This document shows positions 1 to 64,000 of a stretch of DNA of 64,000 nucleotides, piece by piece (the stretch's first letter is position 1; each line of letters begins with the position of its first letter). The notes beneath the pieces are model-generated. The model was given only the letters and a program-made list of their open reading frames with translations. It made no database searches and was not told the DNA's origin. The stretch is from Vulcanimicrobiota bacterium (GTDB taxonomy: Bacteria; Vulcanimicrobiota; Vulcanimicrobiia; Vulcanimicrobiales; Vulcanimicrobiaceae), in the NCBI GenBank assembly GCA_963723515.1, contig CAVRQT010000003.1, forward strand, positions 864,001 to 928,000. Reading direction: 5' to 3'. The translations under genes were made by a program, and so were the position numbers.

Positions 1-1
1 C

Positions 2-3000
2 GCACAATACGCGAGCTATTTGTTTCCGCAACTCGGTGCAAATCTTGGACTGCAGCATCTTGTTGCGGCGGCGCTCGCGATTGTGGTTTTGGTGTTGCTC
101 TATCGTCGCGTAACAACGGTGACGCTCATCGCAACCGCCCTTGCCATAACGGCGCTCATCACGCTTATCACCGTCATCGCAGCCGGCGCGCCTCATATTC
201 ATGCGGCTGCCTTCTCGTCCCCGAAGCCGCCGAATGCAAGCGCTTTTATGCTTGCGCTCGGGACGGCGCTCGTCATCACTCTCTATGACTATGCCGGTTA
301 CAATAGCGCAGCGCTCATCGGTGATGAGATCGTGGCGCCGGTGCGCACGATTCCGCGATCGATCGTGCTCTCAATTGCAATCATCGCGGCGCTCTACATC
401 CTGCTTCAGGTTTCTGTCTTGAGCGTTGTTCCTTGGCCACAGATTGTCGCTTCAAAATCACAATTCGTTGCTGCCAGCGCGATCGAAAACGTTTGGGGCG
501 CCGCCTCGGCGCGCGTGGTGACCGTACTGATCTTGATCACGGCGTTCGCCTCAACATATGGGGTTCTGCTCGGTTTTTCTCGCATTCCATATGCAGCGGC
601 ACTTGACGACGAATTCTTTCCTGTGTTCGGCCGACTCCATCCGCGCGGCCGATTTCCATATGTCTCGCTGCTGGTAATCGGGCTTTTGGCGATTCCAGCG
701 TGCTTTTTTACGCTTGATGCCGTCATCTCGTTTCTCATCGCGGGAATCGTGCTGATTCAATCGATCGCCCAGATCGCCGCCCTCTTGATCTTCCGAAGGC
801 GGGAAGGGGCGGCTCCGTTTAGCATGTGGCTCTTTCCGATCCCGGCGATCGTCGCGCTGCTCGCTTGGCTTTTCATCTTCTACTCTTCCGGAAAGAGCGC
901 GATGCTCTACGGAACGCTTACGTTGTTGGCGGGTGTCATCGCGTATCTGATCACGGCACGCGTTCAGCGACGGTGGCCGTTCTTGGTGACCGTGGCTCTC
1001 GTAGCGCTTTGCTGCACGGCCGGCCGGCCCGCAAACGCGGCAAGCTTCGGCTCGAGCGCCATCGTGCAGCGCAATGGTTATCCCATTTTCACCGTTGACG
1101 GTAAACCGTTCTTTATCTATGGCGCGGCGTTCTTTTACGAGCGCATTCCGCGGGGGCTCTGGCGACAATCGCTCGTGGCATACAAAGCGCTTGGAATCAA
1201 CACGATCGACCTCTACGTCATTTGGAATTGGCATGAATTGCACGACGGCGATTTTGATTTTACGGGACGCACGAATCCACGCCGCGATCTACGTGGACTT
1301 TTGCAGCTGATCCATCGTTTCGGATTTCATACGATTATCCGGCCCGGCCCCGTGATTCGCAATGAGTGGCGCAACGGCGGCTATCCGGCGTGGCTTCTGG
1401 AGCGCCCGGAATACAATATGCCGCTGCACGACGTGCTCGAAGGGCGCTATCCCGCAACGGCGACCTTGCAGAATGCGCATTCCGATCAAGCAGCCGCCGA
1501 ATGGATGAGCAACTCGACGCATCTCCGCTACGCCGATCGCTGGCTAAGACGTGCGTTGATGGAAGTCGCCCCGTGGGGACGAGATGTGCTTGCGATTGCG
1601 CTCGATGACGATCAAGGCGCGTATCTCAACAATCAAACGTGGCCCGCGGCAAATTTTCAAGCCTACCTTCATCATCTGGCCGGCACGGTGCGATCGGTGG
1701 CCGGGACATCGATTCCGCTCTTCATCAACACATATCAGATGAAGGTCACCGCGTCGGCGCCGGTTTGGGCGTGGGGCAACTGGTATCAAAGCGAGGCATA
1801 TCATCTCGGCGAGCACGACCGTCGCGAGTTAGAGTTTTCCACTGCGCTCCTTGCGACGCAACCGCATCTTCCCGTTATGCAGAGCGAATTTCAAGCCGGC
1901 TGGCTGCAGGGTCCCGATCAGGCGCATCCGCGGCGTGTTGCTCCGGAAAACACCGCACTTGCTTTACACACCTTGCTCCAGTCAGGGACGCGCGGCATCG
2001 TCAACTTTCCGGTTCAAGATACTGTCTATCCCAGCGGCTGGGAAGTGCCGTTTGCGAATGCCTCCTACGCCTGGGATGCGGCTCTCACACTCGACGGACG
2101 GCACAATGCACGGTACCGCCCGACGATGGAGTTCGGGCAGTTGATTTCCAAGTACGGAAGACTTCTCGCGCAGACACATCGCGTTGCGGACGCCGCGATT
2201 GCCTATACCGTTAGCGCGTATGACCCCTTACAACTCAACGATGTTCGGCTTGACCAGGCTGTTACCGCGACCCGCGACGCCCTCACGGATTGCCGCACTC
2301 TGCGCCTAAGCTGCGATCTCGTCGATTTGCGGTACGCAAAGGATCGCGACTTGGAGCCTTACCGCTACCTTGTCGTGCCTCTCGTCAACGCATTGCCGTT
2401 GCAAGCAGCGATCTCAGCGAAACTCAAGCGGCTTGCGCCGCGTGTGCATATCGTCAGCTCGGTCGTCGAGGTGCATCCAGCAAAGCGTGCGGTCAATATC
2501 GCCAATGCCGTATTAAGTGTCAGCAGCGGGAAAGAACCGTTCGGCTTTCTCGATATCGTCAATTACGATCTGCGGCCTCGCTCAACAGGGCCAATACGGA
2601 TGCAACTCACACCAGCCAAGCAAGTGCGTCTTCCATCGGTTCGCCTCGCGGGCGCATCCGGTCTGTTGATTCCGATCAATCTCAGGCCATCAGATGTTGC
2701 GCAAAAAATCGCGGCACGACCAAGCGGACCGCCGACGCAACGACCTTGCCTTCAACCAGCGGCGCTGCTCTTTGCCGGCATCTGTTGGCGACTGCCGCCG
2801 ATCCGTTCCACAGCAGCCGCTCCAAGTGTGCCAATCGCGCGCCGCGTCGATGTAACGCAAGACGGCGAACCGTGGATCCTCCTCGCGAACCCAACGGCCA
2901 CCCTTGGCATCGCCCCGTTAGCCGGTGCGCGAGCGTTCGTCTTTCAAAATGGCCAAAGCGATGCATTTACGTCCACCGGTGCACTGCGTGACGACGTTGA

Positions 3001-3580
3001 TCCCGCACCAACGCCGTCGGCCCGAGACTACATCAGCACGTACACACATCAATTTCCGGCCGGTACCTTCAATCGTGCCTATGACTGTCGGATTCTCAAG
3101 GATGGCGCTCAGACAGCGTGCATGTATTTCGCGCCCGACCTCGGCACGCACTTTGAGCGGGCGATCACCATGCAACCAAAATCGCCGGCCTTTACATTAC
3201 GACTGCGCATGACGTCATCGGACCCGAAAAAACGAGGCGTGTTGCTGAGTGCGCTTTCGATCTCGAGCGCACTATCGCAATTCGTATCAGGAGCAATCAG
3301 CCGCTACACAGCGGGGGCAACGACTCCCGTCATGGACGGCGCTTTTGGATTCTACGATCCGACGACGCGAAAAGTGGCAACGGTCTGCTGGCCGCCACAA
3401 GAGCCGTTACAAGTCAACGTCGATGAGAAACCGGACGCAGCGATCGTGCGAGTCGTCTACCCTCCGGACACTTGGCAGAGCATCACGTTCGGCTATTATG
3501 CGGTTGCTGATCTTACCCAAGCGCGCAGCGTTGTTCAAGAGCTAAAAGGACGCGCATGCGTCGACGCGAACGGGCGGTAA
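2..3580 (+). CDS. APC-family amino acid permease fused to a GH35-like glycoside hydrolase (5'-partial)
   Basis: Frame open from the window edge. Hydrophobic APC segment (YDYAGYN...GDEIVAP.RTIPRSI, SRIPYAAA.D..F...F..LHP) followed in frame by GH35 motifs (F.VDGKPF, GINTIDLYVIWNWHE..DGDFDFTG, IRPGPVIRNEW..GGYPAWL, SEFQAGW). Confidence 0.85.
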   Translation, partial: AQYASYLFPQLGANLGLQHLVAAALAIVVLVLLYRRVTTVTLIATALAITALITLITVIAAGAPHIHAAAFSSPKPPNASAFMLALGTALVITLYDYAGYNSAALIGDEIVAPVRTIPRSIVLSIAIIAALYILLQVSVLSVVPWPQIVASKSQFVAASAIENVWGAASARVVTVLILITAFASTYGVLLGFSRIPYAAALDDEFFPVFGRLHPRGRFPYVSLLVIGLLAIPACFFTLDAVISFLIAGIVLIQSIAQIAALLIFRRREGAAPFSMWLFPIPAIVALLAWLFIFYSSGKSAMLYGTLTLLAGVIAYLITARVQRRWPFLVTVALVALCCTAGRPANAASFGSSAIVQRNGYPIFTVDGKPFFIYGAAFFYERIPRGLWRQSLVAYKALGINTIDLYVIWNWHELHDGDFDFTGRTNPRRDLRGLLQLIHRFGFHTIIRPGPVIRNEWRNGGYPAWLLERPEYNMPLHDVLEGRYPATATLQNAHSDQAAAEWMSNSTHLRYADRWLRRALMEVAPWGRDVLAIALDDDQGAYLNNQTWPAANFQAYLHHLAGTVRSVAGTSIPLFINTYQMKVTASAPVWAWGNWYQSEAYHLGEHDRRELEFSTALLATQPHLPVMQSEFQAGWLQGPDQAHPRRVAPENTALALHTLLQSGTRGIVNFPVQDTVYPSGWEVPFANASYAWDAALTLDGRHNARYRPTMEFGQLISKYGRLLAQTHRVADAAIAYTVSAYDPLQLNDVRLDQAVTATRDALTDCRTLRLSCDLVDLRYAKDRDLEPYRYLVVPLVNALPLQAAISAKLKRLAPRVHIVSSVVEVHPAKRAVNIANAVLSVSSGKEPFGFLDIVNYDLRPRSTGPIRMQLTPAKQVRLPSVRLAGASGLLIPINLRPSDVAQKIAARPSGPPTQRPCLQPAALLFAGICWRLPPIRSTAAAPSVPIARRVDVTQDGEPWILLANPTATLGIAPLAGARAFVFQNGQSDAFTSTGALRDDVDPAPTPSARDYISTYTHQFPAGTFNRAYDCRILKDGAQTACMYFAPDLGTHFERAITMQPKSPAFTLRLRMTSSDPKKRGVLLSALSISSALSQFVSGAISRYTAGATTPVMDGAFGFYDPTTRKVATVCWPPQEPLQVNVDEKPDAAIVRVVYPPDTWQSITFGYYAVADLTQARSVVQELKGRACVDANGR

Positions 3581-3587
3581 GCCGTTA

Positions 3588-3669
3588 GGGGAAGTGGCGG
3601 AACGGTAGACGCAGCCGCCTCAAAAGCGGCCGAGCAAAACTCGTGTGGGTTCAAATCCCACCTTCCCCA
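3588..3669 (+). tRNA. tRNA-Leu(CAA)
   Basis: GGGGAAG/CTTCCCC acceptor stem, GCCGC-CTCAAAA-GCGGC anticodon arm, long variable arm, GGTTCAAATCC T-loop. Confidence 0.95.
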
Positions 3670-3680
3670 GGGCACGAATT

Positions 3681-4970
3681 TTGACTTCAGACGTTGAACG
3701 AACGGTTATCTTTAGTCGGCGGCCGCTGCACGGCAACCTACGTGTGCCCGGCGACAAGTCGATTTCGCATCGGGCTTTGATCGTCGGCGCGGCGCTCTCC
3801 GAGCCGCTTCAAATACAAAATCTCAATACGGGCGCCGATGTTCTTGCAACCGCAGATGCGCTGCGAGCGCTCGGGGCCGCTATCTCGCTCGATGGTCAAT
3901 CAGCGACGGTAACGCCCGCGCATTTGCATGACGCCGCCGAAACGATTGACTGCCGAAATTCTGCTTCAACGGCACGGATGGTTCTGGGTGTTTGCGCCGG
4001 CGCAAATCTCAACGCACGGTTTGACGGCGACGCTGCCTTGCGCCGGCGGCCCATGGAACCGGTGGCTGCGCAGCTGCGCGCTTTTGGCGCACGGATTGAA
4101 ACGGACGAAGGTCTTCTCCCCGTCACGATTTCCGGCACACCGTCAATTCAGACCCGCGACTTTATCCTTTTAGCGCCCTCGGCTCAAATCAAGTCGGCGC
4201 TTCTCTTCGCGGCGCTCTTTGCAAAGACCGCGATCTCAATTGTCAATGACGCAGGCTCCAGAGACCACACCGAGCGCCTCCTGGAGAGTTTCGGTGCCAA
4301 TATTCGCTACGATCGCCGCGCCGTTGAATTCCAACCCGGTGCCTTAAAGGCGAGAACGCTGCAGATTCCGGGCGATTTTTCGGCCGCCGCATTCTTTATT
4401 GCCGGCGCGACGATCGCTCCGGGAAGCGCAATCGTGGTGGAAGACATTGGCGTCAATCCGACGCGCACAGGCCTCGTTGATGCGCTGAACGGAATGGGCG
4501 CCTCCATTTCACTCTTCAACGAGCGCGAATGGAACAATGAGCCTGTCGCCGACATTCGCGTCGAAGCCGCCTTCTTGCGGGGCGCTTCAATCGGCTCAGA
4601 GGTTGCCGCCCGCGCCATTGATGATATCCCGGCGCTTGCCGCGGCGGCCGCACGCGCTACTGGGGTCACACGAATCGCCGGGCTGCGCAGCTTGCGAGAA
4701 AAAGAGTCCGACCGGCTAGCCGTCATTGCGCGCCTGTTGGAGCAACTTGGGATCACGGTCGAAGCGGGCGCCGACGATCTGACAATTACCGGCAACCACG
4801 AAGGGCTACGAGTTGAACCTGTGCTCGTTGATACGGACGGCGATCATCGTATCGCGATGGTTGCTGCGCCGCTAGCCGCTGCAACAGGGCCCGTGATGAT
4901 CGATGATGCGGCGGTGCCGGATGTCAGTTTTCCAAATTTTGCCGACGCGTGGAACGCGGCGCAGAGCTAG
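3681..4970 (+). CDS. aroA: 3-phosphoshikimate 1-carboxyvinyltransferase (class II EPSP synthase)
   Basis: PGDKSISHR, RRRPM, SAQIKSA, RDHTE, KESDRL, DHRIAM, VSFPNF motifs. TTG start chosen because the track start at 3645 lies inside the tRNA. Confidence 0.93.
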   Translation: MTSDVERTVIFSRRPLHGNLRVPGDKSISHRALIVGAALSEPLQIQNLNTGADVLATADALRALGAAISLDGQSATVTPAHLHDAAETIDCRNSASTARMVLGVCAGANLNARFDGDAALRRRPMEPVAAQLRAFGARIETDEGLLPVTISGTPSIQTRDFILLAPSAQIKSALLFAALFAKTAISIVNDAGSRDHTERLLESFGANIRYDRRAVEFQPGALKARTLQIPGDFSAAAFFIAGATIAPGSAIVVEDIGVNPTRTGLVDALNGMGASISLFNEREWNNEPVADIRVEAAFLRGASIGSEVAARAIDDIPALAAAAARATGVTRIAGLRSLREKESDRLAVIARLLEQLGITVEAGADDLTITGNHEGLRVEPVLVDTDGDHRIAMVAAPLAAATGPVMIDDAAVPDVSFPNFADAWNAAQS

Positions 4971-5299
4971 CGCAAAACTTCTAACAGATCTCGATACGAG
5001 TTCTCGATCGAGGTAATGTCAGCGGAGAAGGAGAGCCGGCGAAACTCCGCGAGCGATGTTGTCAGTTTATCTTGCGCCTCTTTCAGCACCGCGAGCTGCG
5101 CTTGTAGTTCACCAATCGAGTGGTTGAGGCGCTGCAGGTCGCCTGAGGAATTTTTCACCGCGGTCATCACCGGCGATTCCTTGATCGCATCGACGTGTCG
5201 CTTGATCTGCTTGACGCGTCCTAACAGCCAAATCGCCGTAATTGCAAGCCACACGACGACCGCAACGATGAGGATAACGACCGCCCATGTCACTGTCAC
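4967..5299 (-). CDS. hypothetical protein, N-terminal TM helix plus coiled coil
   Basis: One hydrophobic helix then heptad-like sequence; GTGA overlap with the upstream gene. Confidence 0.7.
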   Translation of the reverse strand: MTVTWAVVILIVAVVVWLAITAIWLLGRVKQIKRHVDAIKESPVMTAVKNSSGDLQRLNHSIGELQAQLAVLKEAQDKLTTSLAEFRRLSFSADITSIENSYRDLLEVLR

Positions 5300-5619
5300 G
5301 CCGCCGATTCCTTCGAGCCGCCGGATTTAGGTTCCGATTTTGAATCAGCGCTCTTTGTGTCGCCGGTTTTTGTGTCGCTGCTCTTCGTTTCGCCGCTTTT
5401 CGATTCTGAAGGCTGCTTGGAGGTGGTCTTCTCTTGCGTTGCTTTGCGTGAGTCGGTGATGTAAAAGCCTGAGCCCTTGAAGACGATGCCGGCGGGGTTG
5501 AAAAGCCGTTTCAGCTCGCCACCGCAGTGGGGACACGGGTCGCTATGCCGCTCGTCAAACCCGTGGCGCACCTCAGTAATTTTCTGGCAATTGGCGCATT
5601 CGTAATCGTAAAGGGGCAT
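5296..5619 (-). CDS. FmdB-family zinc-ribbon protein
   Basis: MPLYDYECANC...CPHCGG..KRL...GIVFKGSGFYITD; low-complexity K/S tail. Confidence 0.9.
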   Translation of the reverse strand: MPLYDYECANCQKITEVRHGFDERHSDPCPHCGGELKRLFNPAGIVFKGSGFYITDSRKATQEKTTSKQPSESKSGETKSSDTKTGDTKSADSKSEPKSGGSKESAA

Positions 5620-5637
5620 TACGCGCTAAAGTTGCCT

Positions 5638-6117
5638 TTAGAAGTCCGCAAGTAAGGCGTCCGGGTGGCGCTCGAATTCCACCAGACCTTTGAAATGCGC
5701 GAGCGAATCGACCAGAGCAGTCGCAAGCTTTCGTCTCGCGGTGATGCGGTCGATTAGCGCCGCAATTCTTCCGCCGTAGGCCGGGTAGTCCAAGCGCAGG
5801 ACGATCTTCGAGGTCTTCGATTTGCGCTCGATTCGAAAATCGAGACGTCGTCGAACCGAGTACGCTCCTACGAGCGAAAGAAAATAATTTTGTATGTACT
5901 GATCGACTTCGAAGAGCTGCTCGCGTTCACCCGGGATCGTCGAACGCAGCACGACCTCCGAGCCCGCTTCCAACGGCTTCTTCGGATCCGCTAAACGCGC
6001 ACTTCGCAGGAATGAAAGCCAAACCGGCCACTTTGCGATCTCGCAGATTAATCCGAACGCTTTCTCCGCATCCGAATGCACATCGACGGCATATGTAAGC
6101 GGCTTCATCGTCGTCAT
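5638..6117 (-). CDS. SRPBCC (polyketide cyclase/START-like) protein
   Basis: WP.W motif after the first helix; C-terminal helix LAHFKGLVE. Start placed at MTTMK. Confidence 0.7.
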   Translation of the reverse strand: MTTMKPLTYAVDVHSDAEKAFGLICEIAKWPVWLSFLRSARLADPKKPLEAGSEVVLRSTIPGEREQLFEVDQYIQNYFLSLVGAYSVRRRLDFRIERKSKTSKIVLRLDYPAYGGRIAALIDRITARRKLATALVDSLAHFKGLVEFERHPDALLADF

Positions 6118-6160
6118 GCTCAACCGTTTTTCGAAGCGCTTGCGTTTCGCCCTTCCACAA

Positions 6161-7357
6161 CTATTCCACAACTGGTTGTGGAATGATCGAGCGATCGCAG
6201 ACGCCGATCGCAAATTTCGCCAGCGTCTCGACGCCTATCGGCAATGCCGCTTCATCAACGCGAAATTTCGAACTATGACCGGCGACGTCGGTCCCCTTTG
6301 CCTCATTCCGAATTCCAAGGCGAATCGCGAGCCCGGGCACACGCTGCGCGTAATACGCAAAATCTTCGCCGCCCATCGTCGGAGGCGGGTGAACGATTCC
6401 GACGTTGGAATGGCCGCGCATGTACTGCGCGAAGTCGTTTGCAAGCTGGCGGTTATTGACGACCGGCGGATATCCGTGATCGAGTTTGAAACGAACCCCC
6501 ACACCGTACGCATCGGCGACGCCTTCTAAGATGCGCCGCGCACGCTTTTCGAGGGCGTCGCGCACATCGGTGTCATGCGAACGAAATGTTCCCGTCAATT
6601 CGACGCGATCCGCGATGATATTATTCCGATAGCCGCCGACGATCGTTCCGATGCTGACGACAACACTCTTCAGCGGATCGGTTTCGCGCGCCGCGATGTT
6701 CTGCATGGCGAGCACCATTGCCGCAGCCGCGGGAATCGCGTCTGCAGCCAAATGTGGGTGCGCGCCGTGACCGCCGCGTCCAACGACGGTGATCGCAAAT
6801 TCATCGGTCGCCGCATTCACCGCACCGGGCGTGATGCCGATCGTTCCCGTTTCTATCCTCGGATCGACATGCAGCATTGCAATGGCACACACCGGGGGAT
6901 CCTCTAGTACGCCCGCCTCAATCATCGGAAGCGCGCCCCCGGGACCTTCCTCCGCTGGTTGAAACAGACAAACGACCGTTCCGTGAAGATCCGCTCGTTG
7001 TGCTTGCAAGGTGCGCGCGGCGCCGAGCAACATTGCAGTATGCGCATCGTGACCGCATGCATGCATCACGCCGGGACTTTCCGACGTGAACGGTTCACCG
7101 GTTTCTTCGGTGATCGGTAACGCATCCATGTCGGCGCGTAGCCCAACCGCGGGGCCGCCATCGTGACCTCGAATGACCGCGACGACCCCTGTCTTAGCGA
7201 CTCTGCGGTACTCGATCCCCAGTTGCGTCAGCTCTTCCTCGACGAGAGCCGCCGTCTTTTCTTCCTGAAAGCCCAGCTCGGGGTGGCGGTGAATTTCGCG
7301 GCGCAACTCAACAACGCGCGTTAGCGTATCGTTGACAATCATACGCACTTGTCGCAC
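6161..7357 (-). CDS. M20D amidohydrolase
   Basis: HRHPELGFQE, LRADMDALP, MHACGHDAH, FQPAEEG, GHGAHPH, MGGEDF. Start may be 7342. Confidence 0.93.
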   Translation of the reverse strand: MRQVRMIVNDTLTRVVELRREIHRHPELGFQEEKTAALVEEELTQLGIEYRRVAKTGVVAVIRGHDGGPAVGLRADMDALPITEETGEPFTSESPGVMHACGHDAHTAMLLGAARTLQAQRADLHGTVVCLFQPAEEGPGGALPMIEAGVLEDPPVCAIAMLHVDPRIETGTIGITPGAVNAATDEFAITVVGRGGHGAHPHLAADAIPAAAAMVLAMQNIAARETDPLKSVVVSIGTIVGGYRNNIIADRVELTGTFRSHDTDVRDALEKRARRILEGVADAYGVGVRFKLDHGYPPVVNNRQLANDFAQYMRGHSNVGIVHPPPTMGGEDFAYYAQRVPGLAIRLGIRNEAKGTDVAGHSSKFRVDEAALPIGVETLAKFAIGVCDRSIIPQPVVE

Positions 7358-7430
7358 GTCATGCTAGGCGCCATGCGGGCGACCTTATCCAGCGGTAAAG
7401 AGGACGCCTTTTCGCGAATTTCAAGCGATC

Positions 7431-8141
7431 ATGCTCTCGCCGGACATCGCATTCGCGCAACTCGTCAACGCAACGGCCAAAGCGTACGTGGCGAACGCTC
7501 CGGCCTATATCACCTATCGCGAGCATACGCACATTACCGGTACCGGAACGATCCGTCAGGACCGGGACATCAACCGTTTTGTCGCCGTGCGCCAGAGCGA
7601 CAATACGGCGGTCATGCGCGACCTGCCCAACGGCGGAGAATCGCAAGGGCAGGCGTTTCCGATCATTCCATACTTTAATCCGTTCACGGCATTCAGCTTC
7701 AGTTATTTTGCGAACCTGAAGCAGATCTCGATCACCTTAACCCGGGCCGCGCCGTTCACTTTCACGCTGCCTCAGCCGTCTCACGATGTGGATGAAAACA
7801 TCTTCTACATTCCGTTTTGGAAGCCGTCGTATGCGGCGGGCTCTACGGATGATGCGCCGCACTTCAACATTGCATTGACCGCGCACCAGCCCCGCGCCGC
7901 ATACCTGAGCGACGTCGTCGTGGATCCGCAAAGCCATTTGCCGTCGCACGTCGTCGTTAAGTTGGAAAACGATCCGACGACGATTTCACTGGACTACGCA
8001 ATCGTGCAAGGCCATTGGGTCGTTACGCACGGCGCGATGGCCACATCGCAGACGGTTGGCGTCTTTAGTTTTCACGTCGTCGCAGAAACCACGTACACCG
8101 ACATGACGTTTCCACCGACTTCACCGGACAGCCGAATCTAA
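7431..8141 (+). CDS. hypothetical beta-rich, probably exported protein
   Basis: 236-aa ORF filling the gap; no family motif recognised; start uncertain. Confidence 0.6.
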   Translation: MLSPDIAFAQLVNATAKAYVANAPAYITYREHTHITGTGTIRQDRDINRFVAVRQSDNTAVMRDLPNGGESQGQAFPIIPYFNPFTAFSFSYFANLKQISITLTRAAPFTFTLPQPSHDVDENIFYIPFWKPSYAAGSTDDAPHFNIALTAHQPRAAYLSDVVVDPQSHLPSHVVVKLENDPTTISLDYAIVQGHWVVTHGAMATSQTVGVFSFHVVAETTYTDMTFPPTSPDSRI

Positions 8142-8177
8142 AAGTCGCGCGTTTGACCGCAGCGGCCGCGCCCCGCT

Positions 8178-8198
8178 GTCGGCAAGCTCAGCGTGACA
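8178..8198. repeat. REP-like palindromic repeat copy
   Basis: GTCGGCAAGCTCAGCGTGACA, a variant of CTTCGACAAGCTCAG(G/C)(G/A)TGACA. Confidence 0.6.
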
Positions 8199-8263
8199 CG
8201 TGCCGGTGGCAAACTGATTGCTTCAGAGCGTCTCTCGAGTTCGAACGCTGCCTCCCGTTTACC

Positions 8264-8304
8264 AAGTATGCAAAGAGCCTGCACCGCAGGCCCTTTGCAT
8301 ACTT
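8264..8304. terminator. hairpin downstream of tRNA-Ser(CGA), probable terminator
   Basis: AAGTATGCAAAG-AGCCTGC-acc-GCAGGCC-CTTTGCATACTT inverted repeat. Confidence 0.55.
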
Positions 8305-8392
8305 CGGAGAGGGAGAGATTCGAACTCTCGAGACGCTCATCACGTCTGCCCGCTTTCGAGGCGGGTGCCTTCAACCACTCGACCACCTCTCC
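8305..8392 (-). tRNA. tRNA-Ser(CGA)
   Basis: GGAGAGG acceptor, CCCGC-CTCGAAA-GCGGG anticodon arm, long variable arm. Confidence 0.95.
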
Positions 8393-8412
8393 CCAATGTG
8401 CTTCGCACATCG

Positions 8413-8880
8413 TTAGCGACTTTGGCGCTTCCGCGTAAAGAACGCCTGCAACTGCGCCGCCGTTTCATCCGCTAACACGTCGCCGGTGACATCAACACGA
8501 TGATTCAACTCTTCGAGCGCAAAGATGTCGACGACGCTGCCCGCCGCGCCGCCCTTCGGATCCGCGCAGCCGAAGACCAAGCGGTTGATGCGCGCCGCAA
8601 TCATTGCGCCTGCGCACATGACGCATGGTTCCTTTGTCACGTAGATCGTTGCGTCGGTGAGCCGCCATCGGCCAAGCGCTTGCGCCGACGCTCGCAGCAC
8701 AAGCATCTCCGCATGTGCTGTTGGATCGGGCCGACGCTCTTTTTCGTTGAACGCTTCAAATGTCACGCCGTCACAGATTAGCATGGCGCCTATCGGGACA
8801 TCCCCATTTGCAGCCGCATGCTCTGCGAGCACCATCGCACGGCGTACGCATGCTTCATCCGCGGACTGAACCGCTGTCAT
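8413..8880 (-). CDS. tadA: tRNA adenosine(34) deaminase
   Basis: DPTAHAE, TKEPCVMCAGA, DPKGGA, LNH motifs. Confidence 0.93.
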   Translation of the reverse strand: MTAVQSADEACVRRAMVLAEHAAANGDVPIGAMLICDGVTFEAFNEKERRPDPTAHAEMLVLRASAQALGRWRLTDATIYVTKEPCVMCAGAMIAARINRLVFGCADPKGGAAGSVVDIFALEELNHRVDVTGDVLADETAAQLQAFFTRKRQSR

Positions 8881-8891
8881 AAAACGAGATC

Positions 8892-8965
<74 letters not shown>

Positions 8966-8994
8966 ACATTTCACACTTCCTAAAGTTCAGTGCG

Positions 8995-9231
8995 CTACCG
9001 CGGATTCTCCGGAGCGGAGCTTTGACTCGGGATGTGCTTGAAGAGATCCAGCTTGTGATCGACGAGACCGCGATAGAACTTCCGTACGCAGTCCGGATGG
9101 CCGAAGAAATAGGTGCGCGCATAGGCCAGATCGTCTCCGGAAGAGTCCGGAACATAATGCGAGATTTCGATCTCTTCCATCTGCGCTCGATCGACCGGAT
9201 GCGGGCAAAAATCGCATGGAATCGTCGACAT
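8995..9231 (-). CDS. small hypothetical protein with CxxC...HxxC
   Basis: MSTIPCDFC...GHPDC; GAGGT Shine-Dalgarno upstream of the ATG at 9231. Confidence 0.7.
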   Translation of the reverse strand: MSTIPCDFCPHPVDRAQMEEIEISHYVPDSSGDDLAYARTYFFGHPDCVRKFYRGLVDHKLDLFKHIPSQSSAPENPR

Positions 9232-9294
9232 CCTTGTTGTTACCTCACTTAAGAGCCCAGAGTATCGCGGTCCAGCTTCCATTACAAAAGAATG

Positions 9295-9366
9295 TGACTC
9301 GGGTAGGATTTGAACCTACGACCTAGGGCTTATGAGTCCCCCGCTCTACCGCTGAGCTACCGAGCC
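9295..9366 (-). tRNA. tRNA with CAT anticodon (probably elongator Met; Ile2 not excluded)
   Basis: GGCTCGG acceptor with paired 1-72 (so not fMet), CTCATAA loop. Confidence 0.9.
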
Positions 9367-9409
9367 ACCATTTCACGGTTCGACGCGCGACCGGCGTCGA
9401 ACCCGCCGG

Positions 9410-9532
9410 TTAGCGGAGCGACCTAATGTACGTTATAACCGCTTGCGCATCCGGCGGTTTCATTCGGAACTGCGGCATCAGTAGTTCGGTGCCGTCCTTT
9501 CGGATCGACAACGCGACGATGTTTGATGCAAT
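9410..9532 (-). pseudogene. C-terminal remnant of a cytochrome c-like gene
   Basis: Translates to IASNIVALSIRKDGTELLMPQFRMKPPDAQAVITYIRSLR*; no CxxCH; abuts the tRNA-Arg 3' end. Confidence 0.5.
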
Positions 9533-9534
9533 CG

Positions 9535-9608
9535 CGCGGTCGGAGGGACTCGAACCCCCAACCTACAAGTTCGTAGCCTGTTGCTCTATCCAATTGAGCT
9601 ACGACCGC
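9535..9608 (-). tRNA. tRNA-Arg(ACG)
   Basis: GCGGTCG acceptor, ACAGG-CTACGAA-CTTGT anticodon arm. Confidence 0.95.
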
Positions 9609-9623
9609 GTATTGTATCTGCTT

Positions 9624-9713
9624 CGGAGAGGGAGGGATTCGAACCCTCGATACGCTTTTACAACGTATGACGGTTTAGCAAACCGCTGCCTTCAGCCGCT
9701 CGGCCACCTCTCC
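9624..9713 (-). tRNA. tRNA-Ser(GCT)
   Basis: GGAGAGG acceptor, GCGGT-TTGCTAA-ACCGT anticodon arm, long variable arm. Confidence 0.95.
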
Positions 9714-9732
9714 ATGCAGCTCGACCTTTGAA

Positions 9733-10215
9733 CTACGCCGCCGCAGCTCTCCTTCTCGGCCGGAACAACACCGTGTCGAGCGCCCAACGTGCATCCGTCG
9801 GTAGAACAACGTTGAAGAAGCTAATAACGATCGCGACAAAATCCAAACTGCCGTAGCCGTCGGATGCTCCGAATGCGCCTTTTGCGAGCATGTAGTTCAG
9901 GCCCAAGAACATGCCGCCCAGACCGCCGATTCGCGGCAGCAATCCGAGCACGAGCGATATTCCCACGAGCAACTCACCGGCGCGCACAAGTTGCGCAAAG
10001 GTTGCGATGTTCGGCATCACCGTATTTGCAAGAAAGTCGTGGTAAAAACCGGTCGTGCTGCCAATCGATTTTTGAATCATCATCGGCATGAAGCCGCTGG
10101 GCGGTAAGAATGAGTCCGGGCTCGTGAACTTCGGCACCGCGTGAATCAACCAAAAGGCGCCCGTATAGATTCGGAAGATTGCCAACCAGCGAGCGTAGGT
10201 CTCAGAGGACAGCAT
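9733..10215 (-). CDS. DoxX / TQO small subunit (DoxD)-like membrane protein
   Basis: RI..G..W.....K, GELLVGISLVLG, W.LD motif; four hydrophobic segments. Confidence 0.8.
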   Translation of the reverse strand: MLSSETYARWLAIFRIYTGAFWLIHAVPKFTSPDSFLPPSGFMPMMIQKSIGSTTGFYHDFLANTVMPNIATFAQLVRAGELLVGISLVLGLLPRIGGLGGMFLGLNYMLAKGAFGASDGYGSLDFVAIVISFFNVVLPTDARWALDTVLFRPRRRAAAA

Positions 10216-11353
10216 GCAGTCTCCTTTCGCTTGGATGCTCGGCGATTTGGGACACTAAAGTGGCGATATCTCGCGCGGCGTGCGGCTTAGCGATCAGTGC
10301 TCCAGCATCTCGCATTCGAGTTCGCGTCGCCGGCGAACCCAAGAGCTGCGTGACGATTCGCGTGAGTTCCCGTCGATTCTTCGACCGTAAGGCGGCATTT
10401 CGCTCCACGAGATAACGGGTGTTTCGCTCTTCCTGACCCGGCAGTGGCTTAACAAGAACCATCGGGATGCCGGCGACCAGCGCCTCGGCGGACGTCAGTC
10501 CACCCGGCTTGCTCAAAAGCACATCGGCGGCATGCATATACTCGTACACATTGTCAACGAAGCTCACGACGCGCAACGGGTAATTCACACGTTGCGCCGC
10601 TTCAAGGACGCGTTGCTGCAGTCTCGCATTGCGGCCGACGATCGCGACAGCCGCAAGCGGCACGTCGACCTCTTCGAGCGAGTGCATCATCATCTCGAGC
10701 GGGCCGATTCCAAGTCCGCCGCTCATCATCAAGATGGCACAGCGATCCAGCGGCAGGCCCAACTTCTGACGCAACGCATCGCGATCGGACGACCGCTCGG
10801 CAAAGGCCGACGCGACCGGAATGCCGGCCACAATGACCCGTTCCTTTGGAATGCCGCGCGCTACGAGCGAGCTGCGCATCTCCGGGGTGGCGACGGCATA
10901 CGCGTCGATATTACGATGGATCCAAAATGAGTGCACGACGAAGTCCGTGACGACGCCGAGGACCGGCGGCGCATCGGCGAACTGTTTCTTGTACTCCGAC
11001 ATCACGCCGCATGGAAAGGCATGCGTGCAGACGACGGCATCCGGCCGGATGCGCTCAAAAAGCCCGCGCAAGTTCGCGGCGGTGAATTGGTGCACCCAGG
11101 CGCGAAAAGGACCGATTTGCGTCGCTTTTTCGGCCCGCGAATACAAAAAACGGTACATCTGCGGGATCGTCTTGACCATACCGATGTAACCGTCCGACAC
11201 GACGCGCGAGACGATCGAGGCCGCATACTTGTACGCATTAACCGTCTGAGAGGTCGTTGCGGGGTCCCGCTCGTGCAGCGCATCTTGAACGGCTTGAGCT
11301 GCCGCCGTGTGGCCGGCGCCGACATTAACGGATAAGAGCAGAACGCGAACTAC
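10202..11353 (-). CDS. UgtP/MGDG-synthase-like GT28 glycosyltransferase
   Basis: GAGH..AA N-terminal motif (in frame, upstream of the first canonical start), VCTH, VVTDF, GGLG, KPGGLTSAEA, PGQEE.N. Confidence 0.88.
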   Translation of the reverse strand, partial: VVRVLLLSVNVGAGHTAAAQAVQDALHERDPATTSQTVNAYKYAASIVSRVVSDGYIGMVKTIPQMYRFLYSRAEKATQIGPFRAWVHQFTAANLRGLFERIRPDAVVCTHAFPCGVMSEYKKQFADAPPVLGVVTDFVVHSFWIHRNIDAYAVATPEMRSSLVARGIPKERVIVAGIPVASAFAERSSDRDALRQKLGLPLDRCAILMMSGGLGIGPLEMMMHSLEEVDVPLAAVAIVGRNARLQQRVLEAAQRVNYPLRVVSFVDNVYEYMHAADVLLSKPGGLTSAEALVAGIPMVLVKPLPGQEERNTRYLVERNAALRSKNRRELTRIVTQLLGSPATRTRMRDAGALIAKPHAARDIATLVSQIAEHPSERRLHAVL

Positions 11354-11634
11354 TCGGTCCTCTGGGGAGGCGCTGCTTCTTCTGCGAAGTCTTTGAAGTC
11401 CGCTATGATTTCTTCGACGAGCTCCGGATCGGTAGCGAGCGCGCCAAAGGCATCCGTCACTATGAGCTCGCTCTTTTCGTCACAGCAGCACACCGCATAT
11501 TTATGACCTTCATCGTCTTCGAAAAGCGCTAGAACTTCGAACGTTCGCTCTTGCTCGTCATGCGTACCGATCAGCAGCTTATCCCCTAACTGCAGGGGTG
11601 TCTCTCGCGGCGATTCGCCGTTATCAGATGCCAT
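11350..11634 (-). CDS. DUF1292-like acidic protein
   Basis: E..FEVL..FE.....YA pattern; ruvX/mltG neighbourhood. Confidence 0.65.
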   Translation of the reverse strand: MASDNGESPRETPLQLGDKLLIGTHDEQERTFEVLALFEDDEGHKYAVCCCDEKSELIVTDAFGALATDPELVEEIIADFKDFAEEAAPPQRTE

Positions 11635-11642
11635 CAGATTTC

Positions 11643-12652
11643 CTATTTCAGATAACGCGCCTTATTCGCGTTATGCTCGGCAAGCGTTCGCGCAAACGCA
11701 TGGTGACCGTTGCCTTTGTAGACGTAATACAAAAACTCCGAAGCTTGCGGATGGAAGGCCGCCCACAGCGAAGGCTGCCCCGGATTGGCGATCGGCGTCG
11801 GCGGCAAGCCGGCGTGTTTATACGTATTATACGGTGAATCGACCGCGAGATCTGCATAGGTGATTTCAGTCTTGTGTTCCGGAAACGTGTATTCGATTGT
11901 AGCGTCCACTTCGAGCGGCATACCCAAACGGAGCCGATTGTAATAGACTCCCGCCATGAGCGCGCGTTCATCATTTGCTTTCGCCTCGCGTTCGATTAAC
12001 GAAGCGAGCGTGACGATCTGCGGTATCGTCATGTGTCGCGCCCGGGCCACAGCGACCGCATCTTTGGGCAGCTCCTGCCGAAACTGGCTCGTAAAGATCG
12101 CTTCAACCGCTTGCGGCGATGCGCTGGTCGGAACCAGATAAGTGCTTGGAAAGAGATAACCCTCCATGGATCTGGTTCGAACGCCACCGAGCGTGATCGA
12201 ATCGTGCGCAAACGCATCCGCGAAGTCCGAAGACTGACCAATACCGGCCTCTTGCAGTCGCTCGGCAATCTGACGCGCCGTAAACCCCTCCGGAATGGCA
12301 ACCCAAATCGCAATTTGCGCCCCACCGGTTCTCAGTTGCTGCAGAACGTCGCTCGCGTTCTGATGCGGTTAAAGCGGTACTCGCCGGCACGAACGTCACT
12401 TTCAGCATGACGAAGACGCGCTAAGATGCGAAACGCCAGCAAATGGTCGATGACGCCTTCACTCTTGAGCTGCGATGCAATCTGAGAAAACGTCGCGCCC
12501 CGCGGTATGATCACGTGCGTCGTCTGTCTGGGTAAGGCCCGATCGCCGTAGATGTCGTAGCGAAACCAAAGCCCGGCAATGGCAACAATCAGGCCCGCTC
12601 CCACGACGCACCCGATGAAAATGACGGCAAGTGCGCGGCGTACATCTCTCAC
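11643..12652 (-). CDS. mltG: endolytic transglycosylase (frameshifted in this assembly)
   Basis: N-terminal TM and IPRG...IA..L...GVI in 12332-12652; EGYLFP.TY, ASLIERE, YNTY...GLPPTPIANPG in 11643-12167. Confidence 0.9.
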
Positions 12653-13072
12653 CGTCGCACCCCGCGCCGACGGCTCAGGAACGTCTCCAAAATTAAGGTC
12701 GCAGCAATTTTATCGACAAGCTTTTTTCGCTTTGCACGCGAGACGTCCGCGTCGATCAGCGTGCGCTGTCGCCTGCGCCGTCGTCAACCGCTCGTCAACA
12801 CGGTGGATTCGACCGGTAAACTGGCGCTGCAATTTTACGATGAACTGATCGACGGCATCCGAGGCCGCCGCTCGTTCGCCTGAGAGACGTACCGGATCGC
12901 CGACGACCAATTCGCTCGCCTCATGTTCTCTGGCGAGCGCGACGATGCGATCGATGTCGGCGCGCAGATTCGTGCGCACGATCACCTGCAGCGGCAACGC
13001 AAAGGATTCTGAGGGATCCGAGAGCGCGACACCGATCCGCTTTGTCCCCAGGTCGAGCGCCAGTACCGTCAT
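12649..13072 (-). CDS. ruvX: YqgF/RuvX pre-16S rRNA nuclease (frameshift near 12770)
   Basis: LALDLGTKRIGVA.SD, VDERLTT; the alternative frame gives VDKIAATLILETFL. Confidence 0.9.
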
Positions 13073-13824
13073 GAGGCCGGGCGCACGAATTCGCTCGTGT
13101 GCGTGCCGGCTTTTGGACGGCGGCCGAGATGGTAGGCAACAAGCGCGTCGATTGCTCGCGCGACCTGCGGGCGTCCGATCAACGTCGCTCGGCGCGCCGA
13201 ATCCTTGGCCGCGGCGAGCGCTTGGAAATTGCGCACATCATCCGCGTCGAGCTCGAGTACGTTCATCCATGCCGCGCGGCACTCCATGCCGGCCAAGCCG
13301 CCTGAGTCGGTATCGAGCCACGCCGGTTCGTCCTTCAACGATGCGCCGCAGCGTACGCATTGTTCGGTCGGCGGAGCGAGGCCCAATGCGTCGAGCAAGC
13401 GCAGTTCGAAACGCGGCAGAAGCATCAGCGAATCAGCGGAGGTGCGCACCGCGCGCAACGCCAGATGCAGCAAATTGAAGATTTCCGGAACCGCAAGATC
13501 GGGCTCGCAGAAGGCGTCGATGAGTTCTCCCATGACGCTGGTCGCAACGAACGCCGCCGGCTGCACGACCGCATCGAAATATGAACGCTCGATTTGCGCA
13601 CCTGTGATCACGTCAAGGTTCCGCCCCCGGTGCAGCGTCAGCGCGACTTCATTCATAAACTCTAGCCGTCCGCCCAGCGAGCTTCGCGCCCGGCGAACGC
13701 CTTTGGCAACCGCTTGCACCTTACCGTGCTCGCGCGTAAAAAGCGTGTAGATTTTATCGGCTTCGCCCAGATTGCGCGCACGAAGGACGATCGCCGTCGC
13801 CTTATAGGTGCGAGGCGCGCTCAG
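13069..13824 (-). CDS. recO: DNA repair protein RecO
   Basis: AIVLR...LGEADKI.TLFT...GK..AVAKGVRR; CxxC. Start is either CTG at 13824 or TTG at 13890. Confidence 0.92.
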   Translation of the reverse strand: MSAPRTYKATAIVLRARNLGEADKIYTLFTREHGKVQAVAKGVRRARSSLGGRLEFMNEVALTLHRGRNLDVITGAQIERSYFDAVVQPAAFVATSVMGELIDAFCEPDLAVPEIFNLLHLALRAVRTSADSLMLLPRFELRLLDALGLAPPTEQCVRCGASLKDEPAWLDTDSGGLAGMECRAAWMNVLELDADDVRNFQALAAAKDSARRATLIGRPQVARAIDALVAYHLGRRPKAGTHTSEFVRPAS

Positions 13825-15143
13825 TGAGCCTGCCCTGTGCTCTCCCGCGTTCCTGAATCTTGCGGGGCCACGCCGGGCACGCCGTTGCAATAGACCCGCA
13901 CGGTCATGATGCGCTTGCCTCGTGTGCGATCGACTTTGAGACGCGCGCTGCCATCCTCGCTGACGATCTCCTCGCCTTCCTGCGGTAAGCGGCCAAAGCG
14001 CCCGACCGTGTAGCCGCCGATCGTTTCAAACTCTTCGTGCGGCAAATGCGTGCCGAGCTGCGCGTTGACGTCTTCGATGTTGACCGCTGCATCGATGACC
14101 GCTTCGTTTTCCTTGACGATGCGGATCGGCTCTTCTTCGCCTTCGTCGTGCTCGTCGCGGATCTCGCCGACGATTTCCTCAAGCAAATCTTCCATCGTCA
14201 CTAGGCCTGCCGTACCGCCGTATTCGTCCACGACAATCGCCATCGAAAATTTGTCGCGTTGCATCTCGCGCAGGAGTTCTGCGATCTTCTTGTTTTCAGG
14301 CACATGTGTCACCGGGCGCATGAGCTCACGCAACGGCATCGACGAAAGCGTCCCGTTTGCGAGGCTAATCAGCAACTCGCGATCGTGGACGACGCCGACG
14401 ATGTCATCTTTCGTATTCTCAAAGACCGGAATCTTCGCGTAGCCTTCCGCGATCACAAGATCGAGCGCGCGGCGCGGTGAGTCGTTGATCTCAACCGCGA
14501 CGACATCTTGGCGATGTGTCATCACTTCACGCACGATTGTATCGCCGAACTCGATCACCGAATGGATCATCTGGCGCTCTTGTTCTTCCAGCACCTTCTG
14601 CTCCGCGCCGACGTTGACGAGCGCGCGGATATCTTCTTCTGTTATGAAGATCTGCCGCGAATGCGGCATGCCGAACGGCCGGAGCAACAGATCCGTAACA
14701 AACAAGAAACTCTGCACGACCGGAGTGAGCAGCCAGCAGACCCATAACATTGCGGGCGCTAAACGGAGCGCCCAGCGATCACTGTCCGAGACCGCAACCG
14801 TCTTCGGAATGATTTCGCCGAAGAGCAGAAAGACGATTGCCATGATGATGGTTGAGATCACAGCTGCGGACGGCACACCGGCTCGAATGAAGAGGTACGT
14901 TGAAAGCGAGTCGGCGGCGAGCAGCACGATTGTGTTACCGACGAGGATCGTCGTCAGCGACCGATTGCGATCTTCCTGGAGCTTGACGACGGCGTGGGCG
15001 CGGCGCAAGCCACGGTCCACCATTCCCTTTGCCCGCACGCGCGAGAGGGAGACGAGCGCGGCTTCAGACGCCGCGAAAAATGCTGCCCCAATAATGAAAA
15101 GCACCAGGATCAACACCTGGAGCCAGAGGACCGCGGGGCTCAT
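13821..15143 (-). CDS. HlyC/CorC (DUF21-CBS-CorC) hemolysin-family membrane protein
   Basis: FFAASEAA, FGEIIPK, VREVM, VVDEYGGTAGLVTMEDLLEEIVGEI.DE.D. Confidence 0.93.
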   Translation of the reverse strand: MSPAVLWLQVLILVLFIIGAAFFAASEAALVSLSRVRAKGMVDRGLRRAHAVVKLQEDRNRSLTTILVGNTIVLLAADSLSTYLFIRAGVPSAAVISTIIMAIVFLLFGEIIPKTVAVSDSDRWALRLAPAMLWVCWLLTPVVQSFLFVTDLLLRPFGMPHSRQIFITEEDIRALVNVGAEQKVLEEQERQMIHSVIEFGDTIVREVMTHRQDVVAVEINDSPRRALDLVIAEGYAKIPVFENTKDDIVGVVHDRELLISLANGTLSSMPLRELMRPVTHVPENKKIAELLREMQRDKFSMAIVVDEYGGTAGLVTMEDLLEEIVGEIRDEHDEGEEEPIRIVKENEAVIDAAVNIEDVNAQLGTHLPHEEFETIGGYTVGRFGRLPQEGEEIVSEDGSARLKVDRTRGKRIMTVRVYCNGVPGVAPQDSGTRESTGQAH

Positions 15144-15205
15144 GGGCGCGGCGACCGCAGAACCGAAGGTAGGGGGTCGGGGTCGTCGTTCATCAATGCG
15201 GGGCC

Positions 15206-15214
15206 ATTATAGCA
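15206..15214 (-). promoter_or_regulatory. candidate extended -10 promoter TGCTATAAT upstream of the HlyC gene
   Basis: Perfect TGnTATAAT on the minus strand, overlapping the DgkA-PAP2 stop codon. Confidence 0.45.
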
Positions 15215-15990
15215 CATGGGGCCGGACGACCATGTAAATCGCCAACGTAACCGCGGTGCCAAGAATCGCGCCCCAAGTGACCTCGGCGACGTTGTGGATT
15301 TGGGCCTCGACGCGACTTTGCGCAACGAGCGCCGCGAGCCCGAAGGCCAGCAGCGCGACGAGCGGGCGCTGGTAGTATCAGCGAGAGGATCGTCGCGGCG
15401 CAGAAGGCGAGCGCGGTGTGACCTGAGACAGCGCCTCCTTGTAAAGCTGAACCGCGCCCGACAAGCGCTTTTGCAATGATCGTTCCGATCACGACGACCG
15501 CGACGATCACGAACACGGTATTTGAGGGCACCTGCGCGAGCGCCGCATAGACGCGTGCGCCGCTGCGGAAAATCCCCTCGTAAAACGCCAAGTAGCCGAC
15601 CACAACCGCGGCCATCGTCGCGAGCAACACGGCGCCGGCAGCCGCATCTTTGGCGGTCTTCGCAAGCGGATGGTGAGCGACCGTCAACAGATCCACGATC
15701 GCTTCAACAGCCGTGTTGACCAATTCGAGCGCCAGCACCAGCGCGATCAGGATGACGATGCCGATCACATAACTGCGCTCGAGCCGCAATGCGAGCGTCG
15801 CAATCAAGACCCCGGCCGCGATGATCAAGTGGATGCGCATGTTCGGCTGCGTCTTGGCCGCGTAGATGATGCCCGAAAACGCGTGGTGGAAGCTGCTCCA
15901 GAACTTGCTTTCCGTGATGCGCTTGTAGCCCGGTCCATGCGCTTCGTGCGCGTGCGTATGGTGTTCGGGCGGCGGATGTTGTTGCAACAT
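15207..15990 (-). CDS. dgkA: diacylglycerol/undecaprenol kinase fused to a PAP2-like phosphatase domain (frameshift near 15375)
   Basis: SF..AF.G, ELVNTAVE..VD, AKDAAAGAV; then SGH and, in the shifted frame, SRVEAQIH. Confidence 0.85.
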
Positions 15991-16440
15991 TATCTTGCGT
16001 AGGGCCACGGCATGCCGATCGCCTTAGCGATGCGCCGTTCTTCTGCTTTCATTCTTTTTCGCTCATCTGCTCGCTGATGGTCGTGACCAACGACGTGCAG
16101 CACGCCATGCACCAGCAGACGATGGATCTCCGCTTCGAGCGACGCATCATAATCCGCTGCTTGTCTGCGCGCCGTATCAACGCTGATCACGACGTCTCCA
16201 AGAAACCGCTCGGGACCTGCGGGATCGCCAGCATCGGCGAGCGGAAAGCTCAAGACGTCCGTCGGCCCCTCTTTGCCACGATGAACGCAGATTGAGTTCG
16301 CGCATCTCGTCATCGCCCACGAGTGATAACCCCAGCGCCGCATCGTGCTCACCTATGGACTTTAGGATTGCGCGAGCCGTGCGCTTGAGAGCGTTTGCGT
16401 CGATGCCGCTGCGTCGCACCCGGTTACGATAATGAATCAT
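15990..16440 (-). CDS. ybeY: rRNA maturation RNase YbeY (frameshifted)
   Basis: PTDVLSF, LGDVVIS, HGVLHVVGHDH; N-terminus in a second frame. Confidence 0.92.
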
Positions 16441-17429
16441 CCCGGAATCGGGTCGTGCTCCCGGCCGCTGTCACCCTGAGCTTGTCGAAGGGCACTATAC
16501 GCGCGGATGATTCGGCCGACCAGCGGATGCCGAACGCAATCCGTTTCGTTGAGATAGACGATCGCGACGTCCGGCACCATGGCGAAGAGCCGAGACACTT
16601 CTAAGAGGCCGGCGGTCGAGCCACGCGGCAAGTCGATCTGGGTGATGTCTCCGTTGACGACCATCTTCGACGCGTTGCCGAGCCGCGTGAGGAACATCTT
16701 CAACTGTTCGCGCGTCGCATTTTGCGCCTCGTCGAGAATCACAAAGGCGTCGGCAAGCGTTCGTCCACGCATGTACGCCAGCGGCGCAACTTCTATCACG
16801 CCGCGTTCGATGTACCGCGCGACGAGCGAATCATCGAGAATTTCGCCCAGCGCATCGTAGAGCGGGCGCAGATAGGGATCGACTTTCTCTTTGTAGTCGC
16901 CGGGAAGGAAACCAAGCTTTTCACCGGCTTCAACCGCGGGACGCGAAAGCACGACGCGCGCGACTTTACGGTCGCGAAGAGCGCGAACTGCCATCACGAC
17001 CGCCAAGAACGTCTTGCCCGTGCCGGCCGGCCCGATGCCGAAGGTCAAAGCGTGAGAATCGATCGCGTGCACGAAGGCGCGTTGCCCGCGCGTCTTCGGA
17101 CGAATCTCCCTGCCGCGATGCGCGACGAAGAGCGTTTCGGGAATGCCGTCCTCTTGCGGCTCGAGCGCGTCGGCCGCCGCTAGCGCGACATCGTCCGGCG
17201 TCAGCGTGGCGCCGTTAAGCGCCGCATCGAGCATGCGTCGAAAGGCGCGTTGTGCGCGATCGACCGCCGCTTTCTCGCCATGGACGATGAGCGCGTTGCC
17301 TTCAACATGAATCGAAACCGGGAAGGCCGCTTCAAGCGCCGAGATGTTCTGATCGAATTGTCCAAAGAGCCTCACGGGATCGTGCAACCCGTCGAGGTCG
17401 ATTTTTCGTTCTGTTACCGCTTCTGCCAG
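16437..17429 (-). CDS. phoH: PhoH-family ATPase
   Basis: GPAGTGKT, RPAVEAGEKLGFLPGD, AYMRGRT, DEAQN. Likely CTG start at 17429 after a GGAG Shine-Dalgarno. Confidence 0.93.
   Translation of the reverse strand: MAEAVTERKIDLDGLHDPVRLFGQFDQNISALEAAFPVSIHVEGNALIVHGEKAAVDRAQRAFRRMLDAALNGATLTPDDVALAAADALEPQEDGIPETLFVAHRGREIRPKTRGQRAFVHAIDSHALTFGIGPAGTGKTFLAVVMAVRALRDRKVARVVLSRPAVEAGEKLGFLPGDYKEKVDPYLRPLYDALGEILDDSLVARYIERGVIEVAPLAYMRGRTLADAFVILDEAQNATREQLKMFLTRLGNASKMVVNGDITQIDLPRGSTAGLLEVSRLFAMVPDVAIVYLNETDCVRHPLVGRIIRAYSALRQAQGDSGREHDPIPG
16469..16492. repeat. REP-like repeat inside the 3' end of phoH
   Basis: TGTCACCCTGAGCTTGTCGAAGGG. Confidence 0.8.
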
Positions 17430-17781
17430 TACGCGTTCTCCCGCAGTGCCAGCGGTCTATCCAGCACTTCTGCCGCGACGACCGCCCGCACTAAACTGTT
17501 CCCTCCTTCGAAGAGTCCATGCAGCGGTCCGCGTTCCTGACGGCGACCTTCGATGGGGGTGGGGGACGGGTGGTGGTGGAGGCGGGGCAGGCCGAGGCGG
17601 CGGAGCAGCTGGTTGCGCGGCGGCGGAGCGGCGATGGGACTTGCAAACGGCTGCGTCCCGGCGGCACGCGCGCGAAGTTCTTCTAAGATGCGGCGATAGC
17701 GGTCCGCATAGACTCAGAAGTTTGCGTTGCGTTGCGCCGTTGCGCGAGCGATCTGGCGGCAAGCTCGATTAATTCGTCCAA
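17414..17781 (-). CDS. Pro-rich floA-associated (YqfB-like) protein, frameshifted
   Basis: Starts MDELIELAARS, has a poly-Pro middle, ends ...LVRAVVAAEVLDRPLALR; pieces lie in different frames. Confidence 0.55.
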
Positions 17782-17784
17782 ATC

Positions 17785-18795
17785 TTATCTTTGCTGTTGT
17801 GGTGGTGGTTGCGGTGGCGGCTCGGGCGCCTTGTCAACCGTGTTGCCGATTGCGCCTCGCATCTCGGTATCCGCCTTGATATTGTTCAAACGGTAGTAAT
17901 CCATGACGCCGAGATTTCCGCTGCGAAACGCCCCCGCGATCGCAACGGGAATCGTTGCTTCGGCTTCCACGACTTTCGCGCGCATCGCCTGCGTCTGCGC
18001 CTTCTGCTCTTGTTCGGAAGCCTGCGCTGCGTACTGCCGTTCGGATGCTTTGGCCTGCGCGATGCGGCGATCGGCCTCCGCTTGCGAGGTCTGCAGCTCG
18101 GCGCCGATGTTTTTCCCGACGTCGACGTCGGCAATGTCAATGGAGACGATCTCAAAAGCCGTCCCGGCGTCTAAGCCTTTGGCAAGCACGGCCTTCGAAA
18201 TGCGATCGGGGTACTCCAGCACTTCTTTGTGATCGACTGCTGCGCCAACCGCAGAAACCACGCCTTCACCGACGCGCGCGATGATCGTCGGTTCACCGGC
18301 GCCGCCGACATACCGGTCGAGGTTGCTGCGCACGGTAATCCGCGCCTTGACGTTCAACTGAATGCCGTTTTGCGCAACGCCCTGAAAGGTCGGCGTTTCA
18401 ATGACCTTCGGATTGACCGAGGTTTGCAGCGCCTCTAAAACATTTCGTCCCGCCAAATCGATTGCCGCAGCGCGCTGCCACTCGAGTGGAATCTGCGCAC
18501 GTTGCGCCGCAATCATGGCGAGCGTCACGTTCTCCACGTTGCCGCCCGCGAGAAAGTGCGACTGCATCTGATCGACCGTCAGCGGCAAGCCGGCTTTGCG
18601 CGCACGAACGAGGTTGTTGACGATCACGCTCGGCGGAATGCCGATCAGTCGCATGCGGATCAAGGCGATGATCGAGAGCGGTACGCCGGCCGCCATCGTC
18701 CGAATCCACAATCCGATCGGAAAGTAGTAGAGGAACACGAAGAATAGGATGATCGCGACGAAGAAAATCACGATAGCGCCGAAGGTATAGACCAA
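17785..18795 (-). CDS. floA: flotillin-like protein FloA (YqfA)
   Basis: [67 protein letters not shown]. Confidence 0.95.
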
Positions 18796-18807
18796 ACTTC
18801 TTCTCCT

Positions 18808-20106
18808 CTAGCTTACGGGCTTAACGAAGACACGCGCGCCTTCGACTCGAGAGACGCGAATCGGCGTTCCAGCCGGAATGAAATCGCCCTCCGTCAGCAC
18901 ATCCACGCGCTTGCCTTCGATCGTGGCCACGCCCGCCGGGCGCAAGAACGATGACGCAACTCCCGATTGTCCGCGCAAGAACGTCAAGTCACGGCTCGTG
19001 ACGTAGTCGGGGCCTTGAACTGCGGCAAACGTCAGCCGGTTCATGAAGGCGTTCTCCGGCCAGTAGCGCGTAGCGAGCCAAAACAAAGCGACGGTCAAAA
19101 TGATCGCCGTCGAAATCGTTTGGATCGCGACGAAGAAAAACGGAATGCCGAAAGCCAAGAGCACGGCGAGCAAGAGCGCTATCCCGCCCAAGATCCCGGG
19201 CGCTCCGTGTCCGGGCACGACGTGCAACTCATAGAGAATCCCGAAGACGCCCAAGACAGCCAAACCGATGACAAGGCCATTGCTGAACCCCGCGTAGATA
19301 TGCGTCCCAAAGAACAGCGCAAACGCTAGCACGCCGATCAGTCCGGCGATGCCGTGCAGGGTTTGCATCTCGATCAGGAGCCCAAGCATTCCGATCGTCA
19401 AGAGCAAGCCGCTCACTTCGGGGCTGGTCGCGAAGCGCGCAACCTGCTCGCCGAACGAATACTCCGCGGTCGTCGTCGGCACGCCTTGCAAATGATAGTC
19501 GCGAAGCACGTCCGACATCGACATGTCAATCGAATCCGCGATGCGAGCGCGTTTTGCGTCGTCGGCTGTCAACGTGAGAATTGCGCCATGCTTCTTGTAA
19601 TCCGGAGCATCCGCGTTGACATCGACCATCGCAGCGGCAATTTTGGGATCGCGATGGTTACGCTGCGCGGTTGATTCAAACTCTGCGCGAAGGTAGGAAA
19701 CCGTCTTTACGGTCGTTGGAATCGGCTCGGCGGCGCCGATGCTTGCTCCGGGGGCCATCGCGATATGCTGGGCGCTCAGCGCGACGAGTGCGCCTGCGGA
19801 CGCCGCGCGCTCGGAGATGTAGGCGATCGTCGGCATGCGCGCTGTGAACATTGCATCGCGAATCTCAGTCCCTGCAGAGACAAGGCCACCGAACGTGTTG
19901 ATGTCGAGAACGATTGCACGCGCGCCGCTAGCGTTCGCATCTTGGACGGCACGTTGCACGAGATGCGCCATGCCCTCATCGATCGTGCCGTGAATCGGAA
20001 TGATGACGACCGAGTTTTGCTCCGCACCGCCACGACCTGAAAGCAGTAATCCGGCACAGCCGGCGGCGATGAGCCCGGCAAAGATGAGCCCGCGAAGGCG
20101 TAGCAC
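18808..20106 (-). CDS. NfeD-family membrane-bound serine protease
   Basis: INTFGG, AASAGA, SIGAAEP; C-terminal OB fold (LRPAG, V.RVEG). Start uncertain. Confidence 0.9.
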   Translation of the reverse strand: MLRLRGLIFAGLIAAGCAGLLLSGRGGAEQNSVVIIPIHGTIDEGMAHLVQRAVQDANASGARAIVLDINTFGGLVSAGTEIRDAMFTARMPTIAYISERAASAGALVALSAQHIAMAPGASIGAAEPIPTTVKTVSYLRAEFESTAQRNHRDPKIAAAMVDVNADAPDYKKHGAILTLTADDAKRARIADSIDMSMSDVLRDYHLQGVPTTTAEYSFGEQVARFATSPEVSGLLLTIGMLGLLIEMQTLHGIAGLIGVLAFALFFGTHIYAGFSNGLVIGLAVLGVFGILYELHVVPGHGAPGILGGIALLLAVLLAFGIPFFFVAIQTISTAIILTVALFWLATRYWPENAFMNRLTFAAVQGPDYVTSRDLTFLRGQSGVASSFLRPAGVATIEGKRVDVLTEGDFIPAGTPIRVSRVEGARVFVKPVS

Positions 20107-20146
20107 GGTCTTAGCTACTTTCGACCGCCTGCCAAAGTTGCATCGT

Positions 20147-20590
20147 CTAGCCGAGTTCCTCCGCAACGATTTGCCGGACCAGATTGCCGTCGGCTTGGCC
20201 CTTAAGCTGCGGCATGACGGTCTTCATCGCGGCGCCTTGATTCCGGCCCTCCGGTGGAATGTTTGTCAGCGCTGCGCGCACGATCTCGCGAATCTCCTCC
20301 GCGGATTTCTGCGCGGGCAGATACACGGTCAGAATATCGCGTTCGCGCTCTTCCTTAGATGCGAGGTCTTCGCGCTTCGCACGACGATACTCCGCGATCG
20401 AATCATTGCGCTGCTTTACCTGGCGCCGAACGACGTCGAGTTCATCCGCTTCGCTCAGCTCCTTGCCGGCTTCGGTTCGCTTGTACGTAAAACCAGAAAG
20501 GGCCGACCGCAATGTGTCGACCCGAAGTTGATCTCGCTTTCTCATGGCATCCTGCAGTTCGCTTTGGATGCGATCTTTGAGCGCCGCCAC
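20147..20590 (-). CDS. GatB/YqeY domain protein
   Basis: LK.RI...L..AM, K.R.DSI..Y....R.DL...E, YLPAQ.S, KG.ADG. Confidence 0.9.
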   Translation of the reverse strand: MAALKDRIQSELQDAMRKRDQLRVDTLRSALSGFTYKRTEAGKELSEADELDVVRRQVKQRNDSIAEYRRAKREDLASKEERERDILTVYLPAQKSAEEIREIVRAALTNIPPEGRNQGAAMKTVMPQLKGQADGNLVRQIVAEELG

Positions 20591-20594
20591 TACA

Positions 20595-20765
20595 CTAAGT
20601 GCGGCGTTTGCGTGCGGCTGCTGACTTCTTCTTACGGCGAACGCTGGGCTTCTCGTAGTGCTCGTGCTTGCGCGCCTCAGCCAAGACGCCGGCCTTCTGG
20701 GTGGCTTTCTTGAAACGGCGCAGCGCGCTCTCGATTGTCTCCCCCGGAGCAACGCGGACTTCCAT
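20595..20765 (-). CDS. rpsU: 30S ribosomal protein S21
   Basis: Translated by hand (below the ORF-track cutoff): [61 protein letters not shown] Shine-Dalgarno. Confidence 0.95.
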
Positions 20766-20792
20766 TCTTTACAACCCTCCCTTCAGCTCAAT

Positions 20793-20903
20793 CCTTCGAC
20801 AAGCTATAGGACCAGCTCGGAAAAGGATGCAAAAATCGGCCGGTGTTTTTGGGCCTTGCACACTTTAACACAGCGCGCGTCCCTTCGACAAGCGCAGGCG
20901 ATA
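20793..20903. repeat. two degenerate REP-like copies
   Basis: CCTTCGACAAGCT at 20793 and CCCTTCGACAAGCGCAGGCGATA at 20881. Confidence 0.6.
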
Positions 20904-20923
20904 GTGGCTGATGACCCGTTATT

Positions 20924-21280
20924 TTAACCAGGCGGCCAACGCATGTGCCGGCCGCCGAGCACATGGATGTGCAAATGGTCGACCGTCTGACCGCCTTGCG
21001 CTCCCTCATTGATCACAAGACGAAAACCGTCATGGCTTCCCGCGCGACCAATCTCTGCGGCTTTTTTGAACAGCGACGCAACATATTGCGGATCCGCCTG
21101 GTCGAGAAATGCGGAACCGTTCTTGGCATGTATCACCGGCAGGACGAGAACGTGCGTAGGCGCCTGCGGATTGACGTCTTCGATCGCGACGATGTGATCG
21201 TCCCTGAAGATTTCGCGTGCCGGAATTTCTCCGGCTATGATCTTACAGAAGATGCAGCCGGGCTCTTGTGGAGTCGCCAC
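20924..21280 (-). CDS. histidine triad nucleotide-binding protein (HinT)
   Basis: CIFCKI, PQAPTH, GGQTVDHLHIHVLGGR...WPPG. Confidence 0.95.
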   Translation of the reverse strand: MATPQEPGCIFCKIIAGEIPAREIFRDDHIVAIEDVNPQAPTHVLVLPVIHAKNGSAFLDQADPQYVASLFKKAAEIGRAGSHDGFRLVINEGAQGGQTVDHLHIHVLGGRHMRWPPG

Positions 21281-22857
21281 TATGCTTTCGGCTTCAGCAA
21301 CTCAAAGTTGATCGCAGTATCGGGGCGCGGTATGTAACCGCCAATCGAGGATTTGAACGCAACCGGCACCGTCGTATGAACGATTGGAACCGCCGGCACC
21401 TGGTCGAACACCATCGCATTTGCCTGCCGATAAATCGCCGCACGCTTCGCATCGTCCGGCGTCGCTTGTCCCGCGAGCATCAACTTGTGGAAGTTTGGAT
21501 CGCGCCAGAATGAATAGTTCTGCGCATTCGGTTTATGCGCGCTATCCTGATCGAGCAGCGGATAAAAGAAATTATCCGGATCACCGTTGTCACCGGACCA
21601 GCCGATCAAGCACATCGGGTGCTCGCCGTTTCGAATTTTGCTCAAGAAGACGCCCCATTCGAACGGCGCCAGCGTGACGGTGATTCCGACGGCCTTCAAA
21701 TCGGCCTGAATCGCCTCGGCGATGCGTTGCGGCTCGGGCATGTACGGCCGCGGCGCGGTCGGATAGTAGAGTTGCGTTGAAAAATTCGCCGCGCCCGCTT
21801 GCGCAACCAGCGACCGAGCTCGCGCCGGATCGAAGGCATAATGCTTCACCGACGGATTCGCGCCCAGCATCTTCGGCGGCGTCCAATTGTCGGCCACGAT
21901 TGCGCCTTGGCTATAGAAAGCGTGAACGATCTGAGGCACGTTCATCGCGTAGGCAATCGCCCGTCGTACCTCAAGTTTTTGAAACGGCGCCTTCTCCAAG
22001 TTCATCGCGACGTAGGAGTTGTTATTACTCGGTTGTTGGTAAATCGTGATGCCCTTTTGCTTTGCAAGCTGCGCCGCATCGTCCGGGCGCGGATCCGTCA
22101 AGACGTCGACGTCACCTTTTTGCAAGGAGAGGACGCTCGTCGCTTGGTCTGGGATATCGCGAATGATGATCGTTGTGTATGCCGGTTTGGTCGTCCATTT
22201 AAAGAGCGGATTCTCTTGCAGCGTGATGTGGTCGTCCTTGACCCATTCCGCTACGGTGTACGGGCCGTAACCGACCGGTTGTTGAGCGAACGCCTCGTGC
22301 GAAGCGCGAATCGCCGTCGGCGATCCGATCGCGAACGACGGCATTGCGACATCATGCAAGAACGGCGCGAGCGGCCTCGCCAGCGTAAAAGTTACCGTCG
22401 TTGCGTTCGGCGCCCAAACGTCCGCGATGATGCCGGGGAAACCGCCGAACATCGCGGCGTAATATTGGTACGTGTCGTTGCCGTGGTTCGGATTGTTCGG
22501 CAAGCGCCAACGGTCGAAATTCCACTTCACGGCGCCCGCATCAACCGGCGTTCCGTCCGAGAACTTCAGGCCTTTTCGCAGCGTGAAAGTCCACCGTCTG
22601 CCGTCGGGCGATGATTTCCAACTTTGCGCCAGCGCCGGCTCGATGTCAAAGCTGCCGGGTTTGAAGCGCACGAGGCCCCACAGCACCTCTTGCGTCAAGT
22701 TCAGAGAAAGACCGTCAGTCGCTTGCGCCGGATCGAGGATCACGGCATCTTTGACACGGGCGACCACGAGCGTTGAAGCGCCGTTGCCACCCGCGCTGCC
22801 TCCGCCGCCGCAACCGGCTAACGTCAAAACGAAGACCAGCGCGATCGCAAATCTCAT
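21280..22857 (-). CDS. ABC transporter family 5 (DppA-like) substrate-binding lipoprotein
   Basis: LAGC lipobox, P.LA.SW, F.LR.G.KFSDG, GWSGDNGDPDNF. Confidence 0.92.
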   Translation of the reverse strand: MRFAIALVFVLTLAGCGGGGSAGGNGASTLVVARVKDAVILDPAQATDGLSLNLTQEVLWGLVRFKPGSFDIEPALAQSWKSSPDGRRWTFTLRKGLKFSDGTPVDAGAVKWNFDRWRLPNNPNHGNDTYQYYAAMFGGFPGIIADVWAPNATTVTFTLARPLAPFLHDVAMPSFAIGSPTAIRASHEAFAQQPVGYGPYTVAEWVKDDHITLQENPLFKWTTKPAYTTIIIRDIPDQATSVLSLQKGDVDVLTDPRPDDAAQLAKQKGITIYQQPSNNNSYVAMNLEKAPFQKLEVRRAIAYAMNVPQIVHAFYSQGAIVADNWTPPKMLGANPSVKHYAFDPARARSLVAQAGAANFSTQLYYPTAPRPYMPEPQRIAEAIQADLKAVGITVTLAPFEWGVFLSKIRNGEHPMCLIGWSGDNGDPDNFFYPLLDQDSAHKPNAQNYSFWRDPNFHKLMLAGQATPDDAKRAAIYRQANAMVFDQVPAVPIVHTTVPVAFKSSIGGYIPRPDTAINFELLKPKA

Positions 22858-22861
22858 CTTC

Positions 22862-24337
22862 TTAATGCATTCTGACGGTGAACGTCCAACTCTTCGAAGT
22901 CGAATTGCCTGCCGCGTCCCCCACGCGTACCATCACGCGAACCGGCCCATCTCCATATGTAGACAACGGATGGTATTCGATAAATTTCGTCGTTCGCGTG
23001 CTGCTTGCGGTCACATCGTGGCCGTTCACGACCAAGACGATGCTTGAAGCGCTGATCGGAACCGCACCGGCGGTAAATGTCGCGTAGATGCTGGGCTGCG
23101 GATTGTTGACGGTCTGTCCTTGCTCCGGCGCGATGTCACCAACGCCGGGCGGCAAACTTGAGGCGGAGATCTCGCCCATCGATTGCGCCGTCGGCGCTTG
23201 CGTGCCGTGGACGTTCAAATGCCCGAAGATTGGAGCGGCCGCGAAATTTGCGCCCCGCGGAATCGTGTAGCGTGCGGTGTAGGTTCCAGGCGAGGTTTCC
23301 CTGAGCGGTAAGCCCGCGAAATACGCACCGACGTCATAGGTCGCCTCTCCACCCGGCGTGCCTTTCATCAGAATCGAAAACGAATCGCCTTGCCGCAGCG
23401 GATGGCTCACCGAAGGTTCGATCGATTCGATCTCGACAAACCCGGCTGCGACCATTCCCGTGGGCGCTCTGCGCGTAGCGATTATTTCACGGACTTCAGA
23501 GGATTCCAGATTGTAGCGAACATCAACATCATCGCCGACCTGCAAATCGCTCGTGTGCGCTCCCTGCCCGTTGAGCGAGAGCGCGGTCACGCCGCTCGGG
23601 ACGATCACTTGACCATCGTTCAACAAGATCGTGCTGCCGCTCAGCGCAGCGATCTTTCCACGTGAGGAAGCGAAGGAGTCGACGACGCGATCGATCGAGC
23701 CGTCTTTGCGCACGGATATCTTCGCATAATCTCCGACATGAACGCTTTCCAGGGAACCCGGAACCGTCGTATTCGCAGCAACATCAGTGATCAAAAAATG
23801 AGCGCCAGGTGAGATGCGCAGCGTCTTGACGGATGCCCCGCTCGTTACGGTGATCGAGGGCGGCCGCGAATCGTTGTCCACCGCTTGCACCTCGCCCGTG
23901 TATTCGCGCGCGCCGCCGGAAACGGAAACGAGGCTTGAATGTCCGACCGAACCGGAGATGATCTCGACTTTATTTCCGCGCCGATCGTATTCGGCGCTGG
24001 CACCCAAACCTTCACTAAAGAAGCGCAGCGGCGCGTACAGAACGCCCTTGAGCTCCGAGCCGGATGTCAACGTGATCGTTCGGTCGCCGGCTTGGGTCGT
24101 GATCGACTTGCCGCGCTGGTCGAAGGGCAGTCCCAACGCGTCGAGAATTCGCCTGACCGGCACGAGCAACCGTCCGCCCACAAAACGCGGCGGCGGTTCA
24201 ACGTTGAGCGGCGCACCGTTGATCGAAACGGCGATTTCGTTCGGCGACGGCGCCGCATGATGACCGGTCTTCGCAATCGCCGGAAAATGCGCGATCGCGA
24301 CGATCGAAACGGCAATGCCAAGAGCTCGTAAGCTCAC
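22862..24337 (-). CDS. secreted protein with copper-amine-oxidase N-terminal (stalk) domain and beta-rich modules
   Basis: Signal peptide; GR.LVP.R.I..ALG and Y.PLRF.SE.LGA; OB-like and Ig-like C-terminal segments. Confidence 0.75.
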   Translation of the reverse strand: MSLRALGIAVSIVAIAHFPAIAKTGHHAAPSPNEIAVSINGAPLNVEPPPRFVGGRLLVPVRRILDALGLPFDQRGKSITTQAGDRTITLTSGSELKGVLYAPLRFFSEGLGASAEYDRRGNKVEIISGSVGHSSLVSVSGGAREYTGEVQAVDNDSRPPSITVTSGASVKTLRISPGAHFLITDVAANTTVPGSLESVHVGDYAKISVRKDGSIDRVVDSFASSRGKIAALSGSTILLNDGQVIVPSGVTALSLNGQGAHTSDLQVGDDVDVRYNLESSEVREIIATRRAPTGMVAAGFVEIESIEPSVSHPLRQGDSFSILMKGTPGGEATYDVGAYFAGLPLRETSPGTYTARYTIPRGANFAAAPIFGHLNVHGTQAPTAQSMGEISASSLPPGVGDIAPEQGQTVNNPQPSIYATFTAGAVPISASSIVLVVNGHDVTASSTRTTKFIEYHPLSTYGDGPVRVMVRVGDAAGNSTSKSWTFTVRMH

Positions 24338-25370
24338 CTTTGCTCCTCCAAAACCTCACGATAGACATCCGCAGTAGCGCGCGCACAACGATCCCACGTC
24401 AGAAATTGCGCACGGGCACGACCTTCATTGACGAGAGCAGTCCGCAGCCCCTCGTCCTCAATCAGCCACTCCATGCGCGTGCGAAGCGCGCCGGCATCAC
24501 GAGGCGGAAACGTCAGGAGACGCGTCTCTAAGACTGCGGGCACCGCATCCTCGCATGCGATGACCGCAGTCCGCGACGCCATTGCCTCTACGATCGGCAA
24601 GCCGAACCCTTCACGCAATGAAGGATGAACGAGCGCACGCGCGCCGGCATAGAGCGGCGGCAACTCTTCGGGCCGCACTTCGCCGAGAAAGACGATCCGG
24701 CGCGACGGCCGTTGCCATTTGATGAGCTGCATATCGAGATCGTTGTGGCCGGTTAAATAGAGATCGAACTCATAACGTTCGGGCAAGCCGGCCCACGCCT
24801 CAAAGAGCGTGGGCAAATCTTTGTGCGCGCGATGGTTTCCAACGTAGAGAAAATAGGGACGCGGCGCCGCTCGAGGCGTGGCCTCCCTCAAGAAACGGTC
24901 TTCGACACCGAGCGGGACGACGCGAACGCGTGAACGCTCAACCTTCAAGAAACGCTCGAGATCGAAAACGGTCCGCTCATCGTCCGTGATCACGCGGGCC
25001 GCTCGGCGTGCCAAGAACTTCACAGCGGTGCGATAGTACGGACCCACTTTTGCCTTGAAGAACTGCGGAAAGCGCAGATGGATCAGGTCGTGAATCGTCA
25101 CGATGTATGGCCGCGGCGCAAGAACCGGTGCGTAGAACGAAAGGAAGTGCGCCAAGTCGATGCGCGCTTTACGCATCGCTCGCGGCAACGCAACGTGCTC
25201 TGCTAAACCAAAGTTCTTGCCCTCTTCGAACGTGACGAATTCGAATTCGGGCGCCACTTGCGGCAGCCGAGCGGCGAGTTCAATCGCATAGCGCTTCATT
25301 CCGACCGACATCTGACGAGTCAAGCGGCGATCGAGCCCAACTCTGGTCCTGAGCGCGCTCGAAGGAGCTT

Positions 25371-25374
<4 letters not shown>
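24334..25374 (-). CDS. glycosyltransferase family 4
   Basis: TIHDL, LYVG...HK, PS..EGFGLP.VEAMA, TWDRCA. Confidence 0.92.
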
Positions 25375-27782
<2,408 letters not shown>

Positions 27783-27786
27783 TTAT

Positions 27787-28661
27787 TCAGCGCTGCGCGT
27801 AGCACGGCCTGTTCTCAACCGCGATGAAGCGCTCGAGCTGCGCGTAATCGCGATGCACGGCGATGTGCGCTTGCGGGAAGTGTCGCCGGCACAAAAACGA
27901 GAGTTCGCTCATCACAGGCGGGGCCGCTTCAAGCAGCACAGCGCTTCCGGCGCGAGCAGAGCATGCAACTGCGGCATCAGGCGCCGGTACAGCTCCAGCC
28001 CGTCGGCTCCGCCATCGAGCGCGCCACGCGGCTCAACGGCCGTCGGATCGGGCGCTCGCGGCAACTCTGATGTAGGCACGTACGGCAGATTTGCAACCAC
28101 GCACGCATACTGTTGACCGTGCACCGGTGCGATCAGGTCGCCGGCAAAGAATTCGCATCGTCGATCAACGCTGAGCCGCATCGCGTTCTTTCGCGCGACG
28201 CCGATGGCCGCAGTACTGATATCCGTCGCATAAACGGTGACTTGCGGCAATGCTGATGCAATTGCGCACGCGATTGCGCCGCTGCCGGTGCCGATGTCGA
28301 GCACCTTGACTTCTTCGCCGTCGCCGCCGGCGCGATTGCGCAAGAATTTTACGCGGCTTCAACAAGATGCTCGGTCTCCGGGCGCGGGATGAGCACATCT
28401 TCATTGACATCGTACATCGCGCCGAAGAAGCCGGACCTGCCCGTAATATACGCGATCGGAACGCCAGATCGCCGTTTTTCAACGGCTTTAACAAGTCGCT
28501 CTCGCTCCTTTTCGGAGAGCGTCGCTGAATCGTTGGCAATCAACTCCGACGAGGTTTGACCCAGTACGTGCTCGAGCAAACGGTAGGCATCTATCCGCAC
28601 GGAAGCGCTCGTGCGCGCGCAGGTCGCTGATCGCCCACTGAAGCGCCTCTCTTATTGTCAT
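27787..28661 (-). CDS. prmC: release factor glutamine methyltransferase (multiple frameshifts)
   Basis: P.AYITG, VLIPRPETE, LDIGTGSG, ANLPY, ALDGG.DGL; follows prfA. Confidence 0.9.
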
Positions 28662-28702
28662 GCGGGTAGTCGAACTAGCGTCATCATCTAGTCAAACGCT
28701 GT

Positions 28703-28798
28703 GTCCCGGTGTCATGCTGAGCCTAGCCTGCACTGAGCGGCGTCGAATGTGACATTACGCTAAGTCATGCTTCGACAAGCTCAGCATGACACTGGGAC
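28703..28798. repeat. REPIN-like element (inverted REP pair)
   Basis: GTCCCGGTGTCATGCTGAGC ... GCTCAGCATGACACTGGGAC, a 20-bp inverted repeat with one mismatch, between prfA and prmC. Confidence 0.8.
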
Positions 28799-28832
28799 TC
28801 CGCCGAAGATAACGATTTCGTACCGTCATCAT

Positions 28833-29917
28833 TTAAGCCGCGCCTTCTTCGCCGGCGAGCAGACGAGCGCGCTCGTCTTTCTGCAGCTCCTCAATGATGT
28901 GACCGATATTGCCTTCCATCACACCGCGCAGATTGCCGAAGCTTTGGTTGAGACGATGGTCCGTGATGCGATCTTGCGGAAAGTTGTACGTGCGAATCTT
29001 CTCGGAGCGATCGCCGGTGCCAACTTGTGAGCGACGCATCGAGCCGACCGCTTCTTGCGCCTCGCGACGTTTGCGATCGTACAGAACGCTACGCAGCATC
29101 TGCATCGCGCGCGACGCGATTCTGGAGTTGCGACCGCTCCTCGCTGCAGGCAACGACGATTCCCGTCGGTACGTGCGTGATGCGTACGCGCTCTCCGTTT
29201 TATTAACGTGCTGCCCGCCCGCACCACTGGCTTTGAAGGTGTCGATCTCGAGATCTTTCGGGTCGATCTCGAACTTCGCCGTGTCTTCCTCGATGAGGGG
29301 CAGCACGGCGACGGTCGCCGTGCTCGTATGGACGCGGCCCGCGGCTTCTGTGACCGGAACACGTTGCACGCGATGGACGCCGGATTCATGTTTGAAATCT
29401 TTGTACGGCGCGTGGCCCTTGACGGCGAAGACGATCTCTTTGTAACCGGCTGACTCGCTTTCGCTCATCGACACCGTCTCGGTCTTCATCTTCTGCGACT
29501 CGGCGTAGCGCATGTACATTCGCGCCAGATCGGCAGCGAAGATGCTCGCTTCGTCCCCCCGGCACCCGCGCGAACCTCGATGAAGACGTCTCGCTCGTCG
29601 TTCGGGTCTTTGGGTACGAGCAGCGCCTGCAATTGCTGCTCGATCGTTCGCTGGCGGTCCCGCAAAATGCGGTCTTCTTCTTGCGCCAGCGCTCGGAGCT
29701 CCGGATCGTCGGTTTCGCGCAGCAATTCCGCATTGGCGTCGATCGCTTCGCGCGTCGCTTTGTAGTTACGGTACGTCTCGACCGATTCTTCCAGCGCAGT
29801 GCGTTCTTTGGCTAGCGCCGTAACGCGCGCCTGATCGTACTCGCCGGGATGTGCGAGCTCCGCCTCGATCTCTTCGAAGCGTTTGAGCGTCGTCTCTAAC
29901 CGTTCATATCGATCCAT
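28833..29917 (-). CDS. prfA: peptide chain release factor 1 (frameshifted in assembly)
   Basis: [20 protein letters not shown] (PxT = RF1), [26 protein letters not shown]. Confidence 0.95.
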
Positions 29918-29974
29918 AATAATAAGAAAAACGAGCTGCGCATGCGCAACCCGCTCCCTCGAACACTGGCCGCG

Positions 29975-30247
29975 TTACAGCGCGGTTTCGGCTGTTTTTT
30001 GCTCCTTGCGCGCTTTGCGCTCCGCCGCTTCTTCCTGCTTGCGGCGAGCCGAGGCGACGCGCTGGTTGAACTTATCGACACGTCCTGCCGTATCGACGAA
30101 TTTCTGTTGTCCCGTGAAGAGCGGGTGGCACGACGAGCAGATCTCGACCGCGATCTCCGGCACGGTCGAACCGGCGACAAAGGTGTTGCCGCAGGCGCAG
30201 TGGACCCGTGCTTCTGGGTACCATTTCGGGTGAATCTTCGCTTTCAC
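29975..30247 (-). CDS. rpmE: 50S ribosomal protein L31 (Zn-binding type)
   Basis: MK..IHP, CACG, CSSCHP.FTG.Q, GRVDKF. Confidence 0.97.
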
Positions 30248-30256
30248 AGCTCCCCC

Positions 30257-30265
30257 ATTGTAACA
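30257..30265 (-). promoter_or_regulatory. candidate extended -10 promoter TGTTACAAT of rpmE
   Basis: TGn-TACAAT just upstream of GGGGGAG and the GTG start. Confidence 0.45.
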
Positions 30266-30394
30266 GACGGCGCAACCCGGGCCCCGCTAACGGGCAAGGC
30301 GCGGTGGGGTAATCAGAGCAAGCGGCGTATCCACAGCGCTGCCCGAAGATAAACCGCGAAGACTCCGACTGGAAAACCACGGAGGCCGACCTAA

Positions 30395-30917
30395 GTGAAC
30401 CGTAACTTCTTTCCGCTCCTCATTGCCGCCATCGTCTTGGCGCCGTTTGCTGCACTCGCTCAAACGTACCCGCCCACCGGGCCGCAGCCGCAGGTTCAGA
30501 CACGAGCCGAGTCCGGATGCGACGCCTACGCCCGATCCGAATCGCAAGGGCCTTGATGGCGTTTGGGAAGTTCAGATTCAACATCAAGACGGCTCAACGA
30601 CGTACGACCATTTCCAACTGAAACAATCCGGCAACGCGATCAGCGGCCAGTTTCTCGATAACGAGCACAACAATAAGAAGTATCCCGTCACCGGTTCACT
30701 CGACGCAAAGACGATCCACCTTGTTGTGACGCGCGATGACGGTTCAACGATGGTCTTCAACGGAACGGTCGACGGCACGACCGACATGGTCGGCATGATG
30801 CAAGACGGCGCGCAATCGATTGCGTTTACGGCAGCGTACCGGCCGAAGTATCGCTTCATCGACACGATCTCGCCGGTGCCCGGCGGCATCGGCGGAGGAA
30901 CGCTCACCCCGCCTTAG
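30395..30917 (+). CDS. secreted hypothetical beta-barrel protein (frameshift near 30500)
   Basis: Signal peptide MNRNFFPLLIAAIVLAPFAALA after a GGAGG Shine-Dalgarno; LDGVWEV, LKQSGN.ISG in the next frame. Confidence 0.7.
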
Positions 30918-31470
30918 GGTTTAGTCTTTGGCCGGAGCTTGTCCCGAACCGGGTTGAAGGGCCGCTTGCTCGCGCGAGCCGCTGCTCCACATAGGCCTGA
31001 AGACCACCGGCGTCGATCAGCGATTGCATGAACGGCGGAAATGCGGCGGCTTGATATTCGCGGCCACGCGTCTTGTTTCGAATCATGCCGCTCGCCGGTT
31101 CGATCTCAATCTCATCGCCTGACGCAATGTCCTCGACGGCTTGTGGACTTTCAAAGATCGGCAGGCCGATGTTCAGTGCGTTGCGGTAAAAAATCCGCGC
31201 GAAACTCTTCGCGATGACACCGGACACGCCGGCACCTTTGATCGCGATCGGCGCAACTTCACGACTCGAGCCGCAGCCAAAATTCGTCTCGGCCACGATC
31301 AAATCGCCCGGCTGCACTTTGGATGAAAACTCCGGATCAAGTCCCTCGAGCGCATGTTTGCCGAGTTCGGCCGGATCCGTGATGCTGCAATACTTCCCCG
31401 GAATGATGACGTCGGTGTCGACGTTCTTGCCGTAACGGTGCGCGTGCCCGGCTAATGTCTTTGCGGCCAT
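30904..31470 (-). CDS. leuD: 3-isopropylmalate dehydratase / homoaconitase-family small subunit
   Basis: NVDTDVIIP, NFGCGSSRE.A, SFARIFYRN..NIGLP. Confidence 0.88.
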   Translation of the reverse strand: MAAKTLAGHAHRYGKNVDTDVIIPGKYCSITDPAELGKHALEGLDPEFSSKVQPGDLIVAETNFGCGSSREVAPIAIKGAGVSGVIAKSFARIFYRNALNIGLPIFESPQAVEDIASGDEIEIEPASGMIRNKTRGREYQAAAFPPFMQSLIDAGGLQAYVEQRLARASGPSTRFGTSSGQRLNPKAG

Positions 31471-31477
31471 GGTTCTC

Positions 31478-32760
31478 CTAAACGGCTACCAATGAAAGCG
31501 TGCGCGGATCGGTGATCTTTCCGGCCAGTGCCGATGCGGCGCAGGTCGCCGGCGAAGCAAGGTAGATCTCCGCCTTAGGCGATCCCATCCGGCCGACGTA
31601 ATTGCGGTTCGTCGTCGAGATACAGCGCTCGCCGTCGCCGAGCGTTCCCATGTGGCCACCGAAGCACGCTCCGCAACCCGGCGTATTGACCGCGCAACCA
31701 GCGGCGACGAGCGTCTTGAGAATTCCCTCGTCCGCAGCTTGCATGTAGACTTTCTGCGAACCGGGATTGACGATCACGCGCAACGACGGCGCGATTCGCT
31801 TGCCCTCGAAGAATGCGCGCGACGATCCGCAAGTCTTCGATATATCCGTTCGTGCACGAACCGATGAAGACTTGATCGACCGCGACATCCTCTTTGACGT
31901 CGCTGATTGGATGAACGTTCTCGGGCAGATGCGGAAAAGCGATTTGCGGTTCAAGTGCGCCGATATCGATCTCAACGACGCGCTCGTACTGCGCATCCGG
32001 GTCCGCCTTCTCGATCGTAAACGGGCGATCTGTCCGCTCTTTCACGTATGCGATCGTCTTTTCGTCAGCGTGAAAGATGCCGTTCTTTGCACCGCACTCG
32101 ATCGCCATATTGGCCATCGTGATACGGCCTGTGATCGAAAGTTCGTCGACCGTTGTCCCGTGATACTCGATGGCGCGATAGGTTGCGCCGTCGATGCCAA
32201 GCGTGCCGACGGTCTTGAGCATGATATCTTTGGCGTAAACCATCGTCCCGGGGCGTGCCGCTATAGACGAGCTTGATCGATGCCGGCACCTTGAGCCAAA
32301 CTTCGCCAAGCGCGAACGCGGCTGCGACATCGGTAGATCCCATTCCCGTGGCGAAGGCGCCGAACGCTCCGTACGTGCAGGTATGTGAATCACCGCCAAC
32401 GATCAGCTCGCCAGGCGCAACGAGACCCTCTTCAGGCAATACGACGTGTTCGATTCCACCGCGACCCACGTCGAAGAAATTTTCGATCTGCTGTTCGGCG
32501 GCGAATTCTTTCATCAACTGCGCGAGTTTCGCGGATTGCGCGTTATTTGCCGGAACGAAGTGATCTTCAACGAGCGCAATCTTCGAGTGGTCGAAGACTC
32601 TTGTCGCGCCCTTGAGGTTTCGGAATGCAGCAATTGCGACCGCGGCCGAGAGTTCGTTCGCCAAGACGAGATCGACTTTGGCGTTGATGATTTCGCCAGG
32701 GGAGACTCGATCAAGGCCCGCGTGGCGCGCGAGAATTTTTTCGGTGAGCGTCATGCCCAT
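31478..32760 (-). CDS. leuC: 3-isopropylmalate dehydratase / homoaconitase-family large subunit (two frameshifts)
   Basis: TLTEKIL, DSHTCTYGA, GSCTNG, CGACFG, STTNRNY.GRMG. Confidence 0.88.
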
Positions 32761-32900
32761 GGAGCGAAGATCCTTTCGTTCGGAGGTTCCGGCTCTACCG
32801 TTTTACCCGCCGGCTCGCATGCCTCTCGGGCACGCTATGGAACCAATGACCGATGTGGCTATCCGTTTGTTTGCAGGCCCGCTTGCTCCGAGATTGACCG

Positions 32901-34023
32901 GTGAACCTCAGCATCGACTACCGCACTGAGGCGGCCGCGCTTGATGCCGAAATCCTGGCTACGATCGCCGAGGTGGCAAGAGGCCGACGTTTCAAGGACT
33001 GATGACCCCTTTTGTTCGCTTGCTTTGCGAATTTTTGCGCACCAGCTGCGCTATAATGCGCCGTATGCACGATTCTGCGCATCGCTAGGAGTGACGCCGG
33101 AAACATTGCCGGCTGGGTGGCAAGAGATTCCGGCCGTGCCGGTCAGCGCATTCAAAGATGCGACTCTTGCAACCTTTCCTCCGCAGAACGCCGATTTGCA
33201 GTTTGAGACGAGCGGTACGACCGTGGGGCGAACGGGGCCAGCATTTGATGGAAAACGCCGCGCTCTATCGTGCGTCACTCTTAGCCGGATTCGATCGCGC
33301 GATTCTTTCACAGGGTTCGGATTTACGCTATCTCAACATGTTGCCACGCTGGCGCGATAAACCGCAGTCATCGCTTTCGTACATGATGGAAGTCGTTACG
33401 CGAGAGCGCGGTGACGGCCGCGATGGCTGGTATGTCGATGACCAGGTTCCTGCGGTCGACGCGTTTATCAAAGATGTGCGATGCGCGATCGGCGGAAGCG
33501 GCCGCCGTTTGTATCACCGGCACCGCATTCATGCTGGTGATTCTTCTCGATGAGTTGCAGGCGCGAAAGGAGCGCTTTGAGCTGCCGCCTCGATCCCGCA
33601 TCATAGAGACCGGCGGCTTCAAAGGCCGCGCGAAGAGAAATCGAGCGCAGCGAATTTTACCGTCTTCTCGCAGATCGCTTCGGCATCGAAATCCAAGCCA
33701 TTATTGCGGAATACGGCATGACCGAGTTGACGAGCCAGTATTATGACTCGATCGAAAGCCGTCGGGACGCCGAACGCGTAAAAGTCTCGCCTCCATGGTT
33801 ACGCTGGCGTATCGTTGATCCACGCGGTCGCGATGTCACCGCTGGAGCGAAAGGAACGCTCGTCCACGTTGACCTCGCAAATCGCAGCTCCGCAATCGCG
33901 ATCGCGACCGACGACGTAGCGTACCAGAGCGGTGGCGGTTTTGTGATGTGCGGCCGCTCGAGCGACGCCGAGTTGCGCGGGTGCTCGCTGGACGCCGAGG
34001 AGTTATGGTCGAGCGTCCGCTGA
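32901..34023 (+). CDS. LuxE-like acyl-protein synthetase (several frameshifts)
   Basis: Fragments in order: AHQ...N..Y.RFC, IPAVP..AFK, FETSGTT, SSLSYM, ETGGFKGR, EYGMTELTSQYY, DLAN, ATDD, GR...AE.RGCS. Confidence 0.85.
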
Positions 34024-35238
34024 TCCGCGGCGCGCTGCGCCAGCTTCCCGCGACTGCGATTATCGAAGCGCTCGCTGCAAGCGCCCAAACGTGGGCCGAT
34101 CCGAGCTATCCGCCCCGCCGGCAATGCGCTCGGGCGATCGAAGCGAGAACCGGGTACTCGGCACCGGTCGTGCGATTTGCGCTCGATCAACTCTTTGCAT
34201 CGATCACCCGCCATTCATTAACGGCGACGATCTGCGCCGAAATTGGGAGCATCGATGCGCTCGATCGATTTGTCGCGCGCGACGGCCGCCCGGATGGCTT
34301 TGCAAAGGCCGTCGGCGAGGTATGCGTCATCGCGAGCCGGACGACGGTCGGCGTCGCGCTCCTGCCCGCACTCTATGCGCTCTGCGCAAAATGCGACGTC
34401 ACCGTCAAAGATCGTGAAGACAATCTTATCGCCGCATTCTTCCGCACATTGGAAGAGCATGATAAGTCGTTCGGGCATGCGGCGCACGCCGAAGCCTTCA
34501 GCTCGCATGACGTGCAGCCGGATTTTCTCCGCCGATTTTCGTGCGTCGTTGCTTTCGGCAACGATGACACGCTGGCTCACCTTCGCAATGCCTGCAATGC
34601 CGATGCACGCTTTGTCGGTTTTGGCTCGAGAGCCAGCGCGGGTTATATCTCGTCGGATGCGGCGCGATCTGGAACGCTGGATCAGCTGCTCGAGAACGCG
34701 GCGCTCGATGCGGTGCTCTACGAAACGGAAGGCTGCATGTCGCTGCACATGCTCCTTGTCGAAGGTGCTGACAACGCTAAGAAGTGTCGCGCAGCGCTTT
34801 GCGGCGGCCCTGAAAAACGCCGGTGAACTGTTCCCGCGCGGTGCGAAGGACGCTTTTGGTGAAGCGCGCTTCTTAGCCGCCCGCAACGCAGCTGCGTTTC
34901 GCGCATCGCTGGGTCAAGGCGCGGTTTTTGCGGGCGATGATTACGTCGTCATTTTGGATCCGCCGGCCGAACAGCCTCCGCCCTTCGCACCGCGATGCAT
35001 TCCCGTGATTGCGGTGGATGAACCGGGCGACGCGTTGCGCCGTTTCACGGACCACGGCATCGCACTCGAAGCGTTTGCGCTCTCCGACGAGCGGCCCGAT
35101 ATCGTGCAGATGGCACTCGAATCAGGTGCGGTTCGTCTCACGCGCTTCGGCGAGCTGCAAAAACCTTCACCGGCCGGCAATCATGGTGGCCGAGGCAGAA
35201 TCACAGATTTTATTCGCTGGATCGACCGCGAATTATGA
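34005..35238 (+). CDS. LuxC-like acyl-CoA/acyl-protein reductase (frameshift near 34783)
   Basis: VAFG.D.T, GFG.R.S, A.D..LYE..GCMS.H (catalytic Cys), G..R....G..Q.P....HGG; GAGGAG Shine-Dalgarno. Confidence 0.82.
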
Positions 35239-36515
35239 GCCCTGCATCTCCGGGACTGAAGTCGCAGCGGCTTGCAGCGCTGCTCGAGCGATACGGGTCT
35301 CGCGGCGCCCATGTCGCCACGCATTCGCCGATTTTCTGGGAGTCAGCGGAGGATGCGCGCATCATCGACGTTGATGGCAATGCCTACCTCGATCTGTGCG
35401 CGGCGTTCGGCGTCGCCGCGCTTGGGCATTCGAATCCGAACGTTGCAAGGGCTATCGGCGATCAGGCTGCTCGGCTGATGCACGCGATGGGCGATCTCTA
35501 TCCGGCCGGCCTGCTCGGGCAGTTGCTCGAAAAATTGGCTGAGATTTCGCCGGGCGACCTTTCAAAGAGCTTGCTCTGTTCGACAGGCACCGAAGCGGTG
35601 GAAGCGGCGCTCAAAACCGCGCTCCTATATAATGGAAGGCCTGGGATCATCGCCTTCAACGGCGCCTACCACGGCCTCTCGCTGGGCGCGCTCGAGGTTT
35701 GCGGGCTGCCCTTCTTTCGCAAGCCGTTCGAGCCGGCGTTAACGCATCGCGGCATCTTCTTCGATTATCCGCGCGCAGGTGGTCAATCAGCGGTGGATCG
35801 CACGATGACCGCGATTCGAGAGAAATTGCGGGACGATCGCGCGGTTGGCGCGCTGATCGTCGAGCCGATCCAAGGCCGCGGCGGCATCGTTCTGCCGCCG
35901 GACGGCTTCTTGCGGGCCCTGAGAGCGCTCTGCGACGAAGAGGGCGTCGTCCTGATCTTCGATGAGATCTACACCGGCTTGGGACGGACCGGCGCGTTCT
36001 TCGCCGCCCAACACGAGCAAGTCGTTCCCGATATCATGTGCGTCGGAAAAGCGCTCGGCAATGGATTTCCAATTTCAGCGGCAATTGCAAAGCCGCAGAT
36101 CATGGATGCATGGCCGGCGGCAGGCAGCGAAGCGCTGCACACTTCCACATTTCTCGGAAACCCGATGGGATGCGCGGCCGCTTTAGCAACAATTGATCAA
36201 CTCCAACGTCGTCGGCTTCCCGAACGGGCGCGCGAACTTGGCGAACGCGTCCAACACCGGCTCGAAACGCTACGCGGTAAGGATAGCGTTGTTGACGTTC
36301 GCGGGCGCGGACTCTTTTGGGGCGTGGAGATGCGCGATGTCCAGACCGCGCAAGCAATCGTCCAAGACGCTTTACGGCACAAGTTGATGGCCTTCGCCGA
36401 AGGCGCGGTCATCGCGATCATGCCGCCTTTAACGATTTCCGAGGAACGGCTCGATCAGGGGCTCGACATCTTAACGTCCGTGATCGCGGATTACGCCGTG
36501 ACGGGCACGCGATAG
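35235..36515 (+). CDS. class III PLP-dependent aminotransferase
   Basis: DVDGN.YLD, GTEAVEAALK, YHG, IVEPIQG, LIFDEIYTG.GRTG, GKALG.G, HTSTF.GNP, VRGRGL. Confidence 0.95.
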   Translation: MSPASPGLKSQRLAALLERYGSRGAHVATHSPIFWESAEDARIIDVDGNAYLDLCAAFGVAALGHSNPNVARAIGDQAARLMHAMGDLYPAGLLGQLLEKLAEISPGDLSKSLLCSTGTEAVEAALKTALLYNGRPGIIAFNGAYHGLSLGALEVCGLPFFRKPFEPALTHRGIFFDYPRAGGQSAVDRTMTAIREKLRDDRAVGALIVEPIQGRGGIVLPPDGFLRALRALCDEEGVVLIFDEIYTGLGRTGAFFAAQHEQVVPDIMCVGKALGNGFPISAAIAKPQIMDAWPAAGSEALHTSTFLGNPMGCAAALATIDQLQRRRLPERARELGERVQHRLETLRGKDSVVDVRGRGLFWGVEMRDVQTAQAIVQDALRHKLMAFAEGAVIAIMPPLTISEERLDQGLDILTSVIADYAVTGTR

Positions 36516-37539
36516 TGCTTTACAAAGTTGGCGTCGCCGGTGCCGGCTTCGGCGAGAAGGCGCACATCGCGGCGTACCAAGCGCATCCGGCGTTCGAAGT
36601 GGTCGCCGTTGCCTCGCCGCACTCGGCTCCACGCGTTGCGCGCGAACGGAACCTCAAGCACGCGTTCAAGAGCGTCGCTGAAATGCTCGAGCACGCCGAG
36701 CTCGACGTCGTCTCGATCGCCTCTCCTCCGTTTGCGCACCATGAAGATGTTCTCGCCGCGCTCGCCGCAAAAAAGCATGTCATTTGCGAGAAACCGTTCA
36801 CGCTGAGCGTCGCGCAAGCTGAAGAACTGACGAGCGCCGCAAGAAAAGCGGGAACGGCTTGCGGCATCATGCATGAGTTTCGGTGGGTGCCGCAGCGCCT
36901 TGCGATGCGTGAACTGATCGCGAACCGCCATCTGAGCCCGCTGCGTGAACTCGAAGTGACGCAGTTGAGCAGCAATCTGCGCGCCTCGGGCGACCGCAAG
37001 CGAAGTTGGTGGTTTCAGAAATCAAAAGGCGGCGGCCTCGCCGGTGCATTGCTATCCCATTTGATCGAACGGCGAATTGGCTCGTTGGGCAGCATCCTGT
37101 CCGCAGCACCGGCTATTTGAGGACCGCCAACGCTCGCCGGCACGATGCCGAGGGCCAGTTCACGAGTACCGTCGATGATGGGGCGTTCGCGATAATCGAC
37201 TATGGCGAAGGCTTGATCGGACGATTAACTGCAGACGGCACGTGCGCCGTTGACTCGTTTACGCTTGCCGCTCACGCGGAGAATCGAACCGTCGTCGCGA
37301 GCGGCCCCGGCATGGTCGAGAATCGCCTCTTCGCGGTCGACGCCGATGAAACGTCGGAGCTGGAGTGCACTCCAATGAAATACGCGCGCTTCGAATCGGT
37401 GCATCCAAACGTTCCACTCATTATGGAGCTGCTCGACGAGCTCGTCAAAGAGATTGAGAGCGGCAACAGCGCGCTGCCGACATTCGAGGATGGGCTTCAT
37501 ACGCAGCGCGTCCTCGAGTCGATCGGTTATCGCGCATAA
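36515..37539 (+). CDS. Gfo/Idh/MocA-family oxidoreductase (frameshift near 37065)
   Basis: VGVAGAGFG, DVV.IASPP..H, KHVICEKP, GGG.....SH..D, PTFEDG. Confidence 0.9.
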
Positions 37540-38774
37540 AATGTTGTCCAGAGCAGGCCCAGCGCTGCAACCGTAGCGCGCGATTGGATCAGTTCGCGCG
37601 AACCGCGCAGCAGCAGGCGCTGCGTCCGAACATCATCACCGCTCGCGATGCCAAGCCACACAAGACCAACCGGTTTCTCCGGCGTGCCGCCTTGCGGCCC
37701 GGCGATGCCCGTCGTTGCGATGCCGACATCCGCGCGCAAACGCAGGCGAACGCCGCGCGCCATTGCGCGGGCAACTTCAGCGCTGACCGCCCCAAATTCA
37801 GTCAACAACGACTCCGGCACATCTAATGCCTCCGCTTTGACCGCATCGGCGTAGGAAACAATACCGCCCAAGAACATCTGTGATGCGTTGGGGACACTTG
37901 TAACGCGCGCCGCGATGCGCCCGCCCGTGCACGATTCTGCAGCCGCTAGCGTCCGACGATCCGCGATGAAGCGCTTGACGAGAACTCCTTCGAGCGTCTC
38001 ATCATCCGTGCCGAAAATGTGACCGCCGAGACGTGTAACAATCGTCTGTTCGAGTGGCGCAATCGACCTTTGTGCACCGGAATCATCCGCCGCTTTCGCC
38101 GTGAGTTTGACGTCGCATCGAAAGTCGTGCGCCAGCACCGCGATCTTTGGATTCTCTTGCGACGCGAAGAGATCGCCGATGCGATGATCGATTTCAGACT
38201 CCGCGATTCCAATCGTGTGCAGTACGCGCGTCGTTATGCGGCTATGCAACGCAAAACGGGTCCGCAGCCAGGGAACGAGATGCTCGTCGAGCATCGGCAT
38301 CATCTCGTGCGGCACGCCCGGCATTGCCGCGACGAACTTTCCTTCCTTTGAAAAGGCGATAAAGCCGGCAGCCGTCCCATTCGGATTTGCAAGCGTCGTG
38401 GATCCGCGCGGAAGCAGCGCCTGTTTGCGATTGTTCTCACGCATCACTCGGCCCGAGCCCGCGAACACTCGCTCGATCTGACGAAGCGCGTCGTCGTTGA
38501 GTTCCATGTCGAGCTCAAGGGCATCACAAATCGCTTCCTTTGTCAGATCGTCGGTCGTCGGACCGAGGCCGCCCGAGGTGATGACGCCGTCGGCCCGAGC
38601 GAGCGCGTCTTCGATCGCCTTGCGGATCCGCGCGCGATTGTCGCCCACGGCGTGCGTCGCATAGACGTCCACGCCGTTCGATGCGAGCGCTCGGGCGATA
38701 TAGCCGGTATTCGTGTCGGTTAGCTGACCTAAGAGCAGCTCCGTGCCGACGGCAATGATTTCACATTGCGGCAT
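37527..38774 (-). CDS. cinA: competence/damage-inducible protein CinA (MoCF domain + NMN deamidase)
   Basis: VGTELLLG...DTN, GGLGPT.DD.T, AESCTGG, GAVS, TGIAGP.GG...KPVG. Confidence 0.95.
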   Translation of the reverse strand: MPQCEIIAVGTELLLGQLTDTNTGYIARALASNGVDVYATHAVGDNRARIRKAIEDALARADGVITSGGLGPTTDDLTKEAICDALELDMELNDDALRQIERVFAGSGRVMRENNRKQALLPRGSTTLANPNGTAAGFIAFSKEGKFVAAMPGVPHEMMPMLDEHLVPWLRTRFALHSRITTRVLHTIGIAESEIDHRIGDLFASQENPKIAVLAHDFRCDVKLTAKAADDSGAQRSIAPLEQTIVTRLGGHIFGTDDETLEGVLVKRFIADRRTLAAAESCTGGRIAARVTSVPNASQMFLGGIVSYADAVKAEALDVPESLLTEFGAVSAEVARAMARGVRLRLRADVGIATTGIAGPQGGTPEKPVGLVWLGIASGDDVRTQRLLLRGSRELIQSRATVAALGLLWTTFYAR

Positions 38775-38791
38775 CGTGATGCGCCGAAGCG

Positions 38792-39391
38792 CTATTCGAC
38801 GATGTGCGGCCGCTGCGCGCGTTGCTCGTCGTCAAACCATGCGGGATAATGCAAAACGACATCTGCACCAAAACCTCGTGCTGCAGCGATCATCGCCTCT
38901 CGTCGCTTCGCAGATGATTGCGGATACCGTTGGCGATTGCGCTTTTTCAGCGTGGCCTGACACGAAATGAATCGCGCAAAGGTCTCGTCGAGTGCCTTTT
39001 GGATACCGTTGCGTAGCAGTTTTCCGACTCGCGGCGCCAATCCGGCCGTTGAGATCGCAACTCGAACCGGGCCCGCTTGCGCGATCGCCGCCATCGATAC
39101 GAAACCGTGCGCGGGCTGATCGATACAGCACAGCAAGAATCGTTCTTTATCGGCCAACGCACGCAAACGCGCGGAGAGTACGTCGTCTTGCGGCGTAGAG
39201 ATCACAAAGAATGCGCCGGCAAGGCGCCCATCCTCGGCAGCCGCGCCGTCGCGGATGCGCTCGACGTCGGCGCCCGATTCGCGTAAGGCCGCCTCTTTTC
39301 GATCGGCTTCGCTATCGTCGCCGATCACAACGCATCGCCGGCCTTCGAGATTCAAGCTGACCGGAAACGGCACCCGATTACCGTTCTCCAA
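38792..39391 (-). CDS. precorrin-2 dehydrogenase / sirohydrochlorin ferrochelatase-like protein
   Basis: FPV.LNL.GR.CVVIG...A.RK...L...GA, D.P, VAIST.G.AP. Confidence 0.75.
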   Translation of the reverse strand: MENGNRVPFPVSLNLEGRRCVVIGDDSEADRKEAALRESGADVERIRDGAAAEDGRLAGAFFVISTPQDDVLSARLRALADKERFLLCCIDQPAHGFVSMAAIAQAGPVRVAISTAGLAPRVGKLLRNGIQKALDETFARFISCQATLKKRNRQRYPQSSAKRREAMIAAARGFGADVVLHYPAWFDDEQRAQRPHIVE

Positions 39392-40243
39392 CTAAAAATC
39401 CACTGGTCGGAGGTAAAATTCGTTGATGGCGGTGTTCGAGAGCATCGCCGTCGTCGGAAGATGGCGCTTCCAATGTGTTCCTTCGACGCGCTCGCGCACG
39501 AGCTTGATTTCATCCGCGGCAAATCCGCGTTCGCGCAATTGTGCGTCGCCGTAGCCCAGCAGCATTTGGGAAAGAATCGCGTCGGCGCGTGAGTAGGTGA
39601 TTCCCAAATCGCCCTCGTCGGTCTGATTCGCCTCGAGATCCGCACTGGGCGCCTTATCGATCAGCGGCTCCGGCACACCTAAGTAGCGCGCGAGCTCCCA
39701 AACCTGCGTCTTGAAAAGATCGCCTAGTGGATTGAGTGGCGGCGAATCGTCCGCGTGCCACGTGAAATACCCGAGAAGCCGCTCGGTTTTGTTTCCCGTT
39801 CCAACCGGCAGCGCGCGCAATTTCGATGATTGGTCGAAGAGGATCAGCATGCGCATGCGCGCCATCACGTTGCCGCGTCGCCGGCCATCCGCCTCGGGTT
39901 CGAATTGCAAGTAGCCGTCGACCGCAGCGCTGATATCAACCGTCCGGCATTTCAACCCTAAGGCATCGATGACCAGCTGCGCGTCCGTCAGGCTTTGAGG
40001 ACTCGAAGTGCGATACGGCATCCGGATCGCATAGACGTTACGCGACCCCAGAGCGCGCGCGCAAAGATATGCCGTGACCGCTGAATCAACACCTCCGCTA
40101 AGCCCGATGACCGCGCGATCGATGCCGCGCCGCTCGATCAATTCATCTTGCAGAAACGCTTCAAGCCAGCTGGCCGCGACGGGCGCGTTGATCGTCGGCC
40201 CAAGCTCTTGAATCCGCGCGTGCGCTTCAATGACTGGCAGCAT
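39392..40243 (-). CDS. nadE: NAD+ synthetase, synthetase subunit
   Basis: GLSGGVDS, GNVMAR.RM, GTGNKTE, LGDLFKTQV, K.PSADL...QTDE. Confidence 0.95.
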   Translation of the reverse strand: MLPVIEAHARIQELGPTINAPVAASWLEAFLQDELIERRGIDRAVIGLSGGVDSAVTAYLCARALGSRNVYAIRMPYRTSSPQSLTDAQLVIDALGLKCRTVDISAAVDGYLQFEPEADGRRRGNVMARMRMLILFDQSSKLRALPVGTGNKTERLLGYFTWHADDSPPLNPLGDLFKTQVWELARYLGVPEPLIDKAPSADLEANQTDEGDLGITYSRADAILSQMLLGYGDAQLRERGFAADEIKLVRERVEGTHWKRHLPTTAMLSNTAINEFYLRPVDF

Positions 40244-41159
40244 CGATCGCTCGCCGCGGAAGCGGCAATTCCTCATCAAGCAGCAAGTCCGGTAAGGCCG
40301 AGGAGAGATCTCCCAGCAACGGCAAACCGGCGCGCGCGATGTCCACTTCGTCGAGATCGACTTTCGCGCGCAAGATGCACGGCCCAAGCGGAGGCGCCTG
40401 CACGACAACCTTTCCGCGCGGGTCGATGACGCACGATGAACCGGTCATACCTTTGCCGCCTTCAAAACCTGTCAAACCGGCGTAGAAAATGAAGACGCCG
40501 TGTTCGCTCGCGGCATTACTCAATAGAGAGCGCCAAACCGTCAGACTCTCCAATTCATTGTTTTCATGGGCCTCGACGCCGCGACCGGGCGCCGCGCTTG
40601 GAACGATCAAACAGCGCGCCCCTTTGATGGCAGCGATCGTCGGCATGATGCTGTGCCAAATGTCTTCGCAGATCAGCAACGCCATCGGACCGAAACGTGT
40701 TTGGAAAACGCCGAGGCGCCGCCCACGCGAGAGAAACCGTTCTTCATCGAAGACGCCGTACGTCGGCAAGAACATCTTTCGATGCACGTGCAAGATGTGA
40801 TGCCTTTGCGCATCGACCTGCGTGTAGAGGGCGCTGTTGTAATACGTCCCCGAATCATTCTCATAGAATCCGGCGGCAATGTCGACCGCGGCTTTCGAAC
40901 CGGCCTTCTTCCATGCATCGGCCAAATCGCCGGCGACCGCATCAGCGCTGCGGGCCAGATCGAAAACCGCACCTTCGAGAAAGTAACCGGAAAGCGCCGC
41001 CTCCGGCAGCACGATCAAATCGGGCGCGTCGGCGGCGAGCTGCCTGAACACTTCTCGAACATCCGCGAGATTTCGTTCGTAGTCGCCCTTGTGGGGTTTG
41101 AGCTGAACGATGGCCACATCGCACTGCCGCGATGCGCCGGGCACGCGATCAGCCGGCAC
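40227..41159 (-). CDS. nitrilase-fold carbon-nitrogen hydrolase, probable glutaminase subunit of NAD synthetase
   Basis: E-K-C triad: LPEA.LSGY, HRK.FLPTYGVFDE.R, LICEDIW; overlaps nadE. Confidence 0.88.
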   Translation of the reverse strand: MPADRVPGASRQCDVAIVQLKPHKGDYERNLADVREVFRQLAADAPDLIVLPEAALSGYFLEGAVFDLARSADAVAGDLADAWKKAGSKAAVDIAAGFYENDSGTYYNSALYTQVDAQRHHILHVHRKMFLPTYGVFDEERFLSRGRRLGVFQTRFGPMALLICEDIWHSIMPTIAAIKGARCLIVPSAAPGRGVEAHENNELESLTVWRSLLSNAASEHGVFIFYAGLTGFEGGKGMTGSSCVIDPRGKVVVQAPPLGPCILRAKVDLDEVDIARAGLPLLGDLSSALPDLLLDEELPLPRRAIDAASH

Positions 41160-42573
41160 TTTGCGCGCGCAGCGGATTCTCTTCGACCTGAACTGCCGTC
41201 ATTTTTTCGGCAATCTCTTCGGCTGGATAGAGCCAAATCTCGGCCATCGTCGGATGCAGGTGCGGAATTTTCATGAACTCAAAGACCGTTGCCGAGTAGT
41301 TCATCGCTACGATCATTTCATGGATGAGATCGGAGCCATGCGGACCGAGAACGGAGGCGCCGAGTATGCGGCCGCTGTCCGCCGCGGCGAGCATCTTGAC
41401 GAACCCTTTGGTCTTATTGATACAAATCGCCTTACCGTGTTCGGCGAAATCGTATACTCCCTTGATATACGAGACGCCCGTCGATTGCAGATCCCGCTCG
41501 GTATCGCCGACGACGGCGACTTGCGGATCGCTAAAGACCGTGTGCGTTTTCACGAGATGGTAGTTCGCGGGCTCGGCCGCATTGAGAACAGCATTGCGCG
41601 CGGCAAGTTCGCCCTGATAGATCGCGACGTGGACGAGCAAAAACCGACCCGTCGCATCACCGACTCCGAAGATGTGCGGGTTCGACGTTCGTAACGACTG
41701 GTCGACTTCCACACCGGTCTTCGGATGGGCGCGTACTCCCGCAACGTTCAATTCGAGGCCGGCGATATCTGGGACGCGTCCGAGTGCATAGAAGATCTCC
41801 GCGGCCTCGATCTCTTCGCCGCCCCCATGATGCACGACGTGTGCCACTTTCTTGCCATCTCGCGAAGAGACGCGTTCGATTAAAGTCTCTGTGCGTACGT
41901 CGATTCCCTCATCGCGAAAGTAGTCAGTCAAAGCGTAGCCAACATCATGATCTTCACTCGAAAGCAAGTGCGGGCTGCGCAAGATGATCGTTGTCTTGAC
42001 ACCGAGCCGCGCGAAGAACTGCCCTAATTCGGTACCGACGTATCCGCCGCCCAAGACGAGGATCGATTCGGGCAATCGATGCAGCTCGAGCGCCATGTCA
42101 CTGTCGATGTAGCCCGTTTCTTGCAGTCCCGGCAGAACAGCCGGCGTCACCACGCTGCCTGTCGCGATGATGAATTTCTGCGCCTCGAGCGTCGCATGGT
42201 CTCCAACTTGAAGCTTCGTCGGCGAAACGAACCGGGCGCGACCCTCGTACAGCGGAAATTCGCGGATCCCATCGATGCGATATTGCGCGAAGCCGGCGAT
42301 AATGTCGCGCTTGCGACGCATGATGTGCGGAAAGTCGATCTCGATCGAACCAACGTCGATGCCAAGTTCGGAAGCGTCGCGCACATCTTGCATGGTATCG
42401 CTGCTGGCGATCAGCGTCTTCGAGGGCATGCAGCCACGCAAGATGCAAAGACCGCCGAGGGGTCCGTGATCGACGAGCGCGACATCCGCACCCAATGCGC
42501 GCGCGGTTCGCGCCGCCGCGAATCCGCCCGATCCGGCGCCGACGATAACGATGTCATGTCGCGCATCAATCAT
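41149..42573 (-). CDS. dihydrolipoamide dehydrogenase-family pyridine nucleotide-disulfide oxidoreductase
   Basis: GAGSGG, GGLCILRGCMPSK, GGGYVG.E, GD, C-terminal HPTMAE. Confidence 0.9.
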   Translation of the reverse strand: MIDARHDIVIVGAGSGGFAAARTARALGADVALVDHGPLGGLCILRGCMPSKTLIASSDTMQDVRDASELGIDVGSIEIDFPHIMRRKRDIIAGFAQYRIDGIREFPLYEGRARFVSPTKLQVGDHATLEAQKFIIATGSVVTPAVLPGLQETGYIDSDMALELHRLPESILVLGGGYVGTELGQFFARLGVKTTIILRSPHLLSSEDHDVGYALTDYFRDEGIDVRTETLIERVSSRDGKKVAHVVHHGGGEEIEAAEIFYALGRVPDIAGLELNVAGVRAHPKTGVEVDQSLRTSNPHIFGVGDATGRFLLVHVAIYQGELAARNAVLNAAEPANYHLVKTHTVFSDPQVAVVGDTERDLQSTGVSYIKGVYDFAEHGKAICINKTKGFVKMLAAADSGRILGASVLGPHGSDLIHEMIVAMNYSATVFEFMKIPHLHPTMAEIWLYPAEEIAEKMTAVQVEENPLRAQSAG

Positions 42574-42634
42574 TCTTCTTACGTTTGCTGGCTACAAGGG
42601 AGCGAGGGGTTTTCCTTTTAACTTTGCTTCTCTC

Positions 42635-44158
42635 GTGTCAGCGCAAGCCGAACAGCCCCGGCGCGATATTTTTCGGTTCTTCGGTACCGAAGCAACCTCG
42701 TCGGCCGGACTAACATCGCTCGTTGTCGTCATCTTGGCCGGTGCAACGATCGGGTTTTTCGGCTGGTATTACGCCGTTCTGCCGTTGCACCACGAACTGC
42801 TCTCCCAGTTCGCTTTGCCGCTCGCCGTCCTCGCCGGCGCAGCAATTGCGATTGCGCTCTGGCAATCGTACGCAATATATTTTTCACGACGAGCCGGCAT
42901 TAAGCTGGAGCGCTCGTTGCAGTACGACGCAATCTCATGGCTCTGCTGGCTCCTATTGTGGCTTTCATTCATCTTACCGCTGCAGCTCACACACAGCGGT
43001 CGAATGATCGCGCTCAGCGGCGCGCTTCTTTGCGCTTGCGAAACTTGCGGTCGCCGTCCGGTTCAATCAGACGGTTCGAGAAGTGCTGACGGACTTCGCC
43101 ATCACGCGGTTTGCCATCGTCGTCATCGCCGAACTTGCAGCGGTCATCATCGGCCAGCGGGCCGGAACGCATGTGGCGGAATCCCGGCATCTGCTGCTTG
43201 CTGTATGGGGACGCTGGGACGCAGTGCACTACATCGATATCGCTACCCAGGGCTATCACGGCACGAATATGGCGTTCTTCCCGCTCTTTCCGCTGCTCAT
43301 CGCGATCGTCGGCTTCTTCACCGGCAATCACCTCATCGCCGGGCTGCTCATTTCCAACGCGGCATTTTTCTTCGCGCTGCTGTACCTCTACAAACTTGTC
43401 GAGCACGAATTCGATCGAACCGTCGCGCGACGTGCGATCTTTTACATCTCTATTTTTCCGACCGCCATCTTCTTCTCGGCCGTATATACCGAGTCGCTAT
43501 TCCTTGCGCTCACCGTTGCATCGTTCTACTACATTCGCGAACGAAAATGGCTTCTCGCGGGCATAATCGGCATGCTCGCCGCCTTGACGCGCGCGGAAGG
43601 CCTACTCCTCGTCATTCCTTACCTCATGGAATGGTTCAACGCGCAGCAGCCCAGCGCGCCGCCTGAGTGGAAGAGGATCGCCGGCCTGGCGCTGATTCCG
43701 TTTGGCCTCTTCCTGTATATGGCGTGGCTGTGGGTGCTCAACGGCGATCCGCTCTATTTTTCGCACGTCCAGATTCATTGGAACCGCCACTTTGCGCCAC
43801 CGTGGGTGAGCGTCACGCATGCGCTTTACGTCATCGCGCACGCAAAGACGGGTCAAGTCGTCGCGAACCAAATTCTCGAGATCACGTTCACGGCGTTGAT
43901 GATCACCGTCTTGATCGCAGGGTGGAAGCAGTTGCGCCTCTCGGCGGCGGTTTACATGGCGCTTTCAATCCTAATTCCGATGTGCACGTCAAGCCTGATG
44001 AGCATGCCGCGGTTTGCGCTCGTCCTCTTCCCGATGTTCACCATTCTGGCGTTATGGGGACGCCGTCCGGCAATCAACAACCTGATCGTTGCGCTTTCGT
44101 TGCCGCTGCTGGGACTCTTCACGGTCTTATTTGCTGACTGGTATTGGGTTGCATATAA
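42635..44158 (+). CDS. PIG-V/GT76-like GT-C mannosyltransferase with extra N-terminal TMs (frameshift near 43037; 3' end uncertain)
   Basis: WD..HY..IA..GY...AFFPLFP, FP...F.SA.YTESLF, R..G, S..R, ends ...ADWYWVA. Confidence 0.8.
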
Positions 44159-44191
44159 CACTCGCTCCGTCGGGTCACGCAACGCCGCGGC

Positions 44192-44578
44192 GTGCGGCAA
44201 TTCGTCAAGTTCGGAGTCGTCGGCGCATCCGGCTTTGTCGTCAATCTCATCGTTTTCACGTTGTTGCAGCGCCTGGTTCCCAACCATGCCGATCCGGTGC
44301 CCTACAGCATCATCTACTCGATTGCATTTCTGGCCGGCGGCGCTTCAAATTACTATTTGAACCGCATCTGGACGTTCCGGTCGGAAGGTCACGCGCTCGT
44401 TGAAGGCGCGCAATTCTTGACCGTCTCAGCGCTCGCACTTGTGGTTGGTTTGATCGTCTCCGCGCTCGTTGCGCCGTATCTCGGCCATGGCCACCGCACA
44501 TGGCTCTTAGCGACGGTCGCCGGCATCTTCGTCAACTTCTTTCTGAACAAGTATTGGACGTTCAAGAACGTCTCCTAG
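44192..44578 (+). CDS. GtrA-family flippase
   Basis: RQFVKFGVVG, NY.LNR.WTF, NF..NK.WTF. Confidence 0.9.
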   Translation: MRQFVKFGVVGASGFVVNLIVFTLLQRLVPNHADPVPYSIIYSIAFLAGGASNYYLNRIWTFRSEGHALVEGAQFLTVSALALVVGLIVSALVAPYLGHGHRTWLLATVAGIFVNFFLNKYWTFKNVS

Positions 44579-44595
44579 TCCTGCGCGGCACCAAC

Positions 44596-46152
44596 GTGCC
44601 CTGGGATACAGTTGTTTGGATGCTCCCGCTTGCGGCGATTCTCTTGCTTGCGCTGATCTTACGGCTGCACGGCCTCCATAATCCGATCTTGGACCATCCG
44701 GGCTGGCGACAAGGCGATGAATCGGCGATCGCGCGCAATTTCGCAACCTTGCAATTCAACCCGCTCTATCCGCAAGTCGATTACGATGGCCCGCCGCCAA
44801 ATTATGTCGAGCTTGAATTGCAAATCGTTCCATTCTTGATGGCGACGCTCTATAAGCTCTTCGGAGTCCATGAAGTCTTTGGCCGATTGATCTCGATCCT
44901 CTGCGGGTTAGGAACGGTCGCGGTGATCGCGTATTTCGGGCGCTGGCTTTTTTCAAGTGCCATCGCGGGTCTGACGGCGGCGCTGCTCTTTGCGATCATG
45001 CCCGGAAGCATCTACTACGGCCGCACAATCACGCCGGAAGGGATCATGCTGCTGGCGCTAACCGCCGGACTCTTTGTCGCGACGCGCTATCTTATTGAAG
45101 ATGAAGCGCTCTCGTGGCGCGGCGCGATTTGGTCCGCCGCGTTGCTAGCGCTGGCATATCTGGCAAAGCCCGTTGCGATCGTTGCGATTTTCCCGTTAGC
45201 TGCGATTGCGATCCGGCGCGCCGTGGAAGCGCGGACGATCCGGTGGCTTCCGCTGGCGCTGCTCTTCATTGCGCCGCTAATCATCTTCTCCGCCTACGAC
45301 GGCTTTGAGTCTGGACATGCGGAGTGGCATTGGGCGAGCGGCATCACATCGCTTCACGTCGTGCCTTCATTAACGAAAGCCCTGACACACTGGGGTTTGT
45401 TCGTGGACAAATGGCATCGTTTCAACGACGTTCTCGGAATGCTCGCGCGCACGATGTTAGGGCCCGCGTGTAGCGCCCTGTTGATCTTGGGATTTCTCTT
45501 TGGCATGCGTCCGCGCTCACCAGAGCTGCTTTGGGGATGGCTGATCGCCGCAATTGTGTATACATATGTCGTCGTGACCGTCGAGCGAGTCGATTACTAT
45601 CTCTACCTCTGGCTGCCGCTTGGCGCTCTTGCGGGCGCAAGTTTCATCACGCGGCTCGTTATGGCAATCGCGCGAACACCGTCGCGTGCGCTCCAATATG
45701 GCGCGCTCGCCTTTGGCACACTTGCGCTTGTCGGCGTCACCTATCAAAACCGGCAAGAGATTCGACCGTACTACCGATTCAGCAAGGCGGTGTACCGGAA
45801 TGCGACTGCGCTCAACCGCACCTTAGATCCTAACGCGCTCATCGTCATGGGGCATTACGATCCGTCGGTCTTGTATTATATCAATCGCAAGGGCTGGGAA
45901 GAGGACCCGTACCTTTGGACGCCGTTCGATCAGCAGAGTGCGATTCGTAAAGGTGCACGCTACTTTATCGCCATCGAGCGCAACCGCTTCGAAAAGAACG
46001 TTGAGCTCTACAATTGGATGCAGCGCTTTCCGGTCATCAACGCACAAGCGAAGTGGCCGGTGTATGTGACCGACTACTCCAAGGTGCTCCCGGGTGCGGA
46101 AGCGCGCTGGCGCGCATTTCGGCGGGCGGAAAAAGCCGGCGAACTCAAGTAG
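44596..46152 (+). CDS. ArnT/PMT-like GT-C glycosyltransferase
   Basis: LR, WRQ.DE..IARNF, E....P, GRL, LAK; many TM helices. Start uncertain. Confidence 0.8.
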   Translation: MPWDTVVWMLPLAAILLLALILRLHGLHNPILDHPGWRQGDESAIARNFATLQFNPLYPQVDYDGPPPNYVELELQIVPFLMATLYKLFGVHEVFGRLISILCGLGTVAVIAYFGRWLFSSAIAGLTAALLFAIMPGSIYYGRTITPEGIMLLALTAGLFVATRYLIEDEALSWRGAIWSAALLALAYLAKPVAIVAIFPLAAIAIRRAVEARTIRWLPLALLFIAPLIIFSAYDGFESGHAEWHWASGITSLHVVPSLTKALTHWGLFVDKWHRFNDVLGMLARTMLGPACSALLILGFLFGMRPRSPELLWGWLIAAIVYTYVVVTVERVDYYLYLWLPLGALAGASFITRLVMAIARTPSRALQYGALAFGTLALVGVTYQNRQEIRPYYRFSKAVYRNATALNRTLDPNALIVMGHYDPSVLYYINRKGWEEDPYLWTPFDQQSAIRKGARYFIAIERNRFEKNVELYNWMQRFPVINAQAKWPVYVTDYSKVLPGAEARWRAFRRAEKAGELK

Positions 46153-46217
46153 CGCTTGAATGTTTTCGGCGGCTCCTAAAATTTAGGGCGAGGGGAGCGA
46201 TCGCGGCAAGAGCAGCC

Positions 46218-46622
46218 CTAGTGGTGCGCAGGCACCATCCACACCGTTCCGCCGGCCCACTGAACCCGCACAGGCATGCAGACCGACGTTTTCGCTCCGG
46301 CGTAAACCACATCGTTGTAAAGTGGCAACGTGTGATTGATCGTCGCATGAGGTGCAAAAGACCCAACGTCGGTTGTCCGGCGAAGGTAATTGTGTTCTGC
46401 ATTCCGATAGCCAACCGCAAACGTGACGCTCTCTGCGGTGCGCGATCCAAGATTTGTATAGGTGATCTGTGTCCCGCCGGCCATGCGGCTGAACGGCTTA
46501 GGCTTGCCAACCGAACAGCTTTTGACATGAATTGGGGCTTGTGCGGCCGCAACTGCGACCGGCAGGCTAGCCACCACGGCGACCGCAGCGCACACAACCG
46601 TCAACCGGCTAAAAATATACAT
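46218..46622 (-). CDS. small secreted hypothetical protein with two Cys
   Basis: AGGAG Shine-Dalgarno, signal peptide, PI.V..C...D.G.FAP.A.I.H...C....V.W..G..W. Confidence 0.75.
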   Translation of the reverse strand: MYIFSRLTVVCAAVAVVASLPVAVAAAQAPIHVKSCSVGKPKPFSRMAGGTQITYTNLGSRTAESVTFAVGYRNAEHNYLRRTTDVGSFAPHATINHTLPLYNDVVYAGAKTSVCMPVRVQWAGGTVWMVPAHH

Positions 46623-46701
46623 AGCGACTCCTAAAAAAAAGAAAGACGTCGTCAGCTTTCCGGCGCTTGTTAACAACTCCTGGGCGAAAGCGAGGAACCG
46701 T

Positions 46702-47364
46702 TCAAGGCAACGGCAATAGTGACATCGGGCGAGCCGTTCCCGGTTCTTCAGCCGCAGCGGCGCCCGGCACGCCTTGCTCGAGCACCTGGCGATAGGCGAT
46801 CAAACGGTTCGTATTGCGCGCGACTTCGAGATTGAGTTCGTACGATTGCCGGATCGCACTCGTCAATTCCGTGACGTTAAAATTGTAGTTGAACTTGTTC
46901 AAGCTCGCGATGATCTTCTGGTTCATGAGCTTGAGCGCCAGGTAGGAGTGCGTAATTTGGGATCCCGTCTCTTTGAAGGTCGGATAGTTCGAGACGATGA
47001 TCTCCCGCTTGATCTTCGCCGCTTCGACCTCCGAGCGCAGCTCTTGGAGCCGAACGTTCTGCGGATCGTACTTTGCGGCGCCTGAGAGCGTAACGAGCGC
47101 GTCGTCGAGCCGGCCCGCTTTGAACTGATCGTCTGCGATGTCGGCCGCGACGAGCGAAAAGCCGGTTCGTGCGCGCTGATCGCTTGGATCGATCTTGAGC
47201 GCGAGCCGATACGCCAGCTGGGCCTCCGAAAGACTGCCTTGCTGCAACGCCGCATCGCCCTGATGTACGCGAGTGTCGACGATCCATTGCTCGATCGGCC
47301 CCGCGCAACCGCTCAACGTGACCGAAACAAATAGCGCAAGCGCCACTTTCTTGACGTTCATCAT
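46702..47364 (-). CDS. TPR-containing lipoprotein
   Basis: LSGC lipobox; A...Y..AL..DP.D..A and A..YDP.N repeats. Confidence 0.75.
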   Translation of the reverse strand: MMNVKKVALALFVSVTLSGCAGPIEQWIVDTRVHQGDAALQQGSLSEAQLAYRLALKIDPSDQRARTGFSLVAADIADDQFKAGRLDDALVTLSGAAKYDPQNVRLQELRSEVEAAKIKREIIVSNYPTFKETGSQITHSYLALKLMNQKIIASLNKFNYNFNVTELTSAIRQSYELNLEVARNTNRLIAYRQVLEQGVPGAAAAEEPGTARPMSLLPLP

Positions 47365-47371
47365 CTGTTAA

Positions 47372-48340
47372 CTACCTGCTGTGGTTGACTAGGTGCGCCA
47401 CGAAGGCGATTACTTCCGCCGCCGGCACGAGAATCAGTTGGCAGAGAATCCAGCCAATGATGGCCGTCAGCGCGAGGTAGAAGACCATCGCCTTGACGTC
47501 GCGCTGCGGCCGCTCTCCTTTGACCGCTTCATCAACGATGATCGACGACGTTGGATCGACGAAGAGCGTAAACGCAATCGTTCCGATCCCGTTGATGATG
47601 CCGGAGATTCCGATCGCGGTGCGAGCCACGTTGACGTCAATCACGCTCGCATAATACGCGGCCACGACGCCGATTGCATAGATGCCGGTGACGACGACAT
47701 TGAAGATCAGCAGGCGCTTGGGAACCTCGCGCGCCGAGAAACTCAGCAGCTCGCTGAGAGCGGGCCAGCGCAGATGGCGCAGCAGATCGACAATGACGCG
47801 TGGGTCGAAAAGACGTACCAGCGAATGCGGCACCGACTTCGTGCGTTCGAACGATCGGACACCGCGCACGTAGAGCTCGGTAAACATCGGCAGCATCAGG
47901 CTCCCCAAGATCGTGCCGACGAGACCGGCCAGCACGATCGCGCGCAGTTGCCAATCAAACGTATGGCGGATTTGCGCGATGGGCGCGCTTGCGCCAGCGG
48001 CATTCGTATGGAGCGTGATGACGCGAATCGCATTTCCCGCGCGGTCCGATAACGGTCCCAGCATCAGCGTATAGACGAGCGTTGCGAGACGGCTCGCGGT
48101 GACGAACAAATTGAAGAGCGCGATCGAGGTCGCGATTCTTCCCGTGCGTACTCCGGCAAGCCGCGCCGCATACGCTCCGATTTGGATCGCTTGCACGACG
48201 ACGTTGATCGCCAGCGCGACGCCGAGTTGCCAAGTCCAGAACGGGATCAGAGGAGATTCCGAATGAGCCGGCGTGTCTGCGCGTCGCGACGATTTTTCGC
48301 CACTTCTAGGAACGAGGACGGACGCAATGCCAGAGCGCAT
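47372..48340 (-). CDS. amj: lipid II flippase Amj (DUF2837) family
   Basis: AY.ARLAG.RT..IA....LFN....SR, SG.INGI.TI...LF.DP, Q....PAA. Start uncertain. Confidence 0.8.
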   Translation of the reverse strand: MRSGIASVLVPRSGEKSSRRADTPAHSESPLIPFWTWQLGVALAINVVVQAIQIGAYAARLAGVRTGRIATSIALFNLFVTASRLATLVYTLMLGPLSDRAGNAIRVITLHTNAAGASAPIAQIRHTFDWQLRAIVLAGLVGTILGSLMLPMFTELYVRGVRSFERTKSVPHSLVRLFDPRVIVDLLRHLRWPALSELLSFSAREVPKRLLIFNVVVTGIYAIGVVAAYYASVIDVNVARTAIGISGIINGIGTIAFTLFVDPTSSIIVDEAVKGERPQRDVKAMVFYLALTAIIGWILCQLILVPAAEVIAFVAHLVNHSR

Positions 48341-48418
48341 TGTGGCCGCCGCAGTAACGACGAAGTGGCGGAAAAGCGCGCGGCGATCGGGCGCGTACGG
48401 TTCGTTCGGAAGCTCCTA

Positions 48419-49675
48419 CTATGCGGCGCTGCGATTAAAGTCCAGCTGCGCTTCGTCGACCGGCCCGAGTACGCATAAGCCCAATTGGTCTTCGCGCAGC
48501 AGTTCGTTCGCCAGCATCTGAATCTCATCGGAACTGACGGCTTCGATACGGCTCTCGATTTCTTCGGTGGTCAGGTTGCGGCCGAGTGAGAACTCACTGC
48601 GTCCAAGGCGGATCATTCGGCTCGAAGTGCTCTCGAGCGAAAGCGTAAGGTTACCCTTGATGTGTTCTTTTGCGAGGCGAAGCTCATCTTCGCCGACCTT
48701 CTTGTCGCGTAATTTTGCGAGTTGATCGCGCACGACGCTGATGCATTCGCGCACGTTGCCGGGCGAGGTTCCTGCATAGACGGCAAAAAGCCCGGCGCCG
48801 CGATAAGCCGCCTGAAACGAGTAAACGGTGTATACTAAACCGCGCTTTTCACGGATCTCCTGAAAGAGCCGGCTCGACATGCCACCACCTAGAATTGTAT
48901 CCATAACGGAAAGCGCGTACCGGCGCTCGTCTCGGACCGAAAGGCCGCGCGTTCCGAGAACAAGGTGTGCTTGCTCGCTATCCTTCGTCCGAAAGAGCGT
49001 CGAGGGCGTCGTCGTCGGATCTTCAGGCTCGGGCAAGTCGCATTGCCCTTTGAATTCGACAAACGCGGAGCCGAAGAGTTCGACAATTTCCGCGTGTTTG
49101 ACATGGCCGGCGGCGGCGACGACGACCGAGTTGGGAGCGTAGCGCCGGCGCATGTGTTCCTTCAGATTGTCGCGCGTCAGCGACGTCACCGTGTCGGCAA
49201 AACCGATCGTCGGCGCGCCGAGGCTCGAATCGCTCCACATCGTCTGGATGAAGAGATCGTGGATCAGCTCATCGGGCGAGTCGTCGTACATCTTGATCTC
49301 TTCCAAGATGACGCGCTGCTCTTTTTGCAGTTCGGTTGCGTCGAAGGTCGAATGCAAGAACATATCGGTCAGCACGTCGACCGCTAGGGGAACGTGGTGG
49401 TCGATCACCTTCGCGTAATAGCACGTTGTCTCTTTATCGGTGAAGGCGTTCAGATTGCCGCCGACGCCGTCCATTTCTTCGGCGATCACGCGAGCGCTGC
49501 GACGCTTCGTGCCTTTGAAGAGCATATGCTCGACGAGGTGCGAGATGCCGCGCTCCTGTGCGCTTTCAACGGCCGAACCAACATCCGCCCAGATGCCGAT
49601 TGCTGCGGAGCGAACGTGCGGCATCGTCTCCGTTATAATGCGGACGCCGTTCTCCAGAGTCGTTTTACGGTACAT
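48419..49675 (-). CDS. M16 (pitrilysin-family) zinc peptidase
   Basis: HLVEH (HxxEH), LNAFT, GGGMSSRLFQEIREKRGL.Y. Confidence 0.95.
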   Translation of the reverse strand: MYRKTTLENGVRIITETMPHVRSAAIGIWADVGSAVESAQERGISHLVEHMLFKGTKRRSARVIAEEMDGVGGNLNAFTDKETTCYYAKVIDHHVPLAVDVLTDMFLHSTFDATELQKEQRVILEEIKMYDDSPDELIHDLFIQTMWSDSSLGAPTIGFADTVTSLTRDNLKEHMRRRYAPNSVVVAAAGHVKHAEIVELFGSAFVEFKGQCDLPEPEDPTTTPSTLFRTKDSEQAHLVLGTRGLSVRDERRYALSVMDTILGGGMSSRLFQEIREKRGLVYTVYSFQAAYRGAGLFAVYAGTSPGNVRECISVVRDQLAKLRDKKVGEDELRLAKEHIKGNLTLSLESTSSRMIRLGRSEFSLGRNLTTEEIESRIEAVSSDEIQMLANELLREDQLGLCVLGPVDEAQLDFNRSAA

Positions 49676-49686
49676 CGAGGTTGACT

Positions 49687-50238
49687 TCAGATTGGCGGAA
49701 CCGCAGAATGCCCCTTTGATTGGTCGCGCAAGGCATCGCGCGCCCAACTTGCATCCCAATACATCGCGCTGCTCGCCGGCGGGCGGTCTTCCCGACGCAC
49801 CGTCACTGAAAAGACGGTTCGTTCGGTCGGCTGCGCAAGGTCACCAGAAACGACTGCGCCTTTGCCGACGCTCAGCGGTACGACGCACCACAGATCGACT
49901 TCCTCAACGGGCGCAGCATCGAACGCTTGCGTGACGATCGCGGACACTTCGTTCAAGAAGAGCGCTCGCGTGAGGGGTCGATGGAACTTCACGCCGGAGA
50001 GCACGATGCCGGCAATTTGATGTGATCCGGAGCCATCGACGTAAATTCGCAGGATTTGCGCCTCCCAGCGCCGCTCGAAGAGTCGCTCACCGATTCGCAC
50101 CGCAGTGTCTTTTCTCGTACCGAATGCCCGCGCGTGCGCGTTGACGACATTGAGTGCCGGCGTCTGCGCTGATGCGCTTTGCATGGCGACGCCTAGCGAC
50201 AACGCGAGAAGAACGAGCGCACTAATACGTCTGGGCAA
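49687..50238 (-). CDS. secreted hypothetical protein
   Basis: Signal peptide (ASA-Q); overlaps the proS stop; fills the operon gap. Confidence 0.65.
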   Translation of the reverse strand: MPRRISALVLLALSLGVAMQSASAQTPALNVVNAHARAFGTRKDTAVRIGERLFERRWEAQILRIYVDGSGSHQIAGIVLSGVKFHRPLTRALFLNEVSAIVTQAFDAAPVEEVDLWCVVPLSVGKGAVVSGDLAQPTERTVFSVTVRREDRPPASSAMYWDASWARDALRDQSKGHSAVPPI

Positions 50239-51685
50239 AATACGCTTGAACGGTCGCCGGCTCGCCGCATGCGACGCACGTTGCAGCGGGTTCGCGCAGT
50301 TCTCGTAACACTCGCGTCGTTGCGCTTGTGCGCGCTTTTACGCCGGCTTCGCATTCCGGCCGGTTGCAAAACGGAATGTCCACCATTCCGGCGCGCGACT
50401 CGCACAACTTGAAAAACTCGTCGCGATCGCTTACGACATAGGTGTGCGCGTCGAGAAAGGCTTTGGCTTGCGCATGCAGCGAGCGCTGAACGTCGAGGAG
50501 CATTTCACGAAGCCGCGGCGCAAGCTCCGAACGCGAGACGGAGACCTTCGCGCCGGCTTCTCCCTTTGTCTTATCGCGACGCACGAGCGTAACGCTCTGC
50601 GCCTGAACGTCGCGCGGACCAATTTCGAGCCGCACCGGTACGCCCCGCATCTCCCATTCACTGTACTTCCAGCCTGGCGTGTAATCACGGTCATCGAGCC
50701 GTATCCGAAAATCGGCGCGCAGTTCACGCGCAACTTCGCGCGCCTGGGCGAGCACTTCTGTATCGCTTCCTTTGATGATCGGCACGATAACGGTTTCGAT
50801 CGGCGCTAGCTGAGGCGGCACGCGCAGCCCGCGGTCATCTCCGTGCACCATGATCATACCGCCGAGCATCCGCCACGACATGCCCCACGATGTCGTATAA
50901 ACGTGCTTGACGGATTGATCCACATCCGCGAACTTGATGTCGTACGCCTTCGAAAAATTTTGCCCCAAATCGTGTGAGGTGGCCGACTGCAACGCTTTCC
51001 CGTCCGGCATCAACGCTTCGATCGCGAACGTTTCAACCGCCCCCGGGAAACGCTCGGATGCGCTCTTTCGCCCGGCATAGACGGGCACGCCGACGACATC
51101 TTCCGCAACTTCGCGATAGACCTCAAGCATTCGCAGCGTTTCTTCGCGTGCTTCAGCAGCGGTGGCGTGCGCCGTGTGCCCTTCTTGCCAGAGGAACTCC
51201 ATCGTGCGCAGGAACGGGCGCGTGGCCTTCTCCCAGCGCACCACATTTGCCCATTGGTTGATCAACACCGGAAGGTCGCGGTGCGATTGAATCCACTTCG
51301 CGTACATCACGCCGATGATCACTTCCGATGTCGGGCGGATCGCCAGCCGCTCGGTGAGTTTCTCTTGGCCGCCTTGCGTCACCCAAGCCACTTCCGGCGC
51401 AAAACCTTCAACGTGCTCTGCTTCTTTAACGAGCAGATGCTCCGGAATCAGCAGTGGAAAGTATGCATTTTCATGGCCCGTCGCTTTAAAGCGTTGATCG
51501 AGCGCTTTCTGCAAATTTTCCCAAATGCCGAATCCGTATGGCCGAAGAACGACGCAGCCGCGCACGGGCGAATACGAAACGAGCTCGGCTTTGAGCGTCA
51601 CTGCCGTGTACCAAGCCGACAGATCCGCCGCTTTCGGCGGAATTTCGGTAACGAGCGGCTCGAGTTGCTCTAAGCTCTCGGACAT
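50222..51685 (-). CDS. proS: proline--tRNA ligase (eukaryote/archaea-like type)
   Basis: HVEGFAPE, RPTSE, NQW.NVVRWE, EFLWQEGHT, TSWG.S.R; Cys-rich C-terminus ending in Tyr. Confidence 0.97.
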   Translation of the reverse strand: MSESLEQLEPLVTEIPPKAADLSAWYTAVTLKAELVSYSPVRGCVVLRPYGFGIWENLQKALDQRFKATGHENAYFPLLIPEHLLVKEAEHVEGFAPEVAWVTQGGQEKLTERLAIRPTSEVIIGVMYAKWIQSHRDLPVLINQWANVVRWEKATRPFLRTMEFLWQEGHTAHATAAEAREETLRMLEVYREVAEDVVGVPVYAGRKSASERFPGAVETFAIEALMPDGKALQSATSHDLGQNFSKAYDIKFADVDQSVKHVYTTSWGMSWRMLGGMIMVHGDDRGLRVPPQLAPIETVIVPIIKGSDTEVLAQAREVARELRADFRIRLDDRDYTPGWKYSEWEMRGVPVRLEIGPRDVQAQSVTLVRRDKTKGEAGAKVSVSRSELAPRLREMLLDVQRSLHAQAKAFLDAHTYVVSDRDEFFKLCESRAGMVDIPFCNRPECEAGVKARTSATTRVLRELREPAATCVACGEPATVQAYFAQTY

Positions 51686-51754
51686 GACCGCCGTCCATTA
51701 GCCCGCTCGCGCTGATGGGCCTGCCGCTGTGCTATGTTGAACGGAGATCGCAGT

Positions 51755-52351
51755 ATGCCGAAGTTGACTCGTATCTACACGCGTACCGGCGACGAAGGCA
51801 CGACGGGATTAATCGGCGGTGGTCGCGTGAAAAAAAACGACTTGCGCATCGCCGCGTATGGAACGGTCGACGAATGCTCGAGCGCAATCGGGCTTGCACG
51901 AACGGCGCTGCGCGAAACGCGCACGACCGATTCGCGCGCCGGTCGATTGGATCGATGGCTCGCATGGACGCAAGACGCGCTTTTCAATCTTGGTTCGGAT
52001 CTCGCTACGCCCGTTGAAAAACGCTGGGAAGGCATGCCGCTTACAAGCGCCGGCGATGTCAAAGCGCTCGAGCGTGCGATCGATGAAGCACAAAATGATC
52101 TGCCGCCGCTCGACAACTTTATCCATCCCGGCGGCAGTTATGCCGGCGCGTTCTTGCATCTTGCACGGACGATTTGCCGGCGCGCAGAGCGCATTCTCGT
52201 TACGCTTTCCGAGAAAGATACGATTGCGCCGGAAGTGATGCAATACGTGAACCGTCTCTCCGATGCGCTCTTTGTCTGGGCGCGCTGGGTCAATACGGTG
52301 CTCGGCGAACCGGAATATCTCTGGAATCCAGAGACGAAGCCGCCGGAGTAA
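51755..52351 (+). CDS. PduO-type cob(I)alamin adenosyltransferase
   Basis: IYTRTGD.G.T, AYGTVDE, ARTICRRAER, NRLSDALF..AR. Confidence 0.95.
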   Translation: MPKLTRIYTRTGDEGTTGLIGGGRVKKNDLRIAAYGTVDECSSAIGLARTALRETRTTDSRAGRLDRWLAWTQDALFNLGSDLATPVEKRWEGMPLTSAGDVKALERAIDEAQNDLPPLDNFIHPGGSYAGAFLHLARTICRRAERILVTLSEKDTIAPEVMQYVNRLSDALFVWARWVNTVLGEPEYLWNPETKPPE

Positions 52352-52394
52352 AAGCCGGTAGGGCGGCTATGATGCTTCTGCGAACGCACGCCTG

Positions 52395-53885
52395 ATGTCG
52401 CTCGCGTCACGATTATTTTCGACGACGCAGATCGAGGAGTTGCGCGCGCTCGGCGCGCGCACAATCCTCAAGCGCGCGCTGACCGGCAAAGATCTCATCG
52501 CGATCGGTCTAGGCGCAATGATCGGCGGCGGAATCTTCACGACAATTGGGCCGGGCATCGCCAAAGCCGGTCCCGCGGTTATGGTCGCGTACGTGCTCGC
52601 CGGCGCTGCGTCGTTTTTCGCGGCGCTCTGCTACGCGGAGCTCGGTTCGATGGTGCCGATTGCCGGGAGCGCTTACACCTACGCGTACGCGACGCTCGGC
52701 CAAATCATCGCGTGGATTATCGGTTGGGACTTGATCCTGGAGTACGGGATCAGCGCCGCCCCGGTTGCCCAACAGTGGTCCGCGTACTTCCAAGACGCGT
52801 TGCTGAATCTCTTTGGTTGGAGCATGCCGGCGTGGGGCGCATCCGCCAAATACGTCTACAGCGGAGCGTGGTGGCACATGGACTTGGCGCACTCGCAATA
52901 TGACATCTTAGGAGCGCTTTTCGTGCTGCTGCTTTCCGCGCTGCTTGCGATCGGCGTCCGCGAAACGGCTACTTCTAACAACACGTTCGTCGTTGTCAAA
53001 GTCGGCGCGCTGATCGTGTTCATCATCGCCGGCCTCTTCTTGTTTCACGCGAGCAATCTGCGGCCGTTCGCACCGCTGGGGTGGGTCGCCGGAGGACCCG
53101 GAGGACTAGGGATCATCCCGGCAGCAGCGCTCGTGTTTTTTTCGTACATCGGTTTTGACACGGCAACGACCGCCGCCGAGGAATGCAAGAACCCGCAAGT
53201 CGACATTCCGGTTGGTGTTCTTGGGTCGCTGCTGATCGGCACGGTGCTCTACTGCTCGGTTGCGATTGTGCTTCTCGGTGTCGTTCCGTGGACGCACGTC
53301 GATCAAAAAGCGGCGCTTGCCGTCGCCCTTCGCCCGCTGCACAGCGCCGTTCTTGAATGGATCATCATCGCGGGCGCCCTCGCTGGAACTACCAGCGTCG
53401 CGTTGACTTCGTTATTCGGCCAGAGTCGAATCTTTTACGTGATGGCACGCGACAAGATGCTGCCGCCCTTTGTGGCTCGGATTCATCCGAAATTCCGCAC
53501 GCCCGCGCGCATGACGATGATCACCGGCTTCGTCGTTGCGTTGCTGACTGTGATCGTGCCGCTCGATTGGCTCTTAGAGCTCGTCAATATCGGAACGTTC
53601 AGCGCCTTCATCATCGTCTGTGCCGGTGTAGTGTTCTTGCGCTACCGGCGCCCTGACTTGCCGCGAAAATTCCGCTCGCCGTTTGTGCCGCTGTTTCCGA
53701 TCCTCGGCATCGTGCTCTCGCTGTACTTAGCGACACAGGGCCTCGGAAAATTCACGTGGTACCGCTTCGTCGGCTGGCTGATCGTGGGCTTGATCGTCTA
53801 TCTGGCTTACGGTTTTCGAAAATCCGATCCGGCAAAGATCAATATTCTCGAACCGGAGCCCGAAGCGCTCACAATCGAAGCGTAA
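52395..53885 (+). CDS. APC cationic amino acid permease
   Basis: G.MIGGGIF, ALCYAE...P.AGSAY.Y, FFSYIGFD, AEE.KNP, L.NIGT. Confidence 0.95.
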   Translation: MSLASRLFSTTQIEELRALGARTILKRALTGKDLIAIGLGAMIGGGIFTTIGPGIAKAGPAVMVAYVLAGAASFFAALCYAELGSMVPIAGSAYTYAYATLGQIIAWIIGWDLILEYGISAAPVAQQWSAYFQDALLNLFGWSMPAWGASAKYVYSGAWWHMDLAHSQYDILGALFVLLLSALLAIGVRETATSNNTFVVVKVGALIVFIIAGLFLFHASNLRPFAPLGWVAGGPGGLGIIPAAALVFFSYIGFDTATTAAEECKNPQVDIPVGVLGSLLIGTVLYCSVAIVLLGVVPWTHVDQKAALAVALRPLHSAVLEWIIIAGALAGTTSVALTSLFGQSRIFYVMARDKMLPPFVARIHPKFRTPARMTMITGFVVALLTVIVPLDWLLELVNIGTFSAFIIVCAGVVFLRYRRPDLPRKFRSPFVPLFPILGIVLSLYLATQGLGKFTWYRFVGWLIVGLIVYLAYGFRKSDPAKINILEPEPEALTIEA

Positions 53886-53888
53886 GCG

Positions 53889-54236
53889 TCAGCGCGAGAT
53901 TTTATCGCGCAGTTGCGCTGCGAAGGTCGCAGCATCCTGATCCGGCTCTAGCTGCACGATGATCTCTTTGTATGTTTCGTCGCGCGTCGTTATGGCGAGA
54001 CAGTTTTCTCCATTCGAGTAATCGAGAAACGCCCAACCGCCGTGGCCGAAGAACGTGCCGGCCATCTTAAAGCCCGGGGCGCTCGTGCCCATCAGCTTGC
54101 GCCAAGCGTCGCGCCAACCGCTGCGGTCTTCGATTGAGGCATCAACCACGTGCGAATACGGTACGTGAAGCGACCCATGCAGCGCGAAGAATTTTTCAAA
54201 CGGCGTCAATTCGATCGTCAGGCTCGTCCGAGTCAA
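53889..54236 (-). CDS. hypothetical protein
   Basis: 115-aa ORF filling the gap; EK..ALH....VP...V and G...PG...AGTF pattern. Confidence 0.65.
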   Translation of the reverse strand: MTRTSLTIELTPFEKFFALHGSLHVPYSHVVDASIEDRSGWRDAWRKLMGTSAPGFKMAGTFFGHGGWAFLDYSNGENCLAITTRDETYKEIIVQLEPDQDAATFAAQLRDKISR

Positions 54237-54309
54237 GGATAATTCTGGCCATGACGAGTGCTACTGAAGAACCGCCTGCGAGTTACAACGAACGCCTAGC
54301 GCGTGGAAG

Positions 54310-54786
54310 CTACGGGCTTTGTTCGGTGTCTGGTTGTGCGCCGGCTTCGATGACGCCCGGCGTATCGACGTCGATGCGCGCCGTGCGCCGGTCATAGCGC
54401 GTCTTGACGCCGAATGCGAGCGCGATTGACCGCAGCCCGACCATGACACGTCCGCGCACGCGAAATGGAGCGTGCCGGAGCGTCATGCGCGCGCCGTCGA
54501 GAGTCGCCTTTGTCGAGCCGACCCGAAACTCTAAGGTTTGAGCACCGCGCACGATCTCGATCGTGTTTTCCTTTGGTTCGAATCGCGTGTCAGCGCCGAG
54601 CGCCTCTGCGATCGCGCGCAACGGGACGAAGACGTCTTGGTCTTGCGTAACAGGCGGAACATCGGTCACGATTTTCTGACCGTCAACATGGACTTCAAGC
54701 GGACGCGAAAATGCCAATCCCGCCGAAACCGCTAAGGCGATGACGCCTGTGAGCGCAAGCGTTCTCAACCGTTCACGCATCGCCAT
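54310..54786 (-). CDS. copper-amine-oxidase N-terminal (stalk) domain secreted protein
   Basis: VDG.....DV.P, FVPLR.IAEALGA, AP....GR.MV.LR....FG. Confidence 0.85.
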   Translation of the reverse strand: MAMRERLRTLALTGVIALAVSAGLAFSRPLEVHVDGQKIVTDVPPVTQDQDVFVPLRAIAEALGADTRFEPKENTIEIVRGAQTLEFRVGSTKATLDGARMTLRHAPFRVRGRVMVGLRSIALAFGVKTRYDRRTARIDVDTPGVIEAGAQPDTEQSP

Positions 54787-54791
54787 CGACT

Positions 54792-55931
54792 TCAGGTGTG
54801 CACGATCTCGTGGGCATAGTCCGGATACTGTTCCTCGATCACTTTTTCGATTTCCACCCGCAAAGCGCCGAGCAACCGGTCTTCAGGAAACGTGCCGACA
54901 AGCTCGCCCTTGCGGTAGATTGCGCCCTTCCCTTTGCCACCGGCCACGCCGACGTCCGCCATCTTTGATTCGCCCGGACCATTTACTACACAGCCCATCA
55001 CAGCGACCTTAACGGGTGCTGAATATTCCTTCGCAATCGCTTCGACGCTGCGGCCTAATTCGAGAACGTCAATATCCGCTCGTCCGCACGACGGACAGGC
55101 CGTTATCTCGAAGCCCTTTTCTCGCAAGCCGAGCGCTTTGAGAATCCCCCAACAGACCGGTACTTCTTCAACCGGATCGGCCGCAAGCGAACAGCGCAGC
55201 GTATCGCCGATACCTTCGAAAAGCAGCATTCCTAGGCCGAGCGCCGATTTGATCGTGCCGTCGCGTATCATGCCGGCTTCGGTAATTCCGAGATGAAAGG
55301 CATAAGGCGTTTTGCGGTCTACAAGCCGCTTATCCATCAAACGGTAAGCGAAGACCGTTGTCGGAACGTCGTGCGCTTTCAGCGAGATGACGATATCCGT
55401 GTGACCGAGATCTTCCAGAATTTGCACGTGCCGCATCGCCGATTCGACCATCGCCTCCGCGGTGTGTCCCATCGCTTTTTCCAAGTCAGGCGCGAGCGAG
55501 CCCATGTTGACACCGATGCGGATTGGCGTGCCACGCTGCTTTGCTAGCTCGACCACTTCTTTCGTCTTATTGTAGTCGCGAATGTTTCCCGGATTCAGGC
55601 GCAATTTCGCGACGCCCGCTTCAATCGCGGCTAGCGCCATGCGGTGATCGAAGTGAATGTCGGCCACGATCGGAACCGGTGAACGCTTGACGATGTGCGG
55701 CAAGCCGGCGGCATCTCTGGGATCCTGGACGGTGCAACGAACGACTTCGCAGCCTTCCATCGCGAGCGCATACACTTGGGTCAACGTCGCATCATAATCT
55801 GCCGTATCGGTCGTCGTCATCGACTGTACGACGATCGGATGATCGCCGCCAATCCAGACGCCTTTGGCGTCCGATTCGTCAACTTTATTCTTGAGAAACA
55901 CCGGCTTGCTGGGCCGGCGCAGCCGTATCAT
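54792..55931 (-). CDS. ispG: HMBPP synthase
   Basis: VQSMT.T.T, ADIHF, RLNPGN, RIGVN.GS, CPSCGR, MGCVVNGPGE. Confidence 0.97.
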   Translation of the reverse strand: MIRLRRPSKPVFLKNKVDESDAKGVWIGGDHPIVVQSMTTTDTADYDATLTQVYALAMEGCEVVRCTVQDPRDAAGLPHIVKRSPVPIVADIHFDHRMALAAIEAGVAKLRLNPGNIRDYNKTKEVVELAKQRGTPIRIGVNMGSLAPDLEKAMGHTAEAMVESAMRHVQILEDLGHTDIVISLKAHDVPTTVFAYRLMDKRLVDRKTPYAFHLGITEAGMIRDGTIKSALGLGMLLFEGIGDTLRCSLAADPVEEVPVCWGILKALGLREKGFEITACPSCGRADIDVLELGRSVEAIAKEYSAPVKVAVMGCVVNGPGESKMADVGVAGGKGKGAIYRKGELVGTFPEDRLLGALRVEIEKVIEEQYPDYAHEIVHT

Positions 55932-55932
55932 T

Positions 55933-57075
55933 CTAGAAAACCGCCTTGCCTTGCACGATCTTTGCGATGTCGTGATATGCGACAAATAGCATTAGCATCA
56001 TCAGCATCGCGAAACCTGCGACGTGCACGAGCGCTTCCTTCTCCGGATCAACGGGCTTGCCGCGTAGCGTCTCGGCGAGAATGAAGGCCGCGCGGCCGCC
56101 GTCCAGCGCCGGAAGCGGCAGCAAGTTCAGTATGCCGAGCGAGAGCGAAATCATCGCCGCCAAATCGATGTATGGCGCCCACCCGAAATCTTGAATCGTT
56201 GCGGCGGCGCGGCCCATGCCGATGACGCCGGTCAAGCTTCCCGCATATCGCGCGGGATGCATGACAATCATGGCCAGTCGCTGCACGCTCTGCTGCACCA
56301 TGTCAACCATCGACGATCCGGCGTAAACGATTGCAACGCCGAACGGAACGCGCTCGTAGCGCGGAATGGGCTGAAATCCGATACAGCCTTGATGCGGCGG
56401 GTTCGGCGGCGGACACAGCGCTGCCACGAGGGTCTTTTCGAATGTAACCCCATTGCGTTCAAAGGTAATCCGTAGTCGCTTACCTTCCGAGCGGTGGATC
56501 ACGTTGACGAGTTCGTCACCATTTCGAACGGCCTGTCCGTTTAGCGCCAAAATGCGATCGCCGACTTGCACGCCGGCTTTTTGCGCCGGCATGCCGTCCA
56601 TCAACGGACCGACGATGGGCTGCTCTTGACGGCTCGCGACGCCGAATGCAAAAGCCGCCACGAAGAGCAACGCGAAGGTCAAAATGAAATTCGCGAGCGG
56701 CCCGGCCAAGACGATACCTAAGCGCGTCATTGCGGACTTGCTCTGAAAATTCTCGGGATCGTGCTCGCGAATCCCGGCGGCGCGAGCGTGCCGCTGCTGC
56801 TCCGCTTCAGTCGATTTTCCATCCTCGCCTTGCATCGCACAGTAACCGCCGAGCGGCAGCAAGTTGAGCGCATACGTGGTGCGCGATCGTGGGCTCGTCC
56901 ATTTCAAGAGCTTGGGCCCGAAGCCGACCGCAAATTCATTGACCCGAACGCCGCTGCGCCGCGCCATGAGAAAATGGCCGAACTCGTGCAGCACGACGAG
57001 CACCGATAACATGATCAAGAACGTGACGATCTTCTCGACCTGCGTCAGATCGACAAGCAGTGTGGCGAGCATCAA
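55933..57075 (-). CDS. rseP: RIP metalloprotease (M50) with PDZ domain
   Basis: HEFGH, P.GGY, AGP..N, NLLPLPALDGG. Confidence 0.95.
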   Translation of the reverse strand: MMLATLLVDLTQVEKIVTFLIMLSVLVVLHEFGHFLMARRSGVRVNEFAVGFGPKLLKWTSPRSRTTYALNLLPLGGYCAMQGEDGKSTEAEQQRHARAAGIREHDPENFQSKSAMTRLGIVLAGPLANFILTFALLFVAAFAFGVASRQEQPIVGPLMDGMPAQKAGVQVGDRILALNGQAVRNGDELVNVIHRSEGKRLRITFERNGVTFEKTLVAALCPPPNPPHQGCIGFQPIPRYERVPFGVAIVYAGSSMVDMVQQSVQRLAMIVMHPARYAGSLTGVIGMGRAAATIQDFGWAPYIDLAAMISLSLGILNLLPLPALDGGRAAFILAETLRGKPVDPEKEALVHVAGFAMLMMLMLFVAYHDIAKIVQGKAVF

Positions 57076-58265
57076 ACCCCTATCCGTTCACGATGTTCTT
57101 GTACCGCCGAACGCGCCGCCTCTCGCGCCGAGCCGTCTGCCGCCCGGACGCTTTCGCCCGATACCGCAGCGGAAGGCACCGCATCCAGCGCCCTCTCTAT
57201 AACCTCGGGGATCGCGCAAAAGCCGATCTCCCCCTTAACAAACGCCGCGACGGCGATTTCGTTCGCCGCCGAGAGGATGGCCGGCGCTGTGCCGCCGAGC
57301 GCCGCCGCACGGTAAGCGAGCGTAATGCATGGGAAGCGCACGGGATCGGGCGGCTCAAAATCGTAGACGAGGTGCGTCTGATCGGAGCGATCGCCGAGCG
57401 TCGTAAGCGAGCCCGCGAATTCCGAGGCGCCGCGCAAGCGCTCCGGATAGCTGAGGGCATAGCCGATCGGCAGGCGCATATCCGGCGCCGCGACTTGCAT
57501 CTTTACGCTTCCATCGGTGAAGACCACCGCACCGTGAGCAATGCTTTGCGGGTGGACGACGATCTCAACGCGCTCCGCCGGAATGCCGAAGAGTTGCGCC
57601 GCTTCGATCACTTCGAGGCCTTTGTTCATGAGCGTCGCCGAATCGATCGTATTTTTCACGCCCATCTGCCAGGTTGGGTGTGCCAGCGCTTCTTCAAGCG
57701 TGACGGATCGCAATTCGACTGCGCTCCTCCGCCAAAACGGGCCGCCGGACGCCGTCAAGATGATGCGCTGAACCGCATCGCGATCCTCGCCTACGAGGCA
57801 TTGAAAGATGGCGCTGTGTTCGCTGTCGACCGGGATCACTTGCGCGCCGCCTTTACGCGCAGTGCGCATCAGCAGCTCGCCCGCCGCAACGATGAGTTCT
57901 TTGTTGGCAATCGCCAGATCGATTCCGCGCTCCGCAGCGGCAAAGACGGCGTCAAACGCCGCAAAACCGTCGGTCGCTGCCAAAATCATGTCCGCGCCGC
58001 TTTCGAGCGCCACGCTCGACAAGCCGGCGCAGCCTGAAACGATGCGCGGCCCATTGGGAAGCGCGGCACGCAAGCTTTCCAAACTCTCTTCGCCAATCGA
58101 AACGATCGCCGGAGAAAAACGGCTTGCCTGCGCTGCAAGTTTGTCGGCGCTGCGTGACGCTGCTAATCCGACAACCCGGAATCGCTCGGCATGCGCACCG
58201 ATGACATCCAGGGCTTGCGTACCGATTGAGCCGGTCGATCCAAGAATCGCGATCTTCTTAACCAT
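57072..58265 (-). CDS. dxr: 1-deoxy-D-xylulose-5-phosphate reductoisomerase
   Basis: LGSTGSIG, ANKE, PVDSEH, HPTW.MG.K.TIDSAT, PDMRLPI. Confidence 0.97.
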   Translation of the reverse strand: MVKKIAILGSTGSIGTQALDVIGAHAERFRVVGLAASRSADKLAAQASRFSPAIVSIGEESLESLRAALPNGPRIVSGCAGLSSVALESGADMILAATDGFAAFDAVFAAAERGIDLAIANKELIVAAGELLMRTARKGGAQVIPVDSEHSAIFQCLVGEDRDAVQRIILTASGGPFWRRSAVELRSVTLEEALAHPTWQMGVKNTIDSATLMNKGLEVIEAAQLFGIPAERVEIVVHPQSIAHGAVVFTDGSVKMQVAAPDMRLPIGYALSYPERLRGASEFAGSLTTLGDRSDQTHLVYDFEPPDPVRFPCITLAYRAAALGGTAPAILSAANEIAVAAFVKGEIGFCAIPEVIERALDAVPSAAVSGESVRAADGSAREAARSAVQEHRERIGV

Positions 58266-58268
58266 CGC

Positions 58269-58294
58269 TGTCACCCTGAGCTATTGCCGAAGGG
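58269..58294. repeat. REP-like repeat between cdsA and dxr
   Basis: TGTCACCCTGAGCTATTGCCGAAGGG. Confidence 0.75.
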
Positions 58295-58301
58295 TTCTTC
58301 A

Positions 58302-59102
58302 TTATTGAACGCTCAGGACGCCGGCTAAATGCAGCGATCCAAAGAATGCCATGCCGCCGAAAAGATAGGAATCAAACCGATCTAAGACGCCGCCATGACC
58401 GCCGATCACCGTGCCGGTATCTTTCACGCCTGCGTCGCGCTTCAGGGCCGACTCAACGAGATCGCCGGCCTGCGCCGCAATGCAGGTCAGCGCACCGATC
58501 AACGTGCTTTGCCACCAAACGAGGTGCAATGGACCATAGAAGCTGGCACAGTAGCCGACGGCCGTAACGACGATCAGTGCGCCCAGCGCGCCTTCAACCG
58601 TTTTCTGTGGTGAAACGGCCATGAGCGGCGTACGGCCGGCGACGCCACCGACCAGCATCGCCATGATGTCGGTCAGCGCGATCAGAACGATGACGAAAAT
58701 CGTGTACATGACGCCGATACCCGGCAGCATGCGGATAAAAATGAAATACGTGAGCAGCTTACCGATGTAGAGCACGGCTAAGAGCGTATAAGCGGTGCGC
58801 GCAAAGTAGCCTTTTTGTTCGCCGTACATGCCCAGCCAAAACGAAGCGATGATGACCGCGGCGAGCAAAACGCCTTCCCACTTATGCAGCAAGTCGAATG
58901 TCGCCAGGACGACGTACGCCGTCACGGCGACCGCGGCAACGGGCAGTTCGAGCCCTTGGCCTTTACGCTCGCAAAGCTGTGCGAGCTCCCAAAGCGCGAT
59001 CCATCCGATGATCAGGACGAGCGCGTAAAACGCATAGTTGTAAAAGACCGCGCCGATACCCAGCGCGGCCAGCCCCACACCGACGGCGATCCGCCGGTTT
59101 AA
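58302..59102 (-). CDS. cdsA: phosphatidate cytidylyltransferase
   Basis: SP.KTVEG, GDLVES.LKR..GVKD.G....HGG.LDRFDS. Start uncertain. Confidence 0.95.
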   Translation of the reverse strand, partial: LNRRIAVGVGLAALGIGAVFYNYAFYALVLIIGWIALWELAQLCERKGQGLELPVAAVAVTAYVVLATFDLLHKWEGVLLAAVIIASFWLGMYGEQKGYFARTAYTLLAVLYIGKLLTYFIFIRMLPGIGVMYTIFVIVLIALTDIMAMLVGGVAGRTPLMAVSPQKTVEGALGALIVVTAVGYCASFYGPLHLVWWQSTLIGALTCIAAQAGDLVESALKRDAGVKDTGTVIGGHGGVLDRFDSYLFGGMAFFGSLHLAGVLSVQ

Positions 59103-59845
59103 GCTCCCCCAAACCGCCGTTGACGCTTTTGAAACTCGATAAGTGCTCGTCGAAAGTGTTCCTTCGTAAAATCCGGCCAATAGACGTCGCACATATACAA
59201 TTCCGTATAGGCAACTTGGTAGAGCAGAAAGTTCGAGAGCCGCTGTTCGCCTCCCGGGCGAATCAAGATATCGGGGTCCGGAAGCTGCGATGTGTAGAGG
59301 TACGACGCGATCGATTCCTCATCGATCGAATGCGGATCGAGCCGGCCCTGCGCCGCATCGGTTGCCATGGCGGCAATCGCATCGCGCAACTCGGCACGAG
59401 CGCTGTAATTGACCGCGAGATTGAGCAATACGCCGTGATTCGAAGCCGTCTCTGCGACGAGCCGCTCGAGCGCCGCAACCGAAGAACGGGGCAGCGCGCG
59501 GTAACGGCCCAAAAGGTTGACGCGAACGTCGTTGCGCTTCAGCTCCGCAAGCTCGCTCTGCGCGAAGTAGACGCAGAGGTCGAGCAGCAGCGAAATTTCT
59601 TTTGAATCGCGGCGCCAGTTTTCTGTCGAGAAGCCGTAGACCGTCAGAATGCGGACGCCGAAATCGCGCGCCGCGTGCGTCGCTTCCCGAAGCGCGATGA
59701 TGCCGCGGCGATGGCCTTCGATCGCCGGCAAATGACGCTCCCGCGCCCAGCGACGATTGCCGTCCATGATGATCGCGACGTGGCGCGGTGCGTGCGCCGA
59801 GTCGAGCTGCGTGGTCGGAAGTGCCTTAACGCTCGATTCGTTCAT
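59099..59845 (-). CDS. uppS: undecaprenyl diphosphate synthase
   Basis: HVAIIMDGNRRWA, FSTENW.R, GE.RLSNFLL.Q, WPDF, RRFG. Confidence 0.97.
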   Translation of the reverse strand: MNESSVKALPTTQLDSAHAPRHVAIIMDGNRRWARERHLPAIEGHRRGIIALREATHAARDFGVRILTVYGFSTENWRRDSKEISLLLDLCVYFAQSELAELKRNDVRVNLLGRYRALPRSSVAALERLVAETASNHGVLLNLAVNYSARAELRDAIAAMATDAAQGRLDPHSIDEESIASYLYTSQLPDPDILIRPGGEQRLSNFLLYQVAYTELYMCDVYWPDFTKEHFRRALIEFQKRQRRFGGA

Positions 59846-60074
59846 ACCAATCGTATCCGGCCACGACCTCAAGCTCAGATTCTTGCTTGCGGGGGCGTAT
59901 CCGCAGCGCCCGCAACTTTCCGCATCCAAAGGCGGGAACGACCGGACGCAAGATCGTCAAGGTGATCGGCTTACCCTCGCTTTGCAAAAGACGCCGCGCT
60001 TGCACCTCAGGCATCAAGATCAGGTCCGCATGATGAGCTGGCCGCGGTGCGGCGTGCCGTGGGTCTGCTGCCAT
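59826..60074 (-). CDS. small hypothetical protein between frr and uppS
   Basis: Fits the operon and overlaps the uppS start; true start may be 60014. Confidence 0.5.
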   Translation of the reverse strand: MAADPRHAAPRPAHHADLILMPEVQARRLLQSEGKPITLTILRPVVPAFGCGKLRALRIRPRKQESELEVVAGYDWYERIER

Positions 60075-60185
60075 TATCCGCCTGCGATTTTTTCGTGATT
60101 CGAGGCGCGAGGAAGGAGCAACGCCGTTCCGTTGTGACTGAGGAGCAACGCTGAAGCACGGGAAAAGCGTAGGTGGAGAATGGCA
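60069..60185. repeat. MITE-like palindromic element
   Basis: 33-bp imperfect terminal inverted repeats around a core with AGGAGCAACGC twice. Confidence 0.65.
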
Positions 60186-60207
60186 ACGTGATTCACGGTG
60201 CGCCGCA

Positions 60208-60765
60208 CTACACTTCCAAAATTTCTTTTTCTTTGCTGGCGCCCAGCGTGTCGATCTCTTTGACGTACTTGTCCGTTAATTTTTGCAATTGGTCTTGGAA
60301 GCGCTTGTTGTCGTCTTCCGTAATCTCGTGCGTCTTCAATTGGGCGCGAATGTCGTCGTGGTAATGATGGCGGATGTTGCGGATAGCAACTCGGCCGTCT
60401 TCCGCTTTCTTGCGAACGACTTTCACGAGCTCTTTGCGGCGATCTTCGGTGAGCGGCGGGACGCTCAAGCGGATCGTGCTGCCGTCGACATTAGGCGTCA
60501 GTCCCAAGTCGCTCTTCTCGATCGCTTTTCGTATGTCGCCCACGGTGTTCCGGTCGAAGGCGGTGATCGCAAGGGATCGAGGATCGGGCACGCTGACGCT
60601 GGCCACTTGTTTGAGGGGCAACGATGATCCGTATGCTTCGACGTGAAGCCGGTCGAGCAACGCCGGCGTGGCACGGCCCGTGCGAACCGATGCGAACTCC
60701 GCGCGCGTCGCTTCGATCGCCTTTTGCATCTTGGATTCCGCTTCTTTGAAGAGTTGCTCGGTCAT
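60208..60765 (-). CDS. frr: ribosome recycling factor
   Basis: RTGRA.P, YG...PL, LGL.P, P.LTE.RR.EL.K, R..IRNIR. Confidence 0.97.
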
Positions 60766-61562
60766 CGCGTTTGGCCTGCGGCCGGTACGACTGCATCGGG
60801 CACCTCACTCGCGGCCACACTGCGCATCCTTTGCGAAGCGGCGACTTTCCCGACGAAGGTGCCGATCTGTTCGCCCCACACGACGCGCCGAATGTTGCCG
60901 ACAACGGACATATCGAAGACGATCATCGGCAAATTGTTGTCCATGCAAAGCGTTAACGCCGTACTGTCCATCACCTCGAGCCCGCGCTGCAACACTTCCA
61001 AGTAATCGAGCTGCTCGAAGCGATCCGCACTCGGATGCTTCTTTGGATCGGCGGAGTAAATGCCGTCCACCTTTGTCGCCTTGAGAATCGCTTGCGCGTT
61101 GACTTCTACCGCGCGTAATGCTGCTGTAGTATCCGTCGTAAAGTACGGGTTGCCCGTTCCGGCCGCAAAGATCACGACGCGGCCCTTTTCGAGATGCCGG
61201 ATTGCACGGCGCCGGATATACGGTTCGGCAATTTCGTGCATCGCAATTGCGGTTTGCACGCGCGACGGCGCGCCCATGCGCTCGAGCGCATCTTGGAGCG
61301 CCAGTGCGTTGATGACGGTCGCCAACATTCCCATGTAGTCCGCAGTGGCGCGATCCATCCCATGGGCCTCGTGCAACTTCCCGCGCCAAATGTTGCCGCC
61401 GCCGACGACGACCGCCACGGAGACGCCGTCGTGGGCGACTTCGGCAATCTGCCGCGCCATGCTCTGCGTCGTCTCAACGTCAACGCCGGTTTCCGTGCCG
61501 GAGAAGGCTTCTCCGGAAATCTTCAGCAGAACCCGAGCGTACTTGGGCGCCGTGCTCTTTAT
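60762..61562 (-). CDS. pyrH: uridylate kinase
   Basis: [38 protein letters not shown]. Probable ATA start. Confidence 0.97.
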
Positions 61563-62167
61563 TGCGAATCTCCTAACGCAAAGCGCGCGAAGCGCCGTAT
61601 GACGATGCGTTCGCCGAGGATGCCGACAGCACTCGCGATCAATTCGCCGACCGTCAACGTGTCGTCTTTGACGAAGGGCTGATCGACCAGGCACGTTTCC
61701 TCGTACCAGCGACGCAACTTGCCCTCTACGATGCGTTGCGCGATCTCTGCAGATTTTTCTGCCGGCACATCCTCTGCGAATTCATCACGTTTGGCGGTAA
61801 GGACATCGGCCGGAACACTTTCGCGGTCGATGTAAAGCGGTGACATGGCGGCGACATGCATCGAAATATCACGCGCTAAGGCCACGAATTTCTCGCTGCG
61901 CGCGACAAAGTCGGTCTCGCTGTTCAGCTCAACCAGCACGCCAATTTTTCCGCCGGGATGAATGTAGGAGGCGATCAGGCCTTCATCTGCGGTACGCTCG
62001 GCCTTCTTTGCCGCCTGCGCTTGACCACGCTCGAGGAGCAATTTTTGTGCGTGTTCCGTATCGCCGTTCGCTTCAATCAGCGCATTGCGGCAATCCATCA
62101 TCGGCGCTTGCACCTTATCACGCAGCGCTTTGATCTCGCTCGGACTCGGTTGGTAGGTCGTCGTCAT
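61559..62167 (-). CDS. tsf: elongation factor Ts (short form)
   Basis: MMDC..AL, EG....[21 protein letters not shown]. Confidence 0.97.
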
Positions 62168-62946
62168 GAACCGGCGGCCGCCTCCTCCACAGCGGGGACC
62201 GATTCGGCGTAGGCGCTGTAGTCGATCGTTTCACCGTCGCCCTCGATGTCGAGCGAACTCTCGGTTTCGGTCTTGCCCTCGATGATCGCATCCGCAATCT
62301 TGCTGACCATCAATTTGACGGCCCGAATCGCATCATCATTGCCGGGGATCAAATAATCGATTTCATCGGGATCGCAATTCGTGTCGACGACCGCAATAAT
62401 CGGAATCTTCAATTTGCGAGCCTCGAGCACCGCGATGCGCTCTTTCTTCGGATCCACAATGAAGACCGCATCCGGCAAGCGATGCATCTCTTTGATGCCG
62501 CCCAAGAAGCGCTCCAGCCGGCTCAACTCATCCTGCAGCTTGCTGACTTCCTTCTTGGGAAGCATCTCGAAGCGGCCTTGTTGCTTCATCTCCTCAAGCT
62601 CGCGCAATCGCGAAATTCGCTTTTGGATCGTCGAAAAGTTCGTGAGGGTACCGCCGAGCCAGCGCTGGTTCACGTAAAAGGTGCCGGCGCGCTCCGCTTC
62701 GTCTTTAATAACGTCTTGGGCTTGCTTCTTCGTACCAACGAAGAGAATGATCTTATTTTCGCGCGCCATCTGACGCAAAATGTCGTAGACCTGGCGCAGG
62801 CGCGCCACAGTTTGCGAGAGATCGATGATGTAGATGCCGTTGCGCTCTTGGAAGATGTAGGGCTTCATCTTCGGATTCCAGCGGCGCGTCTGGTGTCCGA
62901 AGTGCACGCCCGCCTCAAGCAGCGCCTTCATTGAAATGACCGACAT
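62164..62946 (-). CDS. rpsB: 30S ribosomal protein S2
   Basis: [10 protein letters not shown]...WNPKM, RWLGG.LTN, DTNCDP, PGNDD. Confidence 0.98.
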
Positions 62947-62959
62947 GGCGGTAAGTTTC

Positions 62960-63063
62960 TCCTAACTGGTCCCAGGCGGTCGGCCCTCCTGGCGCCGCCT
63001 ACGTGGAACCATCGCCACCCTTCATCCTGAGGGGTGAAGTCCAAACTGGGGCCGAGTATAGCA
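62960..63063 (-). promoter_or_regulatory. rpsB extended -10 promoter (TGCTATACT, 63055-63063) and structured 5' leader
   Basis: Two stem-loops lie between the -10 box and the AGGAG Shine-Dalgarno. Confidence 0.55.
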
Positions 63064-63131
63064 CGCGTCCGAAACGAGCGTCCAGCGTAAAGGCCGCAGG
63101 ACCGGGTCGCGGAACTGGAAACGGGATTCTC

Positions 63132-64000
63132 ATGCGCTGTTTAGTGACGGGCGGCTTAGGATTCATCGGATCGAACTTCATTCGGCTGCTTTTGCACGAG
63201 CGGCCGGACGCGCGCGTGATTAATCTGGACGCGCTAACCTACGCAGGCAACCCCGAGAACCTGCGCGATGTCGAAGCCGACCCGCGATACCGGCTCGTCA
63301 AGGGAGATATCGCCGACGCTGCCACCGTGCGCGAGTCCCTTGCCGATGGTGCCGATGCAATCGTCAACTTCGCGGCCGAAACGCATGTCGATCGCTCGAT
63401 CTTGGAGCCCGAGGTCTTTCTGAAGACAGATATCCTCGGCACGCATGTGCTCTTGGAAGCCGTGCGCGAGAAAAAGATTCCGCGCTACGTTCAAGTGTCG
63501 ACGGATGAAGTTTACGGCGACGTACCGAGCGGACTCTCAACCGAAGAGTCGCCCTTACGGCCGCGCAGTCCGTATAGCGCCAGCAAGGCGGGCGCGGATC
63601 TTCAGGTGCTTGCGTACTGGCATACCTATCAAACGCCGGTGATGATCACTCGCGGCTCCAACACCTACGGGCCATATCAGTATCCCGAGAAATTGATCCC
63701 GCTCTTCATCACCAATCTCTTCGAAGATCGACCGGTGCCGGTGTACGGCGATGGCAAACAGATACGCGACTGGGTGCATGTCGAGGATCACGCGCGTGGC
63801 ATTCTTCATATTCTCGAGAACGGCGAAGCGGGAAACGTGTACAACATCGCCGGCGAAAATCTGCGCACGAATCTTGAGATTACCGAGCGGTTGATCTCGC
63901 ACTGCGGGCGATCGCCGAACACGCATATCACTCATGTGCTCGACCGCGAAGGACACGACCGGCGTTATGCGCTCGATACCGGCAAAGCGCGCTCCTTGGG
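63132..64000 (+). CDS. rfbB: dTDP-glucose 4,6-dehydratase (3'-partial)
   Basis: MRCLVTGGLGFIGSNF, LDALTYAGN, FAAETHVDRSI, VSTDEVYG, YSASK, NTYGPYQYPEKLIP. Absent from the ORF track because it has no stop in the window. Confidence 0.95.
   Translation, partial: MRCLVTGGLGFIGSNFIRLLLHERPDARVINLDALTYAGNPENLRDVEADPRYRLVKGDIADAATVRESLADGADAIVNFAAETHVDRSILEPEVFLKTDILGTHVLLEAVREKKIPRYVQVSTDEVYGDVPSGLSTEESPLRPRSPYSASKAGADLQVLAYWHTYQTPVMITRGSNTYGPYQYPEKLIPLFITNLFEDRPVPVYGDGKQIRDWVHVEDHARGILHILENGEAGNVYNIAGENLRTNLEITERLISHCGRSPNTHITHVLDREGHDRRYALDTGKARSL

Follow-up and report, generated by a model that had tools for sequence, protein, structure and literature searches.

A LAT-like permease and a GH35-like enzyme with a predicted internal signal peptide share one reading frame in Eremiobacterota

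We describe a single open frame in which a 12-helix amino acid permease runs, through a hydrophobic linker with the features of a Sec-type signal peptide, into a divergent GH35-like enzyme that is predicted to be exported. The permease-glycosidase fusion in frame 2..3580 is confirmed, and the joining of a permease and an exported enzyme in one chain is a genuine arrangement that recurs in many relatives. We think it somewhat probable that the product is a natural polyprotein, cut by signal peptidase I to give a permease and a periplasmic enzyme.

Results

An uninterrupted frame across the junction

The sequence analysed (the window) is a 64,000-nucleotide stretch from a soil bacterium of the phylum Eremiobacterota. 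On its forward strand, frame 2..3580, stop-free as the initial annotation had reported, holds 1192 codons and ends in TGA at 3578-3580. The gene is cut by the window: these are the final 1192 codons of a 1302-codon ORF (1302 aa), whose ATG lies 329 nt upstream of the window start on the same contig (Table 1). The junction reads ...ARVQRRWPF (to 982), LVTVALVALCCTAGRPANA (983-1039) and ASFG... (from 1040), and both remaining forward frames hold stops there. The passage of ARVQRRWPF straight into a hydrophobic stretch with an AxA site is present just as that annotation had written it.

One public sequencing run matched the stretch, a DNA run stored as contigs that contained 0.09 of the sampled words; no RNA run containing the stretch was among the public-run matches listed. 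Two contigs of that run aligned, over 925-1075 and 1107-1149. The former, a 151-nt soil-metagenome contig and the sole one over the junction, aligned with 3 mismatches and 0 gaps and so shows no indel at the junction; the run may be the window's own source sample, and this contig is therefore not independent.

Table 1. Features of the permease-enzyme gene, in window positions and residues of the encoded protein (P0002).
Feature	Position	Strand	Residues	Basis
First 110 codons of the permease	G000:C3:863672-864001, upstream of window			
APC/LAT-like permease, C-terminal 327 residues	2..982	+	111-437	Pfam, profile, AF2 model
Sec-type signal peptide or 13th hydrophobic segment, LVTVALVALCCTAGRPANA	983..1039	+	438-456	Pattern in 126 fused homologues
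Predicted signal peptidase I site, ANA/AS	between 1039 and 1040	+	456/457	
(beta/alpha)8 barrel, divergent GH35/GlmA-like	1040..2182	+	457-837	Pfam, PDB, VIA-align, Foldseek
DDDQ motif, end of barrel strand 4	1604..1615	+	D645 D646 D647 Q648	Homologue alignments
Predicted nucleophile in SEFQAGW, end of strand 7	1886..1888	+	Glu739	Invariant
GH42/GlmA-like alpha/beta domain and small beta domain	2183..2701	+	838-1010	Model secondary structure
Invariant cysteine pair	2291-2314	+	Cys874/Cys881	Homologue alignments
Pro/Ala-rich low-confidence linker	2702..2830	+	1011-1053	pLDDT <50, model residues 574-600
C-terminal beta-sandwich, then stop (3578-3580)	2831..3580	+	1054-1302	Model all-beta, pLDDT ~90

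Fused and split forms among relatives

Of 24 other genomes in the family, 15 (one of which, G022, is unpublished) contain a stop-free match, at 50-61% identity, that extends from permease sequence through the junction into enzyme sequence. A database search returned 1233 matches at E<=0.001; among the best 120 of these, AA_permease_2 (PF13520) and Glyco_hydro_35 (PF01301) both occur in 119, and most are 1229-1488 aa long. The homologues, which might have turned out to be pairs of separate genes, are thus overwhelmingly single genes. Because stop-free orthologues span the junction both in other genomes and in the database matches, the fusion is not an assembly artefact.

The two halves also occur apart. 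Stand-alone orthologues share 46-58% identity with the corresponding halves, and fused and split forms are intermixed in the enzyme tree. In the split genomes G007, G010 and G015 the enzyme and permease genes are unlinked. Stand-alone permeases (G015, G039) end 6-11 residues past the WPF motif that closes the permease part here, and in stand-alone enzymes (G010, G007, G015 and about 20 library representatives) a typical signal peptide forms the N-terminus; it sits where the linker sits in the fusion, before the conserved GYPVFTV...FFYER. In the sister genomes, the enzyme gene has the neighbours that it has in the fused case, genes for a divergent esterase and a small secreted protein; what differs is that there are two genes and that the signal peptide stands at the N-terminus. 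The literature searched yielded no paper on a permease-GH35 fusion, and the permease-signal-enzyme arrangement is little studied.

The permease part

The N-terminal part is a 12-helix APC permease, with the SLC7/LAT carriers as its closest relatives. On the part inside the window, Pfam AA_permease_2 scores 80 bits (cut-off 27), and PF13520 is precomputed for the full-length protein. In a search with a profile built from 48 homologues, xCT (7ccs_B) aligns over TM1-TM12 at E 1.3e-42, with xCT residues 41-471 colinear with profile positions 2-441, followed by BasC (6f2g, E 1.9e-32) and LAT1 (6jmq, E 1.8e-31). In the AlphaFold2 model, 12 long helices lie between residues 7 and 431, at pLDDT 80-94, and the permease ends in a basic tail, RVQRRWPF. 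BasC and FrlA, the fructoselysine/psicoselysine transporter, belong to the same superfamily and form the closest subfamilies, but every NCBIfam score lies far under its cut-off: 104 bits against 701.8 for TIGR00911 (LAT), and 94 bits (E 8e-27) against 800 for NF008466 (FrlA). The permease is related to these equivalogs and not a member of either.

The enzyme part

The AlphaFold2 model of the enzyme (pLDDT 86, pTM 0.89) and its structural matches agree with the initial annotation of a barrel, a GH42-like middle domain and a C-terminal beta-sandwich. Pfam Glyco_hydro_35 scores 117-119 bits against a cut-off of 27, over profile positions 2-107 of 319 only, and PDB sequence matches (8oug, 5gsl, 6jow and 5gsm, E ~1e-32) are confined to the first 110 residues. 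By VIA-align, the model superposes with GlmA (5gsl_A) at Z 36.9 and rmsd 3.2 over 501 aligned residues, with 7vky_B at Z 34.9 and with the human protein 3thc_A at Z 33.2; Foldseek returned 7vkz at E 8e-26. GlmA and IaSGT are the top structural matches over the barrel, alpha/beta and beta domains as well as the top sequence matches over the first 110 residues, and their alignment reaches model residue about 570-580. The C-terminal beta-sandwich has no Pfam match. It carries a conserved GALRDDV...RDYI..YTH.FPAGTFNR and falls in hypothetical-protein clusters only in the Atlas, with a weak lead to DUF4380 (11% of one cluster).

The domain had been annotated as a GH35 glycosidase, a name that holds for the fold and the nucleophile Glu and fails for the catalytic pair. 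The canonical Asn-Glu pair at the end of strand 4 is absent and an Asp-Asp pair stands in its place, for which reason we call the domain GH35-like and not a canonical member. The DDDQ motif aligns with QVENEYG of P0262, a canonical GH35-like library protein, such that D646 replaces the GH35 Asn and D647 the acid/base Glu; D646, D647 and Q648 are invariant in sets of 48 and 47 aligned homologues. E739, also invariant, aligns with the AEY Glu of P0262. In the model, strand 4 ends at residues 202-208 and strand 7 comprises residues 298-303. As the PDB matches span only ~110 residues, this catalytic mapping rests on an alignment with library proteins and on the model strands. In every homologue the acid/base Glu of clan GH-A is an Asp, and the domain may for that reason be something other than a hydrolase; in remote relatives of the family the nucleophile is lost too. 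A further residue, Glu490, is added beside the substrate-binding Tyr, and the active site is unusually acidic.

GlmA offers the nearest comparison. Its Asp178, at the Asn position, is described as binding the C2 amino group (C2-ammonium) of GlcN (PMC6566704), and the fusion enzyme shares with GlmA, as published accounts describe it, an Asp in place of the Asn before the acid/base position. Of the GlmA Asp-Glu motif, however, the acid/base residue is Asp rather than Glu here, and the score against the GlmA family NF041127 is 119 bits, under a cut-off of 1500. In the same accounts, the GlmA nucleophile lies 168 residues past the acid/base, whereas the distance here is 92, within SEFxxGW, as in classical GH35 enzymes; GlmA and IaSGT are cytoplasmic, whereas the fusion enzyme is predicted to be exported and has an extra C-terminal beta-sandwich.

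The linker as a probable internal signal peptide

All three regions of a signal peptide are present around the junction: RVQRRWPF is basic, LVTVALVALCCTAG hydrophobic, and RPANA, directly before AS, supplies the small-x-small site. We examined 127 fused homologues and analysed 126. At least two Lys or Arg fall within the 10 residues before WPF in 119 of the 126, and the hydrophobic core and a small-x-small site are kept in every one. An exact AxA, 7-18 residues past the start of the core, occurs in 108; when the same linkers were shuffled 200 times, such a site turned up in 46.6 on average (sd 5.2, maximum 62). The earlier reading of the linker as a possible internal signal peptide with an AxA site is favoured by these counts. 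If lineages switch often between fused and split forms, part of the AxA pattern could be left over from earlier states, or could be selected in split phases.

The stand-alone orthologues carry N-terminal signal peptides to which the linker is homologous. AlphaFold2 gives it a pLDDT of 38-44 when folded alone and 55-62 in context, with a helix over residues 438-448 only, and a model of residues 1-1010 has a pTM of 0.59 though both domains are confident; in these models the linker is not a confidently packed 13th helix. The invariant Cys874/Cys881 pair and the basic tail before the hydrophobic stretch are signs, at the level of sequence, of an extracytoplasmic enzyme. A lipoprotein signal was considered and rejected: the Cys-Cys of the linker is not conserved and the preceding residue is Leu. 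The genome has a signal peptidase I gene that scores above its cut-off and a BamA-like gene, and an outer membrane is described in a cultured member of the phylum (PMC9758169).

Discussion

Enrichment of AxA, homology of the linker to N-terminal signal peptides and the unpacked helix model favour the second of two readings that the initial annotation had offered, a polyprotein with an internal signal peptide, over the first, a single polypeptide that would both hydrolyse and import. In such a scheme, the ribosome would make a single 1302-residue chain, of which residues 1-437 would insert as a 12-helix LAT/SLC7-like APC permease with a basic cytoplasmic tail ending in WPF. Stretch 438-456, probably the retained Sec signal peptide of a once stand-alone secreted enzyme, would enter the membrane N-in/C-out and bring the GH35/GlmA-like enzyme, 846 residues long, out into the periplasm. 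A cut by signal peptidase I after Ala-Asn-Ala would then free a soluble periplasmic enzyme, and the permease would retain a 13th, short hydrophobic tail. Being fused would ensure one-to-one synthesis of both proteins and their delivery at the same membrane site. We infer that a glycoconjugate in the periplasm may be what the enzyme acts on, and that the permease may take up a product with an amine group, an amino sugar or amino acid. Permease substrate and enzyme product are linked by the fusion itself and by nothing else.

Membrane polyproteins cut at an internal signal sequence have precedents in FbcH, the cytochrome b-c1 precursor of Bradyrhizobium, and in LtaS of Staphylococcus aureus. In these, as here, a hydrophobic segment with AxA comes after a polytopic membrane part and leads into an exported domain. 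The present case differs in its partners, a glycosidase-like enzyme joined to a solute carrier, and its cleavage is a prediction only.

A possible, though less probable, alternative is that the stretch stays uncleaved as a 13th transmembrane anchor, with the GH35-like domain tethered above the permease in the topology of the eukaryotic heteromeric amino-acid transporters (HATs), which pair an SLC7 light chain with an SLC3 heavy chain of one N-in/C-out helix and a glycosidase-fold ectodomain; there the domain would capture or process a substrate and pass it directly to the carrier. The best solved relatives of the permease are SLC7/LAT carriers (xCT, BasC, LAT1), and 12 helices, one helix and an ectodomain of (beta/alpha)8 barrel and beta-sandwich make up the HAT layout as PMC8537225 describes it. 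Past WP, the uncharged run of the 126 fused homologues is 18 residues long in the median, enough for some transmembrane anchors. Physical coupling would explain the upkeep of the fusion in many lineages better than a mere benefit of co-expression, and the altered acid/base residue recalls the 'fake glycosidase' heavy chains. Yet an anchor needs no AxA c-region, and this one is strongly enriched; the helix is modelled over 11 residues only, at pLDDT 55-62, and at pTM 0.59 the pose of the enzyme on the permease is not confident. The only invariant cysteines are C52, C874 and C881, with none in the linker or the TM3-TM4 loop (residues 115-124), split genomes use the enzyme as a free secreted protein with the permease unlinked, and the ectodomain is GH35-like, not GH13. 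Complex prediction between permease 1-437 and enzyme 457-1010, both supplied as alignments, gave an ipSAE of 0.00 in two runs without controls, which counts neither for nor against a contact.

The likeness to the SLC3-SLC7 transporters (rBAT/4F2hc) can be taken further. With the animal proteins taken as PMC8537225 describes them, both systems join a LAT-type 12-helix carrier with one N-in/C-out segment and an extracytoplasmic (beta/alpha)8 and beta-sandwich ectodomain of glycosidase ancestry, whose catalytic machinery is altered or unproven. SLC3-SLC7, however, is encoded by two genes and has a GH13 (alpha-amylase family) ectodomain, whereas here one gene encodes a GH35/GlmA-like domain of clan GH-A; the inter-subunit disulfide has no conserved Cys here to form it, and the linker, which has a predicted site for signal peptidase, does not form a packed helix in the model. 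The comparison is an analogy, as the ectodomains are not homologous. That the fusion is a bacterial single-chain counterpart, in which a LAT carrier touches a tethered or re-docked ectodomain whose Asp-Asp site binds or trims an amino-sugar or glycosyl-amino-acid and feeds the carrier, seems to us unlikely. If it were so, the pairing of a LAT carrier with a glycosidase-like ectodomain would have a functional logic and would have arisen independently of eukaryotes.

The remaining explanations fare worse. An internal start at TTG (983) or GTG (986), with GGTGG at 972-976, would make a separate secreted enzyme and leave the long frame only partly used; its product, M-VTVALVALCCTAGRPANA, has a signal peptide that is plausible, though uncharged. 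No stop closes the permease frame, however, and the full-length chain would still be made, and since Ala follows WPF in 89 of the 126 fused homologues and a Met falls within 5 residues in only 3, no internal start is conserved; we regard this explanation as very improbable. Equally hard to sustain is a cytoplasmic enzyme, with the stretch not crossing the membrane and the GH35-like part acting inside on an imported substrate. The solved relatives GlmA and IaSGT are cytoplasmic, PMC8861115 describing IaSGT as without a signal peptide, and no signal peptide is evident in the esterase encoded next to the gene, a conserved neighbour; against this stand the signal peptides on stand-alone orthologues, the basic tail before the hydrophobic core with its conserved AxA, and the invariant Cys874/Cys881. 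Least credible of all is that an indel or lost stop codon in the assembly joined two neighbour genes: upstream cysteine-synthase-like and cystathionine-lyase-like genes do look frameshifted in this assembly, its signal peptidase I is split over two frames, and an out-of-frame TGA at 987-989 lies in a GTGA arrangement typical of coupled genes, but permease homology continues in frame up to WPF, a public-run contig spans the junction without a gap, and the same in-frame junction recurs in the 15 related genomes and 119 best matches, from many independent assemblies.

Solute carriers are almost always stand-alone proteins, and the fusion hints that both partners serve the same pathway in Eremiobacterota. 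This phylum is widespread in soil and barely cultured. The gene is also a test case for the production of a polytopic membrane protein and a secreted enzyme as a single chain, and for the ease with which genes of this kind split again. Animals offer a parallel: their LAT carriers pair, for reasons yet to be explained, with heavy chains of glycosidase fold, and the physiological role of the heavy chains' glycosidase homology is described as still open (PMC8537225). Finally, the homologues mark out a large GH35-related clade with Asp-Asp instead of the Asn-Glu catalytic pair.

A single reading frame encodes a permease and a GH35-like protein

The frame that enters the window at its second nucleotide comprises 1192 stop-free codons, and both other forward frames contain stops at the junction. 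In the genome, G000, where the window spans G000:C3:864001-928000, its start codon is an ATG 329 nt upstream of the window, giving a product, P0002, of 1302 residues; the start is well placed, since the N-terminus, MIRGVGLRG..., agrees with those of homologues. Pfam recognizes AA_permease_2 and Glyco_hydro_35 in the window frame; the Glyco_hydro_35 match is confined to the first third of the profile. The absence of stops and the presence of both domains confirm the initial annotation in that one open frame carries a permease and a GH35-like part.

Features of the fusion gene and its surroundings, and frequencies of linker features in fused homologues (window positions, unless a locus is named)
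Feature	Position	Strand	Basis or frequency
Stop-free frame	2..3580	+	
Terminal TGA	3578-3580	+	
Permease end, ...ITARVQRRWPF	to 982	+	translated frame
Linker, LVTVALVALCCTAGRPANA	983-1039	+	translated frame
Out-of-frame TGA, GTGA arrangement	987-989		
Enzyme part start, ASFGSSAIVQ...	from 1040	+	translated frame
aroA (EPSP synthase)	3645-4970	+	PF00275, E 1.5e-89
Esterase and 184-residue protein, just upstream of the window	L002:4024-5654	minus	
Two genes with broken frames, upstream of the window	L002:967-2378 and L002:2607-3475 (G000:C3:858967-861475)		
At least 2 Lys/Arg within ten residues before WPF			119/126
Small-x-small site past the hydrophobic core			126/126
Exact AxA 7-18 residues from core start			108/126
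Ala immediately after WPF			89/126
Met at most 5 residues after WPF			3/126

The fusion is conserved in independent genomes

Two genes upstream of the window, one cysteine-synthase/CBS-like and the other cystathionine gamma-lyase-like, each appear as two overlapping ORFs in different frames. These are either assembly indel errors or pseudogenes, and they bear on the trust to be placed in single frames of the G000 assembly. One of two G000 matches to signal peptidase I (G000:C2:205268-205760) is likewise divided between two open frames, its two pieces overlapping, which is another possible frameshift of the assembly. Because these genes and the out-of-frame TGA leave the assembly open to suspicion, the fusion was checked in independent genomes.

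We searched 41 genomes of relatives, including 24 others of the same family. A fused, stop-free match, beginning at query residue 1-2, crossing the junction and reaching residue 709 or beyond with 50–61% identity, occurs in 15 of the 24 (G017, G022, G016, G013, G011, G005, G008, G019, G006, G002, G023, G003, G021, G004 and G018), or in 14 of 23 without the unpublished genome G022. A TAG was reported inside the open frame of the G013 match, where an ORF scan returns an intact ORF of 1284 residues; in G020, also unpublished, the match passes through the signal peptide and then reaches the contig end. The family counts (G022, G020) and the claim made below for eleven loci (G022) hold without the unpublished genomes.

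A search of a 5.8-billion-protein collection with query residues 300–620, targets being limited to 716–2279 aa, gave 1233 matches at E≤0.001 among 8000 scored candidates. PF13520 and PF01301 occur together in 119 of the best 120 of these, which are mostly 1229–1488 aa long; the sole exception, P0003, is N-truncated and still contains the permease end. The source names of the best matches are Eremiobacteraeota, Baltobacteraceae, Vulcanimicrobiaceae and similar, plus one 'Binatia'. The initial annotation had proposed looking for full-length fusions in independent genomes, which these counts bear out, and inspecting reads at the junction, where a 151-nt contig from a soil-metagenome run spans 925–1075 with three mismatches and no gaps; the contig adds little, as the run may derive from the source sample. 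For the family, an assembly artefact, the suspicion raised by the seemingly frameshifted genes, is excluded; for G000 it is very unlikely, and scarcely any weight is left for it.

The permease resembles LAT carriers

Residues 1–437 form an APC carrier with 12 helices. A profile built from 48 homologues matched solved carriers over TM1–TM12, most strongly xCT (E 1.3e-42), BasC (1.9e-32) and LAT1 (1.8e-31), and more weakly GkApcT (1e-24) and AdiC (5e-21). The TM1 G-x-G and TM6 Y-x-Y-x-G-Y motifs align with their xCT counterparts. No NCBIfam model matched the permease at its cut-off, and we therefore assign no substrate.

The enzyme part has a GH35-like fold and an altered active site

An AlphaFold2 model of residues 457–1302, built with 48 sequences (pLDDT 86, pTM 0.89), shows a (beta/alpha)8 barrel followed by an alpha/beta domain and a small beta domain and then, after a disordered stretch rich in Pro and Ala, a C-terminal beta-sandwich. 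Over the first three domains, the best superpositions are with the archaeal glucosaminidase GlmA (5gsl_A; Z 36.9, rmsd 3.2, 501 residues aligned) and with IaSGT, a glucosyltransferase of Ignavibacterium (Z 34.9); classical GH35 galactosidases (Z 31–35) come next, then GH42 and GH164 enzymes (Z 27–29). The model and superpositions show that the initial annotation was right to propose a barrel, a GH42-like middle domain and a C-terminal beta-sandwich, for which last domain Pfam and a protein-cluster search found no family. The assignment of the enzyme part to GH35 stood as to the fold and part of the motifs, but one defining family feature, the Asn-Glu pair, is here Asp-Asp.

Catalytic positions were mapped by alignment with library relatives, including P0262, which has canonical GH35 motifs. 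Its QVENEYG aligns with IALDDDQG and its AEY with SEF; in the model, IALDDDQG and SEF lie at the ends of barrel strands 4 and 7. The predicted nucleophile, Glu E739, is thus retained. Asp646-Asp647, in place of the GH35 Asn-Glu, is invariant in 48/48 and 47/47 aligned sequences, and DDDQ is common to a wider set of library proteins of 1100–1350 residues. According to an excerpt of the GlmA report (PMC6566704), the Asn is also an Asp in that enzyme, Asp178, which binds the C2-ammonium of glucosamine, and the D178N mutant has no activity; GlmA still has Glu179 as its acid/base, whereas the window protein has Asp647. In IaSGT the pair is Asn175-Glu176 (excerpt of PMC8861115). Since the nucleophile is retained and a carboxylate occupies the acid/base position, the domain is probably still catalytic and would prefer cationic substrates, for instance amino sugars; binding alone, without catalysis, is conceivable. 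Five remoter relatives of 1150–1300 residues (P0193, P0195, P0201, P0204 and P0217) carry neither DDDQ nor the nucleophile Glu and, judged by these motifs, are probably non-catalytic GH35-like proteins.

The linker resembles a retained signal peptide

Linker residues 438–456 are preceded by a basic tail ending in WPF. In family genomes where the two genes are split, the N-terminus of the stand-alone enzyme is a typical signal peptide (MRLVVLALALAVFAPCAARA followed by SD in G010, MLRRFTVALAALAALAGPGRPAAA followed by VP in G015), after which comes the conserved GYPVFTV...FFYER, while stand-alone permease orthologues (G015, G039) end 6–11 residues past WPF. In a 1.84-billion-protein library, about 20 of 27 'stand-alone' enzyme representatives have an N-terminal signal peptide, the others being evident truncated gene calls. 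We examined 127 fused homologues, of which 126 were analysable; the 108 with an exact AxA compare with a mean of 46.6 (sd 5.2, maximum 62) in 200 shuffles of the same linkers. From these comparisons, the linker is predicted to be the retained signal peptide of a formerly stand-alone enzyme.

G000 encodes signal peptidase I and a BamA-like protein, and the envelope of a cultured Eremiobacterota strain is gram-negative and includes an outer membrane (excerpt of PMC9758169). A Cys874/Cys881 pair, invariant in aligned homologues, fits an oxidising compartment. Together, the linker, envelope and cysteine evidence supports the view that the enzyme part is exported to the periplasm.

We lean towards a natural polyprotein cut by signal peptidase I. 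Cleavage is predicted after Ala456, which the evidence favours but does not prove, and would separate the permease from an enzyme that is soluble in the periplasm, the two being made one-to-one at the same site and acting on one pathway. Signal-peptidase cuts inside bacterial membrane proteins have precedents in the cytochrome b-c1 precursor of Bradyrhizobium and LtaS of Staphylococcus aureus.

A less likely possibility is an uncleaved, tethered device with the topology of animal SLC3-SLC7 transporters, in which a LAT carrier is accompanied by one N-in/C-out helix and by an ectodomain that has a glycosidase fold and uncertain activity (excerpt of PMC8537225). The layout and the carrier family match, but the ectodomain family does not match SLC3, the cysteines are missing and AxA is conserved. 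Nor is the helix confidently modelled: a joint AlphaFold2 fold of residues 1–1010 gave two confident domains (mean pLDDT 86) and a linker with only an 11-residue helix, and the linker pLDDT of 55–62 and pTM of 0.59 support no confident packing of a 13th helix or pose of the enzyme on the carrier. Production of the enzyme from a separate internal start is improbable, as Met is rare and Ala common after WPF, so that such a codon is not a conserved feature. A cytoplasmic enzyme domain, at odds with the evidence for export, is highly improbable.

Gene neighbourhood and repeated splitting

We fetched eleven fused loci from relatives (L004–L014; L005 is from G022). All eleven have, as divergent upstream neighbours, a CE1/feruloyl-esterase-like esterase (PF00756; 64–73% identity; best PDB match 8z91, E 1e-36) and a small secreted protein of 184 residues, for which no family was found. 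In the split genomes G010, G007 and G015, the same pair adjoins the stand-alone enzyme gene, and a 54–58% identical permease lies elsewhere in the genome. The pair is probably part of the same pathway as the fusion. Among the matches listed, no second permease above ~31% identity was found in fused genomes. The aroA gene, 64 nt after the fusion gene in the window, lies downstream of the fusion in only two of eleven related loci.

In G012 (L018, G012:C18:236500-244000), the halves lie side by side but not in one frame, and the shift falls within the signal-peptide region; this is either fission caught in progress or an assembly error. In G009 (75% complete), a permease end (G009:C225:7-645) and an enzyme start (1787-3286) lie on one contig ~1.1 kb apart, which suggests an insertion or other arrangement at the junction.

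For the enzyme region, we computed a quick maximum-likelihood tree from 74 hand-picked rows (52 fused, 22 stand-alone), leaving out those without the barrel motif or with fewer than 450 residues in the region. Fused and stand-alone proteins are intermixed; parsimony gives 17 changes, hardly below the shuffled-label mean of 19, and well-supported branches require at least 13 of the 17. Three genome-verified stand-alone genes occupy at least two separate positions, the other stand-alone labels reflecting gene calls only and not upstream DNA. In one clade (P0264, P0149, P0144 and P0151), stand-alone enzymes have a permease-like N-terminus and then a signal peptide. P0264 starts with MIRGVGLRS, like the permease's own N-terminus, and runs directly into its signal peptide, which suggests that proteins of this type arose from a fused ancestor by an in-frame deletion that removed the carrier. 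We infer that the fusion is old in the family and has been repeatedly undone, although the direction is not proven.

Public annotation names the fused proteins 'amino acid permease', and a full-text literature search, with subscription journals, CAZy, TCDB and InterPro outside its scope, found no paper on a permease-GH35 fusion. The component parts, like the principle of a signal peptide inside a longer chain, are already known. What is new is the combination of a LAT-like carrier with a GH35-like enzyme, its conservation as a fusion in a phylum with hardly any cultured members, the repeated splitting of that fusion, and an active site with Asp-Asp.

Follow-up and report, generated by a model that had tools for sequence, protein, structure and literature searches.

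A LuxE-like, LuxC-like and aminotransferase gene trio that probably replaces QueC and QueF in queuosine synthesis

The locus lies within the window, the 64,000-nucleotide stretch of a Vulcanimicrobiota genome that was analysed, and consists of four forward-strand genes. These encode a LuxE-like acyl-protein synthetase (32901..34023; four frameshifts, at about 32990, 33240, 33480 and 33630), a LuxC-like acyl-thioester reductase with an ALDH fold (34005..35238; one frameshift near 34790-34820), a class III PLP aminotransferase whose gene is intact (35235..36515; a distinct subfamily with the motifs YHGL, EPxQGRGG, DEIYTG and EALHTST) and a Gfo/Idh/MocA oxidoreductase (36515..37539; one frameshift near 37069), an order-restricted operon mate. 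The flanking genes are on the reverse strand: leuC (31478..32760; two frameshifts) is divergent, and cinA (37527..38774) is convergent and overlaps the end of gfo. The overlapping junctions and motifs given in the preliminary description were recovered: the ATG of the luxC-like gene at 34005 lies inside the luxE-like gene, whose TGA ends at 34023 (a 19-nt overlap), followed by ATGA at 35235 and TAGTG at 36513, and TSGTT (about 33208), EYGMTE (about 33709), RGCS (Cys at about 33982) and GCMS (Cys at about 34734) are all in place. Pfam matches were weak and confined to one fragment for LuxE (E 0.008), fell on two fragments for LuxC (2.6e-23 and 6.7e-8), and were clear for Aminotran_3 (5.7e-104) and GFO_IDH_MocA (5.3e-27). 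The absence of luciferase extends from the window to the whole assembly (88% complete), in which Bac_luciferase (PF00296) has no match; the LuxD family was seen neither among the 53 window ORFs and fragments scanned (17 + 36, a subset of the ORFs) nor in the clusters of related loci. The only Rfam matches in the window are tRNAs; five loci from relatives gave none, and 12 distant loci gave no preQ1 riboswitch.

Among loci from relatives the luxE-like, luxC-like and aminotransferase genes are adjacent in 32 of 35, and because of this recurrence the arrangement cannot be ascribed to chance; two of the three exceptions end before the aminotransferase, and the third (L050, genome G018) has none in the operon. 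In the majority of the family relatives leuC and luxE are separated by metY and a CoA-binding gene; neither was found in the source genome. The preliminary description had counted the Gfo gene as part of a four-gene system, and here the neighbourhoods divide: the aminotransferase does co-occur with luxE and luxC, whereas Gfo does not do so across phyla, being present in 0/11 loci of a third family (f3) and in 1/80 distant loci, as a single weak match. The gene is restricted to one order, key motifs are gone in some relatives, and the EKP lysine is lost in 3 of 16 aligned copies. A four-gene core is rejected on these grounds; the conserved unit is the three genes for the LuxE-like protein, the LuxC-like protein and the class III aminotransferase (hereafter the trio), and Gfo is probably a passenger or accessory of the operon, outside the core.

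The LuxE-like protein has an ANL/PaaK-type fold, and its nearest folds are PaaK, ClxA and EhpF, which activate aryl or heteroaryl acids. The cysteine of its C-terminal GCS motif is invariant in 22 relatives, and in the alignment to P. phosphoreum LuxE (7xc6_E, E 1.1e-31) it stands opposite Cys364; likewise, the cysteine of the GC(L/M)S motif of the LuxC-like protein is invariant in 25 relatives, and a profile of distant LuxC-like homologues matches 7xc6_A (E 2.1e-60). Four sequence features of a LuxE/LuxC-type reductase were found, namely the C-terminal LuxE cysteine, the catalytic LuxC cysteine, the P-loop and the EYG motifs; intact relatives score far below the NCBIfam LuxE and LuxC equivalog cut-offs (47.5 against 550 and 36.3 against 750 bits). 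When matches up to E 1e-30 are taken, the branch to which these proteins belong numbers 1,338 clusters, not all of the same type. A sister LuxE/C clade without the aminotransferase lies beside TPP riboswitches and genes of thiamine metabolism; in a quick tree it comes out as a single derived clade, it shows no Que gap, and on account of its thiamine linkage the LuxE/C branch plausibly acts on heteroaromatic acids. A search for LuxE fusions with a Que domain or an aminotransferase returned 14 longer proteins with only LuxC or alcohol dehydrogenase as partners, which is weak evidence.

The aminotransferase resembles the GABA, acetylornithine and putrescine aminotransferases in its class III fold, its Asp and its PLP lysine, the latter being invariant among relatives, but falls under every NCBIfam cut-off for these enzymes; a putrescine aminotransferase is among its top fold matches. 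It has YHGL in place of YHGR, with HGL invariant, an invariant QGRGG-type arginine in 24 rows and no arginine before PP, and the GABA/ornithine-type pattern (the HGRT arginine and the Glu/Arg switch QGEGG ... R) was not found. In an alignment with GabT the equivalents of Arg141, Glu211, Gln242 and Arg398 (E. coli GabT numbering) are Leu, Arg, Tyr and Ser/Ala. In GABA and ornithine aminotransferases the HGR arginine binds the substrate carboxylate; an enzyme lacking this arginine fits an uncharged aldehyde substrate. The earlier proposal of a luciferase-free, carrier-free module running from acid through aldehyde to amine is thus supported: neither the two thioester cysteines nor the PLP lysine vary among relatives, the genes keep their order, and these features support a predicted LuxE/LuxC-type carboxylate reductase feeding the aminotransferase.

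The preliminary description named a fatty or aryl amine among its candidate products; the phylogenetic profile and gene neighbours point instead to the conversion of 7-carboxy-7-deazaguanine (CDG) to preQ1. The source genome encodes FolE2, queD-queE, QueA and QueG, its QueE having QueE models as best match yet scoring below their cut-offs, and QueC, QueF and the YhhQ salvage transporter were not found in it. Across 121 genomes of the phylum, all 70 carriers of a strong LuxE-like gene have QueE and 68 have TGT, while QueC above cut-off and QueF occur in 0/70 each; among the 51 non-carriers QueE is present in 18, every one of which has QueC. This split represents one event between classes, with about five lineages sampled, such that the relatives are not independent. 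The LuxE-like gene is single-copy in 70/70 class genomes. Within the class the Pfam QueC model matched only MnmA and NadE, as cross-matches. Queuosine salvage of the YhhQ type was rejected, with YhhQ over cut-off in 0/5 genomes, queD kept in 5/5 and queE in 70/70. FolE of type IA was found in none of five genomes, because FolE2 is present. Seven of eight TGTs read in the class keep the preQ1-type Cys and the GGLSVGE motif, which we take to be the sites of preQ1-type specificity.

Comparable patterns were recovered in a sample of 79 genomes from other phyla, 22 of them trio-type (10 Methylomirabilota, 3 Nitrospirota and 9 Binatia). QueE occurs in 21/22 of these, and QueC over cut-off and strong QueF in 0/22 each; QueE is found in 17/28 Methylomirabilota and Nitrospirota non-carriers, accompanied by QueC in 16 and by strong QueF in 15 of the 17. 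Weak QueF-model matches in four trio-type or Gemmatimonadota genomes (28-31 bits) are read as putative T-fold cross-matches. Gene neighbourhoods also place the trio with que genes: eight Methylomirabilota genomes of one lineage have the order queG-AT-luxE-luxC (AT, aminotransferase), another locus (L076) has queE-luxE-luxC, and a metagenomic locus (L248) combines AT-luxE-luxC-queD-queE in a single overlapping operon, its aminotransferase having the subfamily motifs of the source enzyme at 39% identity. In a further locus (L242) queE immediately precedes the aminotransferase, with luxE-luxC 3.5 kb further on. Among the ordinary aminotransferase loci of the same scan, luxE/luxC or que genes occur in 0/65. 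A distant luxE-luxC pair beside queE (L211, genome G066) was left uncounted: it is of a different subfamily (48 bits), its genome has QueC, and the similar locus of G103 lacks queE.

The missing step from CDG to preQ1 is an acid-to-amine conversion and therefore matches the predicted chemistry of the trio. From the profile and the gene neighbours we consider it quite likely that the trio replaces QueC and QueF; a fatty acid is probably not what it acts on. In the proposed route FolE2, QueD and QueE, whose genes are present, would make CDG; the LuxE-like enzyme would adenylate this putative substrate with ATP and load it on its C-terminal cysteine, by a mechanism carried over from LuxE; the acyl group would pass to the LuxC-like cysteine, from which NAD(P)H would release 7-formyl-7-deazaguanine; the aminotransferase would convert this aldehyde to preQ1; and TGT, QueA and QueG would complete queuosine, their genes being present, tgt in relatives only. 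We likewise hold it likely that this is a second route to preQ1, free of the nitrile preQ0, that the aminotransferase was recruited at least twice, and that whole classes in several phyla make queuosine de novo.

Several observations count against this route. QueC-like proteins under cut-off (63-107 bits across both samples) occur in 2/70 class genomes and 9/22 trio-type genomes; two from Nitrospirota may be divergent QueC, being full-length proteins in which PGRN and the zinc CxxCxxC are retained, one of them with a QueD-like neighbour. Gemmatimonadota have QueE in 8/9 genomes and no QueC or QueF, but no aminotransferase at the LuxE/C locus. Two unrelated aminotransferase subfamilies serve the trio, and in four loci (L238, L243, L244 and L246) the subfamily of the source enzyme occurs with luxE/C not seen nearby. 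In class genomes the trio is not adjacent to que genes, queG being about 33 kb on; in f3 queD-queE lies 15-19 kb from the trio, and in the source genome it is on a different contig. Finally, in the one f3 TGT read, Val occupies the site of Cys158, a change that lowers the preQ1 affinity of TGT in Z. mobilis (PMC3660597).

An alternative has no link with queuosine: by TamA/TamH-like chemistry the trio would yield a small primary amine, for instance a fatty or aryl one. The nearest solved sequence relatives are indeed those of the fatty-acid reductase LuxE/LuxC, TamA with TamH converts fatty acids to amines according to the available text of PMC9594044, and the lost carboxylate-binding arginine, along with the putrescine aminotransferase among the top folds, would also suit a fatty aldehyde. 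This leaves unexplained the exact filling of the QueC/QueF gap and the que neighbours; moreover, LuxD, ACP, exporter and tailoring genes are not conserved around the trio, the PaaK, ClxA and EhpF folds favor aryl or heteroaryl acids, and a single copy in every class genome resembles housekeeping, making such a product improbable. The trio might instead use CDG but yield a non-queuosine product (7-formyl- or 7-hydroxymethyl-deazaguanine via Gfo, or some other deazapurine), preQ1 then being taken up by an unknown importer. That would account for the same que linkage, for the Gemmatimonadota loci without an adjacent aminotransferase and for Gfo as a reductase of the aldehyde; yet TGT, QueA and QueG are retained, QueA requires the aminomethyl group, the class TGTs keep preQ1-type sites, YhhQ is missing from the five genomes and the aminotransferase is the most faithful partner, and we regard this as the least probable account.

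An omega-amino-acid product, also a candidate of the preliminary description, survives only as a minor rival, in which the module replaces ProB/ProA and ArgB/ArgC/ArgD, converting glutamate via its semialdehyde to ornithine, with Gfo acting as ProC (pyrroline-5-carboxylate to proline). The genes proB, proA, proC, argB and argC, as well as argE and argG, were not found (tblastn with E. coli queries, source assembly only), although the argB, argC, argG, argH, argI and proC queries do find orthologues in other loci, and Gfo would provide the missing reduction. However, argH and argI matches are only at paralogue level (27-33%), and therefore ornithine would lack a route to arginine; the source genome has its own FHGRT-type aminotransferases, that of the trio lacks the ornithine/GABA carboxylate arginine, Gfo is absent in f3 and other phyla, and arg/pro genes adjoin the trio in none of the fetched loci, leaving this reading very improbable. 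The available text of the V. alpinum paper (PMC9758169) and its six supplements yielded nothing on arginine, proline or queuosine in a keyword search. The genes dapA, dapB and lysA are present, and a lysine route is rejected. A separate question, which concerns the source genome only and is compatible with the CDG route, is whether its copy is decaying, whatever the function of the family. The luxE-like gene has four frameshifts in 1.1 kb against five in about 10 kb of 11 other genes checked (Poisson tail about 0.003, by hand and uncorrected), and tgt is absent from the assembly. Against this, essential genes are broken in like manner (prfA with one frameshift, leuC with two, folE2 in two pieces), the copy is about as similar to its relatives (46-56% identity) as these are to one another, the catalytic motifs are all intact, and all 69 relatives give an essentially full-length, single-frame LuxE-like match, two of them with one internal stop. 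The usual tgt neighbours rluD, lspA and yggS are missing as well, this region apparently being absent from the assembly. Hence decay appears unlikely, and the six frameshifts are probably read errors.

If the CDG-to-preQ1 route is correct, it would close a pathway hole in genomes that encode queD, queE, tgt, queA and queG yet no queC/queF; classes whose pathway is currently interpreted as broken would be queuosine makers, revising predictions of which bacteria make queuosine and supply other organisms. It would also explain what a large LuxE/LuxC branch without annotation does, present LuxE/LuxC as widespread carrier-free heteroaromatic acid reductases of core metabolism, and provide enzymes for turning such acids into amines without a carrier. 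The portion of the literature covered holds no description of a LuxE/LuxC/aminotransferase or formyl-deazaguanine route, and reviews or subscription journals may mention one.

Among known systems, the P. phosphoreum LuxC-LuxE fatty acid reductase (PDB 7XC6) belongs to the same two families as the first two proteins of the trio, has the same order of genes and the same thioester cysteines, and converts acid to aldehyde without CoA or carrier protein (PMC12041015, in its available text). The trio differs in lying far under the NCBIfam cut-offs, in lacking luciferase, in the aminotransferase that follows and, probably, in a heteroaromatic substrate. QueC and QueF have the same proposed net conversion and place between QueE and TGT but no sequence relation, proceeding via an amide and the nitrile preQ0 with ammonia (available text of PMC5372724 and PMC13740343), in contrast to the proposed thioester, aldehyde and transamination. 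As far as the available texts go, TamA/TamH of tambjamine YP1 reach a primary amine by adenylation, reduction of the thioester and a class III transamination (PMC9594044), and TabE clusters with LuxC (bioRxiv 10.1101/2025.08.11.669332); these act with an ACP carrier on fatty acids in natural-product clusters, whereas the single-copy, housekeeping trio has neither the ACP-bearing adenylation enzyme nor the fused TA-TR, but three individual proteins (about 370, 405 and 426 aa) without a carrier domain. The LuxE-like protein also matches the fold of EhpF (PDB 3HGU/3L2K; Z 22.7, rmsd 3.9, 306 aligned, 12% identity), whose partner EhpG makes an aldehyde in griseoluteic acid synthesis. As in the trio, EhpF/EhpG of phenazine metabolism pair a small ANL enzyme with an ALDH-family gene for a heteroaromatic carboxylate; unlike it, they belong to secondary metabolism and, in the available text, have no aminotransferase (PMC3175449, PMC11278526).

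The four co-oriented genes of the preliminary description lie where it placed them, with the junctions and motifs claimed, and Pfam assigns them to the LuxE (weakly, on one fragment), LuxC, class III aminotransferase (AT) and Gfo/Idh/MocA families. The claimed absence of luciferase is borne out across the whole 2.1-Mb, 88%-complete assembly of this genome. By the names of its best protein matches, the organism belongs to the Vulcanimicrobiota/Eremiobacterota, in family Baltobacteraceae or Vulcanimicrobiaceae. Examination of relatives, however, points to a conserved core of three genes, luxE-like, luxC-like and AT (the trio; window 32901-36515, + strand), with the Gfo/Idh/MocA gene (gfo) apparently peripheral. 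The three adjoin in 32 of 35 loci drawn from each of the class's three families (of the other three, two end before AT and one is without it) and are also present in all of eight further class loci; the counts take in three unpublished genomes (G020, G022, G036), and the result is independent of them. Thus, the co-occurrence of AT with luxE-luxC stood up to neighborhood comparison, whereas the four-gene make-up did not: gfo is order-restricted, following the trio in family f1, weakly in f2 and in 0/11 loci of f3, with a single weak match among 80 distant loci, and the EKP lysine of Gfo is lost in 3/16 aligned rows. Insertions between luxE and luxC are seen in loci L025, L047, L049 and L052. 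In most family relatives the leuC-luxE interval (window 32760-32901) holds metY and a CoA-binding gene, neither of which was found in the window genome.

Frameshifts interrupt the luxE-like gene four times and luxC-like and gfo once each, with none in AT. Since an essentially full-length, single-frame LuxE-like match is kept in all 69 other class genomes of the phylum draw (two with one internal stop), long-read error is the likely cause. That the copy is instead decaying strikes us as rather unlikely: four breaks in luxE-like exceed the expectation from the local rate (probability about 0.003 by hand calculation), but the flanking leuC (two) and prfA (one) are also frameshifted and the relatives' LuxE-like genes are essentially intact. 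Elsewhere in the window, a 1186-aa frame (20-3577, +) joins an amino-acid permease to a GH35 domain, as either a true fusion or a frameshift artefact, and a nitrilase-family gene directly before nadE (39392-41159, -), an arrangement conserved in relatives, likely forms a split glutamine-dependent NAD synthetase with it.

A multiple sequence alignment showed that the C-terminal Cys of LuxE (22/22 rows), the Cys of LuxC (25/25) and the PLP-binding Lys of AT (24/24) are invariant. Across the Cys sites the profiles align with LuxE and LuxC of P. phosphoreum (7XC6), a complex in which adenylation of the acid is followed by its transfer between the two cysteines and its reduction to an aldehyde (PMC12041015). 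Both proteins score far under the Lux equivalog cut-offs. The predicted LuxE-like model (pLDDT 89.8) is nearest to PaaK-type ligases, ClxA and the phenazine enzyme EhpF, a modeled likeness that is no proof of function, and the predicted AT model (pLDDT 91.3) has a GABA-AT fold. The AT active site is of its own type: YHGL stands in place of YHGR, QGRGG of QGEGG and DEIY of DEVQ, and in the alignment the PP motif lacks a preceding Arg. Read by the residue roles of GABA/ornithine-type aminotransferases, these differences argue against the omega-amino-acid product suggested earlier. Of the earlier proposal, a carrier-free acid-to-aldehyde-to-amine module without luciferase is supported by motifs and gene order, whereas the four-gene make-up and the fatty, aryl or omega-amino products are not supported.

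The same description alternatively linked such a product to a gap in Arg/Pro synthesis. As this predicts, proB/A/C and argB/C/E/G were not found in the window assembly; yet argH and argI are also absent (paralogue-level matches only), and the AT active site does not suit ornithine. Among the amino-acid genes whose absence had been envisaged, proA/B and argB/C were thus not found, but dapA and dapB are present, as is lysA. The gap may reflect either Arg/Pro auxotrophy or missing sequence.

A different gap accompanies the trio. In the standard queuosine pathway FolE or FolE2, QueD and QueE yield 7-carboxy-7-deazaguanine (CDG), QueC and QueF convert it to preQ1, and TGT, QueA and QueG follow (PMC5372724, PMC13740343). 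The window genome has FolE2, queD-queE, QueA and QueG; QueC, QueF and YhhQ were not found in it. Nor was tgt found in the assembly, which suggests an assembly gap, as its usual neighbors rluD, lspA and yggS are missing too. A second, weaker QueA-like gene occurs here (G000:C3:1079954-1080911, broken) and in a relative (G030:C18:72988-74001). Among 121 genomes of the phylum, the 70 with a strong LuxE-like gene (carriers) have QueE (70/70) and TGT (68/70), with QueC over cut-off in 0/70 (two below it) and QueF in 0/70; FolE2 is present in 29/29 class genomes examined. The 51 genomes with at most a distant match have QueE in 18, QueC in 22 and QueF in 8, and all 18 with QueE have QueC. Carriers and non-carriers divide along the class boundary, so the split amounts to a single event. 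Among these non-carriers (e.g. G048, G054, G058, G063), QueF is absent from 14 of the 22 that have QueC, although nearly all have TGT; this is a second unexplained gap, at preQ0 to preQ1.

For other phyla we assembled 80 handles (79 genomes), chosen blind to Que genes except for five whose QueC result was already known: from genome draws, all 10 Methylomirabilota carriers with the first 20 of 41 non-carriers, and three Nitrospirota matches with 8 of 58 non-carriers; and 37 of 80 loci from a scan with distant LuxC-like proteins. The 22 trio-type genomes (AT visible at the locus in 20, contigs ending in two) have QueE in 21, and none has QueC over cut-off or a strong QueF. Of 28 non-carriers, 17 have QueE, 16 of these with QueC and 15 with strong QueF. 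The same gap is seen in luxE/luxC genomes of Gemmatimonadota (nine) and Dehalococcoidia (one), with QueE in 9/10, no QueC or strong QueF, and no AT at the locus. Another no-AT luxE-luxC type, represented by 17 genomes, is gap-free: only five Bacilli among them have QueE, and each of these also has QueC and QueF. QueC-like and QueF genes are present in two Nitrospirota genomes whose LuxE match is weaker and which lack luxC in the vicinity. In a quick midpoint-rooted tree of 56 LuxC-like proteins, the 17-genome no-AT type falls within one derived clade (21 rows, support 80), and the lineages of the gap type lie outside it.

The no-AT clade (L089, L100, L116, L120, L126 and related loci) carries an SDR together with an NMT1/THI5 ABC importer, a nucleobase permease or an SSS transporter, and adjoins thiE/thiO/thiG/thiD; TPP riboswitches occur in L089 and L116. 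Its probable role is thiamine salvage by conversion of an acid to an alcohol. Fused proteins (P0271-P0284) join LuxE to LuxC or, in three cases, to a zinc alcohol dehydrogenase, and in L097 and L124 such a dehydrogenase apparently lies just upstream of luxE.

In some distant and metagenome loci, que genes neighbor the trio or its luxE-luxC pair. In eight Methylomirabilota genomes of one lineage queG precedes AT-luxE-luxC, and in L076 queE lies upstream of luxE-luxC. A metagenome scan with the window AT subfamily gave 80 loci, 15 of or near the subfamily and 65 with ordinary ATs; luxE or luxC is visible in 7/15 of the former, and luxE/C or que genes in 0/65 of the latter. In L248, AT of the window subfamily, luxE, luxC, queD and queE form a single overlapping operon, and in L242 queE directly precedes AT, with luxE-luxC 3.5 kb further on. 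The Que proteins of L242 and L076 pass model cut-offs, whereas QueD and QueE of L248 match their own models best, yet under cut-off. Locus L211 (4885-10631) of G066, a QueC-containing genome, has queE in divergent orientation to a long luxC-like gene and a distant luxE; L214 (G103) is similar but without queE.

Genes, motifs, conservation, pathway gap and neighbors are direct observations; we infer the substrate, intermediate, product and amino donor. We propose, with good though incomplete confidence, that the most likely job of the trio is conversion of CDG via 7-formyl-7-deazaguanine to preQ1, whereby it would replace QueC and QueF. Against this stand the two different AT subfamilies serving the trio, the separation of trio and que genes throughout the class loci, and sub-cut-off QueC-like proteins in nine trio-type genomes. 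One of these (G266) lies within a defence-like cluster, while the divergent Nitrospirota proteins (L162:2907-3740, L164:3061-3828) are full-length (about 79 bits, cut-off 150), one adjoining a QueD-like gene. In one TGT of f3 the Cys158 position is occupied by Val, which in Z. mobilis TGT increases the Km for preQ1 over tenfold (PMC3660597). No description of a trio route to preQ1 was found in the literature searched, a partial coverage without the main 2024 review. Among known systems, TamA/TamH resembles the trio in its acid-to-amine working, though acting on fatty acids (PMC9594044). In its mechanism the trio would combine LuxE/LuxC-like action with that of a class III transaminase, but it is a member of neither the lux nor the tam systems.
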